NCBI GenBank assembly: GCA_002404755.1
Contig: DHKI01000014.1
Location: 4,056 to 68,055 of the forward strand
Direction of reading: 5' to 3'
DNA from: Clostridiales bacterium UBA4698
GTDB taxonomy: Bacteria; Bacillota; Clostridia; TANB77; UBA1234
Length of the DNA stretch: 64,000 nt
Shown here: positions 1 to 64,000 of the stretch, one piece after another
Numbering within the stretch: the first letter of the stretch is position 1
Layout of the letters: the number at the start of each line of letters is the position of its first letter
Notes under the pieces: model-generated
What the model was told of the DNA's origin: nothing
What the model saw: the letters and a program-made list of their open reading frames with translations, nothing else
The model's database searches: none
Program-made: the position numbers and the translations under genes

Positions 1-13
1 AGGTATCTAAAAC

Positions 14-50
14 AAAAATCCCATCATTTTTTTTGATGGGATTTTTTATA
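14..50. terminator. Bidirectional rho-independent terminator-like hairpin
   Basis: aaaatcccatca (16-27) pairs with tgatgggatttt (35-46). An A-run precedes it and a T-run follows, so it could act on either strand. Confidence 0.5.
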
Positions 51-65
51 ACATTTGCAATATCT

Positions 66-99
66 AAAAAGTCCCCTTAGTTTCATTCGCTAAGGGGAC
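66..99 (-). terminator. Rho-independent terminator downstream of the GGGtGRT operon
   Basis: gtccccttag (71-80) pairs with ctaaggggac (90-99). On the minus strand the stem is followed by a T-run (66-70). Confidence 0.6.
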
Positions 100-190
100 T
101 CTTCTCTTTAGTTGAAAATTTGTGGCTTACCTATATCAAATTTCATTAAACTTTATTTGTTTATATATAGCCTATTTCAAGGCTTTAGCA

Positions 191-1198
191 CTATTTCATA
201 GCCTCCTCGACAGCAACTGCAACCGCAACTGTGGCACCAACCATTGGGTTGTTACCCATACCAATTAGTCCCATCATTTCAACGTGTGCTGGAACTGATG
301 AAGAACCTGCGAATTGTGCATCTGAATGCATTCTTCCCATAGTATCTGTCATACCATAAGAAGCAGGTCCTGCTGCCATATTGTCTGGGTGAAGTGTTCT
401 TCCTGTTCCACCACCTGATGCAACTGAGAAGTATTTCTTTCCTTGCTCAATACATTCTTTCTTATATGTTCCTGCAACTGGATGTTGGAATCTTGTTGGG
501 TTTGTAGAGTTTCCTGTTATTGAAACATCAACGCCCTCTAAGTGCATTATTGCAACACCTTCTCTAACATCATTTGCACCATAGCATCTAACTTTTGATC
601 TTTCTCCATCTGAGTATGCTATTTCTTCTAATACTTTTACTTTTCCTGTAAAGAAATCAAAGTCTGTCTTTACATATGTAAAACCATTTATTCTTGAAAT
701 TACTTGTGCAGCATCTTTTCCAAGACCATTTAAGATAACTCTTAGTGGTTCTTTTCTAACTTTATTAGCTGATTTTGCAATACCAATTGCACCTTCAGCA
801 GCAGCAAAGCTTTCATGTCCTGCTAAGAAAGCAAAACATTTTGTTTCTTCTGTTAAAAGCATAGATGCTAAATTTCCATGGCCAAGTCCTACTTTTCTGT
901 CATCTGCAACACTTCCTGGTATACAGAATGATTGAAGACCTTCACCTATTGCTTTTGCTGCATCGGCAGCTTTTGTACAACCTTTTTTGATTGCTATTGC
1001 AGCACCAACTGTATATGCCCAACATGCATTTTCAAAGCAAATTGGTTGAATACCTTTTACTATATCATATGGATTAAATCCTTTTTCTTTGCATATTTCT
1101 AAAGCTTCTTCGCAATCTTTAATTCCATATTTATTAAGTACTGGTGTAATTTGATCTATTCTTCTTTCATAACCTTCAAATAAACTCATTTTCTTCAT
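191..1198 (-). CDS. GGGtGRT family protein (function unknown)
   Basis: 335 aa. Contains the family-defining motif in ...VASGGGTGRTLHPDN... Confidence 0.85.
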   Translation of the reverse strand: MKKMSLFEGYERRIDQITPVLNKYGIKDCEEALEICKEKGFNPYDIVKGIQPICFENACWAYTVGAAIAIKKGCTKAADAAKAIGEGLQSFCIPGSVADDRKVGLGHGNLASMLLTEETKCFAFLAGHESFAAAEGAIGIAKSANKVRKEPLRVILNGLGKDAAQVISRINGFTYVKTDFDFFTGKVKVLEEIAYSDGERSKVRCYGANDVREGVAIMHLEGVDVSITGNSTNPTRFQHPVAGTYKKECIEQGKKYFSVASGGGTGRTLHPDNMAAGPASYGMTDTMGRMHSDAQFAGSSSVPAHVEMMGLIGMGNNPMVGATVAVAVAVEEAMK

Positions 1199-1215
1199 TC
1201 CCTTCTATATATAAA

Positions 1216-1908
1216 TTATTCTTCTCTAGGATCAATTTTCTTAACAGCTTCATCGAATCTACCATATTGTCCGCTAGCTTTTTTAATTGCTTCCATTGGT
1301 TCAATTCCTTTTTTGATGTTTTCCATCATCTTTCCTAGATTTACATATTTGTATCCTATAATTTGATTGTCTTTATCTAAGCCTATTTCAGTTATGTATC
1401 CTTCAGCAAGTTCAAGATATCTTGGTCCTTTAAGCTTTGTGCTATATATTGTTCCAACTTGGCTTCTGTGACCTTTTCCTAAATCTTCAAGTCCTGCTCC
1501 TATTGGTAATCCACCCTCTGAAAATGCAGATTGAGATCTACCATAAACAATTTGTAAGAACAACTCTCTCATAGCTGTATTTATAGCATCACATACAAGG
1601 TCTGTATTTAATGCTTCTAGTATTGTTTTTCCAACTAAAATTTCTCCTGCCATTGCAGCTGAGTGAGTCATACCACTACAACCAACTGTTTCAACTAAAG
1701 CTTCCTCAATTATACCATCTTTAATGTTTAATGTAAGTTTGCAAGCTCCTTGTTGTGGTGCACACCAACCTATACCATGTGTTAAACCAGAGATATCTTT
1801 AATCTCTTTTGCCTTAACCCATTTTCCCTCTTCTGGAATTGGTGCTGGTCCATGATCAACTCCTTTTGCTACTGGACACATGTTTTCTACTTCTTGTGAA
1901 TAAATCAT
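1216..1908 (-). CDS. NifU/IscU-like Fe-S scaffold-like protein, the usual partner of GGGtGRT genes
   Basis: 230 aa with conserved Cys residues (GWCAPQQGACK, VGCSGMTHSAA). An 18-nt gap to the GGGtGRT gene suggests an operon. Confidence 0.65.
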   Translation of the reverse strand: MIYSQEVENMCPVAKGVDHGPAPIPEEGKWVKAKEIKDISGLTHGIGWCAPQQGACKLTLNIKDGIIEEALVETVGCSGMTHSAAMAGEILVGKTILEALNTDLVCDAINTAMRELFLQIVYGRSQSAFSEGGLPIGAGLEDLGKGHRSQVGTIYSTKLKGPRYLELAEGYITEIGLDKDNQIIGYKYVNLGKMMENIKKGIEPMEAIKKASGQYGRFDEAVKKIDPREE

Positions 1909-2017
1909 TCTACTTCCTCCTTTTACTTCTTTTTCTATAATTATTTATCATATGTAACTAAAATTAGTATATCAATTATACACTATAAAAATCAAATACT
2001 TTTGCGCTTTCATATTA

Positions 2018-2932
2018 TTAGAAAGAAACACCTGCTAAAGGATTTTGGATAATAACTTCATCCCCACTTTGAATTCTAGCTCTCATATATACTGTATAAT
2101 CGTTTTCTGTAATATAATCGCTATCTTCTTTTATTTTCTCTATTTTTATTTTGTCTCCAATTCTAATGTTCTTCAAGTTTGATGTGTTTTCTTCTGTTTC
2201 TAGAACATAATCAATTGATTCAGATGTTACTGTATATTCTTTATCTTTTACATCTTCGTATTTTGTTTTAACATTTTCTATTTTATTATCTTTTATAATA
2301 TAGTAACTACCAATCAAAGCACCTTCTCCAAAGTATACAGGCATGCCTAATATCTTATTTTGATACATTTTCATTTTTATACCATCAAAGTTTGATATTT
2401 TTCCTAGCTCTACAATCTCTCCATCTACATATCTATAAAATACGTTTGATGTTACATCACTTTCATTTGGATTTGATGTAGCAACAAGTTCAACATATTT
2501 ATCATTTTTATCAACATCAACTATGTAAAATTTTCCGTCAGCATCAAAATTTACTTTACATTTTGCACCATCTATATCTACTTCATATGTCGCTGTCACA
2601 AAATCATCTTCTTGCATTCCTAAAAACTCAATTTTGATTTTTCTTTCTACTCCATTATCTGCATATTCTCCACTGTAATATGCAACATCTCCTGAATCTT
2701 TGCTTAATTCAAGTTCTTTTATTACTTCTAATTCCTTTATGTCTCCAGAATTAATTAACGAAATGTTTTTATCTTCGTTTCCTTTACTCTCTTTTTCGCT
2801 ATTAATCTCACCACTTGTGATTTCTGTAATTATTCCATTGTTTTCTTCATTAGTTTTATTTTCTTTACCGCAACCCGTCAAAAGACAGGCAAGTGCAACT
2901 GTTGCAAAGAATATACCTATATACTTTTTCAT
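2018..2932 (-). CDS. Putative lipoprotein, function unknown
   Basis: N-terminal signal peptide with a lipobox (ALACLLTGC). Confidence 0.65.
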   Translation of the reverse strand: MKKYIGIFFATVALACLLTGCGKENKTNEENNGIITEITSGEINSEKESKGNEDKNISLINSGDIKELEVIKELELSKDSGDVAYYSGEYADNGVERKIKIEFLGMQEDDFVTATYEVDIDGAKCKVNFDADGKFYIVDVDKNDKYVELVATSNPNESDVTSNVFYRYVDGEIVELGKISNFDGIKMKMYQNKILGMPVYFGEGALIGSYYIIKDNKIENVKTKYEDVKDKEYTVTSESIDYVLETEENTSNLKNIRIGDKIKIEKIKEDSDYITENDYTVYMRARIQSGDEVIIQNPLAGVSF

Positions 2933-3052
2933 TTATTTACCTCGTTTCTATTTTGGATTGTGTCCACAATTTTTATTTAGCACACCTAGCCTTAAGCTAT
3001 TTTAGGTAATGTGTTTTATCATTTTTCACAAATCAGTTTGCTCATCCTATTT

Positions 3053-4591
3053 TTAATCTTTTTGTAATAGTGATTCGCCTGTCATCTCTGCAGGTTTTTC
3101 TAATCCCATTATATCAAGCATTGTTGGTGATAAATCTGCAAGTTTTCCACCATCTTTTAACTTTATATTGTTTTCTAGTCCCATTACTATTAGTGGAACT
3201 GGTCCTGTTGTATGTGCTGTGTGAGGATCTCCAGTTGTGTAATCTATCATTTGTTCTGCGTTTCCATGGTCTGCTGTCACAAGTAAAACTCCGTTTACGC
3301 GTCTTACTTCTTCTATTATTCTACCCATACATTCATCGACTGTTTCAACAGCTTTAACAGCTGCCTCCATAACCCCAGTATGACCAACCATATCGCAATT
3401 TGCAAAGTTTAATATGATTACATTGTATGATTGCTTTCTTATAGCATCTACAACTTTATCTGTTACTTCATATGCACTCATTTCTGGTTTTAAATCATAT
3501 GTAGCAACTTTTGGTGATTCTACAAGTATTCTGTCTTCTCCTGGATATTTCACTTCATTTCCACCATTGAAGAAGAACGTTACATGAGCATATTTCTCAG
3601 TTTCAGCTATTCTAAGTTGTGTTAATCCCATTTTGCTTATGTATTCACCAAATGTGTTTTCTATTTTTTCTGGTTTAAATGCAACCTCTACATTTGGCAT
3701 TGTTGCATCATATTCTGTAAAACATACATAATTTACATATTGATATTTCTTTTCAAATCCGTTGAAATTCTTATCAACAAATACTCTTGTTATTTCACGA
3801 GCTCTATCTGGTCTAAAGTTGAAGAATATTATTGAATCGTTTTGTTTGATTGTTGCAATTGGTTTATCGTTTTCTGTAATTACTATTGGTTTCACAAACT
3901 CGTCAAATTCTTCTCTTTGATAAGCTCCCTCTATTGCATCAATTGCAGATGTTGCTGTATTGCCCTCGCCTTTTGCAAGCGCATTATATGCAAGCTCAAC
4001 TCTATCCCATCTCTTATCTCTGTCCATTGCATAATATCTTCCCATTATGCTAGCTATTTTTCCAACACCGATTTCTTTTATTTTGTCTTCTAGTTCTGAG
4101 ATAAAGCTTTCACCAGATGTTGGTGGTGTATCTCTTCCATCTAGGAAGCAGTGTATATATACATCTTTAAAATCTTCTCTCTTACATAATTCAAGAAGTG
4201 CATATAAATGTGAATTATGGCTATGAACTCCTCCGTTTGATAAAAGTCCGTATAAATGCAAGTTACTGTTTTGTTTTTTACAGTACTTTATTGCATCTAA
4301 AAATTCTTTTATCTTAAAGAAATCTCCATCTTCAATTGATTTTGTTATTCTTGTCAATTCTTGATAAACAACTCTACCAGCACCAATATTAGTGTGTCCT
4401 ACTTCTGAATTTCCCATTTGTCCATTTGGAAGTCCAACATCAAGTCCGCTTGTTTTAATCTTTGTGTTTGGACATTGTTTCATTAATGCATCCAAATTAG
4501 GTGTTTTAGCAGCCTTTACAGCATTTCCTTCCTCTTTTTCGTTAATGCCCCAACCATCTAATATTGCAAGCATTACAAGTTTTTTATCCAT
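3053..4591 (-). CDS. gpmI: 2,3-bisphosphoglycerate-independent phosphoglycerate mutase
   Basis: 512 aa. Motifs LAILDGWG, GNSEVGHTNIGAGR and TADHGNAE. Located in the glycolytic cluster. Confidence 0.95.
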   Translation of the reverse strand: MDKKLVMLAILDGWGINEKEEGNAVKAAKTPNLDALMKQCPNTKIKTSGLDVGLPNGQMGNSEVGHTNIGAGRVVYQELTRITKSIEDGDFFKIKEFLDAIKYCKKQNSNLHLYGLLSNGGVHSHNSHLYALLELCKREDFKDVYIHCFLDGRDTPPTSGESFISELEDKIKEIGVGKIASIMGRYYAMDRDKRWDRVELAYNALAKGEGNTATSAIDAIEGAYQREEFDEFVKPIVITENDKPIATIKQNDSIIFFNFRPDRAREITRVFVDKNFNGFEKKYQYVNYVCFTEYDATMPNVEVAFKPEKIENTFGEYISKMGLTQLRIAETEKYAHVTFFFNGGNEVKYPGEDRILVESPKVATYDLKPEMSAYEVTDKVVDAIRKQSYNVIILNFANCDMVGHTGVMEAAVKAVETVDECMGRIIEEVRRVNGVLLVTADHGNAEQMIDYTTGDPHTAHTTGPVPLIVMGLENNIKLKDGGKLADLSPTMLDIMGLEKPAEMTGESLLQKD

Positions 4592-4609
4592 ATCTTTTCG
4601 TCTCCCTCT

Positions 4610-5368
4610 TTATTTAGTATAATTTACAATTTTACTAAAGTCTTCTGCATCTAAACTTGCTCCACCAACAAGTCCGCCATCAATATCTGGCATGCTAAAT
4701 AATTCTTTAGCATTAGAAGATTTAACGCTTCCACCATATTGTATTATAATCTCATCGGCTATATCACCATATAAGCTTCTAATCTCTTCTCTTATCCAAC
4801 TGCAAACTTCATTTGCATCTTCTTTTGAAGCTGTTTTTCCTGTACCGATTGCCCATATAGGCTCATATGCTATTATTATTTTCTTAACCTCTTCTTTTTC
4901 TAGGCCTTCAAAAGCATTCTTTACTTGAGTTGTAACAAAATCTTTAGTAATTCCTGCTTCTCTTTGTTCTAAAGTTTCACCAACACAAACGATTGGTTTT
5001 AAATCATGATTTAAAGTAGCTTTTATTTTTTTATTAACGCTCTCATCTGTTTCGGCATAGTATTGTCTTCTTTCAGAATGTCCTATTATAACATATTCTG
5101 TTCCAATTTCTTTAAGCATCTTTGGAGAAATTTCGCCTGTGAAAGCTCCCTTTTCTTCGAAGTGAATATTTTGTGCTCCAACTTTTACATTTGTACCCTT
5201 AGCAAGCTCGATTGCATCTGCTAAATCTACAAACGGTACACATATTATTACTTCATCTTCTGTATCTTTTACTAAACTCGGAAATGTTTTCATGAATTCT
5301 CTTGTTTCAGCAGGTGTCTTATTCATCTTCCAGTTTCCTGCAATAACTTTTTTTCTCATCAAAATCAT
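4610..5368 (-). CDS. tpiA: Triosephosphate isomerase
   Basis: Motifs AGNWKMN, GHSERR and AYEPIWAIGTG. The start could instead be the Met at 5359. Confidence 0.95.
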   Translation of the reverse strand: MILMRKKVIAGNWKMNKTPAETREFMKTFPSLVKDTEDEVIICVPFVDLADAIELAKGTNVKVGAQNIHFEEKGAFTGEISPKMLKEIGTEYVIIGHSERRQYYAETDESVNKKIKATLNHDLKPIVCVGETLEQREAGITKDFVTTQVKNAFEGLEKEEVKKIIIAYEPIWAIGTGKTASKEDANEVCSWIREEIRSLYGDIADEIIIQYGGSVKSSNAKELFSMPDIDGGLVGGASLDAEDFSKIVNYTK

Positions 5369-5381
5369 CTTCTTTCTAAAT

Positions 5382-6563
5382 TTATTTATCTAATAAACAA
5401 GCTATGCCTGGTAGTACCTTTCCTTCAATAAATTCAAGTGAAGCTCCACCACCTGTTGATACGTGTGTCATTTTGCTTGATAGTCCAAATTTTTCAACAG
5501 CTGCTGCACTGTCTCCTCCACCGATTATTGTTATTGCATCTTCATTTTCAGCTAATGCTTTTGCTATACTAATTGTTCCTGTAGCAAATTTATCTAATTC
5601 AGAATATCCAACTGGTCCATTCCAAATTATTGTTTTATATTCTTTTATTGCTTCTACAAATTTCTTTGTTGATTCAGGACCGATATCTAAACCTTCCCAA
5701 TCATCAGGAATATCATTTGTTGGAACTATCATTGTTTCAGCATCTGCAGAAATCTCTTTTGCACATATTGTATCGACTGGCAAATATACAGTAACATTCT
5801 TTTCTTTAGCTTTTGCAAGTATTTCTTTTGCTAAATCTAGTTTATCATCTTCACAAAGTGACTTTCCTATTCTTCCGCCCATTGCTTTGCTAAATGTATA
5901 TGCCATTCCACCACCAATCATTAGTCCATCTACTTTGTCTAATAGATTTTCAATAACTCCTATTTTTGATGAAACCTTTGCTCCACCAAGTATTGCTAAG
6001 AATGGTCTCTTTGGATTATTTAATGCATCTCCCATTATTCCTATTTCTTTTTGAATCAAGTATCCACATACTGCTGGTAAATAATTTGCAACTCCGGCTG
6101 TTGAAGCATGAGCTCTATGTGCTGTACCGAAAGCATCATTTACATATACTTCAGCAAGTGAAGCAAGTTCTTTCGCAAACTCTGGATCATTTGCTTCTTC
6201 TTCTGGATGCATACGAACATTTTCAAGTAGCATAACATCTCCATCTTTTAGCTCAGCAACTTTTGCTCTAGCATCGTTTCCAATTACATCACTTGCAAAA
6301 GGAACATCTCTTCCTAATAATTCTGATAATCTCTTTGCAACTGGTGCAAGTGTTTGCTTGTCCTTTGTTTTTCCAATGTGTGAACAAAGAATTACTCTAG
6401 CACCATGGCTCATTAAATACTTAATTGTTGGAAGAGCTTCTCTAATTCTTCTATCATCTGTTATTTTTGATTTATCGTTTATATCTAGAGGAACATTAAA
6501 ATCACATCTTACCAACACTCTTTTTCCATTAACATCAATATCTTCAATAGTCTTTTTATTCAT
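5382..6563 (-). CDS. pgk: Phosphoglycerate kinase
   Basis: 393 aa. Motifs [11 protein letters not shown] and [11 protein letters not shown]. Confidence 0.95.
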
Positions 6564-6629
6564 ATTTTTATCTCCAATCTATATAGCAAATTTAGGGGAC
6601 GAACTTAGATTTTCGCCCCCTATTATATT

Positions 6630-7646
6630 TTAACCTAGTTCTGCAAAATATTTAATTGTTCTAACCATTTGGCTAGTATATGAATTTTCGTTATCATACC
6701 AAGCAACAACTTGTACTTGATATAATCCGTCTTCTATTTTTGTAACCATTGTTTGTGTAGCATCAAATAATGAACCATAAGTAATTCCTATGATATCTGA
6801 TGAAACAAGTGGCTCTTCTGTGTAACCGAAAGATGCTGATGAAGCAGCTTTCATAGCAGCGTTGATTCCTTCTACTGTTATATCATTTCCTCTAACTACT
6901 GCTGTTAATATTGTTGTAGAACCTGTTGGAACTGGAACTCTTTGTGCAGATCCAATTAGTTTTCCGTTTAATTCTGGAATAACAAGTCCGATTGCTTTAG
7001 CTGCGCCTGTTGAGTTAGGAACTATGTTTACTGCAGCAGCTCTAGCTCTTCTTAAATCTCCTTTTCTGTGAGGACCATCAAGTATCATTTGGTCTCCTGT
7101 ATAAGCATGGATTGTTGACATTATGCCAGATTCGATTGGTGCGTATTTATTAAGTGTATTAGCCATTGGAGCTAAGCAGTTTGTTGTACAAGAAGCTGCT
7201 GAAATAACTGTATCTTCTGGTTTCAAGATATTTTCGTTTACCCCAAATACTACTGTTGGTAAATCTTTACCTGCTGGTGCAGAAATAACAACTTTTTTAG
7301 CGCCTGCTCTGATATGAGCTTCTGCTTTTTCTTTTGTTGTATAGAATCCTGTACATTCTAAAACAACATCAACACCAATTTCTCCCCATGGAAGTTCTTC
7401 AGCATTTGGTTTTGCGTATATCTTTATTTCCTTTCCATCTACTGTTATTGAATCTTCTCCTGCAAATACAGTATCAGCTTTTGCATATTTACCTTGTGCA
7501 GAATCATATTTTAACAAATGTGCAAGCATTGTTGGGCTTGTTAAATCGTTTATTGCAACAATCTCATACCCCTCCGCACCAAACATCTGTCTAAATGCTA
7601 GACGTCCAATACGTCCAAATCCATTAATAGCAACTTTTATTGACAT
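6630..7646 (-). CDS. gap: Glyceraldehyde-3-phosphate dehydrogenase
   Basis: Motifs INGFGRIGR and active-site SCTTNCLAP. The start is set at MSIKVAING, which has a GGAGGA RBS 9 nt upstream. Confidence 0.95.
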
Positions 7647-7775
7647 AATAATATTCCTCCAATTCATTTAAAATTACAAATTCATTCTATATCATTTTAT
7701 CCAACTTTGCAATATTTAACCTTTATTTATAATTAAAAAGTGGCATGAATTTTTTTAACTCACACCACTTTTCTG

Positions 7776-8453
7776 TCAATATTTTACCACAATGTCTGCC
7801 ATATCAAGCTGAGGTAATATATCTTCTGCAATCTGAGGAAGAACAAATTCCTCATAATACCTTAGAAGCTGTCCACGTATAATAACTTTTGGCTGTGGAA
7901 GAAACATTCCTTCCTTCATACGTCTCGACATCCACACATTAACATCCGTGTTAAGATATACTGTTACTGAATTTGGAATAATATCCTTAAGAAGAGTTAT
8001 TGCGTGCAACCCAATAAAAATATTGGTACGACTGCTTTGAAATGCTTCTATTCTAAACTTTGGCTCACCCTCTTGCACTCCATTAATATCTACATACCGA
8101 TATGGCCATTTTTTGCTCCAATCTCTAATATTGTATCTATTAACCAATACACATCCCTTGTCAAACAAATTTCTGGAATCTGTTATGAATCTTTCTTTGT
8201 CAAATGCCTTAATAGAGTCAATCTCCTTTCCATACTCCTCATCACCAGGTATTAAATCTTTTTCCTTGTAATAATCCTCTTGTGAGAAAACAGTAACCCG
8301 TTCTCCGTTTATCGTTTCAAACCAATCCTTCACTGCATCTGCTAATTCTCTTTTTCCTGATCCTATAGGACCTGCAATTATGATATTAGCCTTGCAGTAC
8401 TTCCTGTAGCAATACCTAATTGCATTAGCAACCGTCGATTCAGATATTTCCAT
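7776..8453 (-). CDS. Uridine-kinase/PRK-like P-loop protein with a non-canonical Walker A
   Basis: The Walker A reads IIIAGPIGSGKRE, so GK is followed by R rather than S/T. FSQEDYYK resembles the Udk DSYY segment. The start is set at MEISES, which has a GAGGAGG RBS. Confidence 0.55.
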   Translation of the reverse strand: MEISESTVANAIRYCYRKYCKANIIIAGPIGSGKRELADAVKDWFETINGERVTVFSQEDYYKEKDLIPGDEEYGKEIDSIKAFDKERFITDSRNLFDKGCVLVNRYNIRDWSKKWPYRYVDINGVQEGEPKFRIEAFQSSRTNIFIGLHAITLLKDIIPNSVTVYLNTDVNVWMSRRMKEGMFLPQPKVIIRGQLLRYYEEFVLPQIAEDILPQLDMADIVVKY

Positions 8454-8700
8454 CTTTATCCTCCTCGTCATGCTCTTGCTTTTCAAACAGCTCATGTACC
8501 TTGTACATGACATAAAAAGCAAATCCAATCGTAGTGGCAATCACTATAGAAAAAATAGCGAACAGCACTTTCAACATTGCCGAAACGTCTTCATGCAACA
8601 CAATCGGAACCATAATCACCAACATGCATAAAATGCATATCATGACCACGATTAGCGAAAACATGCAGCTAGATATCCTCCGTTTACCAAGTTCCTTCAT
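8440..8700 (-). CDS. Small two-TM membrane protein with an acidic tail
   Basis: 86 aa with two hydrophobic helices and the C-terminus EKQEHDEEDKDGNI. It has an AAGGGGGA RBS. Its 3' end overlaps the kinase-like gene start by 14 nt. Confidence 0.55.
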   Translation of the reverse strand: MKELGKRRISSCMFSLIVVMICILCMLVIMVPIVLHEDVSAMLKVLFAIFSIVIATTIGFAFYVMYKVHELFEKQEHDEEDKDGNI

Positions 8701-8892
8701 ATAGAAATCCCCCTTTTAATAGACTTTATTGTTTCGTTCACACATTCTATCACAGAAACGAAGTAAAAGCAAGCTATGAAAACTGAAAATCTCTGGTAAA
8801 AATCAAATATTTATTGTTTTATTTTGTTAATTGCGAGAGGGCCTGTAACACAAGCCTCCAAAATTCACCATAATGTAATATATTTTTATGAA

Positions 8893-10131
8893 TTATTCTT
8901 CGTTCTCAATGATTTTTTCTATTTCATCGCCAATTTTTTCAATTACACCAACAACTAGTGCATTTCCCATCATAAAATTTCTTTTTTTCTCTGTCATTCC
9001 TGTTTTAGTCCAATTATCAGGAAAACCGTTTATTCTTTCACATTCAATAGGAGTTAATAATCTAGGTTTTTTTGTTTTAAAATCTTCAATAACATGCGTT
9101 GTTCTACTAACACCGCCTTCGCTTGTAAGCATCGTTCTTGCAGGAGCATCTAAATTATCTGGAAATGGCATTGCACCTTCTGAATAGTAATAAGGTGTTC
9201 CATCCGGCTTAGTTCTAGGAATTCTTTTGCTCCCTTTTAAATAAGCGAATTTCTTTATTTGCTGTTCTGACAAAAAATATTTATTATCGATATCGTTTTC
9301 TTCCCTAATTTTTCTAAGCGGATAAATTAAATTATAATCCGATTCTGTTTTTACGGTGTATATGTCACCATTTGCCATAACTCCTGCATTATAAAACTCA
9401 CATTTAAAATTGTTACTTACATCAATTAAGTCTTTATAATCAGAAATACATGATTCCGACATAGCTGAATAAGAATCTTTTATCGGAAATTGTTTAACAA
9501 AAATTCCTTTTTTAAAAATAATATCTCTATTTTTCATCTTTTGCATTTCTTTATAGTAATTAGTAGTTTTATGATAAGCAAAAATATAGGTTCTTCTTCT
9601 TTTTTGTGGTAGTCCGTATTCACCAGCGTTAATAACACGCCACTCAACATCATATCCATTTTCATAAAAACTTCTTAAAATCATTCCAAAGTCTCTACCT
9701 CTTTGTTTGGCTGGAGATAATAATAATCTATCTACATTTTCTAATAATACAAAAGGCGGTCTTTTTATCGCTAATGTTTCTTCAATTGCCCACCATAAAG
9801 CTCCCTTTTTTCCTTCAATTCCTTTACTATTTGACAAAGTTTGAGCAACAGAATAATCCTGACAAGGAAATCCGCCAACTAGTAAACTATGATCTGGAAT
9901 ATCATGTTTATCAACTTCAAATATATCAATATTACTTACATCATTAAAACCGAATCTAGTTCCATAACAATTATATGCATCCTGCGTTTTAGTAGATGGC
10001 TCCCACTGATTAGCCCATAAAAATTTCCAATTACCATTTTCTTTAACCTTATCATTTTCAAATGAAACTTTATTTAACCCACATCTGAATCCACCAACTC
10101 CTGCAAATAACTCAACGCATGTCTTTTTCAT
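8893..10131 (-). CDS. DNA (cytosine-5)-methyltransferase
   Basis: C5-MTase motifs: I FAGVGG, IV GFPCQDYS, VI ENV, VIII QKRRR, X GNALV. The start is set at MKKTCVELF, which has a GAGGAGG RBS. Confidence 0.9.
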   Translation of the reverse strand: MKKTCVELFAGVGGFRCGLNKVSFENDKVKENGNWKFLWANQWEPSTKTQDAYNCYGTRFGFNDVSNIDIFEVDKHDIPDHSLLVGGFPCQDYSVAQTLSNSKGIEGKKGALWWAIEETLAIKRPPFVLLENVDRLLLSPAKQRGRDFGMILRSFYENGYDVEWRVINAGEYGLPQKRRRTYIFAYHKTTNYYKEMQKMKNRDIIFKKGIFVKQFPIKDSYSAMSESCISDYKDLIDVSNNFKCEFYNAGVMANGDIYTVKTESDYNLIYPLRKIREENDIDNKYFLSEQQIKKFAYLKGSKRIPRTKPDGTPYYYSEGAMPFPDNLDAPARTMLTSEGGVSRTTHVIEDFKTKKPRLLTPIECERINGFPDNWTKTGMTEKKRNFMMGNALVVGVIEKIGDEIEKIIENEE

Positions 10132-10302
10132 TTTATACCTCCTCATGTTGTTTAACATCAATAGTTATATTATAATATAGTCAATTGAAAAGATCAACCT
10201 CATAAGAAAACATTATACTAAATTTTCTCGTAAAGATTAACACTTCTGCATAAATATTTTATCTTATTTTTTCAATTAAGACAAGATCGAAAGGAGAATT
10301 TT

Positions 10303-11685
10303 ATGAAAAAAGGAAGATTATATAATAGACAAGAAATAGAACTTATTTCTAAATCTGTAATAGGAAAATCTGTAAATGATATTTTAAATGAAGAGAGTAT
10401 CACTATTGAAGATAAAGAAGCAAATAAAGGTGGACTAGGTCAATTAATTGAAAAATACTTATTTGGCATGGATAACAATAGTGATTCCGAACCCGATTTT
10501 ATGCCAGCTGGTATAGAATTAAAAGTAACACCTTATAAAAAAATTAAAGATGGCAAATTATCTGCTAAGGAAAGACTAGTCTTAAACATTATCGATTATA
10601 TGACAGAATATAAAAACACATTTAAAAATAGTCATTTTTGGTATAAAAATAATAAAATTCAATTATTATGGTATTTATGGGAGGCGAATAAGGATAAAAA
10701 AGATTTAATCATAACACATGAGAAGTTATTAGAATTAGAAAAATATGAAGACTTAAAACAAATTGAAGAGGATTGGAACTTTATTATTAATAAAATTCGT
10801 GAAGGAAAGGCACATGAGATTTCTGAAGCCGATACAATGTATTTAGGTGCGTGTCCTAAAGGAGCTAGTGCATTATCTACAAGAGAACAACCATTTAGTG
10901 ATATTCCATCAATGCAAAGGGCATTTTGTTTTAAAAATTCATATATGACTCAACTTGTTAGAAAATATATTGGAGACTATTCTAACGTTGAAAAAGTATT
11001 AAAAGGAACAAATGACACATTTAACGAATTTGTGTTTAACATTATTGATAAGTACAAGGGCAAATCTCAAAACGAGTTAATGAAGGAATTTAATATTGAC
11101 ACGAAAGCAAAAAATATTAATAGTATGCTGATAAGTAGAATGTTTAATGTAAAAAGTAAATTATCTGAGACTGAGGAATTTCAAAAAGCAAAAATCATTC
11201 CTAAGACTGTTAGAATTGAAGAAAATGGTAAAATAAAAGAATCAATCTCCTTTCCATACTTTAAGTATACAGAAATAATTAAGCAAGACTGGGAAAATAG
11301 TGATTTGAGAGAAGAACTTGAAACTACTAAATATATGTTCTTCGTATTTAAAATGGAAAATGGTGAGTATGTATTTAAAGGTATAAAATTATGGAATATG
11401 CCTGAAATCGATATTGAAACATCAGTTATGGAAATGTGGAAAAAAACATATAACACTATTAAAACTGGTAATATAGTAAAATCTATTGAAAATGGAATTA
11501 GAAAAACTAATTTCGTTGGAATGAGTGAAAATAGTGTTTGCCATGTTAGACCACATGGTAGAAACGCTAATGATGTTTGCAAATTACCCGTTGCTGATAA
11601 ATTAACTGGTGCAACTGAGTACACTAAGCATTGTTTTTGGATTAACAACAATTATATAAGAAAGATACTTAATGAATATATATAA
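10303..11685 (+). CDS. Type II restriction endonuclease, MutH/Sau3AI family (probable GATC specificity)
   Basis: The N-terminal D..E-x-K core (EPDFMPAGIELKVTP) is followed by KERLVLNII. REGKAHEIS, CHVRPHG and FWINNNYI match Sau3AI as I recall its sequence. It is divergent from the C5 MTase. Confidence 0.8.
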   Translation: MKKGRLYNRQEIELISKSVIGKSVNDILNEESITIEDKEANKGGLGQLIEKYLFGMDNNSDSEPDFMPAGIELKVTPYKKIKDGKLSAKERLVLNIIDYMTEYKNTFKNSHFWYKNNKIQLLWYLWEANKDKKDLIITHEKLLELEKYEDLKQIEEDWNFIINKIREGKAHEISEADTMYLGACPKGASALSTREQPFSDIPSMQRAFCFKNSYMTQLVRKYIGDYSNVEKVLKGTNDTFNEFVFNIIDKYKGKSQNELMKEFNIDTKAKNINSMLISRMFNVKSKLSETEEFQKAKIIPKTVRIEENGKIKESISFPYFKYTEIIKQDWENSDLREELETTKYMFFVFKMENGEYVFKGIKLWNMPEIDIETSVMEMWKKTYNTIKTGNIVKSIENGIRKTNFVGMSENSVCHVRPHGRNANDVCKLPVADKLTGATEYTKHCFWINNNYIRKILNEYI

Positions 11686-11698
11686 TTGATATAATTAG

Positions 11699-11740
11699 AA
11701 AAAGATGATTATTATAGCTAAAAATCATCTTTTTCTTTTA
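11699..11740 (+). terminator. Terminator after the restriction gene
   Basis: aaagatgatt (11701-10) pairs with aatcatcttt (11723-32), followed by a T-rich run. Confidence 0.55.
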
Positions 11741-11816
11741 TGTTATTTATATAACATGAAAATCATTCTTTCGAATAATTCGTATATGCAAGTTCGAATT
11801 ACTCGAACAAATTCAT

Positions 11817-11868
11817 CATTGGAGCCAATAGCCGGAATCGAACCGGCGACCTACTGATTACGAATCAG
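11817..11868 (-). repeat. attL: displaced 3' portion of tRNA-Thr (52-nt direct repeat)
   Basis: Identical to 20559..20610. It covers the tRNA 3' end through the anticodon loop, and identity stops at 11869. Confidence 0.85.
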
Positions 11869-11888
11869 CGAAGTTTTAGAAATGAACA

Positions 11889-12059
11889 TTAGGTCCAGTA
11901 ATCGTTTATGTCTATTATTTCTATTTTTATTTTATAATTAGGATATTTTTTTGAGTAAAAAGGTTCTAGAAATCTCATGAAGCCTTCTTCATTTAGGTCG
12001 TTTTGACTTTCTACAGTTTCAAGAATTTTTTCTCCAGCTTTTATAATAATTTTACACAT
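11889..12059 (-). CDS. Hypothetical 56-aa protein at the prophage left end
   Basis: Hand-translated as MCKIIIKAGEKILETVESQNDLNEEGFMRFLEPFYSKKYPNYKIKIEIIDINDYWT. It has an AAAGGAGA RBS. It falls below the ORF-track size cut-off. Confidence 0.35.
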   Translation of the reverse strand: MCKIIIKAGEKILETVESQNDLNEEGFMRFLEPFYSKKYPNYKIKIEIIDINDYWT

Positions 12060-12140
12060 TTTTAATTTCTCCTTTACTTTTTTATTGTTTGATGTTAATA
12101 TTTAGTTATTGGAGGGAGATTGACTCCCTCCAGATTAACT

Positions 12141-12245
12141 TTAGAATGAATTGTGAAGTTCCATAATGTTGTTCCAAAGTTTGCGTTTTTTAGTTCTTAG
12201 CTTCCAGATAGCTAGGAACTTTTTTATTTTTTTGAATATTTTCAT
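12141..12245 (-). CDS. Hypothetical 34-aa basic peptide
   Basis: Sequence MKIFKKIKKFLAIWKLRTKKRKLWNNIMELHNSF with a GGGAGG RBS. It is followed by the hairpin ggaggga..tccctcc (12111-12131). Confidence 0.2.
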   Translation of the reverse strand: MKIFKKIKKFLAIWKLRTKKRKLWNNIMELHNSF

Positions 12246-12289
12246 ATTTTAACCTCCCTTCATTTAGATTTTTTGGTCAGCTTCGCACA

Positions 12290-12860
12290 AATTAAAGAGA
12301 ATACTAGAACGGCATCTCGTTAATTTTCAGATGCATATTGCCCCGAAATTAAGAGCTACGAAGCCCTACCCTGTCCCCCCAAAATGGAATAACAGGTGTA
12401 AGCACTATCGTGCTTACACCTGTTACTTTTAAAAAGAGAAAACTTAAACCATATGTCAATGTGCCCCGCTAAAGCGGGGTGTCGGAAGATTTTTTTATTG
12501 GGCGGGCTGTGCTCGCACGATAAAAAAATACGCAACAATTGACATATGGCCTCTCGCTCCCGGGTAGTAGAGAGCCTGACAAACTAACAACAAACAAAAA
12601 TAGCAGTACTACTAACTAGCACCGCTACAAAGAAACTAATTTTAGCCGATGTCCCCCGGTTTGTTACTGCACGCCCCCCCACGCCGAGCACGGAGTAAGG
12701 ATATGGAGATAGTGAAATTATTCGTTTCCCAATAGAATTACCCATATTCGAATAATGGAACGGTCGGAATATCCTTACTTTGTGCCCCCCTGAGACAACT
12801 AGGAAGGTAATATATTAGGAAACCAAGGTGGTGTCCTTACAAACATTAAATAATATTCAT
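12290..12860. other. G+C-enriched, highly structured non-coding block (phage origin/packaging region or a large ncRNA)
   Basis: It contains nested perfect hairpins, listed in the findings, and no ORF with an RBS. The composition differs clearly from the AT-rich flanks. Confidence 0.45.
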
Positions 12861-12951
12861 ATATTTATTTTTACATCGGCGAACTTTATATATAAACTTT
12901 ATAATATTATCTTGAAAATCAATTACCTTATATTTTAACTTGAAGATTATT

Positions 12952-13182
12952 TTATAACTGTTTCTTTGTTCTTGGATATGGTTTCATTTCATCGGTTAAT
13001 CCTAGTATATAATCTACACTCACATTGTAAAAAGTAGATAAATTTATTAGTACAGTTGTTGGAATATCATTTTTTCCTATTTCGTATTGATTGTATCCAG
13101 TTTGTGACATATTTAGAATTTGTCCAACTTGTTTTTGTGTTAAGTCCTTATCTTCTCTTAGTTCTCTAATTCTTTTATACAT
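12952..13182 (-). CDS. XRE-family HTH repressor (Cro/CI-like)
   Basis: LTQKQVGQILNMSQTGYNQYEIGKN is a typical HTH_3 segment. It is divergent from the phage + strand genes. Confidence 0.85.
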   Translation of the reverse strand: MYKRIRELREDKDLTQKQVGQILNMSQTGYNQYEIGKNDIPTTVLINLSTFYNVSVDYILGLTDEMKPYPRTKKQL

Positions 13183-13215
13183 AAACATGCCCCCCTTTGC
13201 GAAAAATTATACGAT

Positions 13216-13288
13216 AACTTAAAATAAGTTGTTGACATTAAACTTAAAATAAGTTAAATTTAAAGTGTACCTTAACTTAAATTAAGTT
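13216..13288 (+). promoter_or_regulatory. Switch region with three palindromic operators and a sigma-A-like promoter
   Basis: AACTTAAAATAAGTT occurs at 13216-30 and 13241-55, and AACTTAAATTAAGTT at 13274-88. TTGACA (13232-37) is followed by a 17-nt spacer and TAAATT (13255-60). Confidence 0.6.
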
Positions 13289-13422
13289 AGGCTACACGCA
13301 TTGAAAAAGACTAACTATCAACACTTATTTTTTTCATGCATGCTTCCAAAGCCCAGATAGCAAAAGGCGCGCTTGTCTATCTGGAAATGGAAACAATTTT
13401 AAATTATAAGGAGGTGTTATAT

Positions 13423-13740
13423 ATGTTTACAGCTAAGAAGCAAGAAGCATATTTAAAAGGTTTTAAAATCGTAGAACCTGGAACATTTAAAAGTAAAGAT
13501 GATGGACATGAAGTTGCTTATGATGGATATAGAGCAGTTATATTGTGTTTAAATAATAAAAATGGCGAATTAATTGATTGCCCTTGTAGAATTCCAAATG
13601 TTCCGCAAGGCGAAGAAATATACGTAAAATTAAGAAATTTGCCTATCATGACTAAAATTTCAACAGATATTGAAATTCAATTCGGAAAAGATGGCAAATC
13701 ACCAAAGTATTTTATAACAGGTTTTGAAGTTGCTAAATAA
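13423..13740 (+). CDS. Hypothetical 105-aa protein; size and position are compatible with a gpV-like ssDNA-binding protein
   Basis: AAGGAGG RBS. It is the first gene of the rightward operon. The assignment rests only on size and position. Confidence 0.35.
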   Translation: MFTAKKQEAYLKGFKIVEPGTFKSKDDGHEVAYDGYRAVILCLNNKNGELIDCPCRIPNVPQGEEIYVKLRNLPIMTKISTDIEIQFGKDGKSPKYFITGFEVAK

Positions 13741-13846
13741 CGATATAAATTAGCGAAAGCTATTTATATAAAATTTACTAAAGATAAGTATATAAATGAG
13801 GGTCCCCCCTTTTTATATAAATATACTAAAGAAAGGAGTTTTGCAC

Positions 13847-14140
13847 ATGTCTAAACTAAAAGAATTACTAAAGAATAAGAAAATGTTTGTATGTATGGCT
13901 ATGATGTGCTTATGTTTGGCATTAGGTTCTATCGCTTTTGCTGGTAGTGGTGAATCTGCTGCATCAAATCTTGATTTTTCTGTTGTAACTAATGCTTTAA
14001 CTGCAGCCGTTACACCTGCTGACATATTAACAATCATTTCTAAAGTAATTGTAATTGGTATACCATTTGTTCTTGCATGGTTTGGTTTCAGATTTTTGTG
14101 GAGCAAATTCAGAGGTGCAGTTACTCGTGGAAAGATGTAG
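13847..14140 (+). CDS. Major coat protein candidate (pVIII-like)
   Basis: The signal peptide ends in AFA|GSGE. The mature ~65-aa part has an acidic N-terminus, one TM helix (IISKVIVIGIPFVLAWFGF) and a basic tail (RFLWSKFRGAVTRGKM). Confidence 0.6.
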   Translation: MSKLKELLKNKKMFVCMAMMCLCLALGSIAFAGSGESAASNLDFSVVTNALTAAVTPADILTIISKVIVIGIPFVLAWFGFRFLWSKFRGAVTRGKM

Positions 14141-14146
14141 GCTTAT

Positions 14147-14170
14147 GGGGGGATAACTCCCCCCTTTCCT
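14147..14170 (+). terminator. G6/C6 hairpin after the coat gene
   Basis: GGGGGG (14147-52), loop ataact, CCCCCC (14159-64), followed by ttt. Confidence 0.45.
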
Positions 14171-14188
14171 ATATTTTAGGAGGTTAAT

Positions 14189-14935
14189 ATGGCAGATTAT
14201 TTAAAGGGTTCAATAAATCCTAAAAACCTTGTAGATACTGCTAAATATAATATTGAATTTAGAAAATCACATCCAGATTATTTTTATCCAGAAGGTTTAA
14301 TATCTTTTTGTGGTTCTCAAGGTTCAGGGAAAACTTTATCGGCTGTGCAATACATCATAAAGATTTTAAAAGATTATCCTAAAGCTGTTTTGGTTACTAA
14401 TGTTCATATAGATGGTATTAAAAATCAAGTCGTGGAGTATTCTTCACTTCAAGAACTTATAAATCTATTTGATTTGGTGCATAACGGCGAATATGGGGTT
14501 ATTTATTTTATTGATGAAATACAAGTATTATTCAATGCTTTGCTTAGACGTAATTTAGATGTTAGGACATTAGAAACTATTTCACAACAACGTAAGCAAA
14601 GGAAACATATAATTGGAACCGCTCAAATATTCGCAAAAATCGATAAGATTTTTAGGGAACAAATGCAAGGTGTTGTACTTTGTAACAAGTTTTTAAATTG
14701 CATTCAATATAATCAACGTATAGATGGTCAAAAGGTTGTTGAAGTAGATGGAAAGCTTAAGTACGATGTCGAACGTAATTATATATGGTTCCATAGTCCA
14801 AAACTTTATAATTTGTATGACACTTCAAAAATTATTTCTGCTTATAAAAAAGAGTATGAAAATAATGCTTTTGATATGTCTGCACTTGAAAAAGTTTTGA
14901 AAGAAATTAACGAAGGGGGTACATGTAATGCCTGA
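14189..14935 (+). CDS. Zot/pI-like morphogenesis P-loop ATPase
   Basis: Walker A CGSQGSGKTLS and Walker B VIYFIDEIQ. 248 aa with no TM segment of its own. Confidence 0.65.
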   Translation: MADYLKGSINPKNLVDTAKYNIEFRKSHPDYFYPEGLISFCGSQGSGKTLSAVQYIIKILKDYPKAVLVTNVHIDGIKNQVVEYSSLQELINLFDLVHNGEYGVIYFIDEIQVLFNALLRRNLDVRTLETISQQRKQRKHIIGTAQIFAKIDKIFREQMQGVVLCNKFLNCIQYNQRIDGQKVVEVDGKLKYDVERNYIWFHSPKLYNLYDTSKIISAYKKEYENNAFDMSALEKVLKEINEGGTCNA

Positions 14936-15077
14936 TATAGATTATCAAGAATTATTGGTTTTGATTGCTAGTATAATTAAAATTGCTTTACCTTTTGGTG
15001 TTATTACTGGTTTTGTAGAATGGGCAGTAACATTTTTCTTAAAATGTGTATTCCCTAGAAGATTTAAGGGGGATTGA
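14928..15077 (+). CDS. 49-aa membrane peptide overlapping the ATPase stop codon
   Basis: Sequence MPDIDYQELLVLIASIIKIALPFGVITGFVEWAVTFFLKCVFPRRFKGD. Its ATG lies within the last codons of the ATPase gene. Confidence 0.4.
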   Translation: MPDIDYQELLVLIASIIKIALPFGVITGFVEWAVTFFLKCVFPRRFKGD

Positions 15078-15079
15078 TT

Positions 15080-15262
15080 ATGCCAGTAGACAATTATGAA
15101 ACTTTAGTTAGTGAAGTTTCTAGTACAAATGAATTATTAGAAGAACAGAATATAAAAATTGACAATTTTAACTCTACAGTTTCAATTTTATTATTTGCTG
15201 TTCTTTTTTTTAAAGCTGGAGAGTTTATTCATAGGATTTTTGTTCGTTTTTATAAGTATTAG
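15080..15262 (+). CDS. 60-aa protein with a C-terminal TM segment (minor-coat-like size)
   Basis: MPVDNYETL...VSILLFAVLFFKAGEFI. It is tightly packed with its neighbours. Confidence 0.4.
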   Translation: MPVDNYETLVSEVSSTNELLEEQNIKIDNFNSTVSILLFAVLFFKAGEFIHRIFVRFYKY

Positions 15263-15271
15263 GAGGTTTTT

Positions 15272-15442
15272 ATGAAAAGAGATTGTTTTGCATATGTTAG
15301 CGATAAAAAATGTAATGCTTTATATGAAACTAATTGTTGTATCTGCAATTTTTATAAACCTAAAAAGAAATATTTAGAAGAGTTATCAAAATTGACAGAA
15401 TATTCCCCATTAAAAGGTGGTAATAGGCATTTAGGACGTTAG
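15272..15442 (+). CDS. 56-aa Cys-rich protein
   Basis: Sequence MKRDCFAYVSDKKCNALYETNCCICNFYKPKKKYLEEL... with an AGGAGG RBS. Confidence 0.4.
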   Translation: MKRDCFAYVSDKKCNALYETNCCICNFYKPKKKYLEELSKLTEYSPLKGGNRHLGR

Positions 15443-15457
15443 GTGGTGTTTATACTA

Positions 15458-17443
15458 ATGAAGAAATTTATATATACATTTTTAATTGCATTAAGCTTGC
15501 TAGGAATAACAAGTTGTTGTTTTGCCTCTGCTAATTGGGGTGTTTATGATTTAGAGAAGTTTTTAAGTTGTTATGGCTATGATTTTGATTTTGCTAATGC
15601 AAATTATACGAATAATTATAAATATTCAAATTTGCAGTCTAATATAAGTAGGTCTGACTATCCGTTAATAGTTTTTGATATGAGAAATGGTGGAAGTTTT
15701 TATCCTTCTAACAACTCTGTACCTTGTGATTTTGTTTTTTTTAATGCTTATAATGCTGTTTCATCATCTAGTAAACTTATTTTAACTAAAAATGCTTCTG
15801 GAGATTATTTTTATTATTTTGGTTATGGTTCATATGGTTATGCTGTAGATATCGATAATAATACTGTTTATTGTTCTTTTAATGCCTATTATACAAATGA
15901 TTATTGGAACGAAAGAAATTTAAAGGTTTCCCATGAAGAATTTGTTTCAACTGCCTTTCAAGAATATTTAATAAAAAGATATGGTTTAATTTACACAGAG
16001 ACAACAATTTATGCTAATGATGGTAAGACTCCTCTTATTGTTCCACAAGGTGGGGAAATAAAACAATCTTCTTTTAATGATGTTGCTTATAAAGGCAAAA
16101 TCACTTATGGTGCCACAACAGAAACTACTAATATAACTTATACTAGTGGTTTTACTGCTGATACTAATTATGATTTGTTTTTAGAAGTTTATAAACTTGG
16201 TGATAGTTACGATAACGGTATAACTGCTTATCCTGTGGATACTATCGATTTAGGTACTGTATCTACTTCTGTTACTAGTAAAAAAATAGATATAAAGAAG
16301 GCTTCAAGTAGTTCTTTTTATGTTTATAAACTGTGTGTAGGTAAAAATAATTTTGACACTTCTGGTACTAATGATGTTTATTTATCTACTAAATGGTTAT
16401 TATTCAATGATAATATTGTAAGAAGATATAAAGATTTCTCTCGATGTCATACTATGCGATTTTTAAGTTTGATTGCTTATGATTATGGTTATAACTATGA
16501 CGATGAAGATACTTCAGATGTTCCTGGTTCTGATACTGAATATTTTTTCAATTATCCTTATGTTATTTCTTCACCTGGTGGACGTTGGAGTGGAGATAAC
16601 TTATCATTTAAAATTGGTTATAAATTTGAAGAATTTGGTGTCGATATTGATACTTGCTATTTGTATTTTGAAAAGTATGGTATAAATGGCTCTGGTGAGC
16701 TCTTTTTAATAGATACTTTAACGATACGTCCTTTTGATACTAAATATTATAATTTTGATGAATTTTATTATGAGTTTGATGTTTTAGATTTTGATAATTC
16801 TTCTGCTCCGTTTTTTAAATGTGATGAAGGTGTATCTTATTGTTATATTCCATATTTAAGAAGTAATTATGGTAGTGGATTATATCCAGAATATTCTTAT
16901 AAATGTATTTATTTTTATACTAATGAATTTGCTTTTAATATGGCAACTTTTGACGATATTATTACAAAGGACGATAAAGATGGCTTTGTTAGTAAATTAT
17001 TAAATGTATTCAAAGGGTGTTTTATTCCTTCTTCTGAATTTATGACATCATACTGGAATGAATTGTATTTGTTTTTTAAAGTTAAACTAGGGTTTTTATG
17101 GGATTTGGTAATGTTTTTTCCAGAATTAATAAATAATATTATTTCTGTTTTAAAAGCAGAATTATTACTAACTTCATTTACAACTCCAGAGCTTAGTATC
17201 CCTACTTTTATGGGTGATGGTAGTGAGGTTGTTATACTAGAAAGTATTACTTTTTCACCATATGAATACTGGGGGCAAAGTAAAGTTTTTGCTGATTTAT
17301 ATACGTTATATTTAAATTTAATGGACTTTTTAGTCTTTTTTGCATTGTTTAATTATGGACTTGTAGTTGTTGCTAAAATTTTAGGTTTTTGGGTTCCTGA
17401 AGCAAGTAGTGATAGTTCTAAAAAATCTACAAAAAAGGAGTGA
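15458..17443 (+). CDS. Large secreted, C-terminally anchored protein (pIII-like adsorption protein candidate)
   Basis: N-terminal signal peptide (LLGITSCCFA). The protein is rich in Tyr, Asn and Phe. It has hydrophobic helices near the C-terminus and a short basic end. Confidence 0.5.
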   Translation: MKKFIYTFLIALSLLGITSCCFASANWGVYDLEKFLSCYGYDFDFANANYTNNYKYSNLQSNISRSDYPLIVFDMRNGGSFYPSNNSVPCDFVFFNAYNAVSSSSKLILTKNASGDYFYYFGYGSYGYAVDIDNNTVYCSFNAYYTNDYWNERNLKVSHEEFVSTAFQEYLIKRYGLIYTETTIYANDGKTPLIVPQGGEIKQSSFNDVAYKGKITYGATTETTNITYTSGFTADTNYDLFLEVYKLGDSYDNGITAYPVDTIDLGTVSTSVTSKKIDIKKASSSSFYVYKLCVGKNNFDTSGTNDVYLSTKWLLFNDNIVRRYKDFSRCHTMRFLSLIAYDYGYNYDDEDTSDVPGSDTEYFFNYPYVISSPGGRWSGDNLSFKIGYKFEEFGVDIDTCYLYFEKYGINGSGELFLIDTLTIRPFDTKYYNFDEFYYEFDVLDFDNSSAPFFKCDEGVSYCYIPYLRSNYGSGLYPEYSYKCIYFYTNEFAFNMATFDDIITKDDKDGFVSKLLNVFKGCFIPSSEFMTSYWNELYLFFKVKLGFLWDLVMFFPELINNIISVLKAELLLTSFTTPELSIPTFMGDGSEVVILESITFSPYEYWGQSKVFADLYTLYLNLMDFLVFFALFNYGLVVVAKILGFWVPEASSDSSKKSTKKE

Positions 17444-17447
17444 TTGT

Positions 17448-17720
17448 ATGGTTGTTTCTGGTATTTTAATAATTTTTGGTAAATTGCTCGAAGGCATGTT
17501 TTCAATTCTTCCAGCATTACCTCAAGTCGCTTGGCTTTCTACGATATTAACTTTTTTTAATAGTACTATTTGTAAAGGTATTCCTCTACTTTGTTTTTTT
17601 ATAAGACCAGAAACCTTAATTATAGGTTTTAGTACTGCGTCTGTTTTGTTTGTATTTCAATATACATATTTTTTAATTTTATGGGTAGCTAAAAAGCTTC
17701 CTGTTGTTAATATAAAATAG
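17448..17720 (+). CDS. 90-aa polytopic membrane protein (pVI-like size)
   Basis: MVVSGILIIFGKLLEGMF... contains several hydrophobic helices. It starts 5 nt after the preceding stop. Confidence 0.45.
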   Translation: MVVSGILIIFGKLLEGMFSILPALPQVAWLSTILTFFNSTICKGIPLLCFFIRPETLIIGFSTASVLFVFQYTYFLILWVAKKLPVVNIK

Positions 17721-17784
17721 CAACTTTGCGGTAGTGCCAGCTTGCTGGCACTGCAGCAAAGTGCGTTTAAAGGAAGGTGTTTTA

Positions 17785-18057
17785 ATGGAAATAATAGAAT
17801 TGTTAAATTTTTTATGGGATATAATTGTTGGACTGGTTTTTATTTATATAATGGTTAATATTACTGATGCTTTTATAGATAATCTTATGGCTGAAAGAGA
17901 TTTAAAAGATGCAAAAGCTAGTTTAATTCGTAAGAAAACATGGTTAGAAAGTAGAAAAATAGACTTAATTGAAAATATTATAAATAATTCGTCTAATTTA
18001 GATATAAATTTTAATGTTAATTTTAATGATGATTTAGATGATGAATATGAAGAATAA
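17785..18057 (+). CDS. 90-aa N-terminally anchored protein with an acidic tail
   Basis: MEIIELLNFLWDIIVGLVFIYIMV... ends in ...DDLDDEYEE. AAGGAAGG RBS. Confidence 0.4.
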   Translation: MEIIELLNFLWDIIVGLVFIYIMVNITDAFIDNLMAERDLKDAKASLIRKKTWLESRKIDLIENIINNSSNLDINFNVNFNDDLDDEYEE

Positions 18058-18172
18058 AAGTTTTAGTTCGCAAGATATAAAAACTTTAAAAAAGATTTAT
18101 GAGTTTTTGTTATCTAAAAATAAATTTGAATTTGCATCTTTAATAATGGATATTATACTTGATGCTGATTAA
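18047..18172 (+). CDS. Possible 41-aa ORF
   Basis: MKNKSFSSQDIKTLKKIYEFLLSKNKFEFASLIMDIILDAD overlaps the preceding stop codon. No clear RBS. Confidence 0.2.
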   Translation: MKNKSFSSQDIKTLKKIYEFLLSKNKFEFASLIMDIILDAD

Positions 18173-18220
18173 CATAATTTTTTAAAAGGTGTGATTTTTG
18201 ATGGTTTACCATAATTTTTA

Positions 18221-18250
18221 CTCGCCGGTCCCCCAGTAACACCCGGCGAG
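18221..18250 (+). promoter_or_regulatory. GC-rich hairpin upstream of rep (candidate double-strand origin or nick site)
   Basis: ctcgccgg (18221-28) pairs with ccggcgag (18243-50). The 14-nt loop tcccccagtaacac carries part of the GTCCCCC motif. Confidence 0.4.
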
Positions 18251-18340
18251 TGTCCCGATTTAGGGAATTTTCGTTTACATAATGCAAAATTTATACTTGC
18301 ATTATAATTTACATAATTAGAAAAAGCGAGGTAATTTTTT

Positions 18341-19384
18341 ATGATTGATACAGTAAAAATTTATACCCGTATTGATGAACATATTTATAAAATAATTCGT
18401 TTTAATTCTAACATAAAATGCATGTACAATAAAGCATCAGGTGAAGTTTTTTATGAGATTATAAACGATAGTCTTGAAGGTACATATGATAGTAGGCTTA
18501 GTGTTCGTGTTTTTAGTGGTTCTAAGTATGGATTTATATATAAAAATAGTTATTGTTTAGAGATTGAAGGTAGTTATCATAAAATAATGAAAGGGCAAAA
18601 TGCATTTAATGGTTATTATAGTATTCAAGAAATCACAAATGGTTTTATTACTCTAGTAGAAAATGCATATAATATTACTCTTCCTTCACTCAATCATTGG
18701 TTTTTATGCAGAGCAGATTTAACTAAATGTTTTGATTTATATAATCAAAATAATGTTTGCAAATATATAAATTCTTTAAGATATTTATCTTATCCGCGTA
18801 GAAATATAAAATTTTTTGAAAATGAAACATTATATTGTGCAGGAGATGTCAGCACTTTAAAAATATATAATAAGTATTTAGAATTTTGTAAAAATGACAA
18901 ATTTAAGGTTTCTAAGTTTACTAATATTTTTGATATAACAACAAAAATACAAGGTTTTGTTAGATTTGAATGTGAAATTAAAAAAAAGAAGTTAATGACA
19001 ATTTATAATAAAAAATATTTAAGAGTTACGTTGATTAATTATAAGGATTTAGAGAAAGTATGGAGTGATGAATTTATGAAGATATTAAAATTTGATAAAG
19101 AAACGTACGAACGTGTAAAAACTAAAGAAGAAGTTGTCGAAAGATTAAATAAAAATTTTAAAGCAGGAAAAGCTTTGAGATTGTACCAATTTTTTATAAC
19201 GATAATAAATGACGGATATAATGATGTGAAAAACAAGACTTCAAGTACTTCATTTTATAGAAATATAAGTGATTTAAAATCTGTTGGCATTGATTTTTCT
19301 CAGAATAATTTTGAAGAAATTCCCAGGCTAGATTTAAACAATATAATAGATTTTGATCCATTTGTTTGGCAGGAGGTTATCTGA
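18341..19384 (+). CDS. Rolling-circle replication initiator (phage CRI / gpII / Rep_trans-like)
   Basis: The pattern LCRADLTKCFDL, LKIYNKYLEF and VRFECEIKKKKL matches the RxDl / YxK / RxE blocks of this Rep class, as recalled. Confidence 0.65.
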   Translation: MIDTVKIYTRIDEHIYKIIRFNSNIKCMYNKASGEVFYEIINDSLEGTYDSRLSVRVFSGSKYGFIYKNSYCLEIEGSYHKIMKGQNAFNGYYSIQEITNGFITLVENAYNITLPSLNHWFLCRADLTKCFDLYNQNNVCKYINSLRYLSYPRRNIKFFENETLYCAGDVSTLKIYNKYLEFCKNDKFKVSKFTNIFDITTKIQGFVRFECEIKKKKLMTIYNKKYLRVTLINYKDLEKVWSDEFMKILKFDKETYERVKTKEEVVERLNKNFKAGKALRLYQFFITIINDGYNDVKNKTSSTSFYRNISDLKSVGIDFSQNNFEEIPRLDLNNIIDFDPFVWQEVI

Positions 19385-19385
19385 T

Positions 19386-19604
19386 ATGCTTAGTTATATA
19401 ATAACCTATAAAAATGGTAGCAGATTGGGTGCACTATGTACAGACTTTAGAATAAAAGACAATCTTTTGATTATAGAGGGGTATGACGACGTTAATTATG
19501 CAGATGGTCTGGAAAGAAAACATTGGATGTCAAGGGTTGAGTGGTCAGAAATAAAAGAATTTAAGGTAGAAGTTTTGACGGATGATGAAATAGATAACAT
19601 TTAA
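19386..19604 (+). CDS. Hypothetical 72-aa protein
   Basis: AGGAGG RBS. It lies between rep and int. Confidence 0.4.
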   Translation: MLSYIITYKNGSRLGALCTDFRIKDNLLIIEGYDDVNYADGLERKHWMSRVEWSEIKEFKVEVLTDDEIDNI

Positions 19605-19671
19605 AATATATCAGATAATAAAAAAATTATAAAAGAAAGCGATTACAATCCTATAGAATGGAAGTGATTTT

Positions 19672-20547
19672 ATGAGATTATCTAACGCATTAGATTTGTT
19701 TTTTAACGATTTAATTGTTAGAGGTATGCAAAAAGATACTATAAGAGCATATAAAACGCAAATAATGCCTTTTATTAAGTTTACAAACAATATTTGTATA
19801 GATAATATAAATTATGATACATATTGCGATTATATTCGTTTTTTAAGAAATAAAAATTTGAGCATGACAACAATACATACATATGCTAATTCATTAAAAG
19901 TATTTTTTAGATTTTTATATAAAAACTCTTATATGAAAGTTAATTTAGCTGATATTATTGTCCTTCCTCGTGCTTATAAAACAGAACCTAATATTTTAAA
20001 TCCAGATATTATTCTAAAAATAATAAATGAATATGATTTAACTGATATGATAGCTTGCAGAAATATTTTGATTTTAATATTAGCTTTTGATTGTGGACTT
20101 CGTCGTTCTGAGATTTGCAGGCTTAAAATAGAAGATTTCATGTTTGACAGTAATGTTTTTAAAGTATCTGGTAAAGGTAATAAGAATAGAATTGTGCCTA
20201 TTTCTGAAACATTAGCCTTTTATTTAGAAAAATATTTATCTTTTAGAGAGAATACAAACGGTCCATTATTATTAACAAAAGATGAAAAAGAGTTAACAAG
20301 CTATGCTCTCAGCTCATTATTCAGAAGAATTAAGAAAAAATATAAGCTAAGCAAGTTTAACCCACATTTGTTAAGACATAGTTATGCAACATTATTTTTA
20401 TTGAATGGTGGAGATTCACTCGCACTTCAAAGGCTTTTAGGTCACACAACGTTAACAATGACTAATAGATATGTGCATTTGGCACAAAGTTTAAAGATTG
20501 CAGAGCAAAAAAAATATAGCCCACTGACTAAAAATGGGCTACATTAA
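19672..20547 (+). CDS. Tyrosine recombinase / phage integrase (XerC/D-like)
   Basis: GLRRSEICRLK (catalytic Arg), HLLRHSYAT, LLGHTTLTMTNRYVH (H-x-x-R ... Y). It is adjacent to the tRNA. Confidence 0.9.
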   Translation: MRLSNALDLFFNDLIVRGMQKDTIRAYKTQIMPFIKFTNNICIDNINYDTYCDYIRFLRNKNLSMTTIHTYANSLKVFFRFLYKNSYMKVNLADIIVLPRAYKTEPNILNPDIILKIINEYDLTDMIACRNILILILAFDCGLRRSEICRLKIEDFMFDSNVFKVSGKGNKNRIVPISETLAFYLEKYLSFRENTNGPLLLTKDEKELTSYALSSLFRRIKKKYKLSKFNPHLLRHSYATLFLLNGGDSLALQRLLGHTTLTMTNRYVHLAQSLKIAEQKKYSPLTKNGLH

Positions 20548-20558
20548 ATCTTTAAAAC

Positions 20559-20637
<79 letters not shown>

Positions 20638-20648
20638 AACTACTATTT

Positions 20649-20676
20649 ATTATACAAGTTTAATCAATAAAAGCAA
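20649..20676 (-). promoter_or_regulatory. Putative sigma-A promoter of tRNA-Thr
   Basis: On the minus strand: TTGCTT (20671-76), a 16-nt spacer, then TATAAT (20649-54), about 12 nt before the tRNA 5' end. Confidence 0.4.
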
Positions 20677-20693
20677 GTGTTTTTTTCTTGCTT

Positions 20694-21008
20694 TTATGAA
20701 TTTTTATTTTCAGTTAAAATTGTACGTTTTTCTTCTTTTGGTTCAAGATTATTTTTATCATTTTGATTAGATAAAAATATATCTAATTTCCTAATTGTTC
20801 CAAGTTTAGCAATTTGAATTTCTATTATTAAAAGTATGACCACTGCTGGGAATAGTTCTATTAGTAATAAGCATATAAATAATCTAATTTCATTCAAAAA
20901 TACAGATACGCTTAAACATATCAGTGGAAGTATTGCAAAAAAAATTATTATATATATATTTAACAAAATTTCACATTTCTTTATTAATCTACTGTAATCA
21001 TCATTCAT
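20694..21008 (-). CDS. Small membrane protein, function unknown
   Basis: 104 aa with three hydrophobic helices. Confidence 0.45.
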   Translation of the reverse strand: MNDDYSRLIKKCEILLNIYIIIFFAILPLICLSVSVFLNEIRLFICLLLIELFPAVVILLIIEIQIAKLGTIRKLDIFLSNQNDKNNLEPKEEKRTILTENKNS

Positions 21009-21094
21009 ATTTCATTCTCCTTTTTCTTTTGTATGGTCAGACTTTTTTTAGAAAAGAGACAACCATCTTTTAAAATGATTGTCTCATACTTTCT

Positions 21095-22525
21095 TTATTT
21101 ATTCAACTCTTCTAATATCAATTTATTTAATATTTGTGGGTTTCCTTTGCCTTTCATTTCTTTCATGCATTGTCCTACTAAGAATCCAAGTGCTCTGTCT
21201 TTTCCTGCTTTATAATCTGCTATTGAACTAGGGTTTGCTGCCATTATTTTATCTACTACTTCTTTTATTGCTTTTTCATCTGATATTTGTACTAATCCTT
21301 TTTCGGCAACTATTTTTTCTGGGTCTTTTCCCTCTTCTACCATTACTTCAAATACTTCTTTTGCTATTTTGCTACTTATTGTTCCTTTGTCGATTAATTT
21401 TATTAACTCTGCAAGTTGTTTAGCTGTAAATGGCAATTCTGTATATTCTATTCCTTTTTCTTTTGCTATTCTTATTACATCTACCATTATCCAGTTGCTT
21501 ACTGCTTTTGCGTTACCGCATTCTTTTGTTGCCACTTCGAAAAAGTCTGATAATGCTTTTGATGATGTTATTATTCCAGCATCATAATCTGGCAATTTCA
21601 TTTCTTCTACATATCTTTTTCTTCTGCTTTCTGGTAGTTCTGGCAATGTGTCTTTTATGTTTTGTATATATTCTTCTGATAGGTTGATTGGCAACAAATC
21701 TGGTTCTGGGAAGTATCTATAGTCATGTGCATCTTCTTTTGTTCTCATTGCATATCCTTCGCCTTTTTCATCATCCCATCTTCTTGTTTCTTGATATATA
21801 ACTCCACCTGATTCTAATACTTCTTTTTGTCTTTCTATTTCAAATTGAATTGCTCTTGCTATTGCTCTAAATGAGTTTAAGTTCTTTGTTTCTGTTCTTG
21901 TACCAAATTTTTCTTGTCCAACTGGACGAAGTGAAAGGTTAACATCTGCACGAAGTGAGCCCTCTTGCATTTTACAATCTGATACTCCAATGTATTCTAA
22001 TATTCCTTTTAATTTTTCAACATATGCTACTGCATCTTCTGCCGATCTCATATCTGGCTCAGATACTATTTCTATTAGTGGTACGCATGCTCTGTTTAAA
22101 TCCACTAGTGTGCCACCTGTATAGTTATCGTGCACTAGTTTTCCTGCATCTTCTTCTATGTGTATTCTTGTTATTCCTATTTCTTTTTTCTTTCCATCTA
22201 CATCAACTTCCAATTTACCATGTTGGCATAATGGCAAGTCGAATTGTGATATTTGATAAGCTTTTGGCAAATCTGGATAGAAATAATTTTTTCTATCTTG
22301 CTTACTGTATCTAGCAATCTCACAATTTGTAGCTAAACCTGCTCTTACCGCATATTCAACTACTTTTTCATTTAATACAGGAAGTGCACCAGGCATACCT
22401 GTACATACTGGACAGCAATGAGTGTTTGGTGAACCACCAAATTCTGTTGTACATCCACAATATATTTTTGTCTTTGTTGAAAGCTCAGCATGAACTTCAA
22501 GTCCAATTATAACTTCATACTCCAT
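21095..22525 (-). CDS. gatB: Asp/Glu-tRNA amidotransferase subunit B
   Basis: YEVIIGLEVHAEL N-terminus, 476 aa, gatCAB gene order. Confidence 0.95.
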   Translation of the reverse strand: MEYEVIIGLEVHAELSTKTKIYCGCTTEFGGSPNTHCCPVCTGMPGALPVLNEKVVEYAVRAGLATNCEIARYSKQDRKNYFYPDLPKAYQISQFDLPLCQHGKLEVDVDGKKKEIGITRIHIEEDAGKLVHDNYTGGTLVDLNRACVPLIEIVSEPDMRSAEDAVAYVEKLKGILEYIGVSDCKMQEGSLRADVNLSLRPVGQEKFGTRTETKNLNSFRAIARAIQFEIERQKEVLESGGVIYQETRRWDDEKGEGYAMRTKEDAHDYRYFPEPDLLPINLSEEYIQNIKDTLPELPESRRKRYVEEMKLPDYDAGIITSSKALSDFFEVATKECGNAKAVSNWIMVDVIRIAKEKGIEYTELPFTAKQLAELIKLIDKGTISSKIAKEVFEVMVEEGKDPEKIVAEKGLVQISDEKAIKEVVDKIMAANPSSIADYKAGKDRALGFLVGQCMKEMKGKGNPQILNKLILEELNK

Positions 22526-22571
22526 TATATAATTCTCCTTTTCGTATATAAGTTTTTGTGTCTAATATATT

Positions 22572-24014
22572 TTAGTTATTTTTATTTTGTTCGAATGTAT
22601 ATGCAACTCTATACAAAGTCTCTTCATCAAAGTGCTTGCCTATAAGCTGCATTCCTATTGGCATTCCGTTTTTGTCTTCTTTGCACGGTACTGATATTGC
22701 TGGTACTCCTGCTATGTTTATTGGAACTGTAAGCAAATCTGCCATATACATTTGAAGTGGATCATTGATTTTTGAACCTATATCAAATGCTACTGTTGGT
22801 GCAGTTGGCGTTAGTAACACATCATATTTTGAAAAAGCATCTTCAAAATCTTTCTTTACTAATGTTCTTACTCTTTGAGCTTTTTTGTAATACGCATCAT
22901 AGTATCCTGAAGATAATACATAAGTTCCAAGTATTATTCTTCTCTTTACTTCTTCTCCAAAGCCCTCTGTTCTGCTATTTGCATATATATCATGTAAATT
23001 TTCATAATTTTTAGTTCTATATCCGTATCTTATTCCATCATATCTTCCAAGGTTTGAACTTGCTTCTGCACAAGCGATTATGTAGTATGTTGGAAGTGCA
23101 TATTTAGTTCTTGGAAGTGAACATTCTTCTACTGTAGCTCCAAGCTCTTTTAGTTTTTCTGCAACTTCTAATATTGCTTCTTTAACTTCTTTATCTACGC
23201 CATCTTCCATAAATTCTTTTGGCAAACCAACTTTCAAGCCCTTTACATCATTTACTAAAGATTTTGTATAATCTTTTACTTCAACATTTGCTGATGTTGA
23301 ATCGTGTGCATCGTGACCAGCTATTGCATTTAACAAAATCGCATTATCTGTAACATCTTTTGACATTGGACCGATTTGATCAAGTGATGATGCAAATGCT
23401 ACTAATCCATATCTTGAAACTAGTCCATATGTAGGTTTCATTCCTACTATTCCACAGAAAGATGCTGGTTCCCTAATTGAACCACCAGTGTCACTTCCAA
23501 GTGTAATTGGTGTCATATCAGCTTTAACAGCAGCTGCACTACCACCTGATGAACCTCCTGGAACTTTATTTAAGTTTACCGGATTCTTGGTTGTGAAAAA
23601 TGCTGAATTTTCAGTAGAACCACCCATTGCAAATTCATCCATGTTTAGCTTTCCAAGTATTATTGCATGCTCTTTTTCTAATTTTTCTATAACAGTAGCA
23701 TCATAAGGTGACACAAAGTTTTCTAACATTTTTGATGCACATGTTGTTTTTATTCCTCTTGTACATATGTTATCTTTTATTCCTATTGGAATTCCTGCAA
23801 GACTGCCAAGTTTTTCGCCTTTATCGAATAAAGCTTGTACCTCTTCTGCTTTTTTTAATGCTTCTTCTTCGCACACTGTTATATATGCTTTTATGCTATC
23901 ATCTTTCTCTTTTATTTTATCTAAAAAAGCCTTTACAACTTCTGGCACTGTTATTTCTTTTTTATCGTACATTTCACGAATTTCGTGAGCTGTTAATTCA
24001 CATATATTCTTCAT
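22572..24014 (-). CDS. gatA: Glu-tRNA(Gln) amidotransferase subunit A
   Basis: Amidase signature [11 protein letters not shown] with [12 protein letters not shown]. Confidence 0.95.
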
Positions 24015-24040
24015 GTATTTTTAGTCCTTTCTTTTTATAT

Positions 24041-24328
24041 TTATTCCATCATGCTAGGAAGCGAATATGCTTCACCATTGCTACTTGGTGCATTCTTTAA
24101 AAGCTCATCTCTATCAAAAGATTCTTTAACTTCATCTTTTCTAAAAACATTGCACATATTACTTGCAAATGCTGATTCTTCTATTCCATCTGTATCAAGC
24201 TCGTTTATTTTATTGGCAAAACCAACGATTTCTTCCATGCTAGCTCTATATTTTTCAATCTCTGTTTCAGATAAGTTTAGCATGCTTAGTTTTGCTATAT
24301 GTTCTATATCTTCTTTTTTGATACTCAT
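24041..24328 (-). CDS. gatC: Asp/Glu-tRNA amidotransferase subunit C
   Basis: 95 aa, located directly upstream of gatA. Confidence 0.9.
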   Translation of the reverse strand: MSIKKEDIEHIAKLSMLNLSETEIEKYRASMEEIVGFANKINELDTDGIEESAFASNMCNVFRKDEVKESFDRDELLKNAPSSNGEAYSLPSMME

Positions 24329-24367
24329 TTATATCATTCCTCTCTATATTAGTTACTTTTCTCGCTA

Positions 24368-24396
24368 ATTATATACTTTTTACTCTTTTTGGTCAA
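24368..24396 (-). promoter_or_regulatory. Sigma-A promoter of gatCAB
   Basis: On the minus strand: TTGACC (24391-96), a 17-nt spacer, then TATAAT (24368-73), about 40 nt upstream of the gatC ATG. Confidence 0.55.
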
Positions 24397-24601
24397 GTAA
24401 GCATGGAATATATTTATGTAAATTTCATTTTTATAGTATTTCACTAACTTCTTAGATTAGATACCTCAAAACTAAAATAATAATATCTACCTAAAACACG
24501 TTTAACAATGATGCCGAGAAAAAATTTACTTAGCAGTACAAAAAATGCAACATTGACTTTTTATACTAATTCACAAAACAACATAATAAAAACATAAAGA
24601 A

Positions 24602-24639
24602 AATAGGATTCGAATCGGCATTTTGCTTCGAATCCTATT
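24602..24639 (-). terminator. Terminator downstream of rsgA
   Basis: aataggattcgaa (24602-14) pairs with ttcgaatcctatt (24627-39). A T-rich run follows on the minus strand. Confidence 0.5.
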
Positions 24640-24698
24640 CGTTATTGTAAAAAACTTAGTCCTAGAATTTCAACAAACAAAATTTATTCTAAAACAAA

Positions 24699-25775
24699 CT
24701 ATATTTCTAAATCTTCTTTATTTTTGTCTTTTACAACGTCCTTCAATATTCTTATATAACTCTCATAACGTTCTCTCGTTATTATACCAGCTTTAGCCGC
24801 TTGTTTTACCATGCATGCATCTAATGGTTCCCTGTAATGTAAGCAATTGGAGTATTTACATCGACATCCCCAATCACTAAATTCTGAAAAATATTCTTTT
24901 ATTTCATTTGGTTTAAAGTCAGAAACGTCAAGACTTCTTATACCTGGAGTATCTATAACTGAAGACTTTTCATCCCACACATAATATTTTGATGTTGTAG
25001 TTGTATGCCTACCTTTTCCACTTTTTTCACTCACATGTGATGTTTCTATTTCATCAAATCCCATTAAAGCATTAGTTAAAGATGACTTTCCAACACCGCT
25101 ATGGCCAACAAATATAGCTCTTTTCCCCCTTAAAAGTTTTTTTAGTTCTTCTATTCCTATATTTTCTTTAACTGATGTTTCGAAAATCGGAATTTTAAGT
25201 TTTCGATAAATATCTAAAATTTCTTCATCCTTTTCACTTTTCAAATCCGATTTATTAAGGCAAATAGAGCATGGAATTTCGTTATTTTGTAGAATCATTA
25301 AATATCTATCAATAAACTTAGGATGCAACGGCGGGGTTTGCGCTGACACAACTATAACTGCCATATCTATATTTGTGGCAATTATATGGTTACTACCTAC
25401 ATTTGTTCCATTACGAGTACCATCTTTTTTTATTCGTGACAAAACATTTTTTCTTTCTATCAAATTATTTATACAATATTCATTTGACTGTTCCTTATGT
25501 ATTACTACAACATCTCCAGGAAATACTGTTTGGTTACAAACTGCATTAATCTCTTTTTTTAGGTGAGCACTAATCAAATCTCCTTTATATAGAACAGTAG
25601 CATCATTATACCTAGTTTCAATAACTATGCCTGTGTCTTCTATAGTTTTCTTTATGACAAACTGAGAATCTAGTTCTTCTATCTTTGTTCTATCTGCACT
25701 TTTCGCCTTAGCTCTTTCCTTCTTCTCCTTAGATTTCTTAGTTTGAGTACTTTCATATCCTTCATAATGAGGCAT
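24699..25775 (-). CDS. rsgA: Ribosome small-subunit-dependent GTPase A
   Basis: Circularly permuted GTPase order NKSD ... GHSGVGKSSL ... DTPG. C-terminal Zn motif CRCKYSNCLHYREPLDAC. Confidence 0.85.
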   Translation of the reverse strand: MPHYEGYESTQTKKSKEKKERAKAKSADRTKIEELDSQFVIKKTIEDTGIVIETRYNDATVLYKGDLISAHLKKEINAVCNQTVFPGDVVVIHKEQSNEYCINNLIERKNVLSRIKKDGTRNGTNVGSNHIIATNIDMAVIVVSAQTPPLHPKFIDRYLMILQNNEIPCSICLNKSDLKSEKDEEILDIYRKLKIPIFETSVKENIGIEELKKLLRGKRAIFVGHSGVGKSSLTNALMGFDEIETSHVSEKSGKGRHTTTTSKYYVWDEKSSVIDTPGIRSLDVSDFKPNEIKEYFSEFSDWGCRCKYSNCLHYREPLDACMVKQAAKAGIITRERYESYIRILKDVVKDKNKEDLEI

Positions 25776-26059
25776 ATTATATTCTCTCCTTCCATAATAA
25801 TTTATTTAAATCAGAAGGTGTATCAATTCCTTCATCCAAATCATAATGGCTAAACTAACTGCAGAACATGATTAAAAAGATATATAAATTTACTTATCAT
25901 ACAATATTAGTTTAAAACTAAACAAGTACTAGAGATAATCAAATGTGCCAAAATAATGATACCACAATAGAGAAAAAATTCAAGCAAATAACTCATAATA
26001 AAAAACATAAATTATCTATATTTATTTAACACATACAGTATAATTCGCATTATAACAAA

Positions 26060-26098
26060 ACAAAAAGTGTGAAAATACTTTTTTCTGTACTTTCACAC
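26060..26098 (-). terminator. Terminator downstream of the DUF4435-like gene
   Basis: gtgtgaaa (26067-74) pairs with tttcacac (26091-98). T-runs flank the stem on both strands. Confidence 0.5.
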
Positions 26099-26106
26099 CT
26101 TTTTTA

Positions 26107-26844
26107 CTAGCCAATAACTGGCAAGTAGAATCTCGCGACTTTTACTATATCTGTAGCAATGTTTGCGTCGTCAAGCAGTTTTCCGATGAAATTATAATAT
26201 TCTTGTCTGCCGTTGATATAAAGTCCTGCTGCCACTATGTTTGCAACCGACTTGTCCCTATATGCATATAAGCAACTGCTTGCATTTACTGTCTTTTCTA
26301 TAGTAGTTCCGTCTTCCTTTTTTATTGATACCGACACGGATTCAATCGCTTCATCTCTTGTAAGTCCGACGTTCACTGGAAAAGCGTCTTTTATTTTGTT
26401 TGCTATCGCACTAAGGAGTATCTGATTTATCGATTTTATCGTCTTACGATAGTCGAGGTCAAGGTGCTTGCAAAGTATCTTGATTATCTCTGGCGTACAT
26501 ATGATATTTTCGATAAATGGTAATTTAGTGCAATACACACCCTCATTAACTCGCATTTCCTTTATTTTGCGTTTAGAATTCGAATCGCGGTCAATCAAGC
26601 CGAATACTTCTATTCCTTCGTTCCTTTTTCTTATGCTACGTAAAAGTTTAGTCACATCTGTCCAGCCTCCAACTGGTATAACCAGAAGTGGAGGATAAAC
26701 TTTCGAATATAGCTTAGCATCTAAGCTATTCATTTCGCCCTCACAAAGTAGTATGCCATAGTACTTTTCTTCATCATACCTCTCATCGATTATCTGGCAT
26801 ATTTCCTTAATTGCAAGTTTCCGAACATCAGACGAGCCAATCAT
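26107..26844 (-). CDS. DUF4435 / OLD-Toprim-like protein (AriB-like), without an ATPase partner
   Basis: A Toprim-like acidic Glu in LLCEGEMNSLD and a DxD in FGLIDRDSNS. 245 aa. Confidence 0.6.
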   Translation of the reverse strand: MIGSSDVRKLAIKEICQIIDERYDEEKYYGILLCEGEMNSLDAKLYSKVYPPLLVIPVGGWTDVTKLLRSIRKRNEGIEVFGLIDRDSNSKRKIKEMRVNEGVYCTKLPFIENIICTPEIIKILCKHLDLDYRKTIKSINQILLSAIANKIKDAFPVNVGLTRDEAIESVSVSIKKEDGTTIEKTVNASSCLYAYRDKSVANIVAAGLYINGRQEYYNFIGKLLDDANIATDIVKVARFYLPVIG

Positions 26845-27019
26845 ATAGCAAACCTCCTAAAGTTTTATTTGGTACCTATATAACTTCTTCACACAATTCC
26901 ACTTTAACATAGTACAAAAATAAAATCAATTTTTATTTTTGCTGTAACACATTTTTATATTCAGAATATTATATACCATAGCTAATAAAAAACATATTTA
27001 AAAAGGAGGTCTACTAAAA

Positions 27020-27184
27020 ATGGGAAACTTTCTAAGAAATTTCGGTTGCAACAATGACGATGAAATATTATGGTTTTTGATTTTATTCTTATTACTTTTC
27101 TGGAATGGATGCGGTAACAGAAACAATAACAATTCTGATTGTTCATGTAATAACAATGGCTGCATTAATACATGTAATTGTTAG
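27020..27184 (+). CDS. Tiny Cys/Asn-rich peptide with a hydrophobic core (54 aa)
   Basis: Sequence MGNFLRNFGCNNDDEILWFLILFLLLFWNGCGNRNNNNSDCSCNNNGCINTCNC with an AAAGGAGG RBS. Confidence 0.5.
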   Translation: MGNFLRNFGCNNDDEILWFLILFLLLFWNGCGNRNNNNSDCSCNNNGCINTCNC

Positions 27185-27215
27185 TACTTAACTATATTTG
27201 AAAGGGGGTTTTTTT

Positions 27216-27341
27216 ATGTCAGACAGAGGAGGATGCTTCGGCGGATGTGATGATCTTCTATGGATTATAATCCTAATATTCATCATTTGTTGCTGCTGTG
27301 GCGGAAATGATGGTCGTAGAGGAATTGGATGCGGATGCTAA
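27216..27341 (+). CDS. Tiny Cys/Gly-rich peptide with a hydrophobic core (41 aa), paralogue of the preceding gene
   Basis: Sequence MSDRGGCFGGCDDLLWIIILIFIICCCCGGNDGRRGIGCGC with an AAGGGGG RBS. It shares the GC..DD.LW-hydrophobic layout. Confidence 0.5.
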   Translation: MSDRGGCFGGCDDLLWIIILIFIICCCCGGNDGRRGIGCGC

Positions 27342-27373
27342 TTAAGTACATCATTATTTAATTTCTTGAGACG

Positions 27374-27412
27374 AAAAAACACCCTCATCTTTTCAGATAA
27401 GGGTGTTTTATT
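27374..27412. terminator. Bidirectional terminator between the tiny-peptide genes and cdaA
   Basis: aaaacaccct (27376-85) pairs with agggtgtttt (27400-09). A- and T-runs lie on both sides. Confidence 0.6.
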
Positions 27413-27415
27413 ATT

Positions 27416-28309
27416 TTATTTTCTGTTTACTGTTTCACTGTTCTTTTTAAAATGTTGCATGAACTGTGTTTTAACAGGTTTTGCTTTTATTTCTAATCTT
27501 CTAACTAGTTCTTTCGTCAACGTTTCAGCTTTCATACCTGTTATTATCTTTCCATCAACAACTAAAGATATATTTCCAGTTTCTTCAGACACTACCACTA
27601 TAACCGCGTCTGATTGCTCTGACATTCCTATTGCTGCTCTATGTCTAGTGCCATATTGTCTATCCAAATTTTCTTTATCCGTTATTGGTAAAATGCACGA
27701 TGCTGCTACAATCTTATTATTTCTTATTATTACTGCTCCATCATGTAAAGGCGTATCTGGAACAAATATATTTCTTAAAAGTTCTTGAGATACCAATGAA
27801 TCAAGCTGAACTCCAGTACGTGCAATTTCTGTCAGTTTCATCTCTCTTTCAAATACAATCAGAGCTCCAACTTTTTCCTTCGACATTCTTTCTGCAGCTT
27901 CAACTACTTCTTTAACGCAACTTGTAGGGTCTTCTTGATTTTCCGTCTCGAATATATCTTTAATTCCTTTGCTACCTATTTGCTCCAAAGTCTTTCTAAG
28001 TTCTGGTTGAAATATTACTATAAACATTATAACACCATATGTCATCACTGAACTTAATATATAATGAAGTATATCTAATCCTAAAAATTCACTAAGTTTA
28101 GTTGCGATTATTAATATTGCTATACCTTTAAATAGTTGCATAGCTCTCGTATTTTTTACGGCTTTTAAAAGCTTAAAAATTAAATACGCAACAATTGATA
28201 AATCGATAGCTAAAATTACAATCTTTATTGGATAGGTCGCTAATACATTAAAATAACTAAGTATATTTTCTTTAAAAAATATTGCAAATGATTCTTGAAT
28301 TGTTCTCAT
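27416..28309 (-). CDS. cdaA: Diadenylate cyclase (membrane-bound CdaA/DacA type)
   Basis: Three N-terminal TM helices and a DisA_N domain with GALIVFE, PLHDGAVII and GTRHRAAIG. Confidence 0.9.
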   Translation of the reverse strand: MRTIQESFAIFFKENILSYFNVLATYPIKIVILAIDLSIVAYLIFKLLKAVKNTRAMQLFKGIAILIIATKLSEFLGLDILHYILSSVMTYGVIMFIVIFQPELRKTLEQIGSKGIKDIFETENQEDPTSCVKEVVEAAERMSKEKVGALIVFEREMKLTEIARTGVQLDSLVSQELLRNIFVPDTPLHDGAVIIRNNKIVAASCILPITDKENLDRQYGTRHRAAIGMSEQSDAVIVVVSEETGNISLVVDGKIITGMKAETLTKELVRRLEIKAKPVKTQFMQHFKKNSETVNRK

Positions 28310-28338
28310 ATACCACTCCTATATCCTCTTATATAACA

Positions 28339-28437
28339 TTATCTATAAAACAATAATGAAATTAGTGTTGGAATCACGCATAATACTGCTAAAATCAAAC
28401 ACATAACTCTACACATATTTTTAGTCTTTGGTTTCAT
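28339..28437 (-). CDS. Possible 32-aa membrane peptide upstream of cdaA
   Basis: Sequence MKPKTKNMCRVMCLILAVLCVIPTLISLLFYR, with an AAGGAGG RBS 10 nt upstream. Confidence 0.25.
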   Translation of the reverse strand: MKPKTKNMCRVMCLILAVLCVIPTLISLLFYR

Positions 28438-28566
28438 AATCAACATTCCTCCTTAAACTCTTATACCTATATCTTAATTAAATTGCGTATTAAAGTCAAT
28501 ACACAAAATTAACCTTTTGACAAAAAAAAATACCAAAACAATGATATCTCAAAGCCTTGATATTTT

Positions 28567-28654
28567 TGGTGCACGAGACCGGAATCGAACCGGTACGCCT
28601 TATTAGGGCGCAGGATTTTAAGTCCTGTGCGTCTGCCTGTTCCGCCACTCGTGC
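28567..28654 (-). tRNA. tRNA-Leu (anticodon UAA)
   Basis: The reverse complement is GCACGAGTGGCGGAA...CAGGA-CTTAAAA-TCCTG. It has a long variable arm, a GGTTCGATTCC T-arm and an encoded CCA. Confidence 0.9.
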
Positions 28655-28817
28655 ATTGCGAACTTGCAAGATTTATATTAACATTTTGCTTGTACTTTGT
28701 CAACAATTTTTATAAAAATTTATCAAAATATCTTTTTATAACCTGTGATTATGTATTTATCAACAAAAATTGAAGCGAGCCACCAAAAATAGTAACTCAC
28801 TTCAATAAAGTATTTTC

Positions 28818-29777
28818 TTAATATCCAAATTCATCCAATGAGCATAATTCGTATCCTTGATTTCTAATCTCATCAATGACTTCTGGTAATAATGTTGTAT
28901 TATCTTTTGAAACAGCATGTAGTAACATTACACATCCATTATGGAGATTATTTAGTATCATCTTTTTAGCATATTCTAATCTATCTTGTTTTTTAACATC
29001 CCAATCATCATATGCTGCACTCCATAAAACTGTTGTATATCCTAAATCTTTGCATATTTTTACCGTTCTTTCACTATATTCCCCTTTCGGTGGTCTAATA
29101 TAGCTCATTTCATAATTGAAGTTTTCTTTAACATAGTCATGCAAATCCATAACTTCTTTTTTTACTTTTTCATCATCCAAAACTTCTGGCATACTAGGGT
29201 GATTTACAGTATGATTTCCAACTATATGCCCTTCATCAATCATTCTTTGTACTAGTTCTTTGTTTTGCTTTACATATGGCATTGTCACAAAAAATATTGC
29301 AGGAGCTTCCTTTTCTTTTAATGTATCTAAAATTTTTGTTGTATAGCCATTTTCATAGCCTTCGTCAAACGTTAAATATATTACTTTTTCATCCTTGTTT
29401 CCAACATAAATTCCGCCATACTCATCCAATGGTTTTACATAGTCTGCCGAAAACTCTGGTTGCATAGCATCTTTCATTCTTCTAAATCCCCATGCACATT
29501 TTGTGTTAGATAAGTTGCTTGTTGACGTTTCAATCACATCAACTTTTACATCTGGTTCTTTTTCTTCTTCTTTTTCATTTTCACCTGATGTTTTTTCAAT
29601 AGTTTGAATTAAATCATCTCCACTCTCACTTGCTGTGTTATTATTATTTTCTGTGCTTTCAATTTGGTTAATAGGTTCGTTATTTCCTTTATTCTCCGTA
29701 TTTTCTAAGTTTTCGTCATTCGACTTACACCCAACTAATACTAAGCAACAAAGAATAACTAGTAAGATTTTTTTCAT
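28818..29777 (-). CDS. Polysaccharide deacetylase lipoprotein (PdaA-like, NodB domain)
   Basis: Lipobox LVLVGC. NodB motifs YLTFDEGY and GNHTVNHPS. The start is set at MKKILLV, which has a GAGGAGG RBS. Confidence 0.75.
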   Translation of the reverse strand: MKKILLVILCCLVLVGCKSNDENLENTENKGNNEPINQIESTENNNNTASESGDDLIQTIEKTSGENEKEEEKEPDVKVDVIETSTSNLSNTKCAWGFRRMKDAMQPEFSADYVKPLDEYGGIYVGNKDEKVIYLTFDEGYENGYTTKILDTLKEKEAPAIFFVTMPYVKQNKELVQRMIDEGHIVGNHTVNHPSMPEVLDDEKVKKEVMDLHDYVKENFNYEMSYIRPPKGEYSERTVKICKDLGYTTVLWSAAYDDWDVKKQDRLEYAKKMILNNLHNGCVMLLHAVSKDNTTLLPEVIDEIRNQGYELCSLDEFGY

Positions 29778-29923
29778 ATCACCCCTCCTCAAAAATAATT
29801 CTAGCAGATTTATATTATTTGGTCAAAGTAATCTTTATTTTATATAATAATATGTTCTTTTTTTTCTCTTAATTACTATTAATCAAGTTAATTTTATTTA
29901 AATATAACTCATAAATTTAAAAT

Positions 29924-29946
29924 AGCCACCTTTGCATAAGGTGGCT
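29924..29946 (-). terminator. Terminator of the tiny Cys-rich gene
   Basis: agccacc (29924-30) pairs with ggtggct (29940-46). A T-run follows on the minus strand. Confidence 0.5.
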
Positions 29947-29962
29947 AAAACTTAAGTAATTT

Positions 29963-30073
29963 TAGTTATTTGTTGCTAATATTAGAAAGATTAAAACAAA
30001 AAATAAGAATTTGCTATTGCAGCAGCAATTTTCATTTGAATTGTTATTATTGCATCCGCAGCCTTCTCCCATT
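29963..30073 (-). CDS. Tiny Cys/Asn-rich peptide with a hydrophobic tail (36 aa)
   Basis: Sequence MGEGCGCNNNNSNENCCCNSKFLFFVLIFLILATNN with an AGGAGG RBS and its own terminator. Confidence 0.45.
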
Positions 30074-30106
30074 TTACTTTACCTCCTTTTAGCACTAAAT
30101 TTGGTA

Positions 30107-30340
30107 AGCTCGTTACTATTCAATCTTATATATTTTATCTTCGCAAAAAGTTTTCATTTTTTAGATTTCAAACAGCTTCGCCAAGCACTACGGATGTTCT
30201 TTAGCATGAGCAAGACATAAGACTTCAAAAGACAAGTCTTTATGCTAAGAACACCACATATTGCTAAGCGAAGAACTCGCCTTCAAAAATGAAAACTTTT
30301 TACTCGAACATATATAAGATTGAATAGTAATTCGAGCTTT
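30107..30340. repeat. 234-bp imperfect palindrome (long hairpin or MITE-like element)
   Basis: The arms 30107-30226 and 30236-30340 share perfect inverted blocks of 7, 21, 17, 6, about 11 and 7 nt. The centre is ataagactt-caaaagaca-agtctttat. Confidence 0.8.
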
Positions 30341-30430
30341 TACTTCTTTGCTACTTTATAGTATGCAAACCGCCTAAAAAGTGTTACAATATGTAAATAG
30401 AAATTTAACTTATATGAAAGGATTTTATTT

Positions 30431-32740
30431 ATGAACAAAGATATAGAATTACTTGCTCCGGCAGGTACTTATTACGCATTTTTAGCCGCTATAGAAAACG
30501 GTGCAGATGCCATATATTTAGGTGGAAAGCTTTTTAATGCACGTGCAAATGCTAGCAACTTTTCGCTTGAAGAGCTTGAAGAAATGGTTAAATTTGCTCA
30601 TTTAAGAAATGTAAAAATATATGTCACTTTAAATACTCTATTAAATAACGCAGAACTTGCAGAAGCTTTGGATTTTGCATATGATCTTTACAATATAAAC
30701 ATTGATGCAGTAATAGTACAAGATTTCGGGCTTGCAAAAGTCTTGCATGAATATATACCTGGCCTTGAACTACATGCAAGCACTCAAATGACAGTATACA
30801 ACCTAGCCGGCGTCAAAGAGCTTCAAAAAGTTGGCTTTAAAAGGGTGGTACTTGCTAGAGAATTATCTTTTGAAGAAATAAAAAATATATGTGATAATAC
30901 CGATGTTGAAATAGAAATTTTTATTCATGGTGCACTTTGTATCTCATACTCTGGTCAATGCCTTATGAGCAGTATGATTGGTGATAGAAGTGGAAATCGT
31001 GGAAAATGTGCTCAACCATGCAGACTTCCTTATACTCTGCTTAAAAACGATACTGAAGTTGCTAAAGGTTACCTACTTAGTCCAAAAGATTTATCTATGC
31101 TAGATTTAATATCTTCTATTCCAAATGTTAAATCGTTGAAAATAGAAGGCAGAATGAAATCACCTGAATATGTTGCAACAACAGTTAAAACATATAGAAA
31201 ATATATTGATAAATACCTAAATCACGAGGATTTTTCTATAAATGAAACTGACAGAAAAAATATCGTACAAATATTTAATCGTGGTGGCTTTACATCAGCA
31301 TACTTAAAGAAAAAACAAGGTAGCGATATGATGTGCTATGAAAAGCCTAAAAACTGGGGAATTTACATAGGTAAAGTTACTTCTTATGATGGAAAAAGAT
31401 ATATTGAAGTTTCTAATAAAGCAGAGCTTAATATCGGCGATGGTATCGAGATTTGGAATAATGAAAACACTCCTCCATCTACTATAATAAGTGAAATTGA
31501 AGGAAACAAGATTGGTAGAATACACGGAAATATACATGTTGGTGACAAAGTTTATAAGACATCTGATAAAAATTTAATGAAAGCCGCAAGAGAAAGTTTT
31601 TCTAGAAATTTCATTAAAAAATCACCTATTGATATGAAAGTTAAAATAAAAAAAGATGAGCCAATTTGCTTTGAAATAAACGGCATGCATTATAACTCTG
31701 ACACAATCCCTGACATAGCACAAAACAAACCTATAACTAAAGAGAAAGTTATAGAGCAATTATCTAAAACCGGTGATACACCTTTCAAGGTAGAAAACTT
31801 AGATTTAATCTTAGATGAAAATTTATTTTTACCAATAAGTACATTAAATGATTTAAGAAGAAATGCTTTAAAAAGTTATGAAGAATTCGTACTTAATAAT
31901 GTACACGATAAAGTTATTAAAAAGCCATTAGAAACAGATTTCAAGCGTTCTAGCAAGCAAATAAATAATGTAACACTATGCGTAAGAAATCTAAGCGAAG
32001 ATTACTTGAATCTAAAAAATGTTGACACAATTTATGTGCCTTTCAAAGAAGTACTAAAAAATAAAGAAACATTTGAAAAAGTGCCATTTAAGAAATACAT
32101 CATGCTACCTACTATAACTAAAAACAATTATGACATTTTAATCAAAAAGCATGTCTTGGAATTTTCAAAAATTTGTGATGGTTTCGTACTTTCAAATATT
32201 GGTCAACTAGAATATTTTAATGGAATTGATACTGATTTGATAGCAAATTATACTTTCAACATTTTTAACAACTACTCAATTGATTATTTAAGTAAGCTAG
32301 GCTTTTCAAAAATAACGCTATCACCTGAGCTTACAAAAGAACAAATAAATTCTTTATCTTATGCCATTCCAAGCGAACTTATGGTATATGGAGCTCAAAG
32401 AGTTATGACATCTGAGCATTGCCCGGTTGGAAATTTAATCGGCAAATTTAGTGGAAGCAATGCTTGCTCAAAGCCATGTATTAAAAATGATAAATTTTAT
32501 TTAAAAGATAGACTAGGAATGAAATTTGAAGTATTGCCAGATAACATAGACTGTGAGTCAACGATTTATAACTCAAAAATAACATCTATAGAATCGAAAG
32601 ATTTAAAAATAAATTCTATTAGAATTGATGTTACTGATGAGCCATTAAATGAAGTACAAAAAATAATTAACACTCATAAATCTGGTCAAAAAATGTCTGG
32701 TGAAAAATACACAAACGGACACATAGCAAGAAGTGTGTAG
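30431..32740 (+). CDS. Peptidase U32 family protein (long, collagenase-like form)
   Basis: U32 signature EIFIHGALCISYSGQCLMSS. 769 aa. Confidence 0.85.
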   Translation: MNKDIELLAPAGTYYAFLAAIENGADAIYLGGKLFNARANASNFSLEELEEMVKFAHLRNVKIYVTLNTLLNNAELAEALDFAYDLYNINIDAVIVQDFGLAKVLHEYIPGLELHASTQMTVYNLAGVKELQKVGFKRVVLARELSFEEIKNICDNTDVEIEIFIHGALCISYSGQCLMSSMIGDRSGNRGKCAQPCRLPYTLLKNDTEVAKGYLLSPKDLSMLDLISSIPNVKSLKIEGRMKSPEYVATTVKTYRKYIDKYLNHEDFSINETDRKNIVQIFNRGGFTSAYLKKKQGSDMMCYEKPKNWGIYIGKVTSYDGKRYIEVSNKAELNIGDGIEIWNNENTPPSTIISEIEGNKIGRIHGNIHVGDKVYKTSDKNLMKAARESFSRNFIKKSPIDMKVKIKKDEPICFEINGMHYNSDTIPDIAQNKPITKEKVIEQLSKTGDTPFKVENLDLILDENLFLPISTLNDLRRNALKSYEEFVLNNVHDKVIKKPLETDFKRSSKQINNVTLCVRNLSEDYLNLKNVDTIYVPFKEVLKNKETFEKVPFKKYIMLPTITKNNYDILIKKHVLEFSKICDGFVLSNIGQLEYFNGIDTDLIANYTFNIFNNYSIDYLSKLGFSKITLSPELTKEQINSLSYAIPSELMVYGAQRVMTSEHCPVGNLIGKFSGSNACSKPCIKNDKFYLKDRLGMKFEVLPDNIDCESTIYNSKITSIESKDLKINSIRIDVTDEPLNEVQKIINTHKSGQKMSGEKYTNGHIARSV

Positions 32741-32765
32741 AATAAGTCTTAGCGATACAAAATTA

Positions 32766-32801
32766 AGCCCAAACTGTTGTTTAATCTAACAGTCTGGGCT
32801 T
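32766..32801. terminator. Bidirectional terminator between convergent genes
   Basis: aagcccaaactgtt pairs with aacagtctgggctt with one mismatch. Confidence 0.55.
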
Positions 32802-32806
32802 TAATT

Positions 32807-33646
32807 TTAATATATTAAATTTCCAACTCTAACACCTTCAGCTTCTGCCATGTGCCATTTTCCATTTTCGAATCTCCATATTACTGTAACTTCATCTAAT
32901 ATGTCGTTATCTTCAAAAGCACAAATTCTTTGTGTTGTTTGTATTCCAGATTTGTCGCTTAGCTTTACTATTTCTACGATTGTAAAACCAGTTGTTGTAA
33001 CCTTTTTATTTTCACATATTATTTTCCCTGATTCATCTATTTTTTTAGAAGCTATGTAGTCGCTCTTTTTATCTGCTAAATCTAAATATAATTCTTTAGC
33101 TACCTTTCCACATCTTAAATGAGCCTTAACTCCATCAATTATTTCTCCGACAAATATTATGCCCCTATTCTCTCTTTGCCCCCATATATCTTTTAGTGTA
33201 TCTTCTCTAACCTCCACTACTCTTATGTTTTTGGTTTTATCATCATTTTCAAGAATTATAATAACATCCATTTTATCATCACCTGTTAGGTCGTTTAACA
33301 AAATTTTTGAATTCTGCCCACTAAAATTTTTAAGACTTGCTTTGGTAAAAGTTTGGTTTGCTGTGTCATATACAACCACATCTACTTTGTTCGACTTCAT
33401 TTCATTTGCTTCATCTTTTTCACCAATCAAAATAATCATGTCGTTTTCGCCATCGCCTGTAACATCTCCTATTTTATAATTTATAACATACATTTGATTT
33501 TGATATTCAATTTCGTTAAATTCATCTCCAACATTTAATTCAAGTGGCTTAAATTCGCTTTTCTCTTTATCACCAAGCGACATGTTAATAAATATAGTTG
33601 CAACTACCAGTAATATAGTAATAAACCAAACAGTTTTCATTTTCAT
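32807..33646 (-). CDS. N-terminally anchored protein with FG-GAP/VCBS-like Asp-rich repeats
   Basis: A TM anchor is followed by GDVTGDGENDMIIL and LNDLTGDDKMDVIII. Confidence 0.45.
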   Translation of the reverse strand: MKMKTVWFITILLVVATIFINMSLGDKEKSEFKPLELNVGDEFNEIEYQNQMYVINYKIGDVTGDGENDMIILIGEKDEANEMKSNKVDVVVYDTANQTFTKASLKNFSGQNSKILLNDLTGDDKMDVIIILENDDKTKNIRVVEVREDTLKDIWGQRENRGIIFVGEIIDGVKAHLRCGKVAKELYLDLADKKSDYIASKKIDESGKIICENKKVTTTGFTIVEIVKLSDKSGIQTTQRICAFEDNDILDEVTVIWRFENGKWHMAEAEGVRVGNLIY

Positions 33647-33705
33647 AAAAAACTCCTCCTTTATACTATAAGTATTAGGAGGAGTTTTTAAATATACATA
33701 TATTT

Positions 33706-34020
33706 TTAATATGGTAATGGATTCGAACTAAGCTTTATTATTAAGCCCATATTGTCATCCTTCGCTGCAATATTTTTTCTTATCGCACCACATTTCTTAC
33801 ACTTATATACGATTACATACCCTTTTTTAGGACTATTCTCTATTCCAATAGGCTCTAGCATTCCATGGCAATCTTCGGCTCTATCTCCTGGATTTATATC
33901 TACATGTTTTGCATATAAACAATATGGACAATGGTCCCTGCTTGTGTAATGTAATTTTGGAACTTCTTTTCCACAATTTTCACATATAAATTCTTCATCT
34001 ATCTCTGTAAAATTAGACAT
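33706..34020 (-). CDS. RNHCP domain protein
   Basis: CENCG...SRDHCPYCLY...CKKCG Zn-ribbon layout. 104 aa. Confidence 0.7.
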   Translation of the reverse strand: MSNFTEIDEEFICENCGKEVPKLHYTSRDHCPYCLYAKHVDINPGDRAEDCHGMLEPIGIENSPKKGYVIVYKCKKCGAIRKNIAAKDDNMGLIIKLSSNPLPY

Positions 34021-34034
34021 GTTTTTCTCTCTTT

Positions 34035-35681
34035 CTATCTATAAAAACATCCTCCGCCAATAAACTCTCTTATTATCGAATTTATCGGGATTTGTTCCGT
34101 GCTCATTGGCAAAAAGTATCCTAAAAATTCATAAAGTCTCTTAGCCTCTGAATATTCTGGATGTGTGTTATCCACTGCTGCAAGAAGTGGCTCTACATAA
34201 GATTTTAAAACTGCTGTTTCATATACTAAAGAAGAATTGAACATTACATCAGCATCTTCTTGATATGGGAATATATACTTTTCTTCGCCATTTCTAACTG
34301 ATGGCCACATCTGTATTGTGGCAATTGCATTATGACCTCTATACTTACTGTCTCTAAGCATTCTTCTTATAAGTCTTGAATCTGATGTCGAAACTCTATT
34401 ACAATCATCAACATTTAATGCCGTTAATGCACTAATATATATTTTAAATTTATTTTCTCTTGGTATAGATTTTGTAAGCTCTTCATTTAATCCATGAATT
34501 CCCTCTATAACAATTATTTCATTATCATTTAATTTAGCTGTATTACCTAAATATTTTCTATGACCTGTACTAAAATCAAATGTTGGCAAACTTATTTCTT
34601 CACCATTTAAAAGTGCTGATAATTGCTCATTGAATAAATTAACATCGATTGCCTCTAGACATTCAAAATCATAATTTCCATTTTCATCTTTTGGATTATG
34701 CTCTCTGTTTACAAAGTAGTTATCCATAGATAATGTAATTACTTTGTATCCATTGACTCTAAGTTGTATTCCTAATCTTTGAGCAAATGTTGTTTTTCCC
34801 GAAGATGATGGACCAGCTATCAAAACTATTTTCTTATTTTTATCAGCTGCAATCATATCAGCAATTTGTGCAATTTTCTTTTCGTGTAATGCTTCTGAAA
34901 TTCTAATAAGCTCTCCAACATTTCCGCTCTTTATCCAATTATTAAGCTCCGAAACATTTTCAACTTCTAATACTTTATGTATCTTATCGTACTCTGCAAA
35001 TGTATTGTATAGCTTTTTAGTTTCTTTTACCTGTATCACTTTTTTCGGATTATATCTTCTAGGATAAACCAACAATACTCCATTATCATATGATGTAAGT
35101 TCGAAATATTTTAGGCACTTAGTTGATATTGGCATTACTCCATAAAAATAATTATATGTCTCACCACAATAATATATTGATACATATGGCTTTGCTCTAT
35201 TTTCCATAAGTCCAATTCTATCTAATCTATTATTCTTTTTATATAATTCTTTTGCTTCATCAATAGTTAAAATCTTCTTTATAAATGGTAAGTCTTCTTT
35301 TATTATTTCGTTCATTCTATCAATTACTTTCGTAACCATTTCATCTGTAATCTCAGTACCATCAGCAGACTCGCAATATATTGAATGACCTAAGCAATAA
35401 TTTACTATAATTCGATAATCAGGATATAACTCCTCAAAAGCCTTAAGCATAACAAATGTTAGTCCTCTAACATAAATTCTATTACCATCAGCAGTTGTAT
35501 AATCAACAAGCTCCAAATCACAATCTTTTTCTATTTTAGTTTCTAATGATTTTACTTCATTAAAAAGCTTGCATGCCATTATTTCATCTTCATCAACATT
35601 CAAATTTTTTCTTATAAAATCTATGACTTTAGTTCCCTCTGAAGTATCATAATCCAATCCGTCAAATGTAACCTTAACCAT
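34035..35681 (-). CDS. Nucleoside (uridine)-kinase-like protein with a TGS/ThrRS-like N-terminal region
   Basis: Walker A IAGPSSSGKTTFAQRL in the C-terminal half. The start is set at MVKVTFDG, which has an AAGGAGG RBS. Confidence 0.7.
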   Translation of the reverse strand: MVKVTFDGLDYDTSEGTKVIDFIRKNLNVDEDEIMACKLFNEVKSLETKIEKDCDLELVDYTTADGNRIYVRGLTFVMLKAFEELYPDYRIIVNYCLGHSIYCESADGTEITDEMVTKVIDRMNEIIKEDLPFIKKILTIDEAKELYKKNNRLDRIGLMENRAKPYVSIYYCGETYNYFYGVMPISTKCLKYFELTSYDNGVLLVYPRRYNPKKVIQVKETKKLYNTFAEYDKIHKVLEVENVSELNNWIKSGNVGELIRISEALHEKKIAQIADMIAADKNKKIVLIAGPSSSGKTTFAQRLGIQLRVNGYKVITLSMDNYFVNREHNPKDENGNYDFECLEAIDVNLFNEQLSALLNGEEISLPTFDFSTGHRKYLGNTAKLNDNEIIVIEGIHGLNEELTKSIPRENKFKIYISALTALNVDDCNRVSTSDSRLIRRMLRDSKYRGHNAIATIQMWPSVRNGEEKYIFPYQEDADVMFNSSLVYETAVLKSYVEPLLAAVDNTHPEYSEAKRLYEFLGYFLPMSTEQIPINSIIREFIGGGCFYR

Positions 35682-35830
35682 ACTCATTCCTCCTTTGTAT
35701 ACAAAAACCTGCACACAATTATATTTTATATAATTATATGCAGGTAGTCAACTAAATAACCTTGCGTTACAAATAAAAAAATACCTATTACATATTTCTA
35801 AAACAGCTTTTTTTCACTTCTACATTAAAG

Positions 35831-36109
35831 TTAATTTTTCAATACGAGTTTTTTCCCGTTTTTAGTATATTTTATTGTAGTACAATTATTCAGACGTCCT
35901 CTATCTATCACACTATTTTCAATAGCATTTTGAGCAATCTTTATCAAAGCTCCATGTGTGACTATCAAAATCCTTTTTCCACTGTATTTTTTCATAATTT
36001 CTTTCAAAAAATTTACGATTCTTATTTCTGCCTCCTTATCAGTTTCATTTCCATCTTGTTTTTTGTTACCCCAACCTCTTTCTAACAATCTTTTAATTTG
36101 TTCTAACAT
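35831..36109 (-). pseudogene. C-terminal fragment of a second histidine-phosphatase paralogue
   Basis: Contains only the distal His motif (ILIVTHGALIK) and no RHG motif. It overlaps the upstream gene by 17 nt. Confidence 0.4.
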
Positions 36110-36632
36110 AGTTATTGTTAGACAGATATGCCTTTAAATTGCTAATAGCCGCACTATGTGTAATAACAGCAATTCTTTTATATCTCGTTTCTTTACATAC
36201 CTCAATCAGAAAATTTATCATTCTTTCATTTAAAGCATTTATACTTTCACCACCATCAATAGCCAAACTATGGTTAGCAAAACATTTACGCACATTTTCC
36301 TGATTAATAAATTCATCTTTTTTCAAGCCTTGATACTTTCCCATATTTAATCCCCTAATCTTTTCACTATAAAATACAGGTAAGTGAAGAAATTTGTTAG
36401 CCAAATTAGCTGTATCAGCAGCTCTTTCTAAATCAGAAGAAAAAATCGCTTCAATTCGGTTTTCTTGCAAACTATTAGATATCTCTTCAATCTGCTCATA
36501 ACCATGCTTAGTAAAATATATGTTAGCATTTTTTAATTGCCCAGTAATTCTATCCTCAACATTCCAATTAGTTTCACCATGTCTGTACAAAAATATCATT
36601 TTTGATTTGTTATCCATTTCATTTTCAGACAT
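36093..36632 (-). CDS. Histidine phosphatase family protein (PGAM/CobC-like)
   Basis: Motifs LYRHGETNWN and AVITHSAAI. Confidence 0.75.
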   Translation of the reverse strand: MSENEMDNKSKMIFLYRHGETNWNVEDRITGQLKNANIYFTKHGYEQIEEISNSLQENRIEAIFSSDLERAADTANLANKFLHLPVFYSEKIRGLNMGKYQGLKKDEFINQENVRKCFANHSLAIDGGESINALNERMINFLIEVCKETRYKRIAVITHSAAISNLKAYLSNNNYVRTN

Positions 36633-36647
36633 ATAACCTCCATTTTA

Positions 36648-37169
36648 TTATTTTTCGCTATTATACCATTCTTTTGCTCTTGCTAGTAAATCAGTAACGT
36701 ATCCGCTTTTAATTGCTTTATACTCTTTTCTATCCGTAATTCCTTTAGTTATAATCTCATTTTTAAAATCGGAATATTTTTGTGCCTCATCTTTGTTTTG
36801 TATCAAGTATTCTTTAAGAATAATAAAATCTAAATATCTTTCTGTATCAGAAATAACTAAATGAATATGGATGTCACCCGAACCAGTTTCAGACGCTGTT
36901 GAAGAAAAAAACTGATATACTTCATCTCTGCTTTTTTTGCTAGCTACAAAACCTTTTTCTTCTAAAATTTTGATAATTTTTTCAAACTCTTCTGAATTCT
37001 TCGCACCCACTAGTATGTCTATTATATTTTTTCCATACATATTTGGAATAGCTGTGGAACCAACTTGCGTTATCGGTATGGATGCACCTAATTCTTCCCT
37101 CAAATTTTTTTCTATCGCATTATACAACTTTTTATTTTCTAAGTAATTCTGTTTTACAAGTGTTACCAT
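36648..37169 (-). CDS. GrpB (UPF0157) family protein
   Basis: Motifs VGSTAIPNMYGKNIIDILVG and IHIHLV. Confidence 0.7.
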   Translation of the reverse strand: MVTLVKQNYLENKKLYNAIEKNLREELGASIPITQVGSTAIPNMYGKNIIDILVGAKNSEEFEKIIKILEEKGFVASKKSRDEVYQFFSSTASETGSGDIHIHLVISDTERYLDFIILKEYLIQNKDEAQKYSDFKNEIITKGITDRKEYKAIKSGYVTDLLARAKEWYNSEK

Positions 37170-37211
37170 AATATTAACTTTCTCCCATACTAAGTTTATT
37201 ATATAAATCTT

Positions 37212-37679
37212 TTACACTTTTTCAAGTTGTCCAAATGAATTAAATGGTAATTCTTCATTTGCAAAATATTTATACCACAAAGGGCGATAATTCTCCCATC
37301 TTTTTGGTCTATACTTGACATCTTTAAATATTTTTTCTAACTGTATTCTACTTTCTAAATAATATGACAATCTTTTTGCTTCTGCCTCCATAACATTTGC
37401 TTGTCCAATTGTTTGTGTTTGATACACATTAACAATCGGAAAATGATTAAAACTCTCTTTTAAAAATTTAAATCCATTAACCATATCTTCTATAGTATCC
37501 AAACCAGAAATATATGATATTGTAGTTTTTATATTATGTTTTTTGGCTAATTCAAGAGTATTTCTAGCATCATTAACTGTTATCAACGATTTAGTTTTTG
37601 ACAAAAGCAACTCACGTTTTGAAAAATTATCAAGAGCATATATGAGTGAAAATTTTCCTAGTCGTAGAAGCATATCCAT
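37212..37679 (-). pseudogene. C-terminal remnant of a radical-SAM/TIM-barrel-type enzyme
   Basis: LELAKKHNIKTTISYISGLDTIEDM resembles the distal half of a radical SAM core. There is no CxxxCxxC region and no RBS. It overlaps the PHP ORF by 50 nt. Confidence 0.3.
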
Positions 37680-38097
37680 GCTGTATCATATATCTGACTA
37701 TGTCACGTTTACTAATTATATCAGAAGTCATTACATCTTCTACGCCTTTTATGGATATATCCACACCTTCTTCTTTCAAAATTCTAATCGTCTGCTCTGC
37801 ACCACTTTTATTAAGCTCCCTATACCTACGTAAAAAGCTGTCAACCGCAATAAGATTCTTCACTCCATATCCCAATAAATGCATTCCAGAAACATTAGTT
37901 GCAACTTCCACACCTGCTATAACCTTCATGCCATACCGCAAACTCAAATCTTCTACTTCGCTAAGATTTTCTATAGTGTCATGATCAGTAATTGCAATCT
38001 CATCAAGTTTTAGCCTTGATGCCATTGATAAAATCTCTTCCAGAGTAAAATCGCCATCTGAATATGTGGTATGCACATGCAAATCAACTTTCATCAT
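37630..38097 (-). CDS. PHP-domain phosphoesterase, apparently C-terminally truncated
   Basis: VDLHVHTTYSDG and IAITDHDT are present. It is only 155 aa and lacks the distal His and Asp motifs. Confidence 0.5.
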   Translation of the reverse strand: MMKVDLHVHTTYSDGDFTLEEILSMASRLKLDEIAITDHDTIENLSEVEDLSLRYGMKVIAGVEVATNVSGMHLLGYGVKNLIAVDSFLRRYRELNKSGAEQTIRILKEEGVDISIKGVEDVMTSDIISKRDIVRYMIQHGYASTTRKIFTHICS

Positions 38098-38190
38098 AAG
38101 TAACCTCCATAAATTATTATCAGAGTGTATTCTTCACTTGTAGACACTTAACGTATTTTATATCAATCTTTAATATCTTTCAATTTTGTT

Positions 38191-39336
38191 TTATGTAACC
38201 TTTCGCTTTTTTAAAAATTTAACTAAATCTTTTTTGTCCGCTATATAAAAATTCATATCATCATACCAACTGCTGTCAGGAGCGTGAGAATCTGACCCTA
38301 TTACTCTTATCATATTAAGTTCGTGCAATTTATTATAAAATTGTTGTAAATCTTTATAATTTGTCTGCCTGCTTAATTCCATTCCAGAAATATTATTACT
38401 CAGTCTCATAATCGAATCTATATTTGCCAACTTTTCTTCGCTTGGGTGTGCAAATATGGTAATATATTTTTTATTCAACTGTTCTAATTTTAATTGATTA
38501 TAGTTATTCACTGACAAACTACCACAACTTTTATATTGTTGAAAATAATCGTCATCCACACCTTTAACAGCTAACATTGAATGCAAAAATCTAGTACTAT
38601 TATTACACGCATTAGGGTTATTTTTATACCTTTCTTCTAAAATTTTATATCTATTCGCTTTCATTTGTTTTCTTTCATCGCATTCATCTTGTACATTGTC
38701 ACTCAAAAGTCTATAAAATATGTCCCATGTTGTTACATTACTTTCACTTAATGAATGCATTAAATATTCCATAAGTGTTGAATATTCTGGTATAGGTCTT
38801 TTAAATTTTTTTAAATAATTCACATAATCTTCCTTCGAACATTTTATGTTATATTTTTTTATAAAAAACTGCAATGTTGCATTTTCAGATATTCTATTAA
38901 ACTGTATATCAATTCTTCGCCACAAAGCTTCTTCATTGTGTTTTACATTTTCTATTAAATCATTGTCTTTTGGATTTATCATTAGTTGCAATATATGACA
39001 TTGACTTCCATATTCTTTGTTTTCCACTGTAAACTCTATACCTGGAACAATTATCTGAATTACCTTTTCATTATCTTTCATATATCTATATAAATCATTA
39101 TATATCCCTATCGCATCATGATCAGTTATCGATATAATATCCAACCCAAGACTTTGAGCACGAAAAATTATTTAATCTAAATTTTGTTTTCCATCAGCAG
39201 AATAATCAGAGTGTATATGAAAATCGGTATAAATTTTTTCCTTATTCAAAATAAGTGCCTCTATTCTCTTTATTGTTTCATTTAAATACGTATTCCAAAA
39301 CGAATAGTCATTTTCCACAAGATTCCCTTCTTTCAT
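38191..39336 (-). pseudogene. PHP-domain protein interrupted by an in-frame TAA
   Basis: Hand translation from the ATG at 39336 gives ...YTDFHIHSDYSADGKQNLD*IIFRAQSLGLDIISITDHD. The stop is at 39172-39174. The whole 1146 nt stays in one frame. Confidence 0.6.
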
Positions 39337-39408
39337 CGTAAAAATACAGACTTCTCATATAAATTCAAATTAAACATTAAATATTGTTTTACTTCTCAAG
39401 CAATGCAA

Positions 39409-40734
39409 TTATTCTTCAACTAAAAATCTTTTCACAAATTCTTTTGCAAATTTAGTTACAACGTAAAACTTATAAGCCGAATATTGGTCAACAATTTTTC
39501 CTGTTGTGTTTGGTTCAAACATGTTATCTGTATAAAATCTTATATAAACCTTATCTTCAAAAAACATTTCGAAATCTATACCATATTTTTCTCTAAAATC
39601 TGCTAAAAATTCTATAAAAGACGGAGTTACAATCTCTTGAATATTTGTGCTTTCTCTAGCATAAATTTTAAAGTATTTGTTAAAATTTTGATTATCTACT
39701 TCTACTGTTTCCGCTTTATCAAGCAATTTAAACTTATTTAATCTAATCTCAAATCTTTCATACTTTTTATTCATATCGAGTACCATGAAATTTCCTGCAA
39801 AAAGTATTTTTTCATATCTTCCGCCTTTTCTTCTAGTATAAAGTACATAAGAAACAACGTCCGCCATTTTAATATTAATTCCATCAATATTCCCACTAAA
39901 ATAATCTTCCGCACCTAATATATATTCTTCGTGCATAGTATATGTTCTCTTAACATCTGTAAAACTATATATATAATTATTTTTAATTTGAGCTAAATCT
40001 GTTTCCTCATTGCTATATTCGAGATTACCACTTATAATTTTCACAAATTTACTTATTACTTCTTTCATATACAAATTCTTATATGCTCTCTTAGCTTTTT
40101 TTATAAAATGTGGCATTATTACTAACACAATGATTAAAGCCAAAAATTCGATAAAAAGGGTTATCATTCCAAACATAAGTATATTATTTACTTGCATCAA
40201 AACCAAAGAGTATAAGAAGACTAAAGGTAGTATTATGCTTAAAATAGATACCCATTTATATGTTTGGATTTTTTTTAGTTTTCTTTTTAATTCGAAAGAA
40301 GTATCATTGCATAAATTTTCACATAGTTCTTGCAAGTTAGTTGTTTCGTCTTTCATTACACTTTTCCAATGTTTTTCTTGTTTAACTAACTTTATTTTTT
40401 TATACACACAATATACAAAAACAACTAGTGCTACTAATAAGAAAATTGCATAGGTACTCAAGTAGTAATTATATTTTAAGAAGATTTCCTCTTCGCAATA
40501 TTTCTTTATTCTTAAGAAAAAATTAGTTGAACTAATCACACCCATTAAAACGCCCAAAAATATAGCAATAACAAGAATTAATCCGATTGCTTTTTTATTT
40601 ATTTTAACATTATTCTCTTCTTCTCTTCTTTTTTTCGCATCCTCAACTAATTTTTCTATCTCTTTCTTTTTTTCTTCATCACTAATATCTTTTGCTTCAA
40701 TCTCTCTTATTTTACTAATTATATAGTAGCTCAT
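39409..40734 (-). CDS. Polytopic membrane protein, function unknown
   Basis: Charged coiled N-terminus, about 5 TM helices and a soluble C-terminal domain. The start is set at MSYYIISK. Confidence 0.45.
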   Translation of the reverse strand: MSYYIISKIREIEAKDISDEEKKKEIEKLVEDAKKRREEENNVKINKKAIGLILVIAIFLGVLMGVISSTNFFLRIKKYCEEEIFLKYNYYLSTYAIFLLVALVVFVYCVYKKIKLVKQEKHWKSVMKDETTNLQELCENLCNDTSFELKRKLKKIQTYKWVSILSIILPLVFLYSLVLMQVNNILMFGMITLFIEFLALIIVLVIMPHFIKKAKRAYKNLYMKEVISKFVKIISGNLEYSNEETDLAQIKNNYIYSFTDVKRTYTMHEEYILGAEDYFSGNIDGINIKMADVVSYVLYTRRKGGRYEKILFAGNFMVLDMNKKYERFEIRLNKFKLLDKAETVEVDNQNFNKYFKIYARESTNIQEIVTPSFIEFLADFREKYGIDFEMFFEDKVYIRFYTDNMFEPNTTGKIVDQYSAYKFYVVTKFAKEFVKRFLVEE

Positions 40735-40829
40735 TTTTAATTCCCCCATTTTTAAATTTGTAAAAGTGCAAATCTTATATAAGTTTAAATAAAACATTAA
40801 ATACTACCTACTATAGCATTTTTCTTTTG

Positions 40830-42212
40830 TTATTTTTCTATCTCGCCTTTTAAGTACCATACATGTTGTGAAACTATACGTACATCAATATTTTTTCCTA
40901 TCAAGTCTTTGCTTCCAGAAAAATTAACCACTTTGTAGCTCTTTGTTCTTCCTGTTAGGACTTCGCTATTTGTTTTGCTAACGCCCTCTACTAAGACATT
41001 TTGAATTGTTCCTATATATTTCATGTTCTCTTCTTCGGTTATTCTATCCGCTAATGTTTTTAATCTTCCAAATCTTTCTGATTTGATTTCATCTGGAACA
41101 TGATTTGGCATTGTTTCTGCCTTTGTTCCTTTTCTTACAGAATAAATGAACATGAAAACTTGCTCAAATCTAACTTTTTCTACAACATCTAGTGTGTCTA
41201 AAAAGTCTTCTTCTGTCTCACCAGGAAAGCCTACAATAATATCTGTTGTAAATGTTACTTCTGGAATTTTCGCTCTTATTTTATCTACTAATTCTAGGAA
41301 TTGCTCTTTGGTATATCTTCTATTCATAAGTTTTAAAACGTTAGTACTGCCTGATTGAAGTGGCAAATGTATTACTTTACAAACACTTTTACAATCTCTA
41401 ATTGCATCGATTACATCATCTTTAAAATCCTTTGGATGTGGAGACATAAACCTAACAATATCTATTCCATCTATTTTGTCTATATCTCTTAATAGATTTG
41501 CAAAAGTATATCCATCTCCTCCGTTGTATGAATTTACATTTTGACCAAGAAGCATAATCTCTTTGTAACCTTCTTTTGAAAGTTCTTCTATTTCTCTTAA
41601 TATATCTTTAGGGTTTCTGCTTCTTTCACGCCCTCTTGTATATGGAACTATGCAATATGAGCAGAAATTATTACAGCCATTCATTATAGTTACAAGTGCA
41701 ATTTTTCCATCCATTCTCTTTATCGGAACACCCTCGATTACTTCGCCATCTATATCCCACACATCTATTATTTTTTTCTTTTCTGTTATTTCTTTATATA
41801 GCATCTCTGGGAACTTGTAAAAGTTATGTGTACCAAAAATTATATCTACTTGTGGATAACTCTTTTTAATCTTTTCTATAATGTGCTTTTCTTGGCTCAT
41901 ACAACCTCCAAAGCAAATTATCATATTATTTTTTTCTTTAAGCCTCTTTAGCTCTCCAAGCTTTCCAAATACTTTTTCTTCAGCGTTTTCTCTTATACAA
42001 CATGTGTTAAACACCATAACGTTTGCATCTTCTACACTATCTGTTGCCGTATACCCCATGTCTTCTAACATTCCAGCTATTTTTTCAGAATCATTTTCAT
42101 TTAATTTGCATCCCATTGTGTTTATGTTGTATTTCAAACCTGTATTTAGCTCTTTAACTTTTTTTATGAATTCATTTTGCTCATCCATATTTTTTTCGAC
42201 TATATTTACCAT
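40830..42212 (-). CDS. miaB: tRNA-i6A37 methylthiotransferase
   Basis: MTTase N-terminal Cys residues, radical SAM motif CNNFCSYC, C-terminal TRAM domain. Confidence 0.9.
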   Translation of the reverse strand: MVNIVEKNMDEQNEFIKKVKELNTGLKYNINTMGCKLNENDSEKIAGMLEDMGYTATDSVEDANVMVFNTCCIRENAEEKVFGKLGELKRLKEKNNMIICFGGCMSQEKHIIEKIKKSYPQVDIIFGTHNFYKFPEMLYKEITEKKKIIDVWDIDGEVIEGVPIKRMDGKIALVTIMNGCNNFCSYCIVPYTRGRERSRNPKDILREIEELSKEGYKEIMLLGQNVNSYNGGDGYTFANLLRDIDKIDGIDIVRFMSPHPKDFKDDVIDAIRDCKSVCKVIHLPLQSGSTNVLKLMNRRYTKEQFLELVDKIRAKIPEVTFTTDIIVGFPGETEEDFLDTLDVVEKVRFEQVFMFIYSVRKGTKAETMPNHVPDEIKSERFGRLKTLADRITEEENMKYIGTIQNVLVEGVSKTNSEVLTGRTKSYKVVNFSGSKDLIGKNIDVRIVSQHVWYLKGEIEK

Positions 42213-42277
42213 ATTTCACCTCTTGTTTCATTAAAAAATGAGGCACATCTATAACATGCCTCACATATAAACTATTT

Positions 42278-42709
42278 TTATTCTTCTTCGTCTTCATCAT
42301 CATGATGATGTCCGCAAGAATCGTGATGGCAATCATCACATCCACAACCGCAATCATCATCAAACATCATTTCAAGTTCGATTGTGTTATGGCAATTTGG
42401 ACATTCAAAATCTTCACCATCTTCTGGAATTTTAAAAGGAATTGTTTCTCCACAGTATGGGCATTCTGCTTCAAATTCTTCGTTCATAGCAGAAACTAAT
42501 TCTTCTTCCATATCTTCAAGCATTCCATAAATTTCAGCAGTTTTTTCTTCTAAAGCTACTTGTCTTTGCTCAATGCTATTTATTCTATCATCAAATTCTT
42601 CAACAATCTCTAAAACAATTGACATTACTTTTGTAGCCTCATCTTCATTTGATATTGAATTTTTAATGTCCTTTAGTTTTGAGTTTAAATCTTTTTTTAT
42701 ATCAGCCAT
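42278..42709 (-). CDS. Coiled-coil plus Zn-ribbon protein with a His/Cys/Asp-rich tail (CD1247-N-like)
   Basis: CPYCGE...CPNCHN ribbon and the tail DDDCGCGCDDCHHDSCGHHHDDEDEEE. Confidence 0.55.
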   Translation of the reverse strand: MADIKKDLNSKLKDIKNSISNEDEATKVMSIVLEIVEEFDDRINSIEQRQVALEEKTAEIYGMLEDMEEELVSAMNEEFEAECPYCGETIPFKIPEDGEDFECPNCHNTIELEMMFDDDCGCGCDDCHHDSCGHHHDDEDEEE

Positions 42710-42739
42710 ATTTAACCTCATTTCTATTATATTAAAATA

Positions 42740-43297
42740 CTAAACTCTTTCCATATATTCGCCTGTACGTGTGTCTATACGAACTTTGTCTCCGATGTTT
42801 ACAAATAATGGAACATTTACAACATAACCTGTTTGTAATGTAGCTGGTTTTGTTGCACCTGTTGAAGTATCGCCTTTGAAACCTGGCTCTGTATATGTAA
42901 CTTCAAGTTCTACAAATATTGGAGGTTCAACTCCAAATACTTTTCCTTTATATGAAACAACTTTAACCATCATATTATCTGTTAAATAATTTAATGTATC
43001 ACCTAAATCATCTTTTCCAAGTGGTAATTGCTCGTATGTCTCATTATCCATGAAATAATACATCTCACCATCTGAATATAGGTATTGCATATCCTTTCTC
43101 TCAATTTGTGCTTCTTGAACTTTCTCAGTTGGATTAAATGTTCTCTCTAAAACAGCACCTGTCATAACATTCTTTAATTTTGTTCTAACAAAAGCAGCTC
43201 CTTTACCTGGTTTAACGTGTTGGAACTCAACTATTTTAAAAACTTGGCTATCCATCTCGAAAGTTGTGCCATTTCTAAATTCTCCTGCACTTATCAT
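42740..43297 (-). CDS. efp: Elongation factor P
   Basis: 185 aa. Motif [17 protein letters not shown]. Confidence 0.95.
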
Positions 43298-43399
43298 TAA
43301 CTAAAACCCCTTCCATATTTCTTTTCGTAGTTACTTTGATATTCTATACTATTTTTGCCATTTTTTCAATACTTTTTTTGAAAATGGTGACATAAAGAG

Positions 43400-43483
43400 G
43401 ATAGTATACTGTAGCTTAGCCTTAATATATGATAAACGCTAAGCTGCAATATCTTTTTATGGAGCGCACATAAGGCTCCACTA
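43400..43483 (-). repeat. Copy A of a ~85-nt hairpin-containing intergenic element (upstream of efp)
   Basis: The minus strand reads GGAGCcttatgtgcGCTCCATAAAAAgatattg..tagc..tcata.attaag..cagta, which is similar to copy B. Confidence 0.4.
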
Positions 43484-43564
43484 TATTCTTTAATATAATT
43501 TCATTAAATAATATGCTTTTCATTTTTGAGGTCCAAGCAGTGTTAATACATATTTTGCCAAATT

Positions 43565-44965
43565 TTATTTATCTACTGTATATGTAGTCGTTCCATCTTT
43601 TGCATCAAGTAGTTTAATGCCATATTTTAATAGTTCCTCGCGTATTTTATCTGCCTTTGCATAATCTTTGTTCTTTTTTGCAATAGAACGCTCTTCTATC
43701 ATAGCCAAGATTTCTTCTTCACTTTCATGTGGTGTGTTTGGTTCATCAACTGTTAAATCAAGAGAAAGTACTTTGTCAAAGTCTTCTATAAGTTTACGCT
43801 TAGTATAATCGTTAGTATCAGATTTAATAACATCATAAACCGTTGTTATTGCAAGAGATGTATTAAAATCATCTCCCATAGCATCTACAAATTGTTGTTT
43901 ATATTTTTCAAATGAAACAATATCCAATTTTTCATTTTCATTATTTAATTTTGAAATCTTTGCTTTTAATTTTAAATATGCGTTTTGCGCTCCTTGAAGA
44001 TTTTCGAAACTAAATTCTAAAATTTTTCTATAATGACTAGACAAAACTAAATAACGATAAGCCAACGGCTTAAATCCCTTATCTATAAGTGTTTGAACCG
44101 TTACAGTTTCTCCTTTACTCTTACTCATCTTCATTTTTCCAAGATTTAAATGCTCAACATGAAACCAATAATTGCACCATTTATGTTGTAAATATGCCTC
44201 ACTTTGTGCAATCTCATTGGTATGGTGTGGAAAAATATTATCTACACCACCACAATGAATATCCAAATATTCTCCTAAGTATTTTATAGAGATAGCCGAG
44301 CATTCAATATGCCATCCCGGGTATCCATATCCCCAAGGAGAATCCCACTTTAATTCTTGGTCTTCAAATTTTGATTTTGTAAACCAAAGGACAAAGTCAG
44401 CTTTGTTTTTCTTATTAGTATCTTCTGTAACATTTTCACGAGCCCCTATAATCAAATCTTTTTCATTATTATTTGTTAAAGTATAATAATTCTCTAATTT
44501 GCTAGTATCAAAATAAACATTGCCCCCACCTTGGTACGCATAGCCATCTTCAAGTAGTTTTGTAATTATTTTTATATATTCATCAATCTGAGAAGTAGCA
44601 GGAATTACTTTAGCAGGCTTTTTAATATTAAGCTTTTCAAAATCTTTGAAAAATGCATCTGTATAAAAAGCTGCAATATCCATAACCGTTTTATTTTCAC
44701 TTTTGGCGCTATTCACCATCTTGTCCGTGCCAGAATCTGCATCACTAGTTAGATGTCCAACATCTGTGATATTCATTGCCCTATCTACATCATATCCGAT
44801 ATATTCCAAAAACTTTTCAAGAATATCCTCATGTATATAGCTACGCAAATTTCCAATATGAGCAAAGTGATAAACAGTTGGACCACAAGTATATAACTTA
44901 ACTTTTCCCTCAACATTAGGTACAAATTCTTCAATTTTTCTAGTTAATGTATTATATAATCTCAT
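43565..44965 (-). CDS. cysS: Cysteine--tRNA ligase
   Basis: HIGN (HFAHIGNLRSY) and KMSKS motifs. 466 aa. Confidence 0.95.
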   Translation of the reverse strand: MRLYNTLTRKIEEFVPNVEGKVKLYTCGPTVYHFAHIGNLRSYIHEDILEKFLEYIGYDVDRAMNITDVGHLTSDADSGTDKMVNSAKSENKTVMDIAAFYTDAFFKDFEKLNIKKPAKVIPATSQIDEYIKIITKLLEDGYAYQGGGNVYFDTSKLENYYTLTNNNEKDLIIGARENVTEDTNKKNKADFVLWFTKSKFEDQELKWDSPWGYGYPGWHIECSAISIKYLGEYLDIHCGGVDNIFPHHTNEIAQSEAYLQHKWCNYWFHVEHLNLGKMKMSKSKGETVTVQTLIDKGFKPLAYRYLVLSSHYRKILEFSFENLQGAQNAYLKLKAKISKLNNENEKLDIVSFEKYKQQFVDAMGDDFNTSLAITTVYDVIKSDTNDYTKRKLIEDFDKVLSLDLTVDEPNTPHESEEEILAMIEERSIAKKNKDYAKADKIREELLKYGIKLLDAKDGTTTYTVDK

Positions 44966-45170
44966 AAAATCTCTCCATTCTATAAATATATTTATTCCGA
45001 AACAAAAATACTTATGAATACATCAATAAATTATTTTTCATGATAGCATCTAGCATTTTAAAAGTCAATCTACTTGTAATACTTTTTTATAGTGAAATAA
45101 AGAATATGGTTACTATTTAGTCTTCAAAATAAAAGTATATATCAAATGTAAATGCATGCTATAAAAATGT

Positions 45171-45250
45171 AGCGGAGCACAGTGTGCTCCATAAAAATAC
45201 TATTGGCTAGCACTTGTCATAAATTAAGCCTGAACAGTAACAGAATATGT
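45171..45250 (+). repeat. Copy B of the ~85-nt hairpin-containing intergenic element
   Basis: GGAGCACagtGTGCTCCATAAAAAtactattg..tagc..tcataaattaag..cagta, in the opposite orientation to copy A. Confidence 0.4.
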
Positions 45251-45449
45251 TTTTTGTTTTTGAGAACTGAATGTTAATAAAAATAGTGGTATATATCTTA
45301 TCTTTTTCGCCTATCTAAAGTATTAGCCTATCTTGTGCTTTCTGGCAAAATGTGGTATACTATAATAAGTATACAAAATGTAAAAACATAACATATTCGT
45401 AATATTGCTTTTGACTCATAATTGAACAATAATATTAGGGGTGATTTTT

Positions 45450-46187
45450 ATGAAAAGTGAAAAAAGAAGATTTTTAGTAGTAATTTTGATAATATTTTTG
45501 ATAATTTTACTGTTATTTATGATTTACGCTCTACGAAATGCTTTAATTTTATCTAATATTGATAAGATGGTTACCAATTTAGAAAATAACAATCAAAATA
45601 TTTATGCAAAAATTGTAACAAACGATATTTCTGGCAATATTACTTCTTCGGAACATTTTTTGAAAGATAATGTTTATAAAAGGGTGACAAAACTAGACAA
45701 TCCGGCAACCGATAACATTGATTTAATTGTTACTACTTTCACATATCCGTCATCACAAAAAGTATTTACAGAAATAGGAGATAATCGAACTTTAAGCATA
45801 AATGATAGCATAAAAACTCCAGTTAGAGGCTACCATGTTGATAATGCTACATATGCTATTATAATGAATTTTGGACATAATGAAAATTTCTTTATACAAG
45901 CATTAGCTAGCATTTCATCTAATATAAAAACAGTAGAAATCGATGGCAAAAAGTATTATTTGATAGAAAACTTTATTTCTTCGGATTATATGTATGATAC
46001 TGATGCAAAAGAAATAGTTGCGTATGTTGAAAAAGATACTGGTCTACCATTAAAAATTGTTGAAACTTTAGAAAAAGATGGAGCAACTTTTGAAAAAATC
46101 TCTTCATTCGAATATAAATTTGATTATGTTACTGATAGCGATATGATAGAACCAGATGAAGCAATGTTTTCTATTCAAGAGGATTGA
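45450..46187 (+). CDS. N-terminally anchored protein, function unknown
   Basis: It has a single TM helix (FLVVILIIFLIILLLFMIYAL). ATG start at 45450. Confidence 0.45.
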   Translation: MKSEKRRFLVVILIIFLIILLLFMIYALRNALILSNIDKMVTNLENNNQNIYAKIVTNDISGNITSSEHFLKDNVYKRVTKLDNPATDNIDLIVTTFTYPSSQKVFTEIGDNRTLSINDSIKTPVRGYHVDNATYAIIMNFGHNENFFIQALASISSNIKTVEIDGKKYYLIENFISSDYMYDTDAKEIVAYVEKDTGLPLKIVETLEKDGATFEKISSFEYKFDYVTDSDMIEPDEAMFSIQED

Positions 46188-46243
46188 TATTAAAATTGAT
46201 TATCCCAGTTAGATTTAACTTCTAACTGGGATTTTTATGTATG

Positions 46244-46831
46244 CTATAAATTATTTACATGTATGTTTTCTGCTTTGCTTTTTAATTCATTTTGTATTAT
46301 GTTTTGTATTTGTGCGACTTTGTCCTCAGTTAGTTTTTCTTCTGCCACTATTACATTCACACTTTCTCCATTTTGCATTATTACTACATCTCCAAAGCCT
46401 TTTAGTTTTATTAAGTTTTCTGCTATTGAAATTGCATTTTTTTCATTATTTATGCTTTTTATTTCTTCTTGTGCTATGCTTTTTTGCTTTTCTTCTAAGT
46501 TTTGGTTTTCAAGCATTTTTTCATATACTTCTATTCTTTGTGCATAATTATTATTTCTTTCTATTCTGCTTGCTGCAAAATATTCATTTGCCGTTATTAG
46601 TTTTGTTGATGTTTCTATGCTATTCATGTAATCATCAACATTACTAACTAAGCTCTCGCCATTTACAAGCACTGCGTTTCCTAAATCATCTGTTATTGTG
46701 CCTGTAACTTCTACCTCATAATTTCTTTTTGGATTATTTGCATAATTTAAATACCCTGCTACACAAAGCATTATTGTTAGCATCCATGCTAGTATTTGAT
46801 TTTTCTTTATTACGCTTACTCTAAAACTCAT
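46244..46831 (-). CDS. spoIIIAH: Stage III sporulation protein AH
   Basis: KKNQILAWMLTIML..AGYLNY anchor and a YscJ/FliF-like C-terminal region. It is the last gene of the spoIIIA operon. Confidence 0.8.
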   Translation of the reverse strand: MSFRVSVIKKNQILAWMLTIMLCVAGYLNYANNPKRNYEVEVTGTITDDLGNAVLVNGESLVSNVDDYMNSIETSTKLITANEYFAASRIERNNNYAQRIEVYEKMLENQNLEEKQKSIAQEEIKSINNEKNAISIAENLIKLKGFGDVVIMQNGESVNVIVAEEKLTEDKVAQIQNIIQNELKSKAENIHVNNL

Positions 46832-46936
46832 TTAATCTACCTCCTATTTGCCATGGTTGTGTTTTTTATGGAGTTTAAGCTACTTCTACAATGTTTTTTC
46901 CATAAGTTATTTTACACTCCCCTTGCTATTACCTTT

Positions 46937-47488
46937 TTATTGTGCAAACACTTGAATTTTATGACTTGGTATACTTGTTACGGCTGATACCGCGTTTATT
47001 ATATTTTCTTTTACCTGATTTACTTCTGCCCCCTCGGCTGTTACAATTACTCCTATTATTTCTGGCATTATATTTTGCTTTGTTACAATATTTTTATTAC
47101 TACCGCTTTCTTCGTATACCACTTTTCTTTCGTTACTTGTTTCTTTTGTTTCTCTTTTGCCTCCACTGCTATCTAGCTCATTTGTAATTGTTGTGACCTC
47201 TTTTGTATCATATATTGGCACTTTTTCTATGCTATTTGTGTACGAAATCATTACCTTTACTTTTCCTACTCCTTTTATTGAGGTTAATATGTTTTCTAGT
47301 TTCTTTTCTAGACTATCTGAATTGGCTTCTTGCTTTACTACCTGTTCTATTTTGGTAACTTCTTCTTTTTCTGTGAATAATGAATTTATCACTACCATTA
47401 CTATGACAACTAGTACTAATAATATAACTAAATTTTCTATTCCTTTTTTGGAAGTTAAATTGAACTTTTCTAAAATTTTTTCCATCAT
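46937..47488 (-). CDS. spoIIIAG: Stage III sporulation protein AG
   Basis: Motifs GVGKVKVMISY and IIGVIVTAEGA...IPSHKIQVF. Confidence 0.8.
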   Translation of the reverse strand: MMEKILEKFNLTSKKGIENLVILLVLVVIVMVVINSLFTEKEEVTKIEQVVKQEANSDSLEKKLENILTSIKGVGKVKVMISYTNSIEKVPIYDTKEVTTITNELDSSGGKRETKETSNERKVVYEESGSNKNIVTKQNIMPEIIGVIVTAEGAEVNQVKENIINAVSAVTSIPSHKIQVFAQ

Positions 47489-47495
47489 ATGCCCC

Positions 47496-48053
47496 CTATC
47501 TAGCCGTAATGGTTACATTTTCGCTTTTTATTCCATAAGTTTCATATGCTATTTTTTCTATTTTCTTTTTGTCTGTGAAACTTGGTTCATTTGGGGCTTG
47601 ATAATTACTTGATACTTCTATGCGAACTGGTTGAACATACCCATCTTCTGTTTCGATTTCTAATTTTAGTGTTTTTGGTTCTAATGTATCGCTGTCGCAT
47701 TCACATTCTATTTTATTTACCGTATAGCCAGATTCTTTTAATCTTTTTACTATGTCATTTCTTAAATTTTCCTCGTATGTATCTTTTAATTTTGAGCTGT
47801 AGTATGTCTCATAATCAAAGTCTTTTGATGATATTTTATATTCTTCTTCATTTTCTTTATATAAGCTTGATACATCTATATCTTTATTAAAAATTGAGAC
47901 AAATGGCTCTACTATAACTATTGTTATTACTATAAGACAAGTGAATATTACGTTTTGTTTTAGCTTTCCTTTTGGCAAAATCATTTGAATGATTCCTATA
48001 AATATCGCAAGACACAGTATTTTGCTTGTATAGCTCTCTAGAAATTCAATCAT
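47496..48053 (-). CDS. spoIIIAF: Stage III sporulation protein AF
   Basis: Two N-terminal TM helices, with size and operon position as in spoIIIAF. Confidence 0.75.
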   Translation of the reverse strand: MIEFLESYTSKILCLAIFIGIIQMILPKGKLKQNVIFTCLIVITIVIVEPFVSIFNKDIDVSSLYKENEEEYKISSKDFDYETYYSSKLKDTYEENLRNDIVKRLKESGYTVNKIECECDSDTLEPKTLKLEIETEDGYVQPVRIEVSSNYQAPNEPSFTDKKKIEKIAYETYGIKSENVTITAR

Positions 48054-48054
48054 T

Positions 48055-49183
48055 TTAAAACCTCCTTATCATCTGTACATTAGTGAGAAGTTGCTCACTT
48101 TTAATAAAAATGTTACTGAAATTATAAATAGCATTGACATTGCCGCTAAAATTCCGAACCATTACTTTGGTTGAGTCACATATTCCGCTCAAACACTTTG
48201 ATATTCGCTTGTCCACTAAAGGTTCTGCAATGCAATTAGTTATATTAAATATAACCATTATCATAAGCAATTTTATAAGTGGTCCAAGTGATATTGAAAT
48301 TATTACTAAAACTCCTACAATTCCTAGTGCGTTTTTTGTAATCGATGTTGCTCCTATAACACTATCTGCCGCATCGCCTATTAGCTTTCCAACTACTGGT
48401 ATGCTCACATTTACAACCGATTTTGTGGTTTTTGCAACAATTCCATCAACATTTGCTGCAAGTGTGCCTTCTAATGATAGAATTCCAACGAATATTATTA
48501 GCGATATTTCTAAGACAAACAGTGCATTCTTTTTTAAAAATGCTCCGAACTTTGATACATCAACTTCATTTGAAATATTGCTAACTAGTGTTAAAACGGT
48601 GGATATTAAAACAAGTGGTATTAAGAGCGCAGAAACTAAGTTGCTTATAATTGCTGTCATTCCAAGCAGTACCGGTTGAAGCGAGCTTACTATTACTATA
48701 TTGCCGTGATATTGTTAAATAGATTATTATTATAGGAATTATTATACCCATAAAAGCATTTAGACTCTTTATTGTATCCTTTGTAAGACTTACCACTTGC
48801 ATAAACGATGTTATTATTAAAATTGCTATCATAAGATAACAAACATAAAAAGCTACTTCTGAAACTCCGTTTTCACTCGAGGCTTGTATACTTTTTATAA
48901 TGCCACAGAATATGCAAATAGCTAGTATTTTAAACATGAGCTTTAATGAACTTTTTATCTCCTTTATAAACAAATTAAGTATCCTATCAATAAGCGTTTT
49001 GCTATCTATTTTTACATTTCCAGTTGTGAGTGACTCGATAAAATCTTCCTCTTCAATTTCTGGAAAAAGCTCTGTTCCATATTCTTTCATTTGATCAATA
49101 TAACTTTTTAAATCACTTTCTGCTTGTACACTACTAAAGATACAGATTAAAAATATTAGTATACTAACAATAAATTTTTTCAT
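48055..49183 (-). pseudogene. spoIIIAE: Stage III sporulation protein AE, frameshifted
   Basis: It is split into 48581..49183 and 48055..48660. Removing one nt near 48705-48707 joins ...IIIYLTIS to GNIVIVSSLQPVLLGMTAIISNLV... Confidence 0.7.
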
Positions 49184-49192
49184 ATGTACACC

Positions 49193-49576
49193 TCATAGTA
49201 TTTTTATAATTGTCTCTAATAACGTTGATATTATTGGAATTGACATTGCTATTATAAGTATTCTTCCAGCGAGTTCTATTTTGGAAGCTATCGCCGTTTC
49301 GCCAGCATCCTTGCATACATTTGTTGCAAACTCTGAAAGATATGCTATTCCCGTTATTTTTAAAAGTATTGTAAGAAATCCTGTGTTTATATCTATTTTG
49401 TTCGAAAGGCTTTTTAGCAAATCTATTATTAGAGATAATTTACTTACTGAAAAAAGCAAAATCATTATGCCTGCAATTATTGATACATAAATTGCGTATT
49501 CGCCTTTATATTGCTTTAATATCATGATTATGAAAACACTTATAAATGCAATTCCTATTATTTTTATAATCTCCAT
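49193..49576 (-). CDS. spoIIIAD: Stage III sporulation protein AD
   Basis: ILLKITGIAYLSEFATNVCKDAGETAIASKIELAGRILI matches the conserved AD core. Confidence 0.9.
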   Translation of the reverse strand: MEIIKIIGIAFISVFIIMILKQYKGEYAIYVSIIAGIMILLFSVSKLSLIIDLLKSLSNKIDINTGFLTILLKITGIAYLSEFATNVCKDAGETAIASKIELAGRILIIAMSIPIISTLLETIIKIL

Positions 49577-49605
49577 TTTCCTCTCCTTACAAGCATGTTA
49601 AGTAA

Positions 49606-49800
49606 TTATAAATTAAATAATGTTTTTACCGTGTCAAATAAATTGCTGATTTCTTTTACTACCATTGCAAGCACTATTACTATTCCAGCAAGTGCAGTCA
49701 TCATTGCTTGGTCTTCTCTACCGGCTCTAACTAGCACTTGATGCAATACTGCAACTAATATTCCTATGGCAGCTATTTTAAATAAAAGTTGTATCTCCAT
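49606..49800 (-). CDS. spoIIIAC: Stage III sporulation protein AC
   Basis: 64 aa with two TM helices. FKIAAIGILVAVLHQVL. Confidence 0.9.
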   Translation of the reverse strand: MEIQLLFKIAAIGILVAVLHQVLVRAGREDQAMMTALAGIVIVLAMVVKEISNLFDTVKTLFNL

Positions 49801-49809
49801 AAAAACCTC

Positions 49810-50337
49810 CTATATTAACAAAATAATAAGAATAAGTCCTGTTAAAACACCCATATTTCTATACATTTTATAGCTTCTGCTCTTTTCTTCAGTTGCATCT
49901 TTTAATTGTGACATAAGCATTTGCTGAACAAGTCTTATATTTTTTATTTGGTTTTCTAAGTCTGTTTGACCAAGTGATACAGAAAGCCCCTTTAATATTT
50001 CTATATCTTTATCTTTTAGCTCTAAAAAAATCTTTTCTTCATCTACTACATTTCTAAAAACATCACCTGCAGACATGTTTTTGTTTTCTCTTAAATGCTC
50101 CGCCGATATAAAAAATATTCTATAAATCTTCGTTTTTAAATTTTCTGATATGTACATAAATGTGTCAATCAAACTATCATATGTATATGAGATTTTTGCT
50201 TCAAATATTTCTAATGCGGATATAATATCTTCAAGTTCACTAACTCTAGTGCTAAACCTGTTAGATATAAAAAAGCCTATTGCCATCGAAGCTAGAAAAA
50301 CAATAGTAAGCAAAATAATTTTAACTACTAATAACAT
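49810..50337 (-). CDS. spoIIIAB: Stage III sporulation protein AB
   Basis: N-terminal TM helix and operon position. The start is set at MLLVVKIIL. Confidence 0.8.
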   Translation of the reverse strand: MLLVVKIILLTIVFLASMAIGFFISNRFSTRVSELEDIISALEIFEAKISYTYDSLIDTFMYISENLKTKIYRIFFISAEHLRENKNMSAGDVFRNVVDEEKIFLELKDKDIEILKGLSVSLGQTDLENQIKNIRLVQQMLMSQLKDATEEKSRSYKMYRNMGVLTGLILIILLI

Positions 50338-51242
50338 AGTTTTTATCCTCCAGTTTATATATTTTTTTAATCTCACCCGGTTTTTGCTTTTTAGTGAGAA
50401 TAATTATGTTTTTGAACATATTTCCTTCTAAGAAGTCTTTAGAAATATCTTCTATATCCTTTCCATGCATTGTGAGAAGCAATTTTGTCCCCATAAAGCT
50501 GGCTTCTTTTATTGCTTCTAAATCATCTTTTCCGCCAATTTCATCTGTGGCTATTATTTTAGGAGCCATGCTTCTTATCATCATTTTTATTCCGATAGAT
50601 TTTGGCAAATTACACATTACATCTGTTCGAACTCCAATCTCATTTTGAGGAGTTCCTTTGTACATTGCCGCAATTTCCATTCTTTCATCTACTAAAGATA
50701 TATTTTCACCCCTTATATTTTCAAAGCCATTGCTTAAATTTTTTATCATGTCTCTTAATATTGTTGTTTTACCTGCACCGTGGTGGAGATACTATAAGCG
50801 TATTTTCAAATGAGTTATTTTTCGTTATCTTTTCAAGTAGTGCTTTACTACAATTTTTAACTTCTCTTGCAACTCTTATATTTAAACTAGATATGTATTT
50901 TATGTTTTTTATTTTTCCATCTTCTATAATTCCCATTCCTGATATGCCTATTCGATGACCACCTCTAAGTGTTATATAACCTGAGTTTATCTCGTTTTGC
51001 ACGGCATATATAGAATTATTACAGAAACTTTCTAAAAGCCTTAGCATGTCCTCTGTATTTACTTTATGATTTAAAAAAAGTTCATTGCCTAAATACCTGA
51101 CTTCTATTGGTTGTCCATTTCTTATTCGTATTTCTTCTGCTGTATCCCATATATTTTCACTTGTTATATTTTTGATTTCATTTAAACTATCTGGAAAAAA
51201 AGAAAGAATTTCATCATATACCTTTTGAAACATGCTTTTCAC
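50321..51242 (-). pseudogene. spoIIIAA: Stage III sporulation protein AA (AAA ATPase), frameshifted in the Walker A
   Basis: It is split into 50769..51242 and 50321..50749. Removing one nt near 50779 restores TLIVSPPGAGKTTILRDMIKNLS. Confidence 0.7.
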
Positions 51243-51452
51243 CTCTAGTGTAATGTATATGCTGATTATTTGATTTTTAGAACTAAATATTATTTTTTAT
51301 TAAAGAAATTTTTCATGATATAAACTTAATATGCTAATGAATGTTATGGCAATTTTCAGTCTTTATGATACTTGACACACTTGAAAATTGGCTATACCTT
51401 TCATATCAAGTAACAAAAAACATGGTAATCAAATGATTACCATGCTTTTTAT

Positions 51453-52508
51453 TTAGTGCTTCTGATTTTCGTTTCTGAAAATATTCAGAAAATCTTTTGC
51501 TTCAATTTTGGGATACATTTCTGCAATAGATGCATAATTTGTTTTCATCCATTTCTCAAAGCTTTTCCTTACATCAATTCTCACAAGTGCCACATTCTTT
51601 TTCATCTGTCTTGCAATATCATCGTAAATCTTGTCGATAGATTTTGCAGAACTTGCCATGGAAATAGCTCTTTTAAAAGCTTCTCCATTAATCTTCAGTT
51701 CATCACAAAGATGGAAAAGACGCTCATCATAAGAACCTGTAGAAGGATTCAAAAACTTAGCAATGGCATCACCAAAAGTTTCTTCCAAAACCGTATTCAA
51801 AGTCACCTTACTTTCATCTTCGCTTGCAACCTTTTCTACCGTTTCGAAAACTTGTGTAATGTTTTCTTCATGAGATTCTACTTTCTCATCATTACATTCT
51901 TCCTGTTTCAAATCAGTTTCTTCGGAGATGCAAATCTTTTGAACATTTTCGTTCTCACTAGTTGCACCTTCAATTTTTTCTGATTCTTCAGAAAGATTTT
52001 CCACTGCCAAGCCTTCTTCATCCACATTATGATTTTCTGATTTTTCATCTACCATTTCCTTTTCACAAGATGTTTCTTCAATGTTAGTAGTTGTAATTTC
52101 CTCCATACCGGATTCTTCTAAATCCTGACTTGCTTCGATAACCGGGGATTCAATTACATTGTCATTCTTTGGTTCTTGGAATGCATCTTGAGAATTGTCA
52201 ATTCCATGTTCGTGCTCGCAAGAAGCAGAACTAACATCAACCTCTTCAACATTCTCAGGAAGTTTTTCGAACTTTTGATTTTCCTCAGACGTAGTTTCTA
52301 TGATAATTCTTGCATCAAGGAAAATTCTTCTAAGGAAAAATAGAAGTTTCGCCACCTCGTCCTTTTGACTCCATTCCCACAAGATTACAACCTTTGAATG
52401 CTCATTGTCCCAAACGAACTCAACATTAAGTTCGTTAATCACATGCATCAACTCAAAGAATTTTGTTTGATCTCGGTCGCCATAGAGAATTGTGATTTTG
52501 TTCTTCAT
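51453..52508 (-). CDS. Highly acidic three-part protein, function unknown (partner of the PemK-like-domain gene)
   Basis: A folded N-terminal domain is followed by a ~150-aa E/D/S-rich linker and a helical C-terminal domain. The start is set at MKNKITILYG, which has an AGAGGTGA RBS, 13 nt after the upstream stop. Confidence 0.55.
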   Translation of the reverse strand: MKNKITILYGDRDQTKFFELMHVINELNVEFVWDNEHSKVVILWEWSQKDEVAKLLFFLRRIFLDARIIIETTSEENQKFEKLPENVEEVDVSSASCEHEHGIDNSQDAFQEPKNDNVIESPVIEASQDLEESGMEEITTTNIEETSCEKEMVDEKSENHNVDEEGLAVENLSEESEKIEGATSENENVQKICISEETDLKQEECNDEKVESHEENITQVFETVEKVASEDESKVTLNTVLEETFGDAIAKFLNPSTGSYDERLFHLCDELKINGEAFKRAISMASSAKSIDKIYDDIARQMKKNVALVRIDVRKSFEKWMKTNYASIAEMYPKIEAKDFLNIFRNENQKH

Positions 52509-52520
52509 CTCAATCACCTC

Positions 52521-53645
52521 TTAGTGATGGTATGCAATCAAGTTAATAAGTCTGAGAAAAGCCTCGAAACAAGGATACAATTCTTTATATTTCTTCTTCA
52601 AAAGAACCGCAACCTTGCCCTGAACAGCGTCAGGTTTCATAAGCTTGCCTCTAGAGATATCAACAAAGAGCTGCTTACTATCAATATTAGTTGAGAATTT
52701 TGTCCTTCTAATAGCCTCAAAGAGATATGTAGAAGCTTCGTCAGCATCAGGATAAAAGCCGAGCAAATTCATGAGTTTTTTTACCTTCTCCTCATAAGTA
52801 AGCTCAGAATTACCTATCTCAACAGCTTCTTTCTCTTTGCCACAAAGAAGGTTCAACTGCTTTGAACCAAGCTTCAAGTCTTCAAGAGTGAAGTTTACAC
52901 TCTCCTCCGAATTTCCTCTTAGGTAGCACCTCTCAATGACTGCGTAATAATCTTCAGAAATGTCTCCAAGATACTGAATAAAACGCTTTTCGGAAACAGA
53001 CTGACGCTCTTTAAAAAGTACATGGGTTTTCTGCTGTGCATAAAACTTAGGGTTTTTGTTTTTAAGCACCTTAGGATCAAGGAAAGAAAGTTCCAAAACT
53101 TCTTTTCCATCCCAATACTTAGTACTACATGGAATAACATTCCAAAGTCCCTTTGATGTTTCTTCGCAAAGGATAGCGGGGTGCGGATAACCAAATTCAC
53201 CGCCAACCGGTACTCCAAAATCAACCATCCAAAGAGACATTCTTTTTGGCTTTGGAAAATCCTTATAATAAAGTCTGCTCTCCGTCATCTCATGTCTAGA
53301 AGAGACAAACCTTCTATCAGAATTTTTCAATGATTTTGTATCCGTTTTGGGATAAATTTCCGGTGTTGCCTTTCTAACTGCTGTTGGAACACCAATAAGT
53401 TTATCCGGACCAACAGTCGAAACCTTAATGTCACTTGGTTTAGTGTTTGAAACAGATTTTATCTGTCTCATTCCTATCAGGTTCAAAATACTGTTCGAAG
53501 GGTTACCATCACTAAATGTAACTCTCCCACTCTCAATGTCAACTTTTATATCTCCCAAAGTTCCGTCGCCTGTTTCAGGCATTTTAATCATGTTCCGTGC
53601 CAATTCATACGGATCAAAGTGTTCGTTTACCGATACTGTAAGCAT
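52521..53645 (-). CDS. 374-aa protein with an internal PemK/MazF-like segment
   Basis: LWMVDFGVPVGGEFGYPHPAILCEE..GLWNVIPCSTKY aligns by eye with the IWxVxf.P..GxE....RPxlv ... vvPxTs core of Kid/MazF toxins. Confidence 0.5.
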   Translation of the reverse strand: MLTVSVNEHFDPYELARNMIKMPETGDGTLGDIKVDIESGRVTFSDGNPSNSILNLIGMRQIKSVSNTKPSDIKVSTVGPDKLIGVPTAVRKATPEIYPKTDTKSLKNSDRRFVSSRHEMTESRLYYKDFPKPKRMSLWMVDFGVPVGGEFGYPHPAILCEETSKGLWNVIPCSTKYWDGKEVLELSFLDPKVLKNKNPKFYAQQKTHVLFKERQSVSEKRFIQYLGDISEDYYAVIERCYLRGNSEESVNFTLEDLKLGSKQLNLLCGKEKEAVEIGNSELTYEEKVKKLMNLLGFYPDADEASTYLFEAIRRTKFSTNIDSKQLFVDISRGKLMKPDAVQGKVAVLLKKKYKELYPCFEAFLRLINLIAYHH

Positions 53646-53787
53646 AAATGCAATTACCTCCTATTTTTTATTATTGTCGCTAATATACCTACTTTGGACT
53701 ATTCTAAGAAGAGCCCGAGTAATCCGAAACCATAAAGTTTCTCCTTTCTAATTAGAAATAGATTTACAAGACTATTCATGCTCTTAT

Positions 53788-53816
53788 ATTATAGCATTAA
53801 AGCGTTTTGAGGTCAA
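53788..53816 (-). promoter_or_regulatory. Consensus sigma-A promoter of the 52521-53645 cassette
   Basis: On the minus strand: TTGACC (53811-16), a 17-nt spacer, then TATAAT (53788-93). Confidence 0.6.
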
Positions 53817-53867
53817 CATAATTTAAGATTTTTGTGCCATTTTTTTACCTTTTTTCTATATTTTTGA

Positions 53868-53914
53868 CATAAAAAACACGTCAAAAAGTCACAAAACACT
53901 TTTTTGACGTGTTT
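53868..53914 (-). terminator. Terminator of the ABC operon
   Basis: aaacacgtcaaaaa (53874-87) pairs with tttttgacgtgttt (53901-14). A T-run follows on the minus strand. Confidence 0.7.
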
Positions 53915-53931
53915 CTTCTATAAATATAATT

Positions 53932-55227
53932 TTACTCACTTCTTATAGCATCTAAGGCTTTAATCTTAGTTGCTCTAATTGCTGGATATAATCCTGATAC
54001 AACACCTATTACCATTGCAAATCCAACAGCAGCTACTGCTAGCCATACTGGTATAACTGATATTGTGCTTGCCGAGTCGAAACCTAGTACACTTCCAAGT
54101 TGTGGAGCATATTTGTTTAAAATATGTGACACAAGATAACTTAAGCCTATTCCGGCAACACCACCACAAAATCCTATAATCATTGCTTCAAATAAGAATA
54201 TTTTTCTTATATCCGTTACTAAGCAACCTAATACTTTCATAACACCAATTTCTTTTGTTCTCTCATATATTGACATTACCATCGTATTTGCAATACCTAT
54301 TGCTGAAACTAAAAGTGAAACTGCACCTATACCACCTAAAATAAGTTGTAACATATTTGATGTTTGTTTTACGTTTTCAAGGCTATCTGCCATGCTGTAT
54401 GAACCATAACCCATATCTTTAATTTTTTGTTGAATCTCAGCGACATTATCAACATCATCAACACTTACCCAAATTGCACTATAACTAATATCTTTTGCAG
54501 AAACCTTTTTACCATTGCTTTTTTGCTTTTTTATGTACCACTCTCTTACTTGATCAAAAGGTGCATATATGCTATAGCTTGTTTCATCTTGAGATTCTGC
54601 TAATACACCAGCTACTTTTAATTTTTCATACTTTGGCACTTTATTACTGTCCCATGTATTATCGAATGTTATCTGTATTCTATCATTCATTAAATCTATA
54701 TTTGGAGTATCTCTTCTTCCTCCATTACCTTTTGGGTTATAGAAATAAACAGCTGAACTACCAAACAATACAGCCTCAGGGTTGCTATTTGATATATACT
54801 CACCAGATTGTACTTTTGGAAAATCAAAATATTCTAATGTGTCTGGATCTATACCAGTAATACTTGCATAAGCTTGATACTTTCCTGATTTTAGCTTTGC
54901 ATCCACTTCCATTATCGGAGTTACCCCTCTTACATGGTCAAATGTTTTTAATTTATTTACAAGTGCTTCATCTAATTTTTTCTCGCTAGATGAACCCATT
55001 CCAGTGTCTTCATCATATATATAATTATAACGATTTATAGTTATTTTAGTTAAGCTACCCCATTGAGCAAGTTGCTCTTTGTAGCCTTCTGTCATACCCA
55101 CACCCAAAGAAACCATTATTACAATAGAAAAAGTACCAATGACAACACCTGTAATAGTAAGAATTGTTCTAAGTTTTCTTCGCCAAAGATTTCTAAATCC
55201 CATCTTAACAAAGTCTATCTTTTTCAT
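53932..55227 (-). CDS. ABC transporter permease, FtsX/MacB-like
   Basis: N-terminal TM helix, a large extracytoplasmic domain and a C-terminal FtsX 3-TM bundle. 431 aa. Confidence 0.85.
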   Translation of the reverse strand: MKKIDFVKMGFRNLWRRKLRTILTITGVVIGTFSIVIMVSLGVGMTEGYKEQLAQWGSLTKITINRYNYIYDEDTGMGSSSEKKLDEALVNKLKTFDHVRGVTPIMEVDAKLKSGKYQAYASITGIDPDTLEYFDFPKVQSGEYISNSNPEAVLFGSSAVYFYNPKGNGGRRDTPNIDLMNDRIQITFDNTWDSNKVPKYEKLKVAGVLAESQDETSYSIYAPFDQVREWYIKKQKSNGKKVSAKDISYSAIWVSVDDVDNVAEIQQKIKDMGYGSYSMADSLENVKQTSNMLQLILGGIGAVSLLVSAIGIANTMVMSIYERTKEIGVMKVLGCLVTDIRKIFLFEAMIIGFCGGVAGIGLSYLVSHILNKYAPQLGSVLGFDSASTISVIPVWLAVAAVGFAMVIGVVSGLYPAIRATKIKALDAIRSE

Positions 55228-55291
55228 CTTTTATTCCTTGTATAAATAGATTTAGGTTTTTATATGGAAAACCTATAAACCACTTTATTCT

Positions 55292-55585
55292 TTATTTCAT
55301 CGCACTTTTTCTTCCAAGTATAATTCCTAGAGCTATACCGATTGCAATACATACACCTATTGTAATCCATAATATTATTGTGCTTGTATTTGCGTTTTTT
55401 GTGTCTTGAGTTGGATTCATTCCATCTCCACCAATATACCCTGTATCTGTAATATAATCGTTACCAATTGCAATATTCGCTCCACCATCAACAGCTATTT
55501 TAGCATTAGCTACAGTAGCTGTAGCAATAAAATCAGCTGTAGCAACATCTGCTGTTGCCATTGTATCAAGTACTACGTCTTCCAT
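55292..55585 (-). CDS. Small C-terminally anchored protein
   Basis: 97 aa. The N-terminal part is rich in Ala, Thr and Asp. The TM segment is IILWITIGVCIAIGIALGIILG. Confidence 0.5.
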   Translation of the reverse strand: MEDVVLDTMATADVATADFIATATVANAKIAVDGGANIAIGNDYITDTGYIGGDGMNPTQDTKNANTSTIILWITIGVCIAIGIALGIILGRKSAMK

Positions 55586-55597
55586 AATAAATCCTCC

Positions 55598-57355
55598 TTA
55601 AATTTCATCTTCTAGTTTTTTTCTAACTATTTTTGTTGTTATTATTTTTACAATAATAAATGTAACTATAAAGCTTCCAAAACCATATAGGGCAATTTGC
55701 CACCATGTATACGTTTTTGTCTCTTCTGTTGGAGTGTCAATTCCGCCTGGATCTACAGGGGAAGGATTATCTGTACCACCAGGATTGTCATCTGGTACAT
55801 ATGCTGGCGTTACGTAGCAAGAAAAGTCTTTTCTAACTTCTATTGTTTTTCCTGAAGAATCTTCAAAAGCTAAAACAAGTACACCATTTGCATCACCTTC
55901 TTTAGTTGGTTCAACCATGATATCATAATAATCAGAATTTCCTGCATCTAGGTTTCCTATGTAGTTGATTGATTGAACAGCCTTAAAATCTCCTTCAACG
56001 CTTGCTGTTAAGTTTGAAACTTTGGCCTTTCCCATGTTTATATAATCAAATGATAATGTTGCTTGGCTACCCATCATGCAATCCATAACACTAGCACCAT
56101 TTATAACTAGTTTTGAATACTCTGTTACTGGCAAGTTTATTACTTCTTTTGAAACATATGTATTTGAATTACTATCTTCATAGTCAAAATCTATATTTAT
56201 TGGATAAGACTTTGATGTTAAATCTTGTTTTACGTTAAGTTCTATACTTCTTGCAGCAGATTCCTTTGGACCCAATTTTTCAACATAAAATGTATTGCTA
56301 CCTTTTGTAATCATATAAGCACCGTCATCTGAACTTAAAGTTATTTTCATATTTGATATTGATTTGTCATTACTTGTGTTCATAAACTTAAATGTGAAGT
56401 TTATTGTATCACCTGCAACAATGTTTGCTTTATCGGTTGAATATGAAGCAATCATTATCTTTGGCTTTCCTGATGTTTCATCTCCACTCTCGTTTTGGCT
56501 TAAAACATCTAGAATATATAAAGTTTTTTCTTCTGTTGCTTGTTCTCCGTTAGAATCTTTATAGTAAACAGTTGCTGTCAAAGAATGATTACCTTTTGTG
56601 ATATTTTTAGAAGCCATCATATCAAAACTTGCTGTATACGTAGATTTTGCTGCAAGTTTGCCTATGTAATAAAAATCTTTTTCATCAACAGCCATAAAAC
56701 CGTCTTGGCCTAATCCACCGATTCTTACATACATATCAGTCGCATCTATATCACCAATATTATTTATATTAAACTTAAGATTAAATCTTTCGCCAGCAGA
56801 AACTCTCTCAGGTGTTGTATTTGCACTATCAACAGTTACTATTGATTTTACTTTTTCAGCAATAACCTTTACAAAAACGCTTCCTTCTGAAGAATAATTC
56901 TCATCTCTATTATTCTTGTATTCCATTTTGAATTTTAATTCATAAATACCTTTTTTAGTAGAAGCTTTTGATTTCAAATTGAAAGTTGCTACACCTTCTC
57001 TGCCTTTCTTTACAGAGCTAGTCGTCTCATAACTAGTCGCTCTCTCATATTCTAATATACTATTTTCAAAAACTGGTGTAATCTTAGTGTTGTATGCTGT
57101 GTATTCACTATCGTTTTTGTATGTAAACTTTAGTGTAAAATCTTCTCCAGCAGTGATTTCTGGCATCTTATTGTCTTCCACAACAATCAACTTTGGAACT
57201 CTTGGTTTATAATCATTATCCGAACCATCGCTATAGCCGGCATTGTATCCAGCATTATAACCATTTTTGTAATCGTCAGATTCTGTTGCTAATGCAAAGC
57301 TTGTCATTAATACCGTAATTACAACAATTAAACTAATTATTTTTTTCATTTTCAT
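55598..57355 (-). CDS. Exported, C-terminally anchored protein with four CARDB/COG1361-like beta-sandwich repeats
   Basis: Signal peptide. Repeated blocks FTLKFTYKNDS, FNLKFNINNIG, INFTFKFMNTS and ATLSFDYINMG. C-terminal TM helix. Confidence 0.65.
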   Translation of the reverse strand: MKMKKIISLIVVITVLMTSFALATESDDYKNGYNAGYNAGYSDGSDNDYKPRVPKLIVVEDNKMPEITAGEDFTLKFTYKNDSEYTAYNTKITPVFENSILEYERATSYETTSSVKKGREGVATFNLKSKASTKKGIYELKFKMEYKNNRDENYSSEGSVFVKVIAEKVKSIVTVDSANTTPERVSAGERFNLKFNINNIGDIDATDMYVRIGGLGQDGFMAVDEKDFYYIGKLAAKSTYTASFDMMASKNITKGNHSLTATVYYKDSNGEQATEEKTLYILDVLSQNESGDETSGKPKIMIASYSTDKANIVAGDTINFTFKFMNTSNDKSISNMKITLSSDDGAYMITKGSNTFYVEKLGPKESAARSIELNVKQDLTSKSYPINIDFDYEDSNSNTYVSKEVINLPVTEYSKLVINGASVMDCMMGSQATLSFDYINMGKAKVSNLTASVEGDFKAVQSINYIGNLDAGNSDYYDIMVEPTKEGDANGVLVLAFEDSSGKTIEVRKDFSCYVTPAYVPDDNPGGTDNPSPVDPGGIDTPTEETKTYTWWQIALYGFGSFIVTFIIVKIITTKIVRKKLEDEI

Positions 57356-58040
57356 TTACCTCCACAATTTTTTCAATATGTCCATCATGAATATGAACAA
57401 CCTTATTTGCGTATTTCGCCATGTTCACATCGTGTGTAACCATTACTATTGTTTGCTTTCTCTCAGTTGCAATTTTCTTTATGATTTCCATTATTTCGTT
57501 CGCCGTTTTACTATCCAAATTTCCAGTAGGTTCATCAGCAAAAACTATTTCCGGATCCGTCACGAATGCTCTTGCAATACCAACTCTCTGTTGCTGTCCA
57601 CCACTCATTTGGTTTGGTTTATGCTTCATTCTTTCTTTTAACCCTACTGCAATTAGCATTTCTTTAGCCCTTCTCGTTCTCTCCTTTGCTTTCACTTCTT
57701 TAAAAACCATCGGCAAAGCAACATTTTCTATAGCATTCAATGCTGGCAACAAATTATATGACTGAAACACAAATCCAAGATATTTTTGTCTAAACTTCGC
57801 TAACTGATGTTCACCCATCTTGCACACATCTTTGCCTTTTATCAAAATCTCGCCTTTCGTAATTTTTTCAATACCAGCCATAAGGTTTAAAAGTGTTGAT
57901 TTACCAGAACCCGAGCTACCAAGTAAACAGCAAAAATCACCCTTATTTATAGTAAAGCTGACATTATCTAGAGCCATAATTCTTTCTGTGCCAACTTTAT
58001 ATATCTTAGTAACATTTTTTACTTCTATAATCGGTTCCAT
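57333..58040 (-). CDS. ABC transporter ATP-binding protein (MacB/LolD-type)
   Basis: Walker A GSSGSGKST, signature MSGGQQQR, Walker B IVFADEPT. Confidence 0.9.
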   Translation of the reverse strand: MEPIIEVKNVTKIYKVGTERIMALDNVSFTINKGDFCCLLGSSGSGKSTLLNLMAGIEKITKGEILIKGKDVCKMGEHQLAKFRQKYLGFVFQSYNLLPALNAIENVALPMVFKEVKAKERTRRAKEMLIAVGLKERMKHKPNQMSGGQQQRVGIARAFVTDPEIVFADEPTGNLDSKTANEIMEIIKKIATERKQTIVMVTHDVNMAKYANKVVHIHDGHIEKIVEVNENEKNN

Positions 58041-58346
58041 AAACTCCTCCCATAACATCTAGTCTGTACTAGATATACTATCACAGCAAATACAATTTTT
58101 CAACATATATTTGCATTATTTTTCTTAATACACCAATTAGACAAATTAACTTACAAAAAAGTCTCATCATTTTTAGAATTTTATAAATTTGTCCTAATAA
58201 AAAATATGCTTGCCCCAAAATATTTATTATAAGTATTTCAAAAATTAAATAGATAATTAAAAATATTCTTAAAGTACTTATCATCATAATTTGTTATAAT
58301 ACATAATTAATACATTCTAAATAATCTTAAATCCTTATTTTAGATA

Positions 58347-58383
58347 TAAAAAAAGACCGATAACAAAACCATGTTACCAGTCT
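58347..58383 (-). terminator. Terminator downstream of 58413..58730
   Basis: On the minus-strand RNA, agactggtaac pairs with gttatcggtct (two G-U pairs), followed by a T-run. Confidence 0.45.
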
Positions 58384-58412
58384 AAAAACATATTACCGTA
58401 TGTTTTATTCAA

Positions 58413-58730
58413 TTATTTGTTCAAAAACAAAATCCACTTGTCTTTGAATTCCAATCTTCCTATATAGGAGAACTTGGAATACACCGAATATTGAGCATAT
58501 ACAAACTTTTCCCAGCTTGCATATTTCTTCTTCGAAACCTGCTTCACAAAACTTGGATACTTCTTTCCATTCGGAACTTGTTCAAACGTAATCTTCAAAA
58601 TGTTTCCCTGCATAGAAACGTCTTTTATCTTGTAGAACTCTTCCTCTTGGATTATCCGCTCAATCTCGCCTTCCACATTCCGAAATCCTGAAACATTCAG
58701 ACTCCGTTCATGAATAACCTTATCCGACAT
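58413..58730 (-). CDS. Hypothetical 105-aa protein
   Basis: The start is set at MSDKVIHER, which has a GGAGGA RBS. No motif recognised. Confidence 0.45.
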   Translation of the reverse strand: MSDKVIHERSLNVSGFRNVEGEIERIIQEEEFYKIKDVSMQGNILKITFEQVPNGKKYPSFVKQVSKKKYASWEKFVYAQYSVYSKFSYIGRLEFKDKWILFLNK

Positions 58731-58947
58731 AACGTCCTCCAACAATAATAAGATTTTTCTACATGAGCTATTTTAACATATTTTACATTGTTAAGCAAGC
58801 AATTTAAATTCATTTTCCATAAATATCCATTAGAGTTGTTTTCAATTACATTCATATACTCTAAATTCCTGATTCCATCTAATTTCATACTGCTTGTTGA
58901 TTAAAAATCAAATTACATACATATGTTTAAATTCAAAACCAATTAGC

Positions 58948-60261
58948 CTATTTCAACTTCTCTATTACCGCATCCACACTTAATTTTTCTTGTTCGCCAG
59001 TTTGCATATTTTTTAATGTATATATTTTTGTTTTTCTTTCTTCTTCGCCTATTATTAAAATATAAGGTATGGCAAGCTTGTCAGCGTATTTCATTTTTGC
59101 TTTTGGCTTTTTGTTTTCAACATACACTTCTACTTGAATTCCGGCATCTCTTATCTCTGATGATACTTTTAATGCTTCATTTATATCGTCATCCATTGAA
59201 ATAACTAGTAATTTTGCAATTGAATTTCTTTCTGCTTTTATTAGTTTAGCTTCGTTTAGTTGGAAGAAAAGTCTTGTTAAACCTATTGATATTCCAACGC
59301 CAGGAAGCTTCTTGTCTGTGTAGAATTCTGCCAAGTTATCATATCTTCCGCCTGAACAAATACTGCCTAAGCTCTTGTAATCGTTTAACAATGTCTCATA
59401 TACTGTACCAGTGTAATAGTCTAATCCTCTTGCAATCTTTAAATCAATAGTAAAATATTCATCCGGAACGCCAAACATTTTGATTGCTGATACAACTGTT
59501 TCAAGTTCGCTTACGCCTTCCTTGAATAAATCGTTTTCTATATTTATATTTTTAAGTGCATTTACTTTTTCATCAGTTGTTCCTGTTATTAAAATAAATT
59601 CAATAATCTTATTTAGTGCAGAGTCATCAACTTCTATTTTAGTAAGTTCTGCTTTAACGCCATCCTCGCCGATTTTGTCAAACTTATCAATAATTCTCAT
59701 AACATCAGCAGCATTTTCTTTAAGACCTAAACTTTCAAATAATCCATTTAAAATTTTACGATTATTCATGTATATTGTAAAGTTATCAAATCCTAAGTTT
59801 TTGAATGTTTTGTATATAACTGCTGGCATTTCAGCTTCGTTTATAACACTTATCTCGCCATCACCAATTATATCAATATCACATTGATAAAACTCTCTAT
59901 ATCTGCCTCTTTGTGGCTTTTCGCCTCTATACACTTTACCTATTTGATATCTTCTAAAAGGAAAACTCAAATTTCCATAATATTCTGATACATACTTAGC
60001 AAGAGGCACTGTTAAGTCAAATCTTAATGATAAATCGTTTTCTCCTTTTTCAAATCTATATATTTGTTTTTCAGTCTCGCCACCAGCTTTTGCAAGCAAT
60101 ACATCTGAATACTCTATAATTGGCGTATCTATTGGCAAAAATCCAAAACTTTCATAAGATTTTTTTATAGTATCCATCATTTGATTAAATAATATTTGTT
60201 CATTTGGTAATAATTCCATAAAACCAGCAATGGTTTTGGGTTCAACTCTTTTATTTTCCAT
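58948..60261 (-). CDS. hisS: Histidine--tRNA ligase
   Basis: Class II motifs: RYREFYQCD and GGRYDNL. C-terminal anticodon-binding domain. The start is set at MENKRVEPK. Confidence 0.9.
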   Translation of the reverse strand: MENKRVEPKTIAGFMELLPNEQILFNQMMDTIKKSYESFGFLPIDTPIIEYSDVLLAKAGGETEKQIYRFEKGENDLSLRFDLTVPLAKYVSEYYGNLSFPFRRYQIGKVYRGEKPQRGRYREFYQCDIDIIGDGEISVINEAEMPAVIYKTFKNLGFDNFTIYMNNRKILNGLFESLGLKENAADVMRIIDKFDKIGEDGVKAELTKIEVDDSALNKIIEFILITGTTDEKVNALKNINIENDLFKEGVSELETVVSAIKMFGVPDEYFTIDLKIARGLDYYTGTVYETLLNDYKSLGSICSGGRYDNLAEFYTDKKLPGVGISIGLTRLFFQLNEAKLIKAERNSIAKLLVISMDDDINEALKVSSEIRDAGIQVEVYVENKKPKAKMKYADKLAIPYILIIGEEERKTKIYTLKNMQTGEQEKLSVDAVIEKLK

Positions 60262-60430
60262 ATACATTCTCCTTTTTGTTTTATTTATATTATCATACCT
60301 ATGCCACTTCTTCAATTAAGAAAGATTAAAATCTATGAATTGAGTTTTTATTTTTATATATCAAACACTAAACCCAAACTAACTAATTATTCTTGAATAA
60401 CAGAAAAAATATGTATCTTTCTTTATATAA

Positions 60431-60468
60431 CGAAAAAAGTGTAGGTATATAAATCTACCTACACTTTT
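60431..60468 (-). terminator. Rho-independent terminator between the tiny Cys-protein operon and hisS
   Basis: aaaagtgtaggta (60435-47) pairs with tacctacactttt (60456-68). A T-run follows on the minus strand. Confidence 0.6.
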
Positions 60469-60622
60469 AATAAGCCTATAACTTTATAATAAATATATCT
60501 TATTTAGTAGGTAAACTTTTTAAACACCACAAGTAGCACTTAAAGCACCCACTAAAATCAGGTACCATAAGTGCTAAATATGCATGTGAAGTTCCATATA
60601 AGATATATTATTTTTCATAAAA

Positions 60623-60748
60623 TTACTCCGCCTTTCCGCATGCTTGACTTCCGTCAACATCTTCGCCATAATATGCACTATCTCTGTTTCCACATTGACC
60701 TTTTCCAACGTTTCCGCTTTCATACCAGTCACAGCTATTACATAACAT
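60623..60748 (-). CDS. Tiny 4-Cys protein (41 aa)
   Basis: Sequence MLCNSCDWYESGNVGKGQCGNRDSAYYGEDVDGSQACGKAE with an AAGGAG RBS. Confidence 0.5.
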   Translation of the reverse strand: MLCNSCDWYESGNVGKGQCGNRDSAYYGEDVDGSQACGKAE

Positions 60749-60760
60749 AAAACTCACTCC

Positions 60761-60892
60761 TTACTCTTCTTCTTCATAACACTTACAAGAATCATAAACA
60801 TCTTCTATGTCTGCTTTATCTATGCCACACCAATATCCAGTGTTAGAATACCCTTTTAAATTTACACAATTTTTACAATACTCTCCTTGCAT
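60761..60892 (-). CDS. Tiny Cys-rich protein (43 aa), paralogue of the downstream gene
   Basis: Sequence MQGEYCKNCVNLKGYSNTGYWCGIDKADIEDVYDSCKCYEEEE with an AAGGAGG RBS. Confidence 0.5.
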   Translation of the reverse strand: MQGEYCKNCVNLKGYSNTGYWCGIDKADIEDVYDSCKCYEEEE

Positions 60893-60933
60893 AAAGAACG
60901 CCTCCTTTTCGCTTTCTTTTACACGCAAGTGTT

Positions 60934-60962
60934 ATTTTACCACAAAATAGTAAACTTTTCAA
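60934..60962 (-). promoter_or_regulatory. Sigma-A promoter of the tiny Cys-protein operon
   Basis: On the minus strand: TTGAAA (60957-62), a 17-nt spacer containing a TG two nt upstream of the -10 hexamer, then TAAAAT (60934-39). Confidence 0.55.
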
Positions 60963-61099
60963 TAGTCTTTTAAAATTATGTAACCCAATTTGATAAATAT
61001 ATGCCTTCTTGCAAAGATTTTGTCATAATCTATGGTCTATCGCTAAACAAGTTTTGTGTTTTATAATCATCATGTATATTATCATCTACCATGCATAAT

Positions 61100-62455
61100 C
61101 TAATTGCTTCCAAGTTCTTTCTTTACAACATCTGCAACTTCTTCTGCCACTTTTTTCATAATCTTTTTATCTTCACATTCAACCATTACTCTTAGTTTTG
61201 GCTCTGTTCCAGATGGTCTTACGACTATTCTTCCAATGTCTGATAGTTCTTCTTTTGCCTTATCTATAGCTTCTTTTACACCCTTGTTTGTATAGAATTT
61301 AACTTTTCCCTCTTGTTTTACTGGCACATTTATCGAAATTTGTGGATATTTTTTCATTATTTTTGCAAGCTCAGATAATTTTTTACCACTTCTCTTAACC
61401 AAACTTAAAAGTTGAATTGCTGTTAACTCTCCATCACCTGTTGTTGCAAAGTCTCTAAATATAACATGACCAGATTGCTCACCACCAAAGTTATATTCTT
61501 CAAGCAACATTTCTTCTAACACGAATTTATCTCCCACTTTAGTTGCTATAAAGTTTACTCCATTAGCTTCACAATATTTTATAAATCCCATATTTGTAAG
61601 AATTGTTCCAATAGCAGTATTTTTAGCAAGTTTGCCTCTTTCCATCATATCTTTTGAGCATATTGCCATGATTTGATCACCATCGATTAGCTCACCTTTT
61701 TCATCTACGCAAAGACATCTGTCGGCATCTCCATCAAAAGCAACACCCATGTCTAATTTATTATCAACAACATATTTGGCAAGTGCTTCTATGTGAGTAG
61801 AACCACAATTTTCATTTATATTTATTCCATCTGGCTCATTATACAAAATCTTTGCATTAGCACCAAGTTGACTAAATAATGTTTCCGCAGTAACACTAGC
61901 ACTACCATTTGCACAGTCAACTGCTATGTTAAGTCCATCAAGTGAAGCTGGAATTGTGCTCTTTAAATGCTCTATGTAATCCTTTACGGCATTTTTAGCA
62001 TAAGAAACTTTGCCCACATCTGCTCCTGTAACGACTTCATTTGAAAATGCATCATTAAATATAATTTCTTCAATTTGATCTTCAAGTGCATCAGGAAGTT
62101 TGTATCCATCACCACTGAACATTTTTATTCCATTAAATTCAGCTGAGTTGTGTGATGCAGAAATCATTACACCAGCATCAGCTTTGTATTTTCCTATAAG
62201 ATATGCAACCGCAGGAGTTGGTACAACTCCTAAAAGAAGGACATCTGCTCCCACAGAGCAAAGTCCAGCTGTTATAGATGACGAAAGCATTTCTGAAGAA
62301 ATTCTCGTATCCATACCAATAACAAAAAGTGGTCTACGTCTTGCATTATTAGACAAAACCATTGCCGCAGCCTTTCCTAATTTTGTTGCAAGTTCTATTG
62401 TAAGCTCTGAATTTGCAATACCTCTAACGCCATCTGTTCCAAATAATCTTCCCAT
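61100..62455 (-). CDS. glmM: Phosphoglucosamine mutase
   Basis: Phosphoserine loop ISASHNSAEFNGIK and Mg site FDGDADRC. 451 aa. Confidence 0.95.
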   Translation of the reverse strand: MGRLFGTDGVRGIANSELTIELATKLGKAAAMVLSNNARRRPLFVIGMDTRISSEMLSSSITAGLCSVGADVLLLGVVPTPAVAYLIGKYKADAGVMISASHNSAEFNGIKMFSGDGYKLPDALEDQIEEIIFNDAFSNEVVTGADVGKVSYAKNAVKDYIEHLKSTIPASLDGLNIAVDCANGSASVTAETLFSQLGANAKILYNEPDGININENCGSTHIEALAKYVVDNKLDMGVAFDGDADRCLCVDEKGELIDGDQIMAICSKDMMERGKLAKNTAIGTILTNMGFIKYCEANGVNFIATKVGDKFVLEEMLLEEYNFGGEQSGHVIFRDFATTGDGELTAIQLLSLVKRSGKKLSELAKIMKKYPQISINVPVKQEGKVKFYTNKGVKEAIDKAKEELSDIGRIVVRPSGTEPKLRVMVECEDKKIMKKVAEEVADVVKKELGSN

Positions 62456-62464
62456 ATTAAACTC

Positions 62465-63136
62465 CTATTCTTTAATTTTTTTAACTATATGCTCACTATC
62501 TTTGTATATACTATCTTCTTCAACTGTTCCACGTACCATATTAGAAGGATAAACTATACTATTTCTTCCAACAATCGTACCAGGGCAAAGCACTGTGTTA
62601 CAACCGATTTCCACATTATCTCCTAAAATAGCACCCATCTTTTTCATGCCTGTATCTTTTCTTTTATTACCATCTGAAACTTTAACTAATTTTTTATCAC
62701 TTTTAACATTACTTGTAATTGACCCTGCACCCATATGAGCCTTGTATCCTAGTATTGAATCACCAACATAATTGTAGTGAGGAACTTGAACATTATCAAA
62801 TAAAATAACATTCTTTAACTCTGTTGAATTACCTACAACAGCATTTTTACCAACAATTGCACTACCTCTAATAAAAGCACAATGCCTTATTTCAGCTTCA
62901 TCATCTATAATACATGGTCCACCTATGTATGCTGTTGGAAACACTTTAGCAGATTTTGCTATCCATACATCATCACTTGGATGATTAAATTCATCTTCAG
63001 GAAGTGTTTTACCAAGTTCTAAAATAAAGTTCTTTATATCCGGCAAAACATTCCACGGGAACTCCTTATCATCAAAAATTTTCTTAGCGATAGTTTTATC
63101 TGTGTCTAATAAGTTTTCAATCTCTAATTCTTTCAT
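62465..63136 (-). CDS. Left-handed beta-helix (hexapeptide-repeat) transferase, similar to the GlmU C-terminal domain
   Basis: Repeated [LIV]-G-x4 hexapeptides (IRGSAIVGKNAVVGNSTEL..., ILGDNVEIGCNTVL). Located between glmS and glmM. Confidence 0.6.
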   Translation of the reverse strand: MKELEIENLLDTDKTIAKKIFDDKEFPWNVLPDIKNFILELGKTLPEDEFNHPSDDVWIAKSAKVFPTAYIGGPCIIDDEAEIRHCAFIRGSAIVGKNAVVGNSTELKNVILFDNVQVPHYNYVGDSILGYKAHMGAGSITSNVKSDKKLVKVSDGNKRKDTGMKKMGAILGDNVEIGCNTVLCPGTIVGRNSIVYPSNMVRGTVEEDSIYKDSEHIVKKIKE

Positions 63137-63221
63137 ATCTTACCTCTTTTCTATTTGAGGAGAGAAGCAAAAAGTCAATTTGCTCTGAAACTTTTTGCTC
63201 CTATTCCTAAAAGTTTTAAGC

Positions 63222-64000
63222 TTATTCAACTGTTACTGACTTTGCCAAATTTCTAGGCTTATCTACATCTAGATTTTTCATAACTGTTACATGATATGCC
63301 AAAAGCTGCATCGGTATTATAGCAACAATTGGTGCCAAGAATTCATTTACACTCGGTAGTACAATTATATCATCGTATATATCCTTTGGCAAATCGGCTA
63401 TTGTTGTTACAACCATAACCTCTGCTCCTCTAGCTTTTATTTCTTTTATATTGCTAATTGACTTATCTAATAACTTCTTTGAAGTACAAAATGCTATTGC
63501 ATGTGTTCCCTCTTCAATTAACGCAATTGGTCCATGTTTTAGCTCACCAAATTGCAATGCATCCGAATGAATATATGATATCTCTTTTAATTTTAGTGCT
63601 GCTTCTAAGGCTATATAATAATCCAATCCTCTTCCCAAAAAGTACACGTCTCTGTCGTTCACTATTTTTTCTGCATATTCTATATACTCGCTATCATTTT
63701 CTAATACTTCTTGAACTTTCATTGGAAGAAGTTTCATTTCTTCAATTAAACCTTCTAATGTACTTTTTTCACATATTCCTCTCTGCATTGCCAAATATAT
63801 TGCGAAAATATCTAAAAGCACCACTTGTGCAATATAAGCTTTTGTTGAAGCAACTGCAATTTCTGGCCCAGCCTTTGTATATAACACATTGTCGCTCATT
63901 CTATCAATTGTACTTTCTTTTACATTTACGATTGATAAATGCTTTATTCCTCTTTCCTTTGCAAGCTCCAAGCCTGCTATTGTATCTGCTGTTTCTCCAG
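63222..64000 (-). CDS. glmS: Glutamine--fructose-6-phosphate aminotransferase, C-terminal SIS part (5' end lies outside the window)
   Basis: SIS-domain sequence ending in the canonical ...PRNLAKSVTVE. The frame stays open to the window edge. Confidence 0.9.
   Translation of the reverse strand, partial: GETADTIAGLELAKERGIKHLSIVNVKESTIDRMSDNVLYTKAGPEIAVASTKAYIAQVVLLDIFAIYLAMQRGICEKSTLEGLIEEMKLLPMKVQEVLENDSEYIEYAEKIVNDRDVYFLGRGLDYYIALEAALKLKEISYIHSDALQFGELKHGPIALIEEGTHAIAFCTSKKLLDKSISNIKEIKARGAEVMVVTTIADLPKDIYDDIIVLPSVNEFLAPIVAIIPMQLLAYHVTVMKNLDVDKPRNLAKSVTVE

Follow-up and report, generated by a model that had tools for sequence, protein, structure and literature searches.

A conserved, hairpin-rich non-coding block as a candidate complementary-strand origin and packaging region in an inovirus-like prophage of a Clostridiales bacterium

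Introduction

The intergenic region of the Ff phages (f1, M13 and fd) carries the packaging hairpin A and the hairpins B and C of the (-) origin, which are recognised by the host RNA polymerase holoenzyme. To our knowledge, what is known of the filamentous phages that infect Gram-positive gut bacteria comes almost entirely from metagenomes, and their cis-acting signals are still unmapped. Host RNA polymerase, and not Rep, also recognises the single-strand origins (sso) of rolling-circle plasmids (PMC5703833), among which the ssoA type has RSB (e.g. TTATGCCGAGAAAATTT) and CS-6 (TAGCGT) as its hallmarks (PMC4598088). In Frpo single-stranded DNA promoters the UP, -35 and -10 elements are present along with their complements (PMC11541004); the Frpo/ssi promoters of conjugative plasmids are those of Masai and Arai (1997), as described in PMC11541004. 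The hairpin layout that is proposed below has analogues in the M13 minus-strand origin (PMC7948647) and in the ssoA origins, which RNA polymerase primes (PMC5703833).

Here we analyse a non-coding block (12290-12860) within a prophage of the low-G+C gut Firmicute Clostridiales bacterium UBA4698; coordinates refer to the window, that is, the whole 64,000-nt stretch of contig DHKI01000014.1 that was examined. Like the Ff intergenic region (~500 nt), the block is the largest non-coding stretch of an inovirus-type genome and is densely hairpinned. Folded, conserved viral-strand hairpins in non-coding DNA, as in Ff, were found in it, and both regions have at least one hairpin that makes sense on the viral strand alone, a long imperfect hairpin that is a candidate morphogenetic signal, and a promoter-like -35 motif shown as duplex within a hairpin. 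In contrast to Ff, the block has no sequence similarity to the described region, the host is Gram-positive, the (+) origin apparently lies elsewhere, upstream of rep, and the copy in the window is without a -10-like element. The block also differs in having a predicted leftward terminator and in sitting among leftward genes of the temperate module (XRE, small ORFs, integrase and att).

Results

Prophage context and choice of the viral strand

Two 52-bp att repeats delimit a prophage of 8.7 kb (window 11869-20610) that is integrated in tRNA-Thr (Table 1). On the + strand it encodes a coat-like protein (phrog_2186), a Zot/pI ATPase (PF05707) and a 666-aa protein; the Rep is of the gpII type (PF05144 and PF05155), a tyrosine integrase and, on the - strand, an XRE repressor are also encoded, and phrog_702 is among the profile matches of the prophage proteins. 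Zot/pI ATPase, gpII-type Rep, small coat protein, a size of 5-10 kb and genes mostly on one strand make up the inovirus pattern, and judged by this gene content the element is a temperate inovirus-like (filamentous) prophage. Among 50,697 deposited phage records the closest Rep shares 26% identity, and 691 Rep relatives were found in metagenomes; the lineage is therefore known from metagenomes only.

In all characterised inoviruses it is the gene-sense strand that is packaged. The prophage has all its structural and replication genes on the + strand, whose composition is rich in T (37%) and poor in C (12%), and by analogy this strand is taken as the presumptive viral strand. Two small ORFs of 34 and 56 aa run leftward. 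The block was considered as the operator region of the XRE repressor and this was rejected, because the three operators AACTTAAAWTAAGTT sit elsewhere, at 13216-13288.

Composition and folding of the block

The first-pass annotation, made from the sequence letters, had described a G+C-enriched block without coding capacity between small leftward ORFs and an XRE gene, and these points held when they were examined. The small ORFs 11889-12059 and 12141-12245 lie on one side and the XRE gene on the other. The G+C content of 12290-12860 is 42.4%, compared with 28.6% for the prophage and 30.9% for the whole window, so that the composition is indeed distinct from the AT-rich surroundings. The block contains just ORFs of 32-60 aa, and in relatives these are disrupted by indels whose lengths are not divisible by three; no ORF in it is conserved.

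All seven base pairings that had been listed are present at the coordinates given for them; they are Watson-Crick throughout except for two G-T pairs in the 14-bp helix 12691-12704/12769-12782. Compared with dinucleotide shuffles, the folding z-scores of the block are -6.7 (+) and -5.9 (-) in the DNA model and -6.8 (+) and -7.1 (-) in the RNA model, with 0/100 shuffles as stable in either model. Table 1 lists the hairpins and signals. An AT-rich conserved tail runs from M6 up to the XRE stop codon (12951).

Table 1. Positions of the hairpins, predicted signals and flanking features in window coordinates.
Feature	Position	Strand	Remarks
Left att copy (3' part of tRNA-Thr)	11817-11868		Exact 52-bp direct repeat
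Leftward basic ORF, 34 aa	12141-12245	-	Strong RBS; directly left of the block
Terminator-like hairpin	12192-12220	+	Antisense inside ORF 12141-12245; left edge of the block
M1, perfect 15-bp hairpin	12391-12424		AACAGGTGTAAGCAC-TATC-GTGCTTACACCTGTT; arms 12391-12405/12410-12424
M2, core hairpin	12449-12549	+	Outer stem 12449-12460/12538-12549; z -6.2
Core box TGTCAA/TTGACA	12454-12459/12539-12544		Inside the outer stem
Core inner hairpin	12464-12479		ccccgc-taaa-gcgggg
Core T7/A7 stem, G+C-rich tip	12490-12528		Between unpaired GGAAGA (12484-12489) and unpaired TACGC (12529-12533)
M3 hairpin	12551-12574	+	CTCTC...GAGAG; at the place of the -10 hexamer of relatives
Predicted leftward intrinsic terminator	12579-12628	-	Hairpin 12600-12628, then T-rich run 12579-12599; terminator scan
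Weak leftward promoter-like site (putative)	12639-12667	-	GTAACA-17-TAAAAT; within the fully conserved CTAATTTTAGCCGATG stretch
M5, imperfect long hairpin, 92 nt	12691-12782	+	14-bp base helix (two G-T pairs), middle helix, ATTATTCG/CGAATAAT
M5 inner pairing	12717-12724/12749-12756		ATTATTCG/CGAATAAT
M6, small conserved hairpin	12817-12837		AGGA-A-ACCA...TGGT-G-TCCT; in the strongly conserved stretch CTAGGAAGGTAAT...GGTGTCCTTA
XRE-family repressor gene	12952-13188	-	Three operators AACTTAAAWTAAGTT at 13216, 13241 and 13274, outside the block
Second non-coding region, probable (+) origin	18205-18317	+	Just upstream of rep
Right att copy	20559-20610		Within intact tRNA-Thr(CGT), 20562-20637

By blastn the block gave no match in the 50,697 phage records or in a plasmid collection, and an exact scan of IMG/VR with TAGGAAGGTAAT...TAGGAAACCAAG gave zero matches. 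An exact 16-mer scan of IMG/VR with CTAATTTTAGCCGATG returned 9 matches, of which the three inspected were coding sequence; since none extends past ~34 nt of the block, the matches were treated as chance and not as block homologues. A G-quadruplex formed by the C-runs read on the - strand was dropped as a candidate because the C-runs are not conserved in the L002 lineage.

Homologues of the block and compensatory changes

XRE homologue searches showed that XRE is a promiscuous module, found beside unrelated genes in many elements. Sought in this way, the block was absent from L186-L204, and its homologues were retrievable only where XRE was identical or 99% identical to that of the window (L215, L214/L206/L211, L208, L210, L207/L209 and L212, with blocks 84-92% identical). 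The XRE-matched contigs represent at least three different chromosomal sites, and some are mosaics of each other. A further lineage (L002-L004) is a prophage at another tRNA with Rep 88% and block 71% identical; there XRE and its operators differ and the block is kept. The window and seven other distinct sequences were combined in an 8-sequence alignment (A3; 71-92% identity).

RNAalifold predicted 126 pairs on this alignment, 19 of them with compensatory double changes. In the cleaned structure of 118 pairs, pairing holds in 97.4% of the cells, while shuffles give 91.7% and slid controls 38-45%. Both sides had changed in 18 pairs; slid controls gave 2-5 such pairs and shuffles 10.8 +/- 1.9, with 0/500 attaining 18. 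The independent lineages behind these numbers are few (three variants for M5, two for the left half), which makes the covariation statistics supportive and not definitive. The changes are located in the core outer stem (3 compensatory pairs), in M3 (helix 6; 4/6 pairs changed on both sides) and above all in M5 (helices 10-13), the most variable part of the block, where 10 pairs changed on both sides and 3 positions show three pair types. The 15 pairs of M1 are invariant in all 8 aligned sequences (15/15), the 71%-identity lineage included, and the L002 lineage has a hairpin of other sequence instead of M3. We concluded that the block has structure beyond chance that is conserved with compensatory changes in relatives. 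The alignment of homologues had been suggested as a check on the original description, and its outcome, conserved helices and double-sided changes in 18 pairs, supports that description.

A core module shared with distant relatives

Two groups of more distant relatives (L017/L019 and L021-L024; Rep 67-68% identical) are without overall similarity to the block, yet a core module is common to all. It consists of a 5' arm ending in TGTCAA, an unpaired GGAAGA, a T4-7/A4-7 stem, an unpaired TAC(G/T)C and a 3' arm starting with TTGA(C/T)A. This architecture was found in L002, L017 (two copies), L021 and L062. The last is an IMG/VR sequence, circular with a 29-nt terminal overlap, in which the module comes directly after rep; its Rep has no BLASTP similarity to the window Rep (E = 0.12) and gives a sub-threshold Rep_trans match only. 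In comparisons made by hand and by folding, with no covariance model built, six core variants adopt the same DNA fold (z -4.9 to -7.4), and the arms co-vary freely outside the box: the box-adjacent position is A-T, T-A or G-C depending on the lineage and the box itself is unchanged. Regular-expression and descriptor searches of ~70 loci with Rep ~50% identical, aimed at the core or at fork-junction promoter hairpins, found essentially none beyond the close clade; the module is therefore clade-restricted.

When the stems were compared with promoter elements, we observed in L017a, L017b and L021 that the stem spans the -35 and a 16-17-nt spacer and ends at an unpaired or mismatched TATAAT or TAGAAT. 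L017 and L021 thus show paired DNA between about -36 and -13, a non-template -10 in single-stranded form and, upstream of these, the A-tract stem. Their -35 and -10 elements would also serve an ordinary rightward double-stranded promoter. Because the non-template elements are on the 3' arm, the 5' arm, together with the DNA lying left of it, would serve as template, and the RNA would run leftward; this is the sense of a (-) strand primer and of both small leftward ORFs.

The window and L002 copies both retain intact A-tract and -35 stems, and M3 stands at the -10 position. No convincing -10 was found in the window core or in the L002 lineage. A -10 brought into register by M3 as an extruded hairpin (TAACAA or TAAACT at effective spacers of 16 and 15 nt) was rejected as too weak and inconsistent. 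The single-stranded DNA promoter model is thus complete only in the relatives L017 and L021, and it is incomplete in the window. We also noted in L017 and L021 a G+C-rich hairpin of other sequence at the same place as M1, 25-40 nt 5' of the core.

Strand bias and transcription signals

The alignment was folded in both orientations with RNA and DNA models (alifold). The energy of M5 is -39.6 on the + strand and -21.3 on the - strand in the RNA model, and -16.3 and -8.6, respectively, in the DNA model. The two strand-specific G-U or G-T pairs that had been pointed out in its 14-bp helix are present, the + strand form of M5 has about twice the stability of the - strand form, and the G-T pairs recur in all three sequence variants; such pairs do not tell single-stranded DNA apart from an RNA of the + strand. 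For M1 and the core, stability does not differ between the strands. The opposite bias was found for the hairpin 12600-12628, with RNA-model energies of -9.2 on + and -18.2 on -.

This last hairpin contains G+C and is followed by a T-run on the - strand, both conserved in L002, and from this arrangement it is a predicted leftward intrinsic terminator, whose assignment to the - strand the first reading had missed. The A/C-rich linker that had been described there is genuine; the + strand is A/C-rich because the T-run of the terminator lies on the - strand, where the same letters read as a hairpin and its T-rich tail. No terminator was found in the scan between the XRE stop codon and this hairpin, and 12630-12951 is therefore probably transcribed leftward. 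On the + strand, a consensus scan of 12230-12830 found no promoter with at least 9/12 consensus positions, such scans being weak evidence. A + strand-specific structure without a + strand transcription route points to single-stranded DNA.

A separate candidate for the (+) origin

A Rep nick hairpin together with Rep-binding repeats is the classic layout of a rolling-circle origin. Such a structure was found not in the block but in the second non-coding region (18205-18317), where iterons TTTAC(C)ATAAT occur at 18205, 18274 and 18308 (within 160 nt upstream of rep). The hairpin at 18221-18250 has a co-varying stem and a conserved loop that always ends in AGTAACAC. Its conservation extends to four lineages, among which the stem reads ctcgccgg/ccggcgag, ctcgacgg/ccgtcgag or ctcaggacg/cgtcctgag. 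From this layout the region is probably the (+)-strand origin. With a candidate upstream of rep, there is therefore no need to place the (+) origin in the block.

Comparison with RNA families and sso motifs

Large ornate RNAs of the ROOL/GOLLD kind had been named as another possible identity of the block, with a covariance-model search as the check. A cmscan of the whole window against all 4227 Rfam families reported two tRNAs only at the gathering threshold. At E <= 10 over 11850-13350 there was nothing better than E = 0.41, and LhrC, RsaA and mir-5595 appeared as noise; the weak LhrC-like match, found at 12579-12666 with E 0.6, scores 24 bits where the gathering score is 110 and is not significant. 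The corresponding regions of five relatives gave nothing in Rfam. ROOL, GOLLD, HEARO, raiA and the other families thus gave no match near the gathering score, and RNAs of the first four types were rejected with no covariance-model match at any useful threshold. The block is like them in size (~570 nt), in its many helices and in a prophage location near a tRNA gene. It differs in being modular, with relatives of the L017/L021 type keeping the core alone, in being partly opposite-strand-specific, and in not being framed by a + strand promoter and terminator; the + strand terminator-like hairpin lies at the left edge. The identification as a large ornate RNA was given up on these grounds.

Membership in the ssoA type was also rejected: CS-6 has no exact match in the block on either strand, and the best RSB match, 12/17, is at chance level (reached by 112/500 shuffles).

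Discussion

The block is most likely the principal cis-acting non-coding region of an inovirus-type phage, acting mostly as folded + strand single-stranded DNA. On balance, we favour its being a complementary-strand origin together with packaging signals, interleaved with transcription signals. A (-)-strand origin and packaging signal had been among the roles first suggested for the block, and it is the reading that fits best with the inovirus context, the rank of the block as the largest non-coding region, the separate (+) origin, the + strand preference of M5, the -35 stem and, in relatives, the fork-junction -10. Against it count the window copy, which is without a -10, the equal stability of M1 and the core on the two strands, the lack of similarity to phage or plasmid records and of the ssoA hallmarks, and the ~70 loci of more distant Rep relatives in which the core is missing.

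In the mechanism we propose, RNA polymerase recognition, priming, packaging and the role of each hairpin are all things that we infer. The core would mimic a duplex promoter, with the A-tract stem as a UP-like element and the -35 TTGACA held in a stem whose other positions co-vary. Host RNA polymerase would bind it on the incoming or newly displaced + strand and start an RNA running leftward along the + strand template. This RNA would prime synthesis of the complementary (-) strand, and it might read on into the two small leftward ORFs. M1, which is 25 nt downstream of the core in the leftward direction, could set a limit to the primer or offer a binding site for a protein; for the packaging (morphogenetic) signal, M5 is the leading candidate. 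The terminator at 12579-12628 would end XRE transcription and insulate the small leftward ORFs.

The alternative of most weight, which we hold to be unlikely, is that the structures act in RNA, either as the 3' UTR of the XRE mRNA (12951 to 12600) and the 5' leader of the small ORFs or as one or more + strand sRNAs. For example, transcripts from the core promoters of L017 and L021, ending at a bidirectional terminator beside XRE, could be antisense regulators of lysis and lysogeny. The mid-block terminator looks like a genuine - strand signal, leftward read-through from XRE has no other terminator before it, the relatives have a rightward TTGACA/TTGATA-17-TAGAAT/TATAAT promoter followed by a terminator, the RNA folding z-scores are as strong as the DNA ones, and there is the LhrC-like match, which is not significant. 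However, M5 folds poorly on the - strand, the very strand of XRE read-through. For a + strand RNA the scanned interval offers no promoter of the required quality and has a + strand terminator just upstream, and the right-facing promoter of the relatives is missing from the window, whose core is without a -10. A double-stranded promoter would also have no need of a co-varying 5' arm that pairs with the -35 and spacer, and no Rfam family matches. Rather less probable is a purely double-stranded regulatory region, in which the palindromes bind a repressor, an integrase or excisionase, or a nucleoid protein and the hairpins are irrelevant. M1 is a perfect 34-bp palindrome with an invariant stem, as for a dimeric binding site, the sequence of the TTGACA box is conserved while its surroundings vary, and the block lies between divergently regulated genes. 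Such a region predicts neither compensatory changes across arms 80-90 nt apart nor G-T pairs on one strand; moreover, the three XRE operators are of different sequence and position, the L002 lineage keeps the block despite a different XRE and different operators, and the att core is at least 420 bp off.

Two further readings were weighed. That the block holds the (+)-strand origin, i.e. a site of Rep nicking or termination, seems very improbable. Ff phages have the (+) origin, the (-) origin and the packaging signal together in one intergenic region, and the L062 and L021 cores sit downstream of rep, both of which could speak for it. Against this, the region directly upstream of rep is the better candidate, with its iterons, co-varying stem and invariant loop, and the core also accompanies a Rep without detectable similarity, which would be unexpected of a Rep-specific site. 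A decayed insertion or a functionless chance structure is hardly credible: the composition of the block is unlike that of the rest of the phage, as in many foreign inserts, but the compensatory conservation across lineages at different sites effectively refutes it, and the core recurs in distant inoviruses.

Returning to the complementary-strand origin, the core resembles the Frpo/ssi promoters in having a stem-loop pseudo-duplex of an A+T-rich UP-like tract and a -35 with their complements, a stem base that carries an unpaired or mismatched -10 (in L017 and L021), and a direction of transcription along the hairpin-bearing single strand towards genes of the complementary strand. In contrast to them, it belongs to a phage replicon and not to a plasmid leading region, its hairpin is shorter (~100 nt), there is no sequence homology, and the window lineage is without a -10. 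The ssoA, ssoU, ssoT and ssoW origins of Firmicutes plasmids are likewise orientation-dependent, non-coding and strongly folded (150-300 nt), with a flexible position relative to rep, and their recognition by RNA polymerase rather than Rep fits the occurrence of the core with unrelated Reps. The conserved motifs of the core are different from theirs, namely TGTCAA/TTGACA, GGAAGA and TACGC.

A more specific proposal, which we put forward only tentatively and consider rather unlikely as it stands, is that the core is a Frpo-type single-stranded DNA promoter of Gram-positive inoviruses, active only when the + strand is single-stranded, during infection or progeny-strand production. Leftward polymerase would then both prime the complementary strand and transcribe the 34-aa and 56-aa ORFs before any double-stranded form exists; in the window lineage the replacement of the -10 by M3 would imply a variant mode of recognition. 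More generally, the presence of the core with unrelated Reps, together with the fork-junction -35/-10 layout, suggests by analogy that the single-stranded DNA promoter principle of f1, ssoA plasmids and Frpo may also operate in Gram-positive gut inoviruses.

The probable (+) origin upstream of rep, the promoter-mimicking hairpin and the + strand-specific long hairpin form a first concrete candidate map of cis-elements for Gram-positive gut inoviruses. If confirmed, these elements might be used for phagemid-type vectors and packaging systems in Clostridia-like hosts; if the signals prove to be ordinary transcription elements, the finding would be a routine one. Two minor observations concern the small leftward ORFs. 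They have no good double-stranded promoter, and in the prophage the predicted terminator at 12579-12628 would shield them from XRE transcription. By eye, a similar ORF is seen to the left of the core in L021.

Variation and composition of the hairpin-rich block

In an alignment of the non-coding block from the window and its relatives (eight sequences), the long hairpin M5 is the most variable segment, and the flanks on both sides of it are near-identical. Some block variants are mosaics: in the related loci L207/L209 and L212 the left part of the block resembles that of L215, and the M5 hairpin resembles that of L214, a sign that recombination has taken place inside the block. On the + strand, runs of at least four C cluster in the block, which has six of them (window 12341-12790 compared with 13190-18230); they often read TGT or GTG followed by C4-7. 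C makes up only 12% of the + strand of the phage genome. These C-runs are only partly conserved in L002, the locus with an 88%-identical Rep.

Origin candidate and repressor region

The region upstream of rep is a probable (+)-strand origin (Table). Its repeats and hairpin are kept in four lineages, and the hairpin stem co-varies around an invariant loop with the end AGTAACAC.

Table. Coordinates of features in the window and in related loci.
Feature	Position	Strand	Remarks
C5 DNA methyltransferase-like ORF	window 8893-10161	-	
Promoter-like site TTGACT-16-TAGAAT	window 12120-12147	+	antisense to 34-aa ORF
34-aa ORF	window 12141-12245	-	very basic; strong RBS
Strong terminator-like hairpin	window 12192-12220	+	antisense to 34-aa ORF
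Palindrome AACTTAAAWTAAGTT, three copies	window 13216-13288		between XRE and first rightward gene
(+)-strand origin candidate	window 18205-18317		5' of rep; three TTTAC(C)ATAAT repeats and hairpin 18221-18250
tRNA-like gene, long variable arm	L002 5054-5139; L017 5243-5332		Rfam tRNA, 40-45 bits

A cutoff of E <= 1e-10 gives 2040 homologues of the 78-aa XRE repressor (window 12952-13188); the 120 best ones listed share 76-100% identity with it. Among the homologue contexts fetched (L186-L204) are inoviruses whose Rep belongs to another family (Rep_OBD in L202), as well as elements carrying DUF2726 genes; the repressor behaves as an exchangeable immunity module. The three palindromes beside it overlap the promoter TTGACA-17-TAAATT and are probably the XRE operators. 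Other repeats, ATATCTTT...AAAGATAT, adjoin a different XRE in L002. In the related inoviruses L002 and L017 a tRNA-like gene separates XRE from the first rightward gene; this interval of the window's phage lacks such a gene.

Related elements and prophage surroundings

The ORF pattern of L001, an 8516-bp MAG contig, recurs with a period of 5595 bp, and the assembly probably joined repeated copies of a circular inovirus genome (~5.6 kb) into a concatemer. Its Rep is 51% identical to that of the window, and the core hairpin of the block was not seen in the 8516 bp. Directly left of the prophage (window 8893-11685), the methyltransferase-like ORF is accompanied by a 460-aa ORF, for which a MutH/Sau3AI-type domain was found in the identical locus L205; the two look like a restriction-modification pair adjoining the att site. 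The promoter-like site and terminator-like hairpin antisense to the 34-aa ORF could delimit a possible antisense RNA of ~75 nt. By eye, an ORF resembling the 34-aa ORF was found left of the core in L021, and, at the equivalent position in L002, a similar hairpin with a T-run after it.

Follow-up and report, generated by a model that had tools for sequence, protein, structure and literature searches.

What is the function of a two-gene cassette that embeds a MazF-like domain in a much larger protein, couples it to a strongly acidic partner and lies next to a sporulation operon? The question is posed by a stretch of 64,000 nucleotides, the window, from Clostridiales bacterium UBA4698. An initial annotation, made from the sequence alone, had suggested a non-canonical toxin-antitoxin or defence module. 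Our comparative analysis supported this idea in part: the toxin fold, the co-conservation of the two genes and the unusual layout were confirmed, whereas the partner proved to be more than an acidic mimic and the cassette is no fresh insertion.

Transcription unit

The cassette is a minus-strand operon of geneA (374 aa) followed by geneB (351 aa), with one promoter and its own terminator (Table 1). The promoter noticed before (TTGACC, 17 nt, TATAAT) was recovered by a consensus scan and carries a TG extension in addition. Across the six aligned homologous loci, neither the hexamers nor the spacer length nor the TG varies; this holds even for L002, the most divergent locus, where geneA is only 38% identical. 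The 5' leader contains a short upstream ORF; its start codon, Shine-Dalgarno sequence (SD) and length (8-9 codons) are kept in five of the six loci, while its peptide sequence changes with the cassette allele. Rfam searches yielded zero family matches in the leader or the cassette. The distance from the geneA stop to the geneB ATG is 12 nt, one less than first counted, and the motif GAGGTG precedes this ATG, from which a protein of 351 aa is read. An alternative GTG start (354 aa) falls within the ribosome-binding site.

Table 1. Features of the geneA-geneB cassette (positions in the window)
Feature	Position	Strand	Basis
sigma-A-type promoter, TTGACC / 17 nt / TG-extended TATAAT	53788..53816	(-)	consensus scan, 11/12 matches
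Upstream ORF, 9 codons (MVSDYSGSS*), in 5' leader	53704..53733	(-)	SD AAGGAG at 53741-53746
geneA, 374 aa, three-domain MazF-family protein (putative toxin)	52521..53645	(-)	ORF; 14 close homologues
geneA N-terminal domain, residues 1-67	53445..53645	(-)	predicted beta-alpha-beta-beta-alpha-beta; AF2 pLDDT about 73
geneA disordered linker, residues 68-130	53256..53444	(-)	pLDDT 24-43; dN/dS about 0.4
geneA MazF/PemK domain, residues 131-245, His155 at catalytic Arg position	52911..53255	(-)	PF02452; dN/dS 0.07
geneA C-terminal helical domain, residues 246-374, probably Spo0A_C-like helix-turn-helix	52521..52910	(-)	pLDDT 80-92; dN/dS 0.06
geneB, 351 aa, acidic partner (putative antitoxin/neutraliser)	51453..52508	(-)	ORF; 11 homologues
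geneB N-terminal domain, residues 1-75	52284..52508	(-)	17 invariant residues; dN/dS 0.16-0.18
geneB acidic linker, residues 76-230 (155 aa)	51819..52283	(-)	49 D/E vs 10 K/R, net -39
geneB C-terminal domain, residues 231-351	51456..51818	(-)	conserved; dN/dS 0.09-0.16
Intrinsic terminator, 10-bp stem CATGGTAATC/GATTACCATG, then TTTTTT on the minus strand	51410..51444	(-)	terminator scan and sequence

Genomic location and allelic divergence

In the genome of the window and in five related ones, spoIIIAA follows immediately downstream of the cassette and on its strand. The cassette had been described as inserted between the spoIIIA promoter region and an ABC operon; as five further relatives carry it at this position, it is not a recent insertion. 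A recent mobile insertion was rejected, since six related genomes share the site and neither an integrase nor repeats were found flanking the cassette. Neither a second cassette copy nor a Spo0A gene was present within the 64-kb window. Among close relatives, the flanking proteins are 95-99% identical, whereas geneA reaches 61-89% and geneB only 44-84%. The boundaries of this divergence are the ends of the transcription unit, and the DNA identity to locus L003 is back at 97-99% right after the terminator. The dS of geneA was about 3.2, compared with 0.06-0.41 in the flanks, and synonymous sites were saturated against L003. This saturation led us to reject accelerated protein evolution alone as the cause of the divergence. 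The locus is conserved, yet hypervariable in its alleles, which diverged anciently.

The position next to spoIIIA is not general. In locus L030 the gene pair is found elsewhere, the close homologue P0009 (56% identical) sits at a locus unrelated to sporulation, and the same applies to all sampled members of the wider family. Some of these wider-family loci adjoin a relaxase and methylase, an integrase, transposases or a methylase/HATPase/HNH cluster; about half are situated among housekeeping genes, e.g., rpoB, murE/mraY and mnmA.

The MazF domain of geneA

The central segment of geneA contains the MazF-type core LWMVDFGVPVGGEFGYPHPAILCEE...GLWNVIPCSTKY, in which the initial annotation had recognised the Kid/PemK/MazF pattern. 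Profile and structure searches agreed with this reading. PF02452 was matched over its full profile length by 14 of 14 family members (best E=4.5e-7); the window protein alone scored 19.8 bits, under the gathering score of 23.1, and wider relatives linked by profile reached E=1.6e-27, above gathering. The AF2 model of geneA obtained with a 110-sequence alignment had a mean pLDDT of 73, compared with 46 for a 14-sequence alignment, and 77-91 within the MazF domain. Searched with Foldseek against the PDB, the model gave 58 matches at E<=1e-3, all of them MazF with a probability of 1.0 and a target TM of 0.6-0.79. The central domain of geneA is a true MazF/PemK barrel.

The active site deviates at one position. 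The HP in place of the usual RP was correctly noted before: H155 aligns with R29 of E. coli MazF (R25 in B. subtilis), and S174 with T52. His155 is invariant in all 15 narrow-family sequences. The equivalent of E. coli E24 (E150) is conserved, and the T52 equivalent is Ser or Thr across the family. Because the canonical catalytic Arg is replaced by His, an RNase activity of geneA is not assured. As 31 of 97 cluster representatives likewise have His here, the exchange marks a subclass and is not random decay. The wider-family MazF domain shares about 40% identity with the known toxin NdoA/MazF and retains Arg, Glu and Thr. PHROG 1412, which is labelled 'mazE-like', matches the MazF region, and we consider the label unreliable for this reason.

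Terminal domains of geneA

Purifying selection acts on geneA as a whole (dN/dS 0.08-0.11) and is strongest in the N-terminal domain (0.03-0.04). This domain keeps the pattern MLQLQ..DICRISKLL.KYNIKA.I....ITLDG.IS.ELL...VQNF across the wider family and had zero Pfam matches. It had been taken for an unrecognised domain of ~145 aa; in the AF2 model the folded part comprises ~67 aa, and the following ~60 aa form a disordered linker that varies in length and sequence among homologues. The net charge of the N-terminal region is about +2, i.e., the geneA linker is not acidic.

The C-terminal domain is all helical in the AF2 model. A fold search in BFVD resolved neither the N- nor the C-domain, and a PDB profile search with the C-domain gave a weak match to the BlaI/MecI helix-turn-helix and did not recover Spo0A. 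The only recurrent family was PF08769 (Spo0A_C), which 11 of the 34 C-domains from the wider family matched (best E=3.2e-6); full-length wider-family proteins scored 13-19 bits at a gathering score of 25 bits, and geneA of the window itself had no PF08769 match. Aligned by hhalign with the C-domain of B. subtilis Spo0A, the sequence of which was validated against 1LQ1, the C-domains of geneA (P=0.008) and geneB (P=0.021) were weakly similar in the same register. For geneA-type C-domains this alignment extends over the part of Spo0A around IGVPAHIKGYLYLREAI and that around the recognition helix. The C-domain of geneA, also unrecognised before, is probably a helix-turn-helix of the Spo0A_C type that may bind DNA.

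The acidic partner and its origin

The linker of ~150 aa described for the partner was confirmed, and it dominates the net charge of geneB (-41). All 11 geneB homologues adjoin a geneA homologue. AbrB, RHH or other domains were not found in geneB by Pfam. The linker evolves near neutrality (dN/dS 0.73-0.79), its length varies and its alleles cannot be aligned, whereas the folded domains of both proteins have dN/dS values of 0.03-0.18.

Profile comparison assigned geneB to the partner type (E=7e-9) and not to the toxin type (E=2). Most partners in the wider family possess a degenerate MazF-like domain together with a geneB-type C-domain, and for this reason we take the partner to be a toxin copy that has diverged. 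The middle domains of partners and toxins align in hhalign with a probability of 94% (E=2e-7), and the toxin-type profile A8 matches partners across the MazF and C regions (E=2e-9 to 2e-7). The HMM of the geneB C-domain matches the C-termini of wider-family partners (E=8e-7 to 5e-5) and the tail of P0037 (E=1.9e-5), an A-type protein fused to a B-type C-domain. The N-domain of geneB has a weak, collinear resemblance to the N-domains of wider-family partners, and its acidic linker sits where these partners have the degenerate MazF-like domain. By sequence, the lineage of the window has lost this domain and has the acidic linker in its place. An acidic, possibly mimicking partner had been proposed; the acidity holds, and the protein is more than a mimic, namely a diverged copy of toxin type. 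Homology of the terminal domains between geneA and geneB is no more than suggestive. The faint similarity of the C-termini seen by eye was not significant in direct hhalign comparisons (probability P=0.02 for the two narrow families, and P=0.002 with a richer profile) and gained indirect support solely through the wider family. With the wider set, the C-domains gave P=0.014 and the N-domains, not significant in the narrow set, P=0.007.

Family extent and co-conservation

The narrow family consists of geneA and 14 close homologues; at least 241 proteins, all of them unnamed, make up the wider one. By profile comparison, geneA represents one lineage of an unnamed family with hundreds of sequences from gut Clostridia; the metagenome scan was run with a closer alignment, A11. 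The wider-family architecture comprises a small N-terminal α/β domain, a disordered linker, the MazF domain and a helical C-domain. Many representatives of 190-260 aa have only the N-domain and MazF, without the C-domain. The narrow family is rare and patchy, with 2 of about 185,000 GTDB species, and the family seems restricted to genomes of Clostridia-type spore formers.

Co-conservation of the two genes is strong. Both are present at every narrow-family locus. Of 16 wider-family loci, 15 have an acidic ORF (net charge -7 to -48) directly behind the A-like gene; its start lies between -44 and +15 nt relative to the end of that gene. Eleven of these 15 partner ORFs contain the geneB-type C-domain. 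In PADLOC-DB v2, geneA, geneB and three wider-family pairs matched no defence model; PADLOC, NCBIfam and PHROGs together returned nothing beyond the MazF domain, and PADLOC and NCBIfam hold no family for the pair. The viral contigs, phage genomes and plasmids scanned yielded only single-domain MazF proteins and no full-length homologue. A name for the pair was found in none of the sources searched, nor a description in the literature searched, in agreement with its previous designation as undescribed.

Interpretation

We hold with moderate confidence that the cassette is a non-canonical, type II toxin-antitoxin-like conflict module. GeneA would be the effector, a MazF endoribonuclease domain of a constrained 'His-type' subclass placed between an α/β and a putative helix-turn-helix domain, and geneB the neutraliser, descended from a duplicated toxin gene. 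GeneB may dock onto geneA via the conserved terminal domains, and its acidic linker would then fill the basic groove in which the MazF dimer binds RNA, much like the acidic C-terminal tail of MazE in MazEF. For wider-family partners, a different mode is conceivable, in which the pseudo-MazF domain pairs with the MazF domain of the toxin to give an inactive heterodimer. Autoregulation of the strong, invariant promoter could be the task of the helix-turn-helix domains. If geneB were lost or titrated away, the RNase would be released, either for phage defence by abortive infection or for addiction. A role in conflict is favoured over housekeeping because anciently diverged alleles reside in near-identical backgrounds and the loci of the wider family are scattered and partly linked to mobile elements. 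Several observations speak against a toxin-antitoxin reading. The layout, as remarked before, is not that of a canonical type II system: the toxin gene comes first, the proteins have 374 and 351 aa, and an AbrB/RHH antitoxin fold is absent, all departures from MazEF. A PADLOC match is missing, as are full-length homologues on phages, plasmids and viral contigs. The location of about half of the wider-family loci among housekeeping genes also counts against it, as do the exchange of the catalytic Arg for His, the no more than suggestive homology of the N- and C-domains between geneA and geneB, and the Spo0A_C score of the window protein, which stays under the Pfam threshold.

The best of the alternatives, though in our view an unlikely one, is a domesticated complex for regulation or RNA processing. 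GeneA and geneB would assemble into a stable heteromer that is not toxic and serves the cell either as a sequence-specific RNase or as a regulator that binds RNA or DNA, with geneB as structural or specificity subunit and not as antitoxin. The stable synteny beside spoIIIA in six genomes fits a domesticated cellular role as well, and strong purifying selection on all folded domains, the housekeeping surroundings of many wider-family loci, the exchange of the catalytic Arg for His, the putative helix-turn-helix domains on both proteins and the zero defence-model matches point in the same direction. However, a housekeeping complex would not usually show ancient, highly divergent alleles within near-identical backgrounds. 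Neither the patchy, rare distribution of the narrow family nor the occurrence of the pair at differing loci, beside mobile-element genes, is in favour of a domesticated complex, and the toxin domain of the wider family, with its resemblance to NdoA/MazF and its retained Arg, Glu and Thr, argues against it.

A regulator of sporulation appears improbable. The Spo0A_C-like domains would bind Spo0A-type boxes, and the pair would modulate sporulation, e.g., the spoIIIA operon, comparable to the solo MazF of M. xanthus that was recruited into development. The position directly upstream of spoIIIAA in six genomes, the recurrent Spo0A_C matches and the apparent restriction to genomes of spore formers are in line with such a function, but the cassette is transcribed from a sigma-A-type promoter of its own and ends at its own terminator, and P0009 as well as all sampled members of the wider family are located away from sporulation loci. 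The Spo0A_C similarity is weak, a clear 0A box was not seen in the promoter region on inspection by eye, and one would not expect a developmental regulator to be hypervariable in its alleles.

CapRel is a fused toxin-antitoxin protein inhibited in cis. A comparable single-chain toxin, with geneA held inactive by its own N-domain and linker and geneB as trigger sensor or activator, would accommodate the extra conserved domains and the disordered linker beside the MazF domain, the many representatives composed of N-domain and MazF, and the faster evolution of geneB, as is often the case for sensor components, but is scarcely probable given an N-terminal region of about +2 next to a consistently polyacidic partner, and a tight translational coupling and strict co-occurrence that fit a stoichiometric neutraliser.

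The toxin-antitoxin-like module can be extended to a broader, more speculative picture that we consider doubtful as a whole. In this picture, a single gene was duplicated and its copies diverged into the two components of a family of MazF conflict systems: one is an RNase with three domains, of Arg or His type, tethered to DNA via its Spo0A_C-like domain, and the other a pseudo-toxin copy, or its polyacidic remnant, that keeps the RNase in check. The DNA-binding domains may link the release to Spo0A-box promoters or to sporulation, and phage- or competitor-driven balancing selection could have kept the ancient allele classes at a fixed site of the chromosome.

Comparison with known systems

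Few bacterial toxins are as well studied as those of the MazF type, yet the architecture of geneA, an N-terminal α/β domain, MazF and a putative Spo0A-type DNA-binding domain, was absent from the libraries and papers searched. The antitoxin-like partner seems to have evolved from a copy of the toxin, and one lineage exchanged the pseudo-toxin domain for an acidic linker. If functional, the pair would represent a new route to type II antitoxins, from toxin duplication via inactivation to an acidic mimic, and a conserved His-for-Arg variant of the MazF active site that is accessible to biochemical tests. It would also be an example of ancient allele classes that persist at a single site of the chromosome in uncultured Clostridia of the human gut, with relevance to the conflict of phages and bacteria in the microbiome.

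With MazEF, PemIK and Kis-Kid the cassette shares the toxin fold, a homologous PF02452 domain and the equivalents of E24 and Thr/Ser52. Both MazEF and the cassette are tightly coupled bicistronic operons, and the C-terminal tail of MazE is an acidic disordered segment like the linker of geneB. The Firmicute NdoA/EndoA is the nearest relative of the wider family in sequence. The differences are considerable: a MazEF toxin has about 110 aa, whereas geneA adds two conserved domains to reach 374 aa; the catalytic Arg is replaced by His in the geneA lineage, and the toxin gene is first. The MazEF antitoxin has an AbrB/RHH fold, whereas geneB with its 351 aa has none and appears derived from a toxin copy. 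Unlike in MazEF, a putative DNA-binding domain is also present on the toxin.

HipS of HipBST is a toxin-derived antitoxin. In both systems the neutraliser would originate from a copy or a part of the toxin, here as a partner with a degenerate MazF-like domain. The HipBST toxin is a kinase and not an RNase, so that fold and chemistry differ, and the toxin-like domain was apparently lost from the partner in the lineage of the window.

The C-terminal domain of Spo0A (PF08769; 1LQ1, 1FC3) is matched repeatedly by geneA-type C-domains, which align in register. The window proteins score under the PF08769 threshold and have no receiver domain, in contrast to Spo0A.

According to reviewer comments in PMC2701414, the solo toxin MazF-mx of Myxococcus xanthus is regulated by the transcription factor MrpC. 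As described there, a MazF homologue is tied to development and has a partner other than MazE; the cassette in the window abuts spoIIIA. MrpC is an unlinked transcription factor, whereas geneB is a co-transcribed putative paralogue of its toxin, and the adjacency to spoIIIA is lineage-specific.

Organization of the cassette

The cassette at 51453-53816 consists of geneA, coding for a putative toxin with an N-domain, a linker, a MazF domain and a C-domain, and geneB, coding for an acidic partner protein. The initial annotation of such a two-gene unit was confirmed as a whole: both open reading frames, the promoter and the acidic partner are present. The genes are separated by 12 nt, and an alternative GTG start of geneB (354 aa) falls within the GAGGTG ribosome-binding site. 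The promoter TTGACC-17 nt-TATAAT had also been read correctly; its hexamers, spacer length and TG are invariant across six homologous loci, one with a geneA only 38% identical, a conservation that exceeds chance expectation by far. With its own promoter and terminator, and with the upstream ABC operon ending at a separate terminator, the cassette is an independent transcription unit. The 5' leader contains a short upstream ORF, whose position and length are kept in five of six loci and whose peptide differs by cassette allele. An 8-nt direct repeat, GAATAGTC (minus strand), brackets this ORF with a spacing of 73 nt.

Features of the cassette and the adjacent spoIIIA region
Feature	Position	Strand	Description
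Promoter	53816..53788	minus	TTGACC-17 nt-TATAAT; 11/12 consensus positions plus TG extended -10
Upstream ORF	53704-53733	minus	in 5' leader, 9 codons; strong Shine-Dalgarno at 53741-53746
geneA	52521..53645	minus	ORF, 374 aa
geneB	51453..52508	minus	ORF, 351 aa from ATG; GAGGTG just before
Terminator	51410-51444		10-bp hairpin then T-run, directly 3' of geneB
spoIIIAA	50321-51242	minus	split into two ORFs (157 + 142 aa), junction near 50760-50790
spoIIIAE	48055-49183	minus	divided between two ORFs (200 + 201 aa) that overlap and differ in frame
ORF downstream of spoIIIAH	45441-46187	opposite	248 aa

The MazF domain and its wider family

The geneA protein alone scored 19.8 bits against PF02452, just under the Pfam gathering threshold of 23.1, with profile positions 1-103 of 109 covered. 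PF02452 was matched independently by all 14 geneA-family members (best E=4.5e-7), and MazF accounted for 12 of 14 matches in a PDB profile search. An AF2 model was built from a 110-sequence alignment (mean pLDDT 72.9; MazF domain 77-91), and every one of the 58 PDB entries that Foldseek matched at E<=1e-3 was a MazF structure (probability 1.0, target TM up to 0.79). Thus the central domain is a genuine MazF/PemK domain, as proposed earlier from its core pattern. The replacement of RP by HP holds as well: in the PDB profile alignment H155 corresponds to R29 and S174 to T52 of E. coli MazF. The model further comprises an N-domain of 67 aa (beta-alpha-beta-beta-alpha-beta); residues 70-128 form a disordered linker, and the C-domain (254-372, pLDDT 80-92) is helical throughout.

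Word-indexed searches retrieved 14 geneA and 11 geneB homologues, from metagenomes only; within GTDB this narrow family occurred in only two species, both uncultured Clostridia MAGs. An exhaustive profile search yielded 104 clusters at 50% identity, about 60 of them with the N-domain, MazF and C-domain plan, and a follow-up search with a cut-off of E<=1e-10 at least 241 proteins. The MazF domains of this wider family clear the gathering threshold by a wide margin (E as low as 1.6e-27), are about 40% identical to NdoA-type MazF and mostly keep the canonical Arg. His occupies the catalytic Arg position in 31 of 97 cluster representatives, always together with the equivalents of Glu24 and Thr/Ser52, so the His-type forms a constrained subclass rather than a product of decay. 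Many His-type representatives are short (110-280 aa) and lack a geneA-type C-domain. We infer that the geneA protein may act by His-type catalysis and be toxic. An alternative, that the pair is an RNase complex or a regulator complex that has been domesticated and is non-toxic, is unlikely.

No source searched gave a name for the wider-family proteins, PADLOC and NCBIfam recognized the MazF part at most, and no published description was found in the literature searched. Phages, plasmids and viral contigs yielded no full-length member. Some gut phages (records PV036436.1, PV036415.1 and PV036434.1; BFVD entries of 180-266 aa) code for PemK-like proteins, or proteins labelled 'MazF-like growth inhibitor', of greater length, whose matches to a wider-family protein run past the MazF domain (query residues 126-327); these may be two-domain relatives of the wider family.

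Origin of the acidic partner

The geneB protein has a net charge of -41, with 49 D/E against 10 K/R in residues 76-230, in agreement with the acidic linker first ascribed to it. The gene pair is co-conserved. Of 16 wider-family loci, whose surroundings have no relation to the window, 15 have an A-like gene adjoined by an acidic ORF (net charge -7 to -48) that starts -44 to +15 nt from the end of that gene; at the 16th locus the contig stops at that point. The geneB C-domain HMM was matched by 11 partners (E=8e-7 to 5e-5), and a toxin-type profile matched partners over the MazF and C regions (E=2e-9 to 2e-7). Alignment of toxin and partner with hhalign gave a probability of 94% (E=2e-7) for the MazF-like middle domain, in which the partners do not conserve the catalytic Arg position; N-domains and C-domains aligned at P=0.007 and P=0.014, and all non-cognate control pairs at P>=0.056. 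One family protein, P0037, is a fusion of an A-type protein with a B-type C-domain (E=1.9e-5). From these alignments, the partner is a diverged copy of the toxin, related to it via the middle domain. In geneB and all close homologues this domain is absent and the acidic linker stands in its place, a reduced plan shared by at least one wider-family partner (locus L027). The faint C-terminal similarity of the two proteins, suspected initially, was weak in a direct test and is plausible given the toxin-partner relationship in the wider family. The partner could neutralize the geneA protein by groove occlusion or heterodimerization. That geneA instead encodes a cis-inhibited toxin with geneB as sensor is very unlikely.

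Of all Pfam families, PF08769 alone recurred when 34 wider-family C-domains were compared (11 matches, best E=3.2e-6); it also occurred in five of ten full-length relatives, each time at the same position. Comparison by hhalign with the B. subtilis Spo0A C-domain (query checked against 1LQ1, E=5e-72) gave the expected register, but weakly (geneA P=0.008, geneB P=0.021); a PDB profile search returned only BlaI/MecI helix-turn-helix domains (E=0.04). The C-domain is probably a helix-turn-helix domain of the Spo0A_C type and might bind DNA.

Genomic location and allele structure

In six genomes the cassette has a MacB/FtsX ABC operon on one side and spoIIIAA on the other, which substantiates the placement noted at the outset, and a 56%-identical homologue sits at an unrelated locus. 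Neighbours in the wider family are, at some loci, a relaxase with a C5-methylase, a phage-type integrase, transposases or a methylase/HATPase/HNH cluster, and at others rpoB, murE/mraY, mnmA/mgtE or dapF. The alternative of a sporulation-linked regulator working through Spo0A_C-like domains is very unlikely.

Identity to the window in the homologous loci L003, L004 and L005 is 95-99% for the flanking proteins, 61-89% for geneA and 44-84% for geneB. DNA identity to L003 drops just downstream of the promoter (~53750) and is restored just past the terminator (~51350). The dN/dS ratio was 0.03-0.07 for the folded domains of geneA, 0.09-0.18 for the N- and C-domains of geneB and 0.73-0.79 for its acidic linker. 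The dS to L003 was 3.2 (saturated) for geneA versus 0.06-0.41 for the flanks. The cassette copies are anciently diverged alleles in genomes whose background was shared until recently, a pattern that indicates replacement of alleles or balancing selection and not mere relaxation. The GC content of the cassette (36.6%; whole window 30.9%, adjacent genes 29-33%) fits a distinct evolutionary history.

Relative to the intact L002 gene, spoIIIAA is split by a 1-nt insertion within the Walker A motif; a one-base skip at CCA CCA C GGT GCA GGT AAA ACA restores SPPGAGKTT. Junctions were aligned from the window, from L003 and from L001, which is diverged, and each of the three needs the same +1 shift; the identical two-ORF split is present in L004 and L005. 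Both halves have dN/dS of 0.01-0.07, and the 0-frame CGG at the junction is presumably a rare codon. A programmed +1 frameshift or a conserved split gene could account for this. The spoIIIAE split recurs in several independent assemblies, including L001 and L003. Downstream of spoIIIAH, L003, a closely related genome, carries a RelA_SpoT (toxSAS) and Panacea toxin-antitoxin pair (14483-15846), in place of which the window has a different ORF; the spoIIIA operon is thus flanked by another variable site besides the cassette.

Proposed function

The best-supported reading, which we hold to be slightly more likely than not, makes the pair a non-canonical conflict module that resembles type II toxin-antitoxin systems. 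The toxin would be a MazF RNase of three domains, its toxin-derived, polyacidic partner the neutralizer, and helix-turn-helix domains would probably mediate autoregulation; a role in defence or addiction is conceivable. The toxin-antitoxin or defence function first suggested is thereby partly supported, in the MazF fold and the co-conserved pair, and considerably refined. The core toxin belongs to the very well-known MazF family; new are the domain architecture and a partner derived from the toxin.
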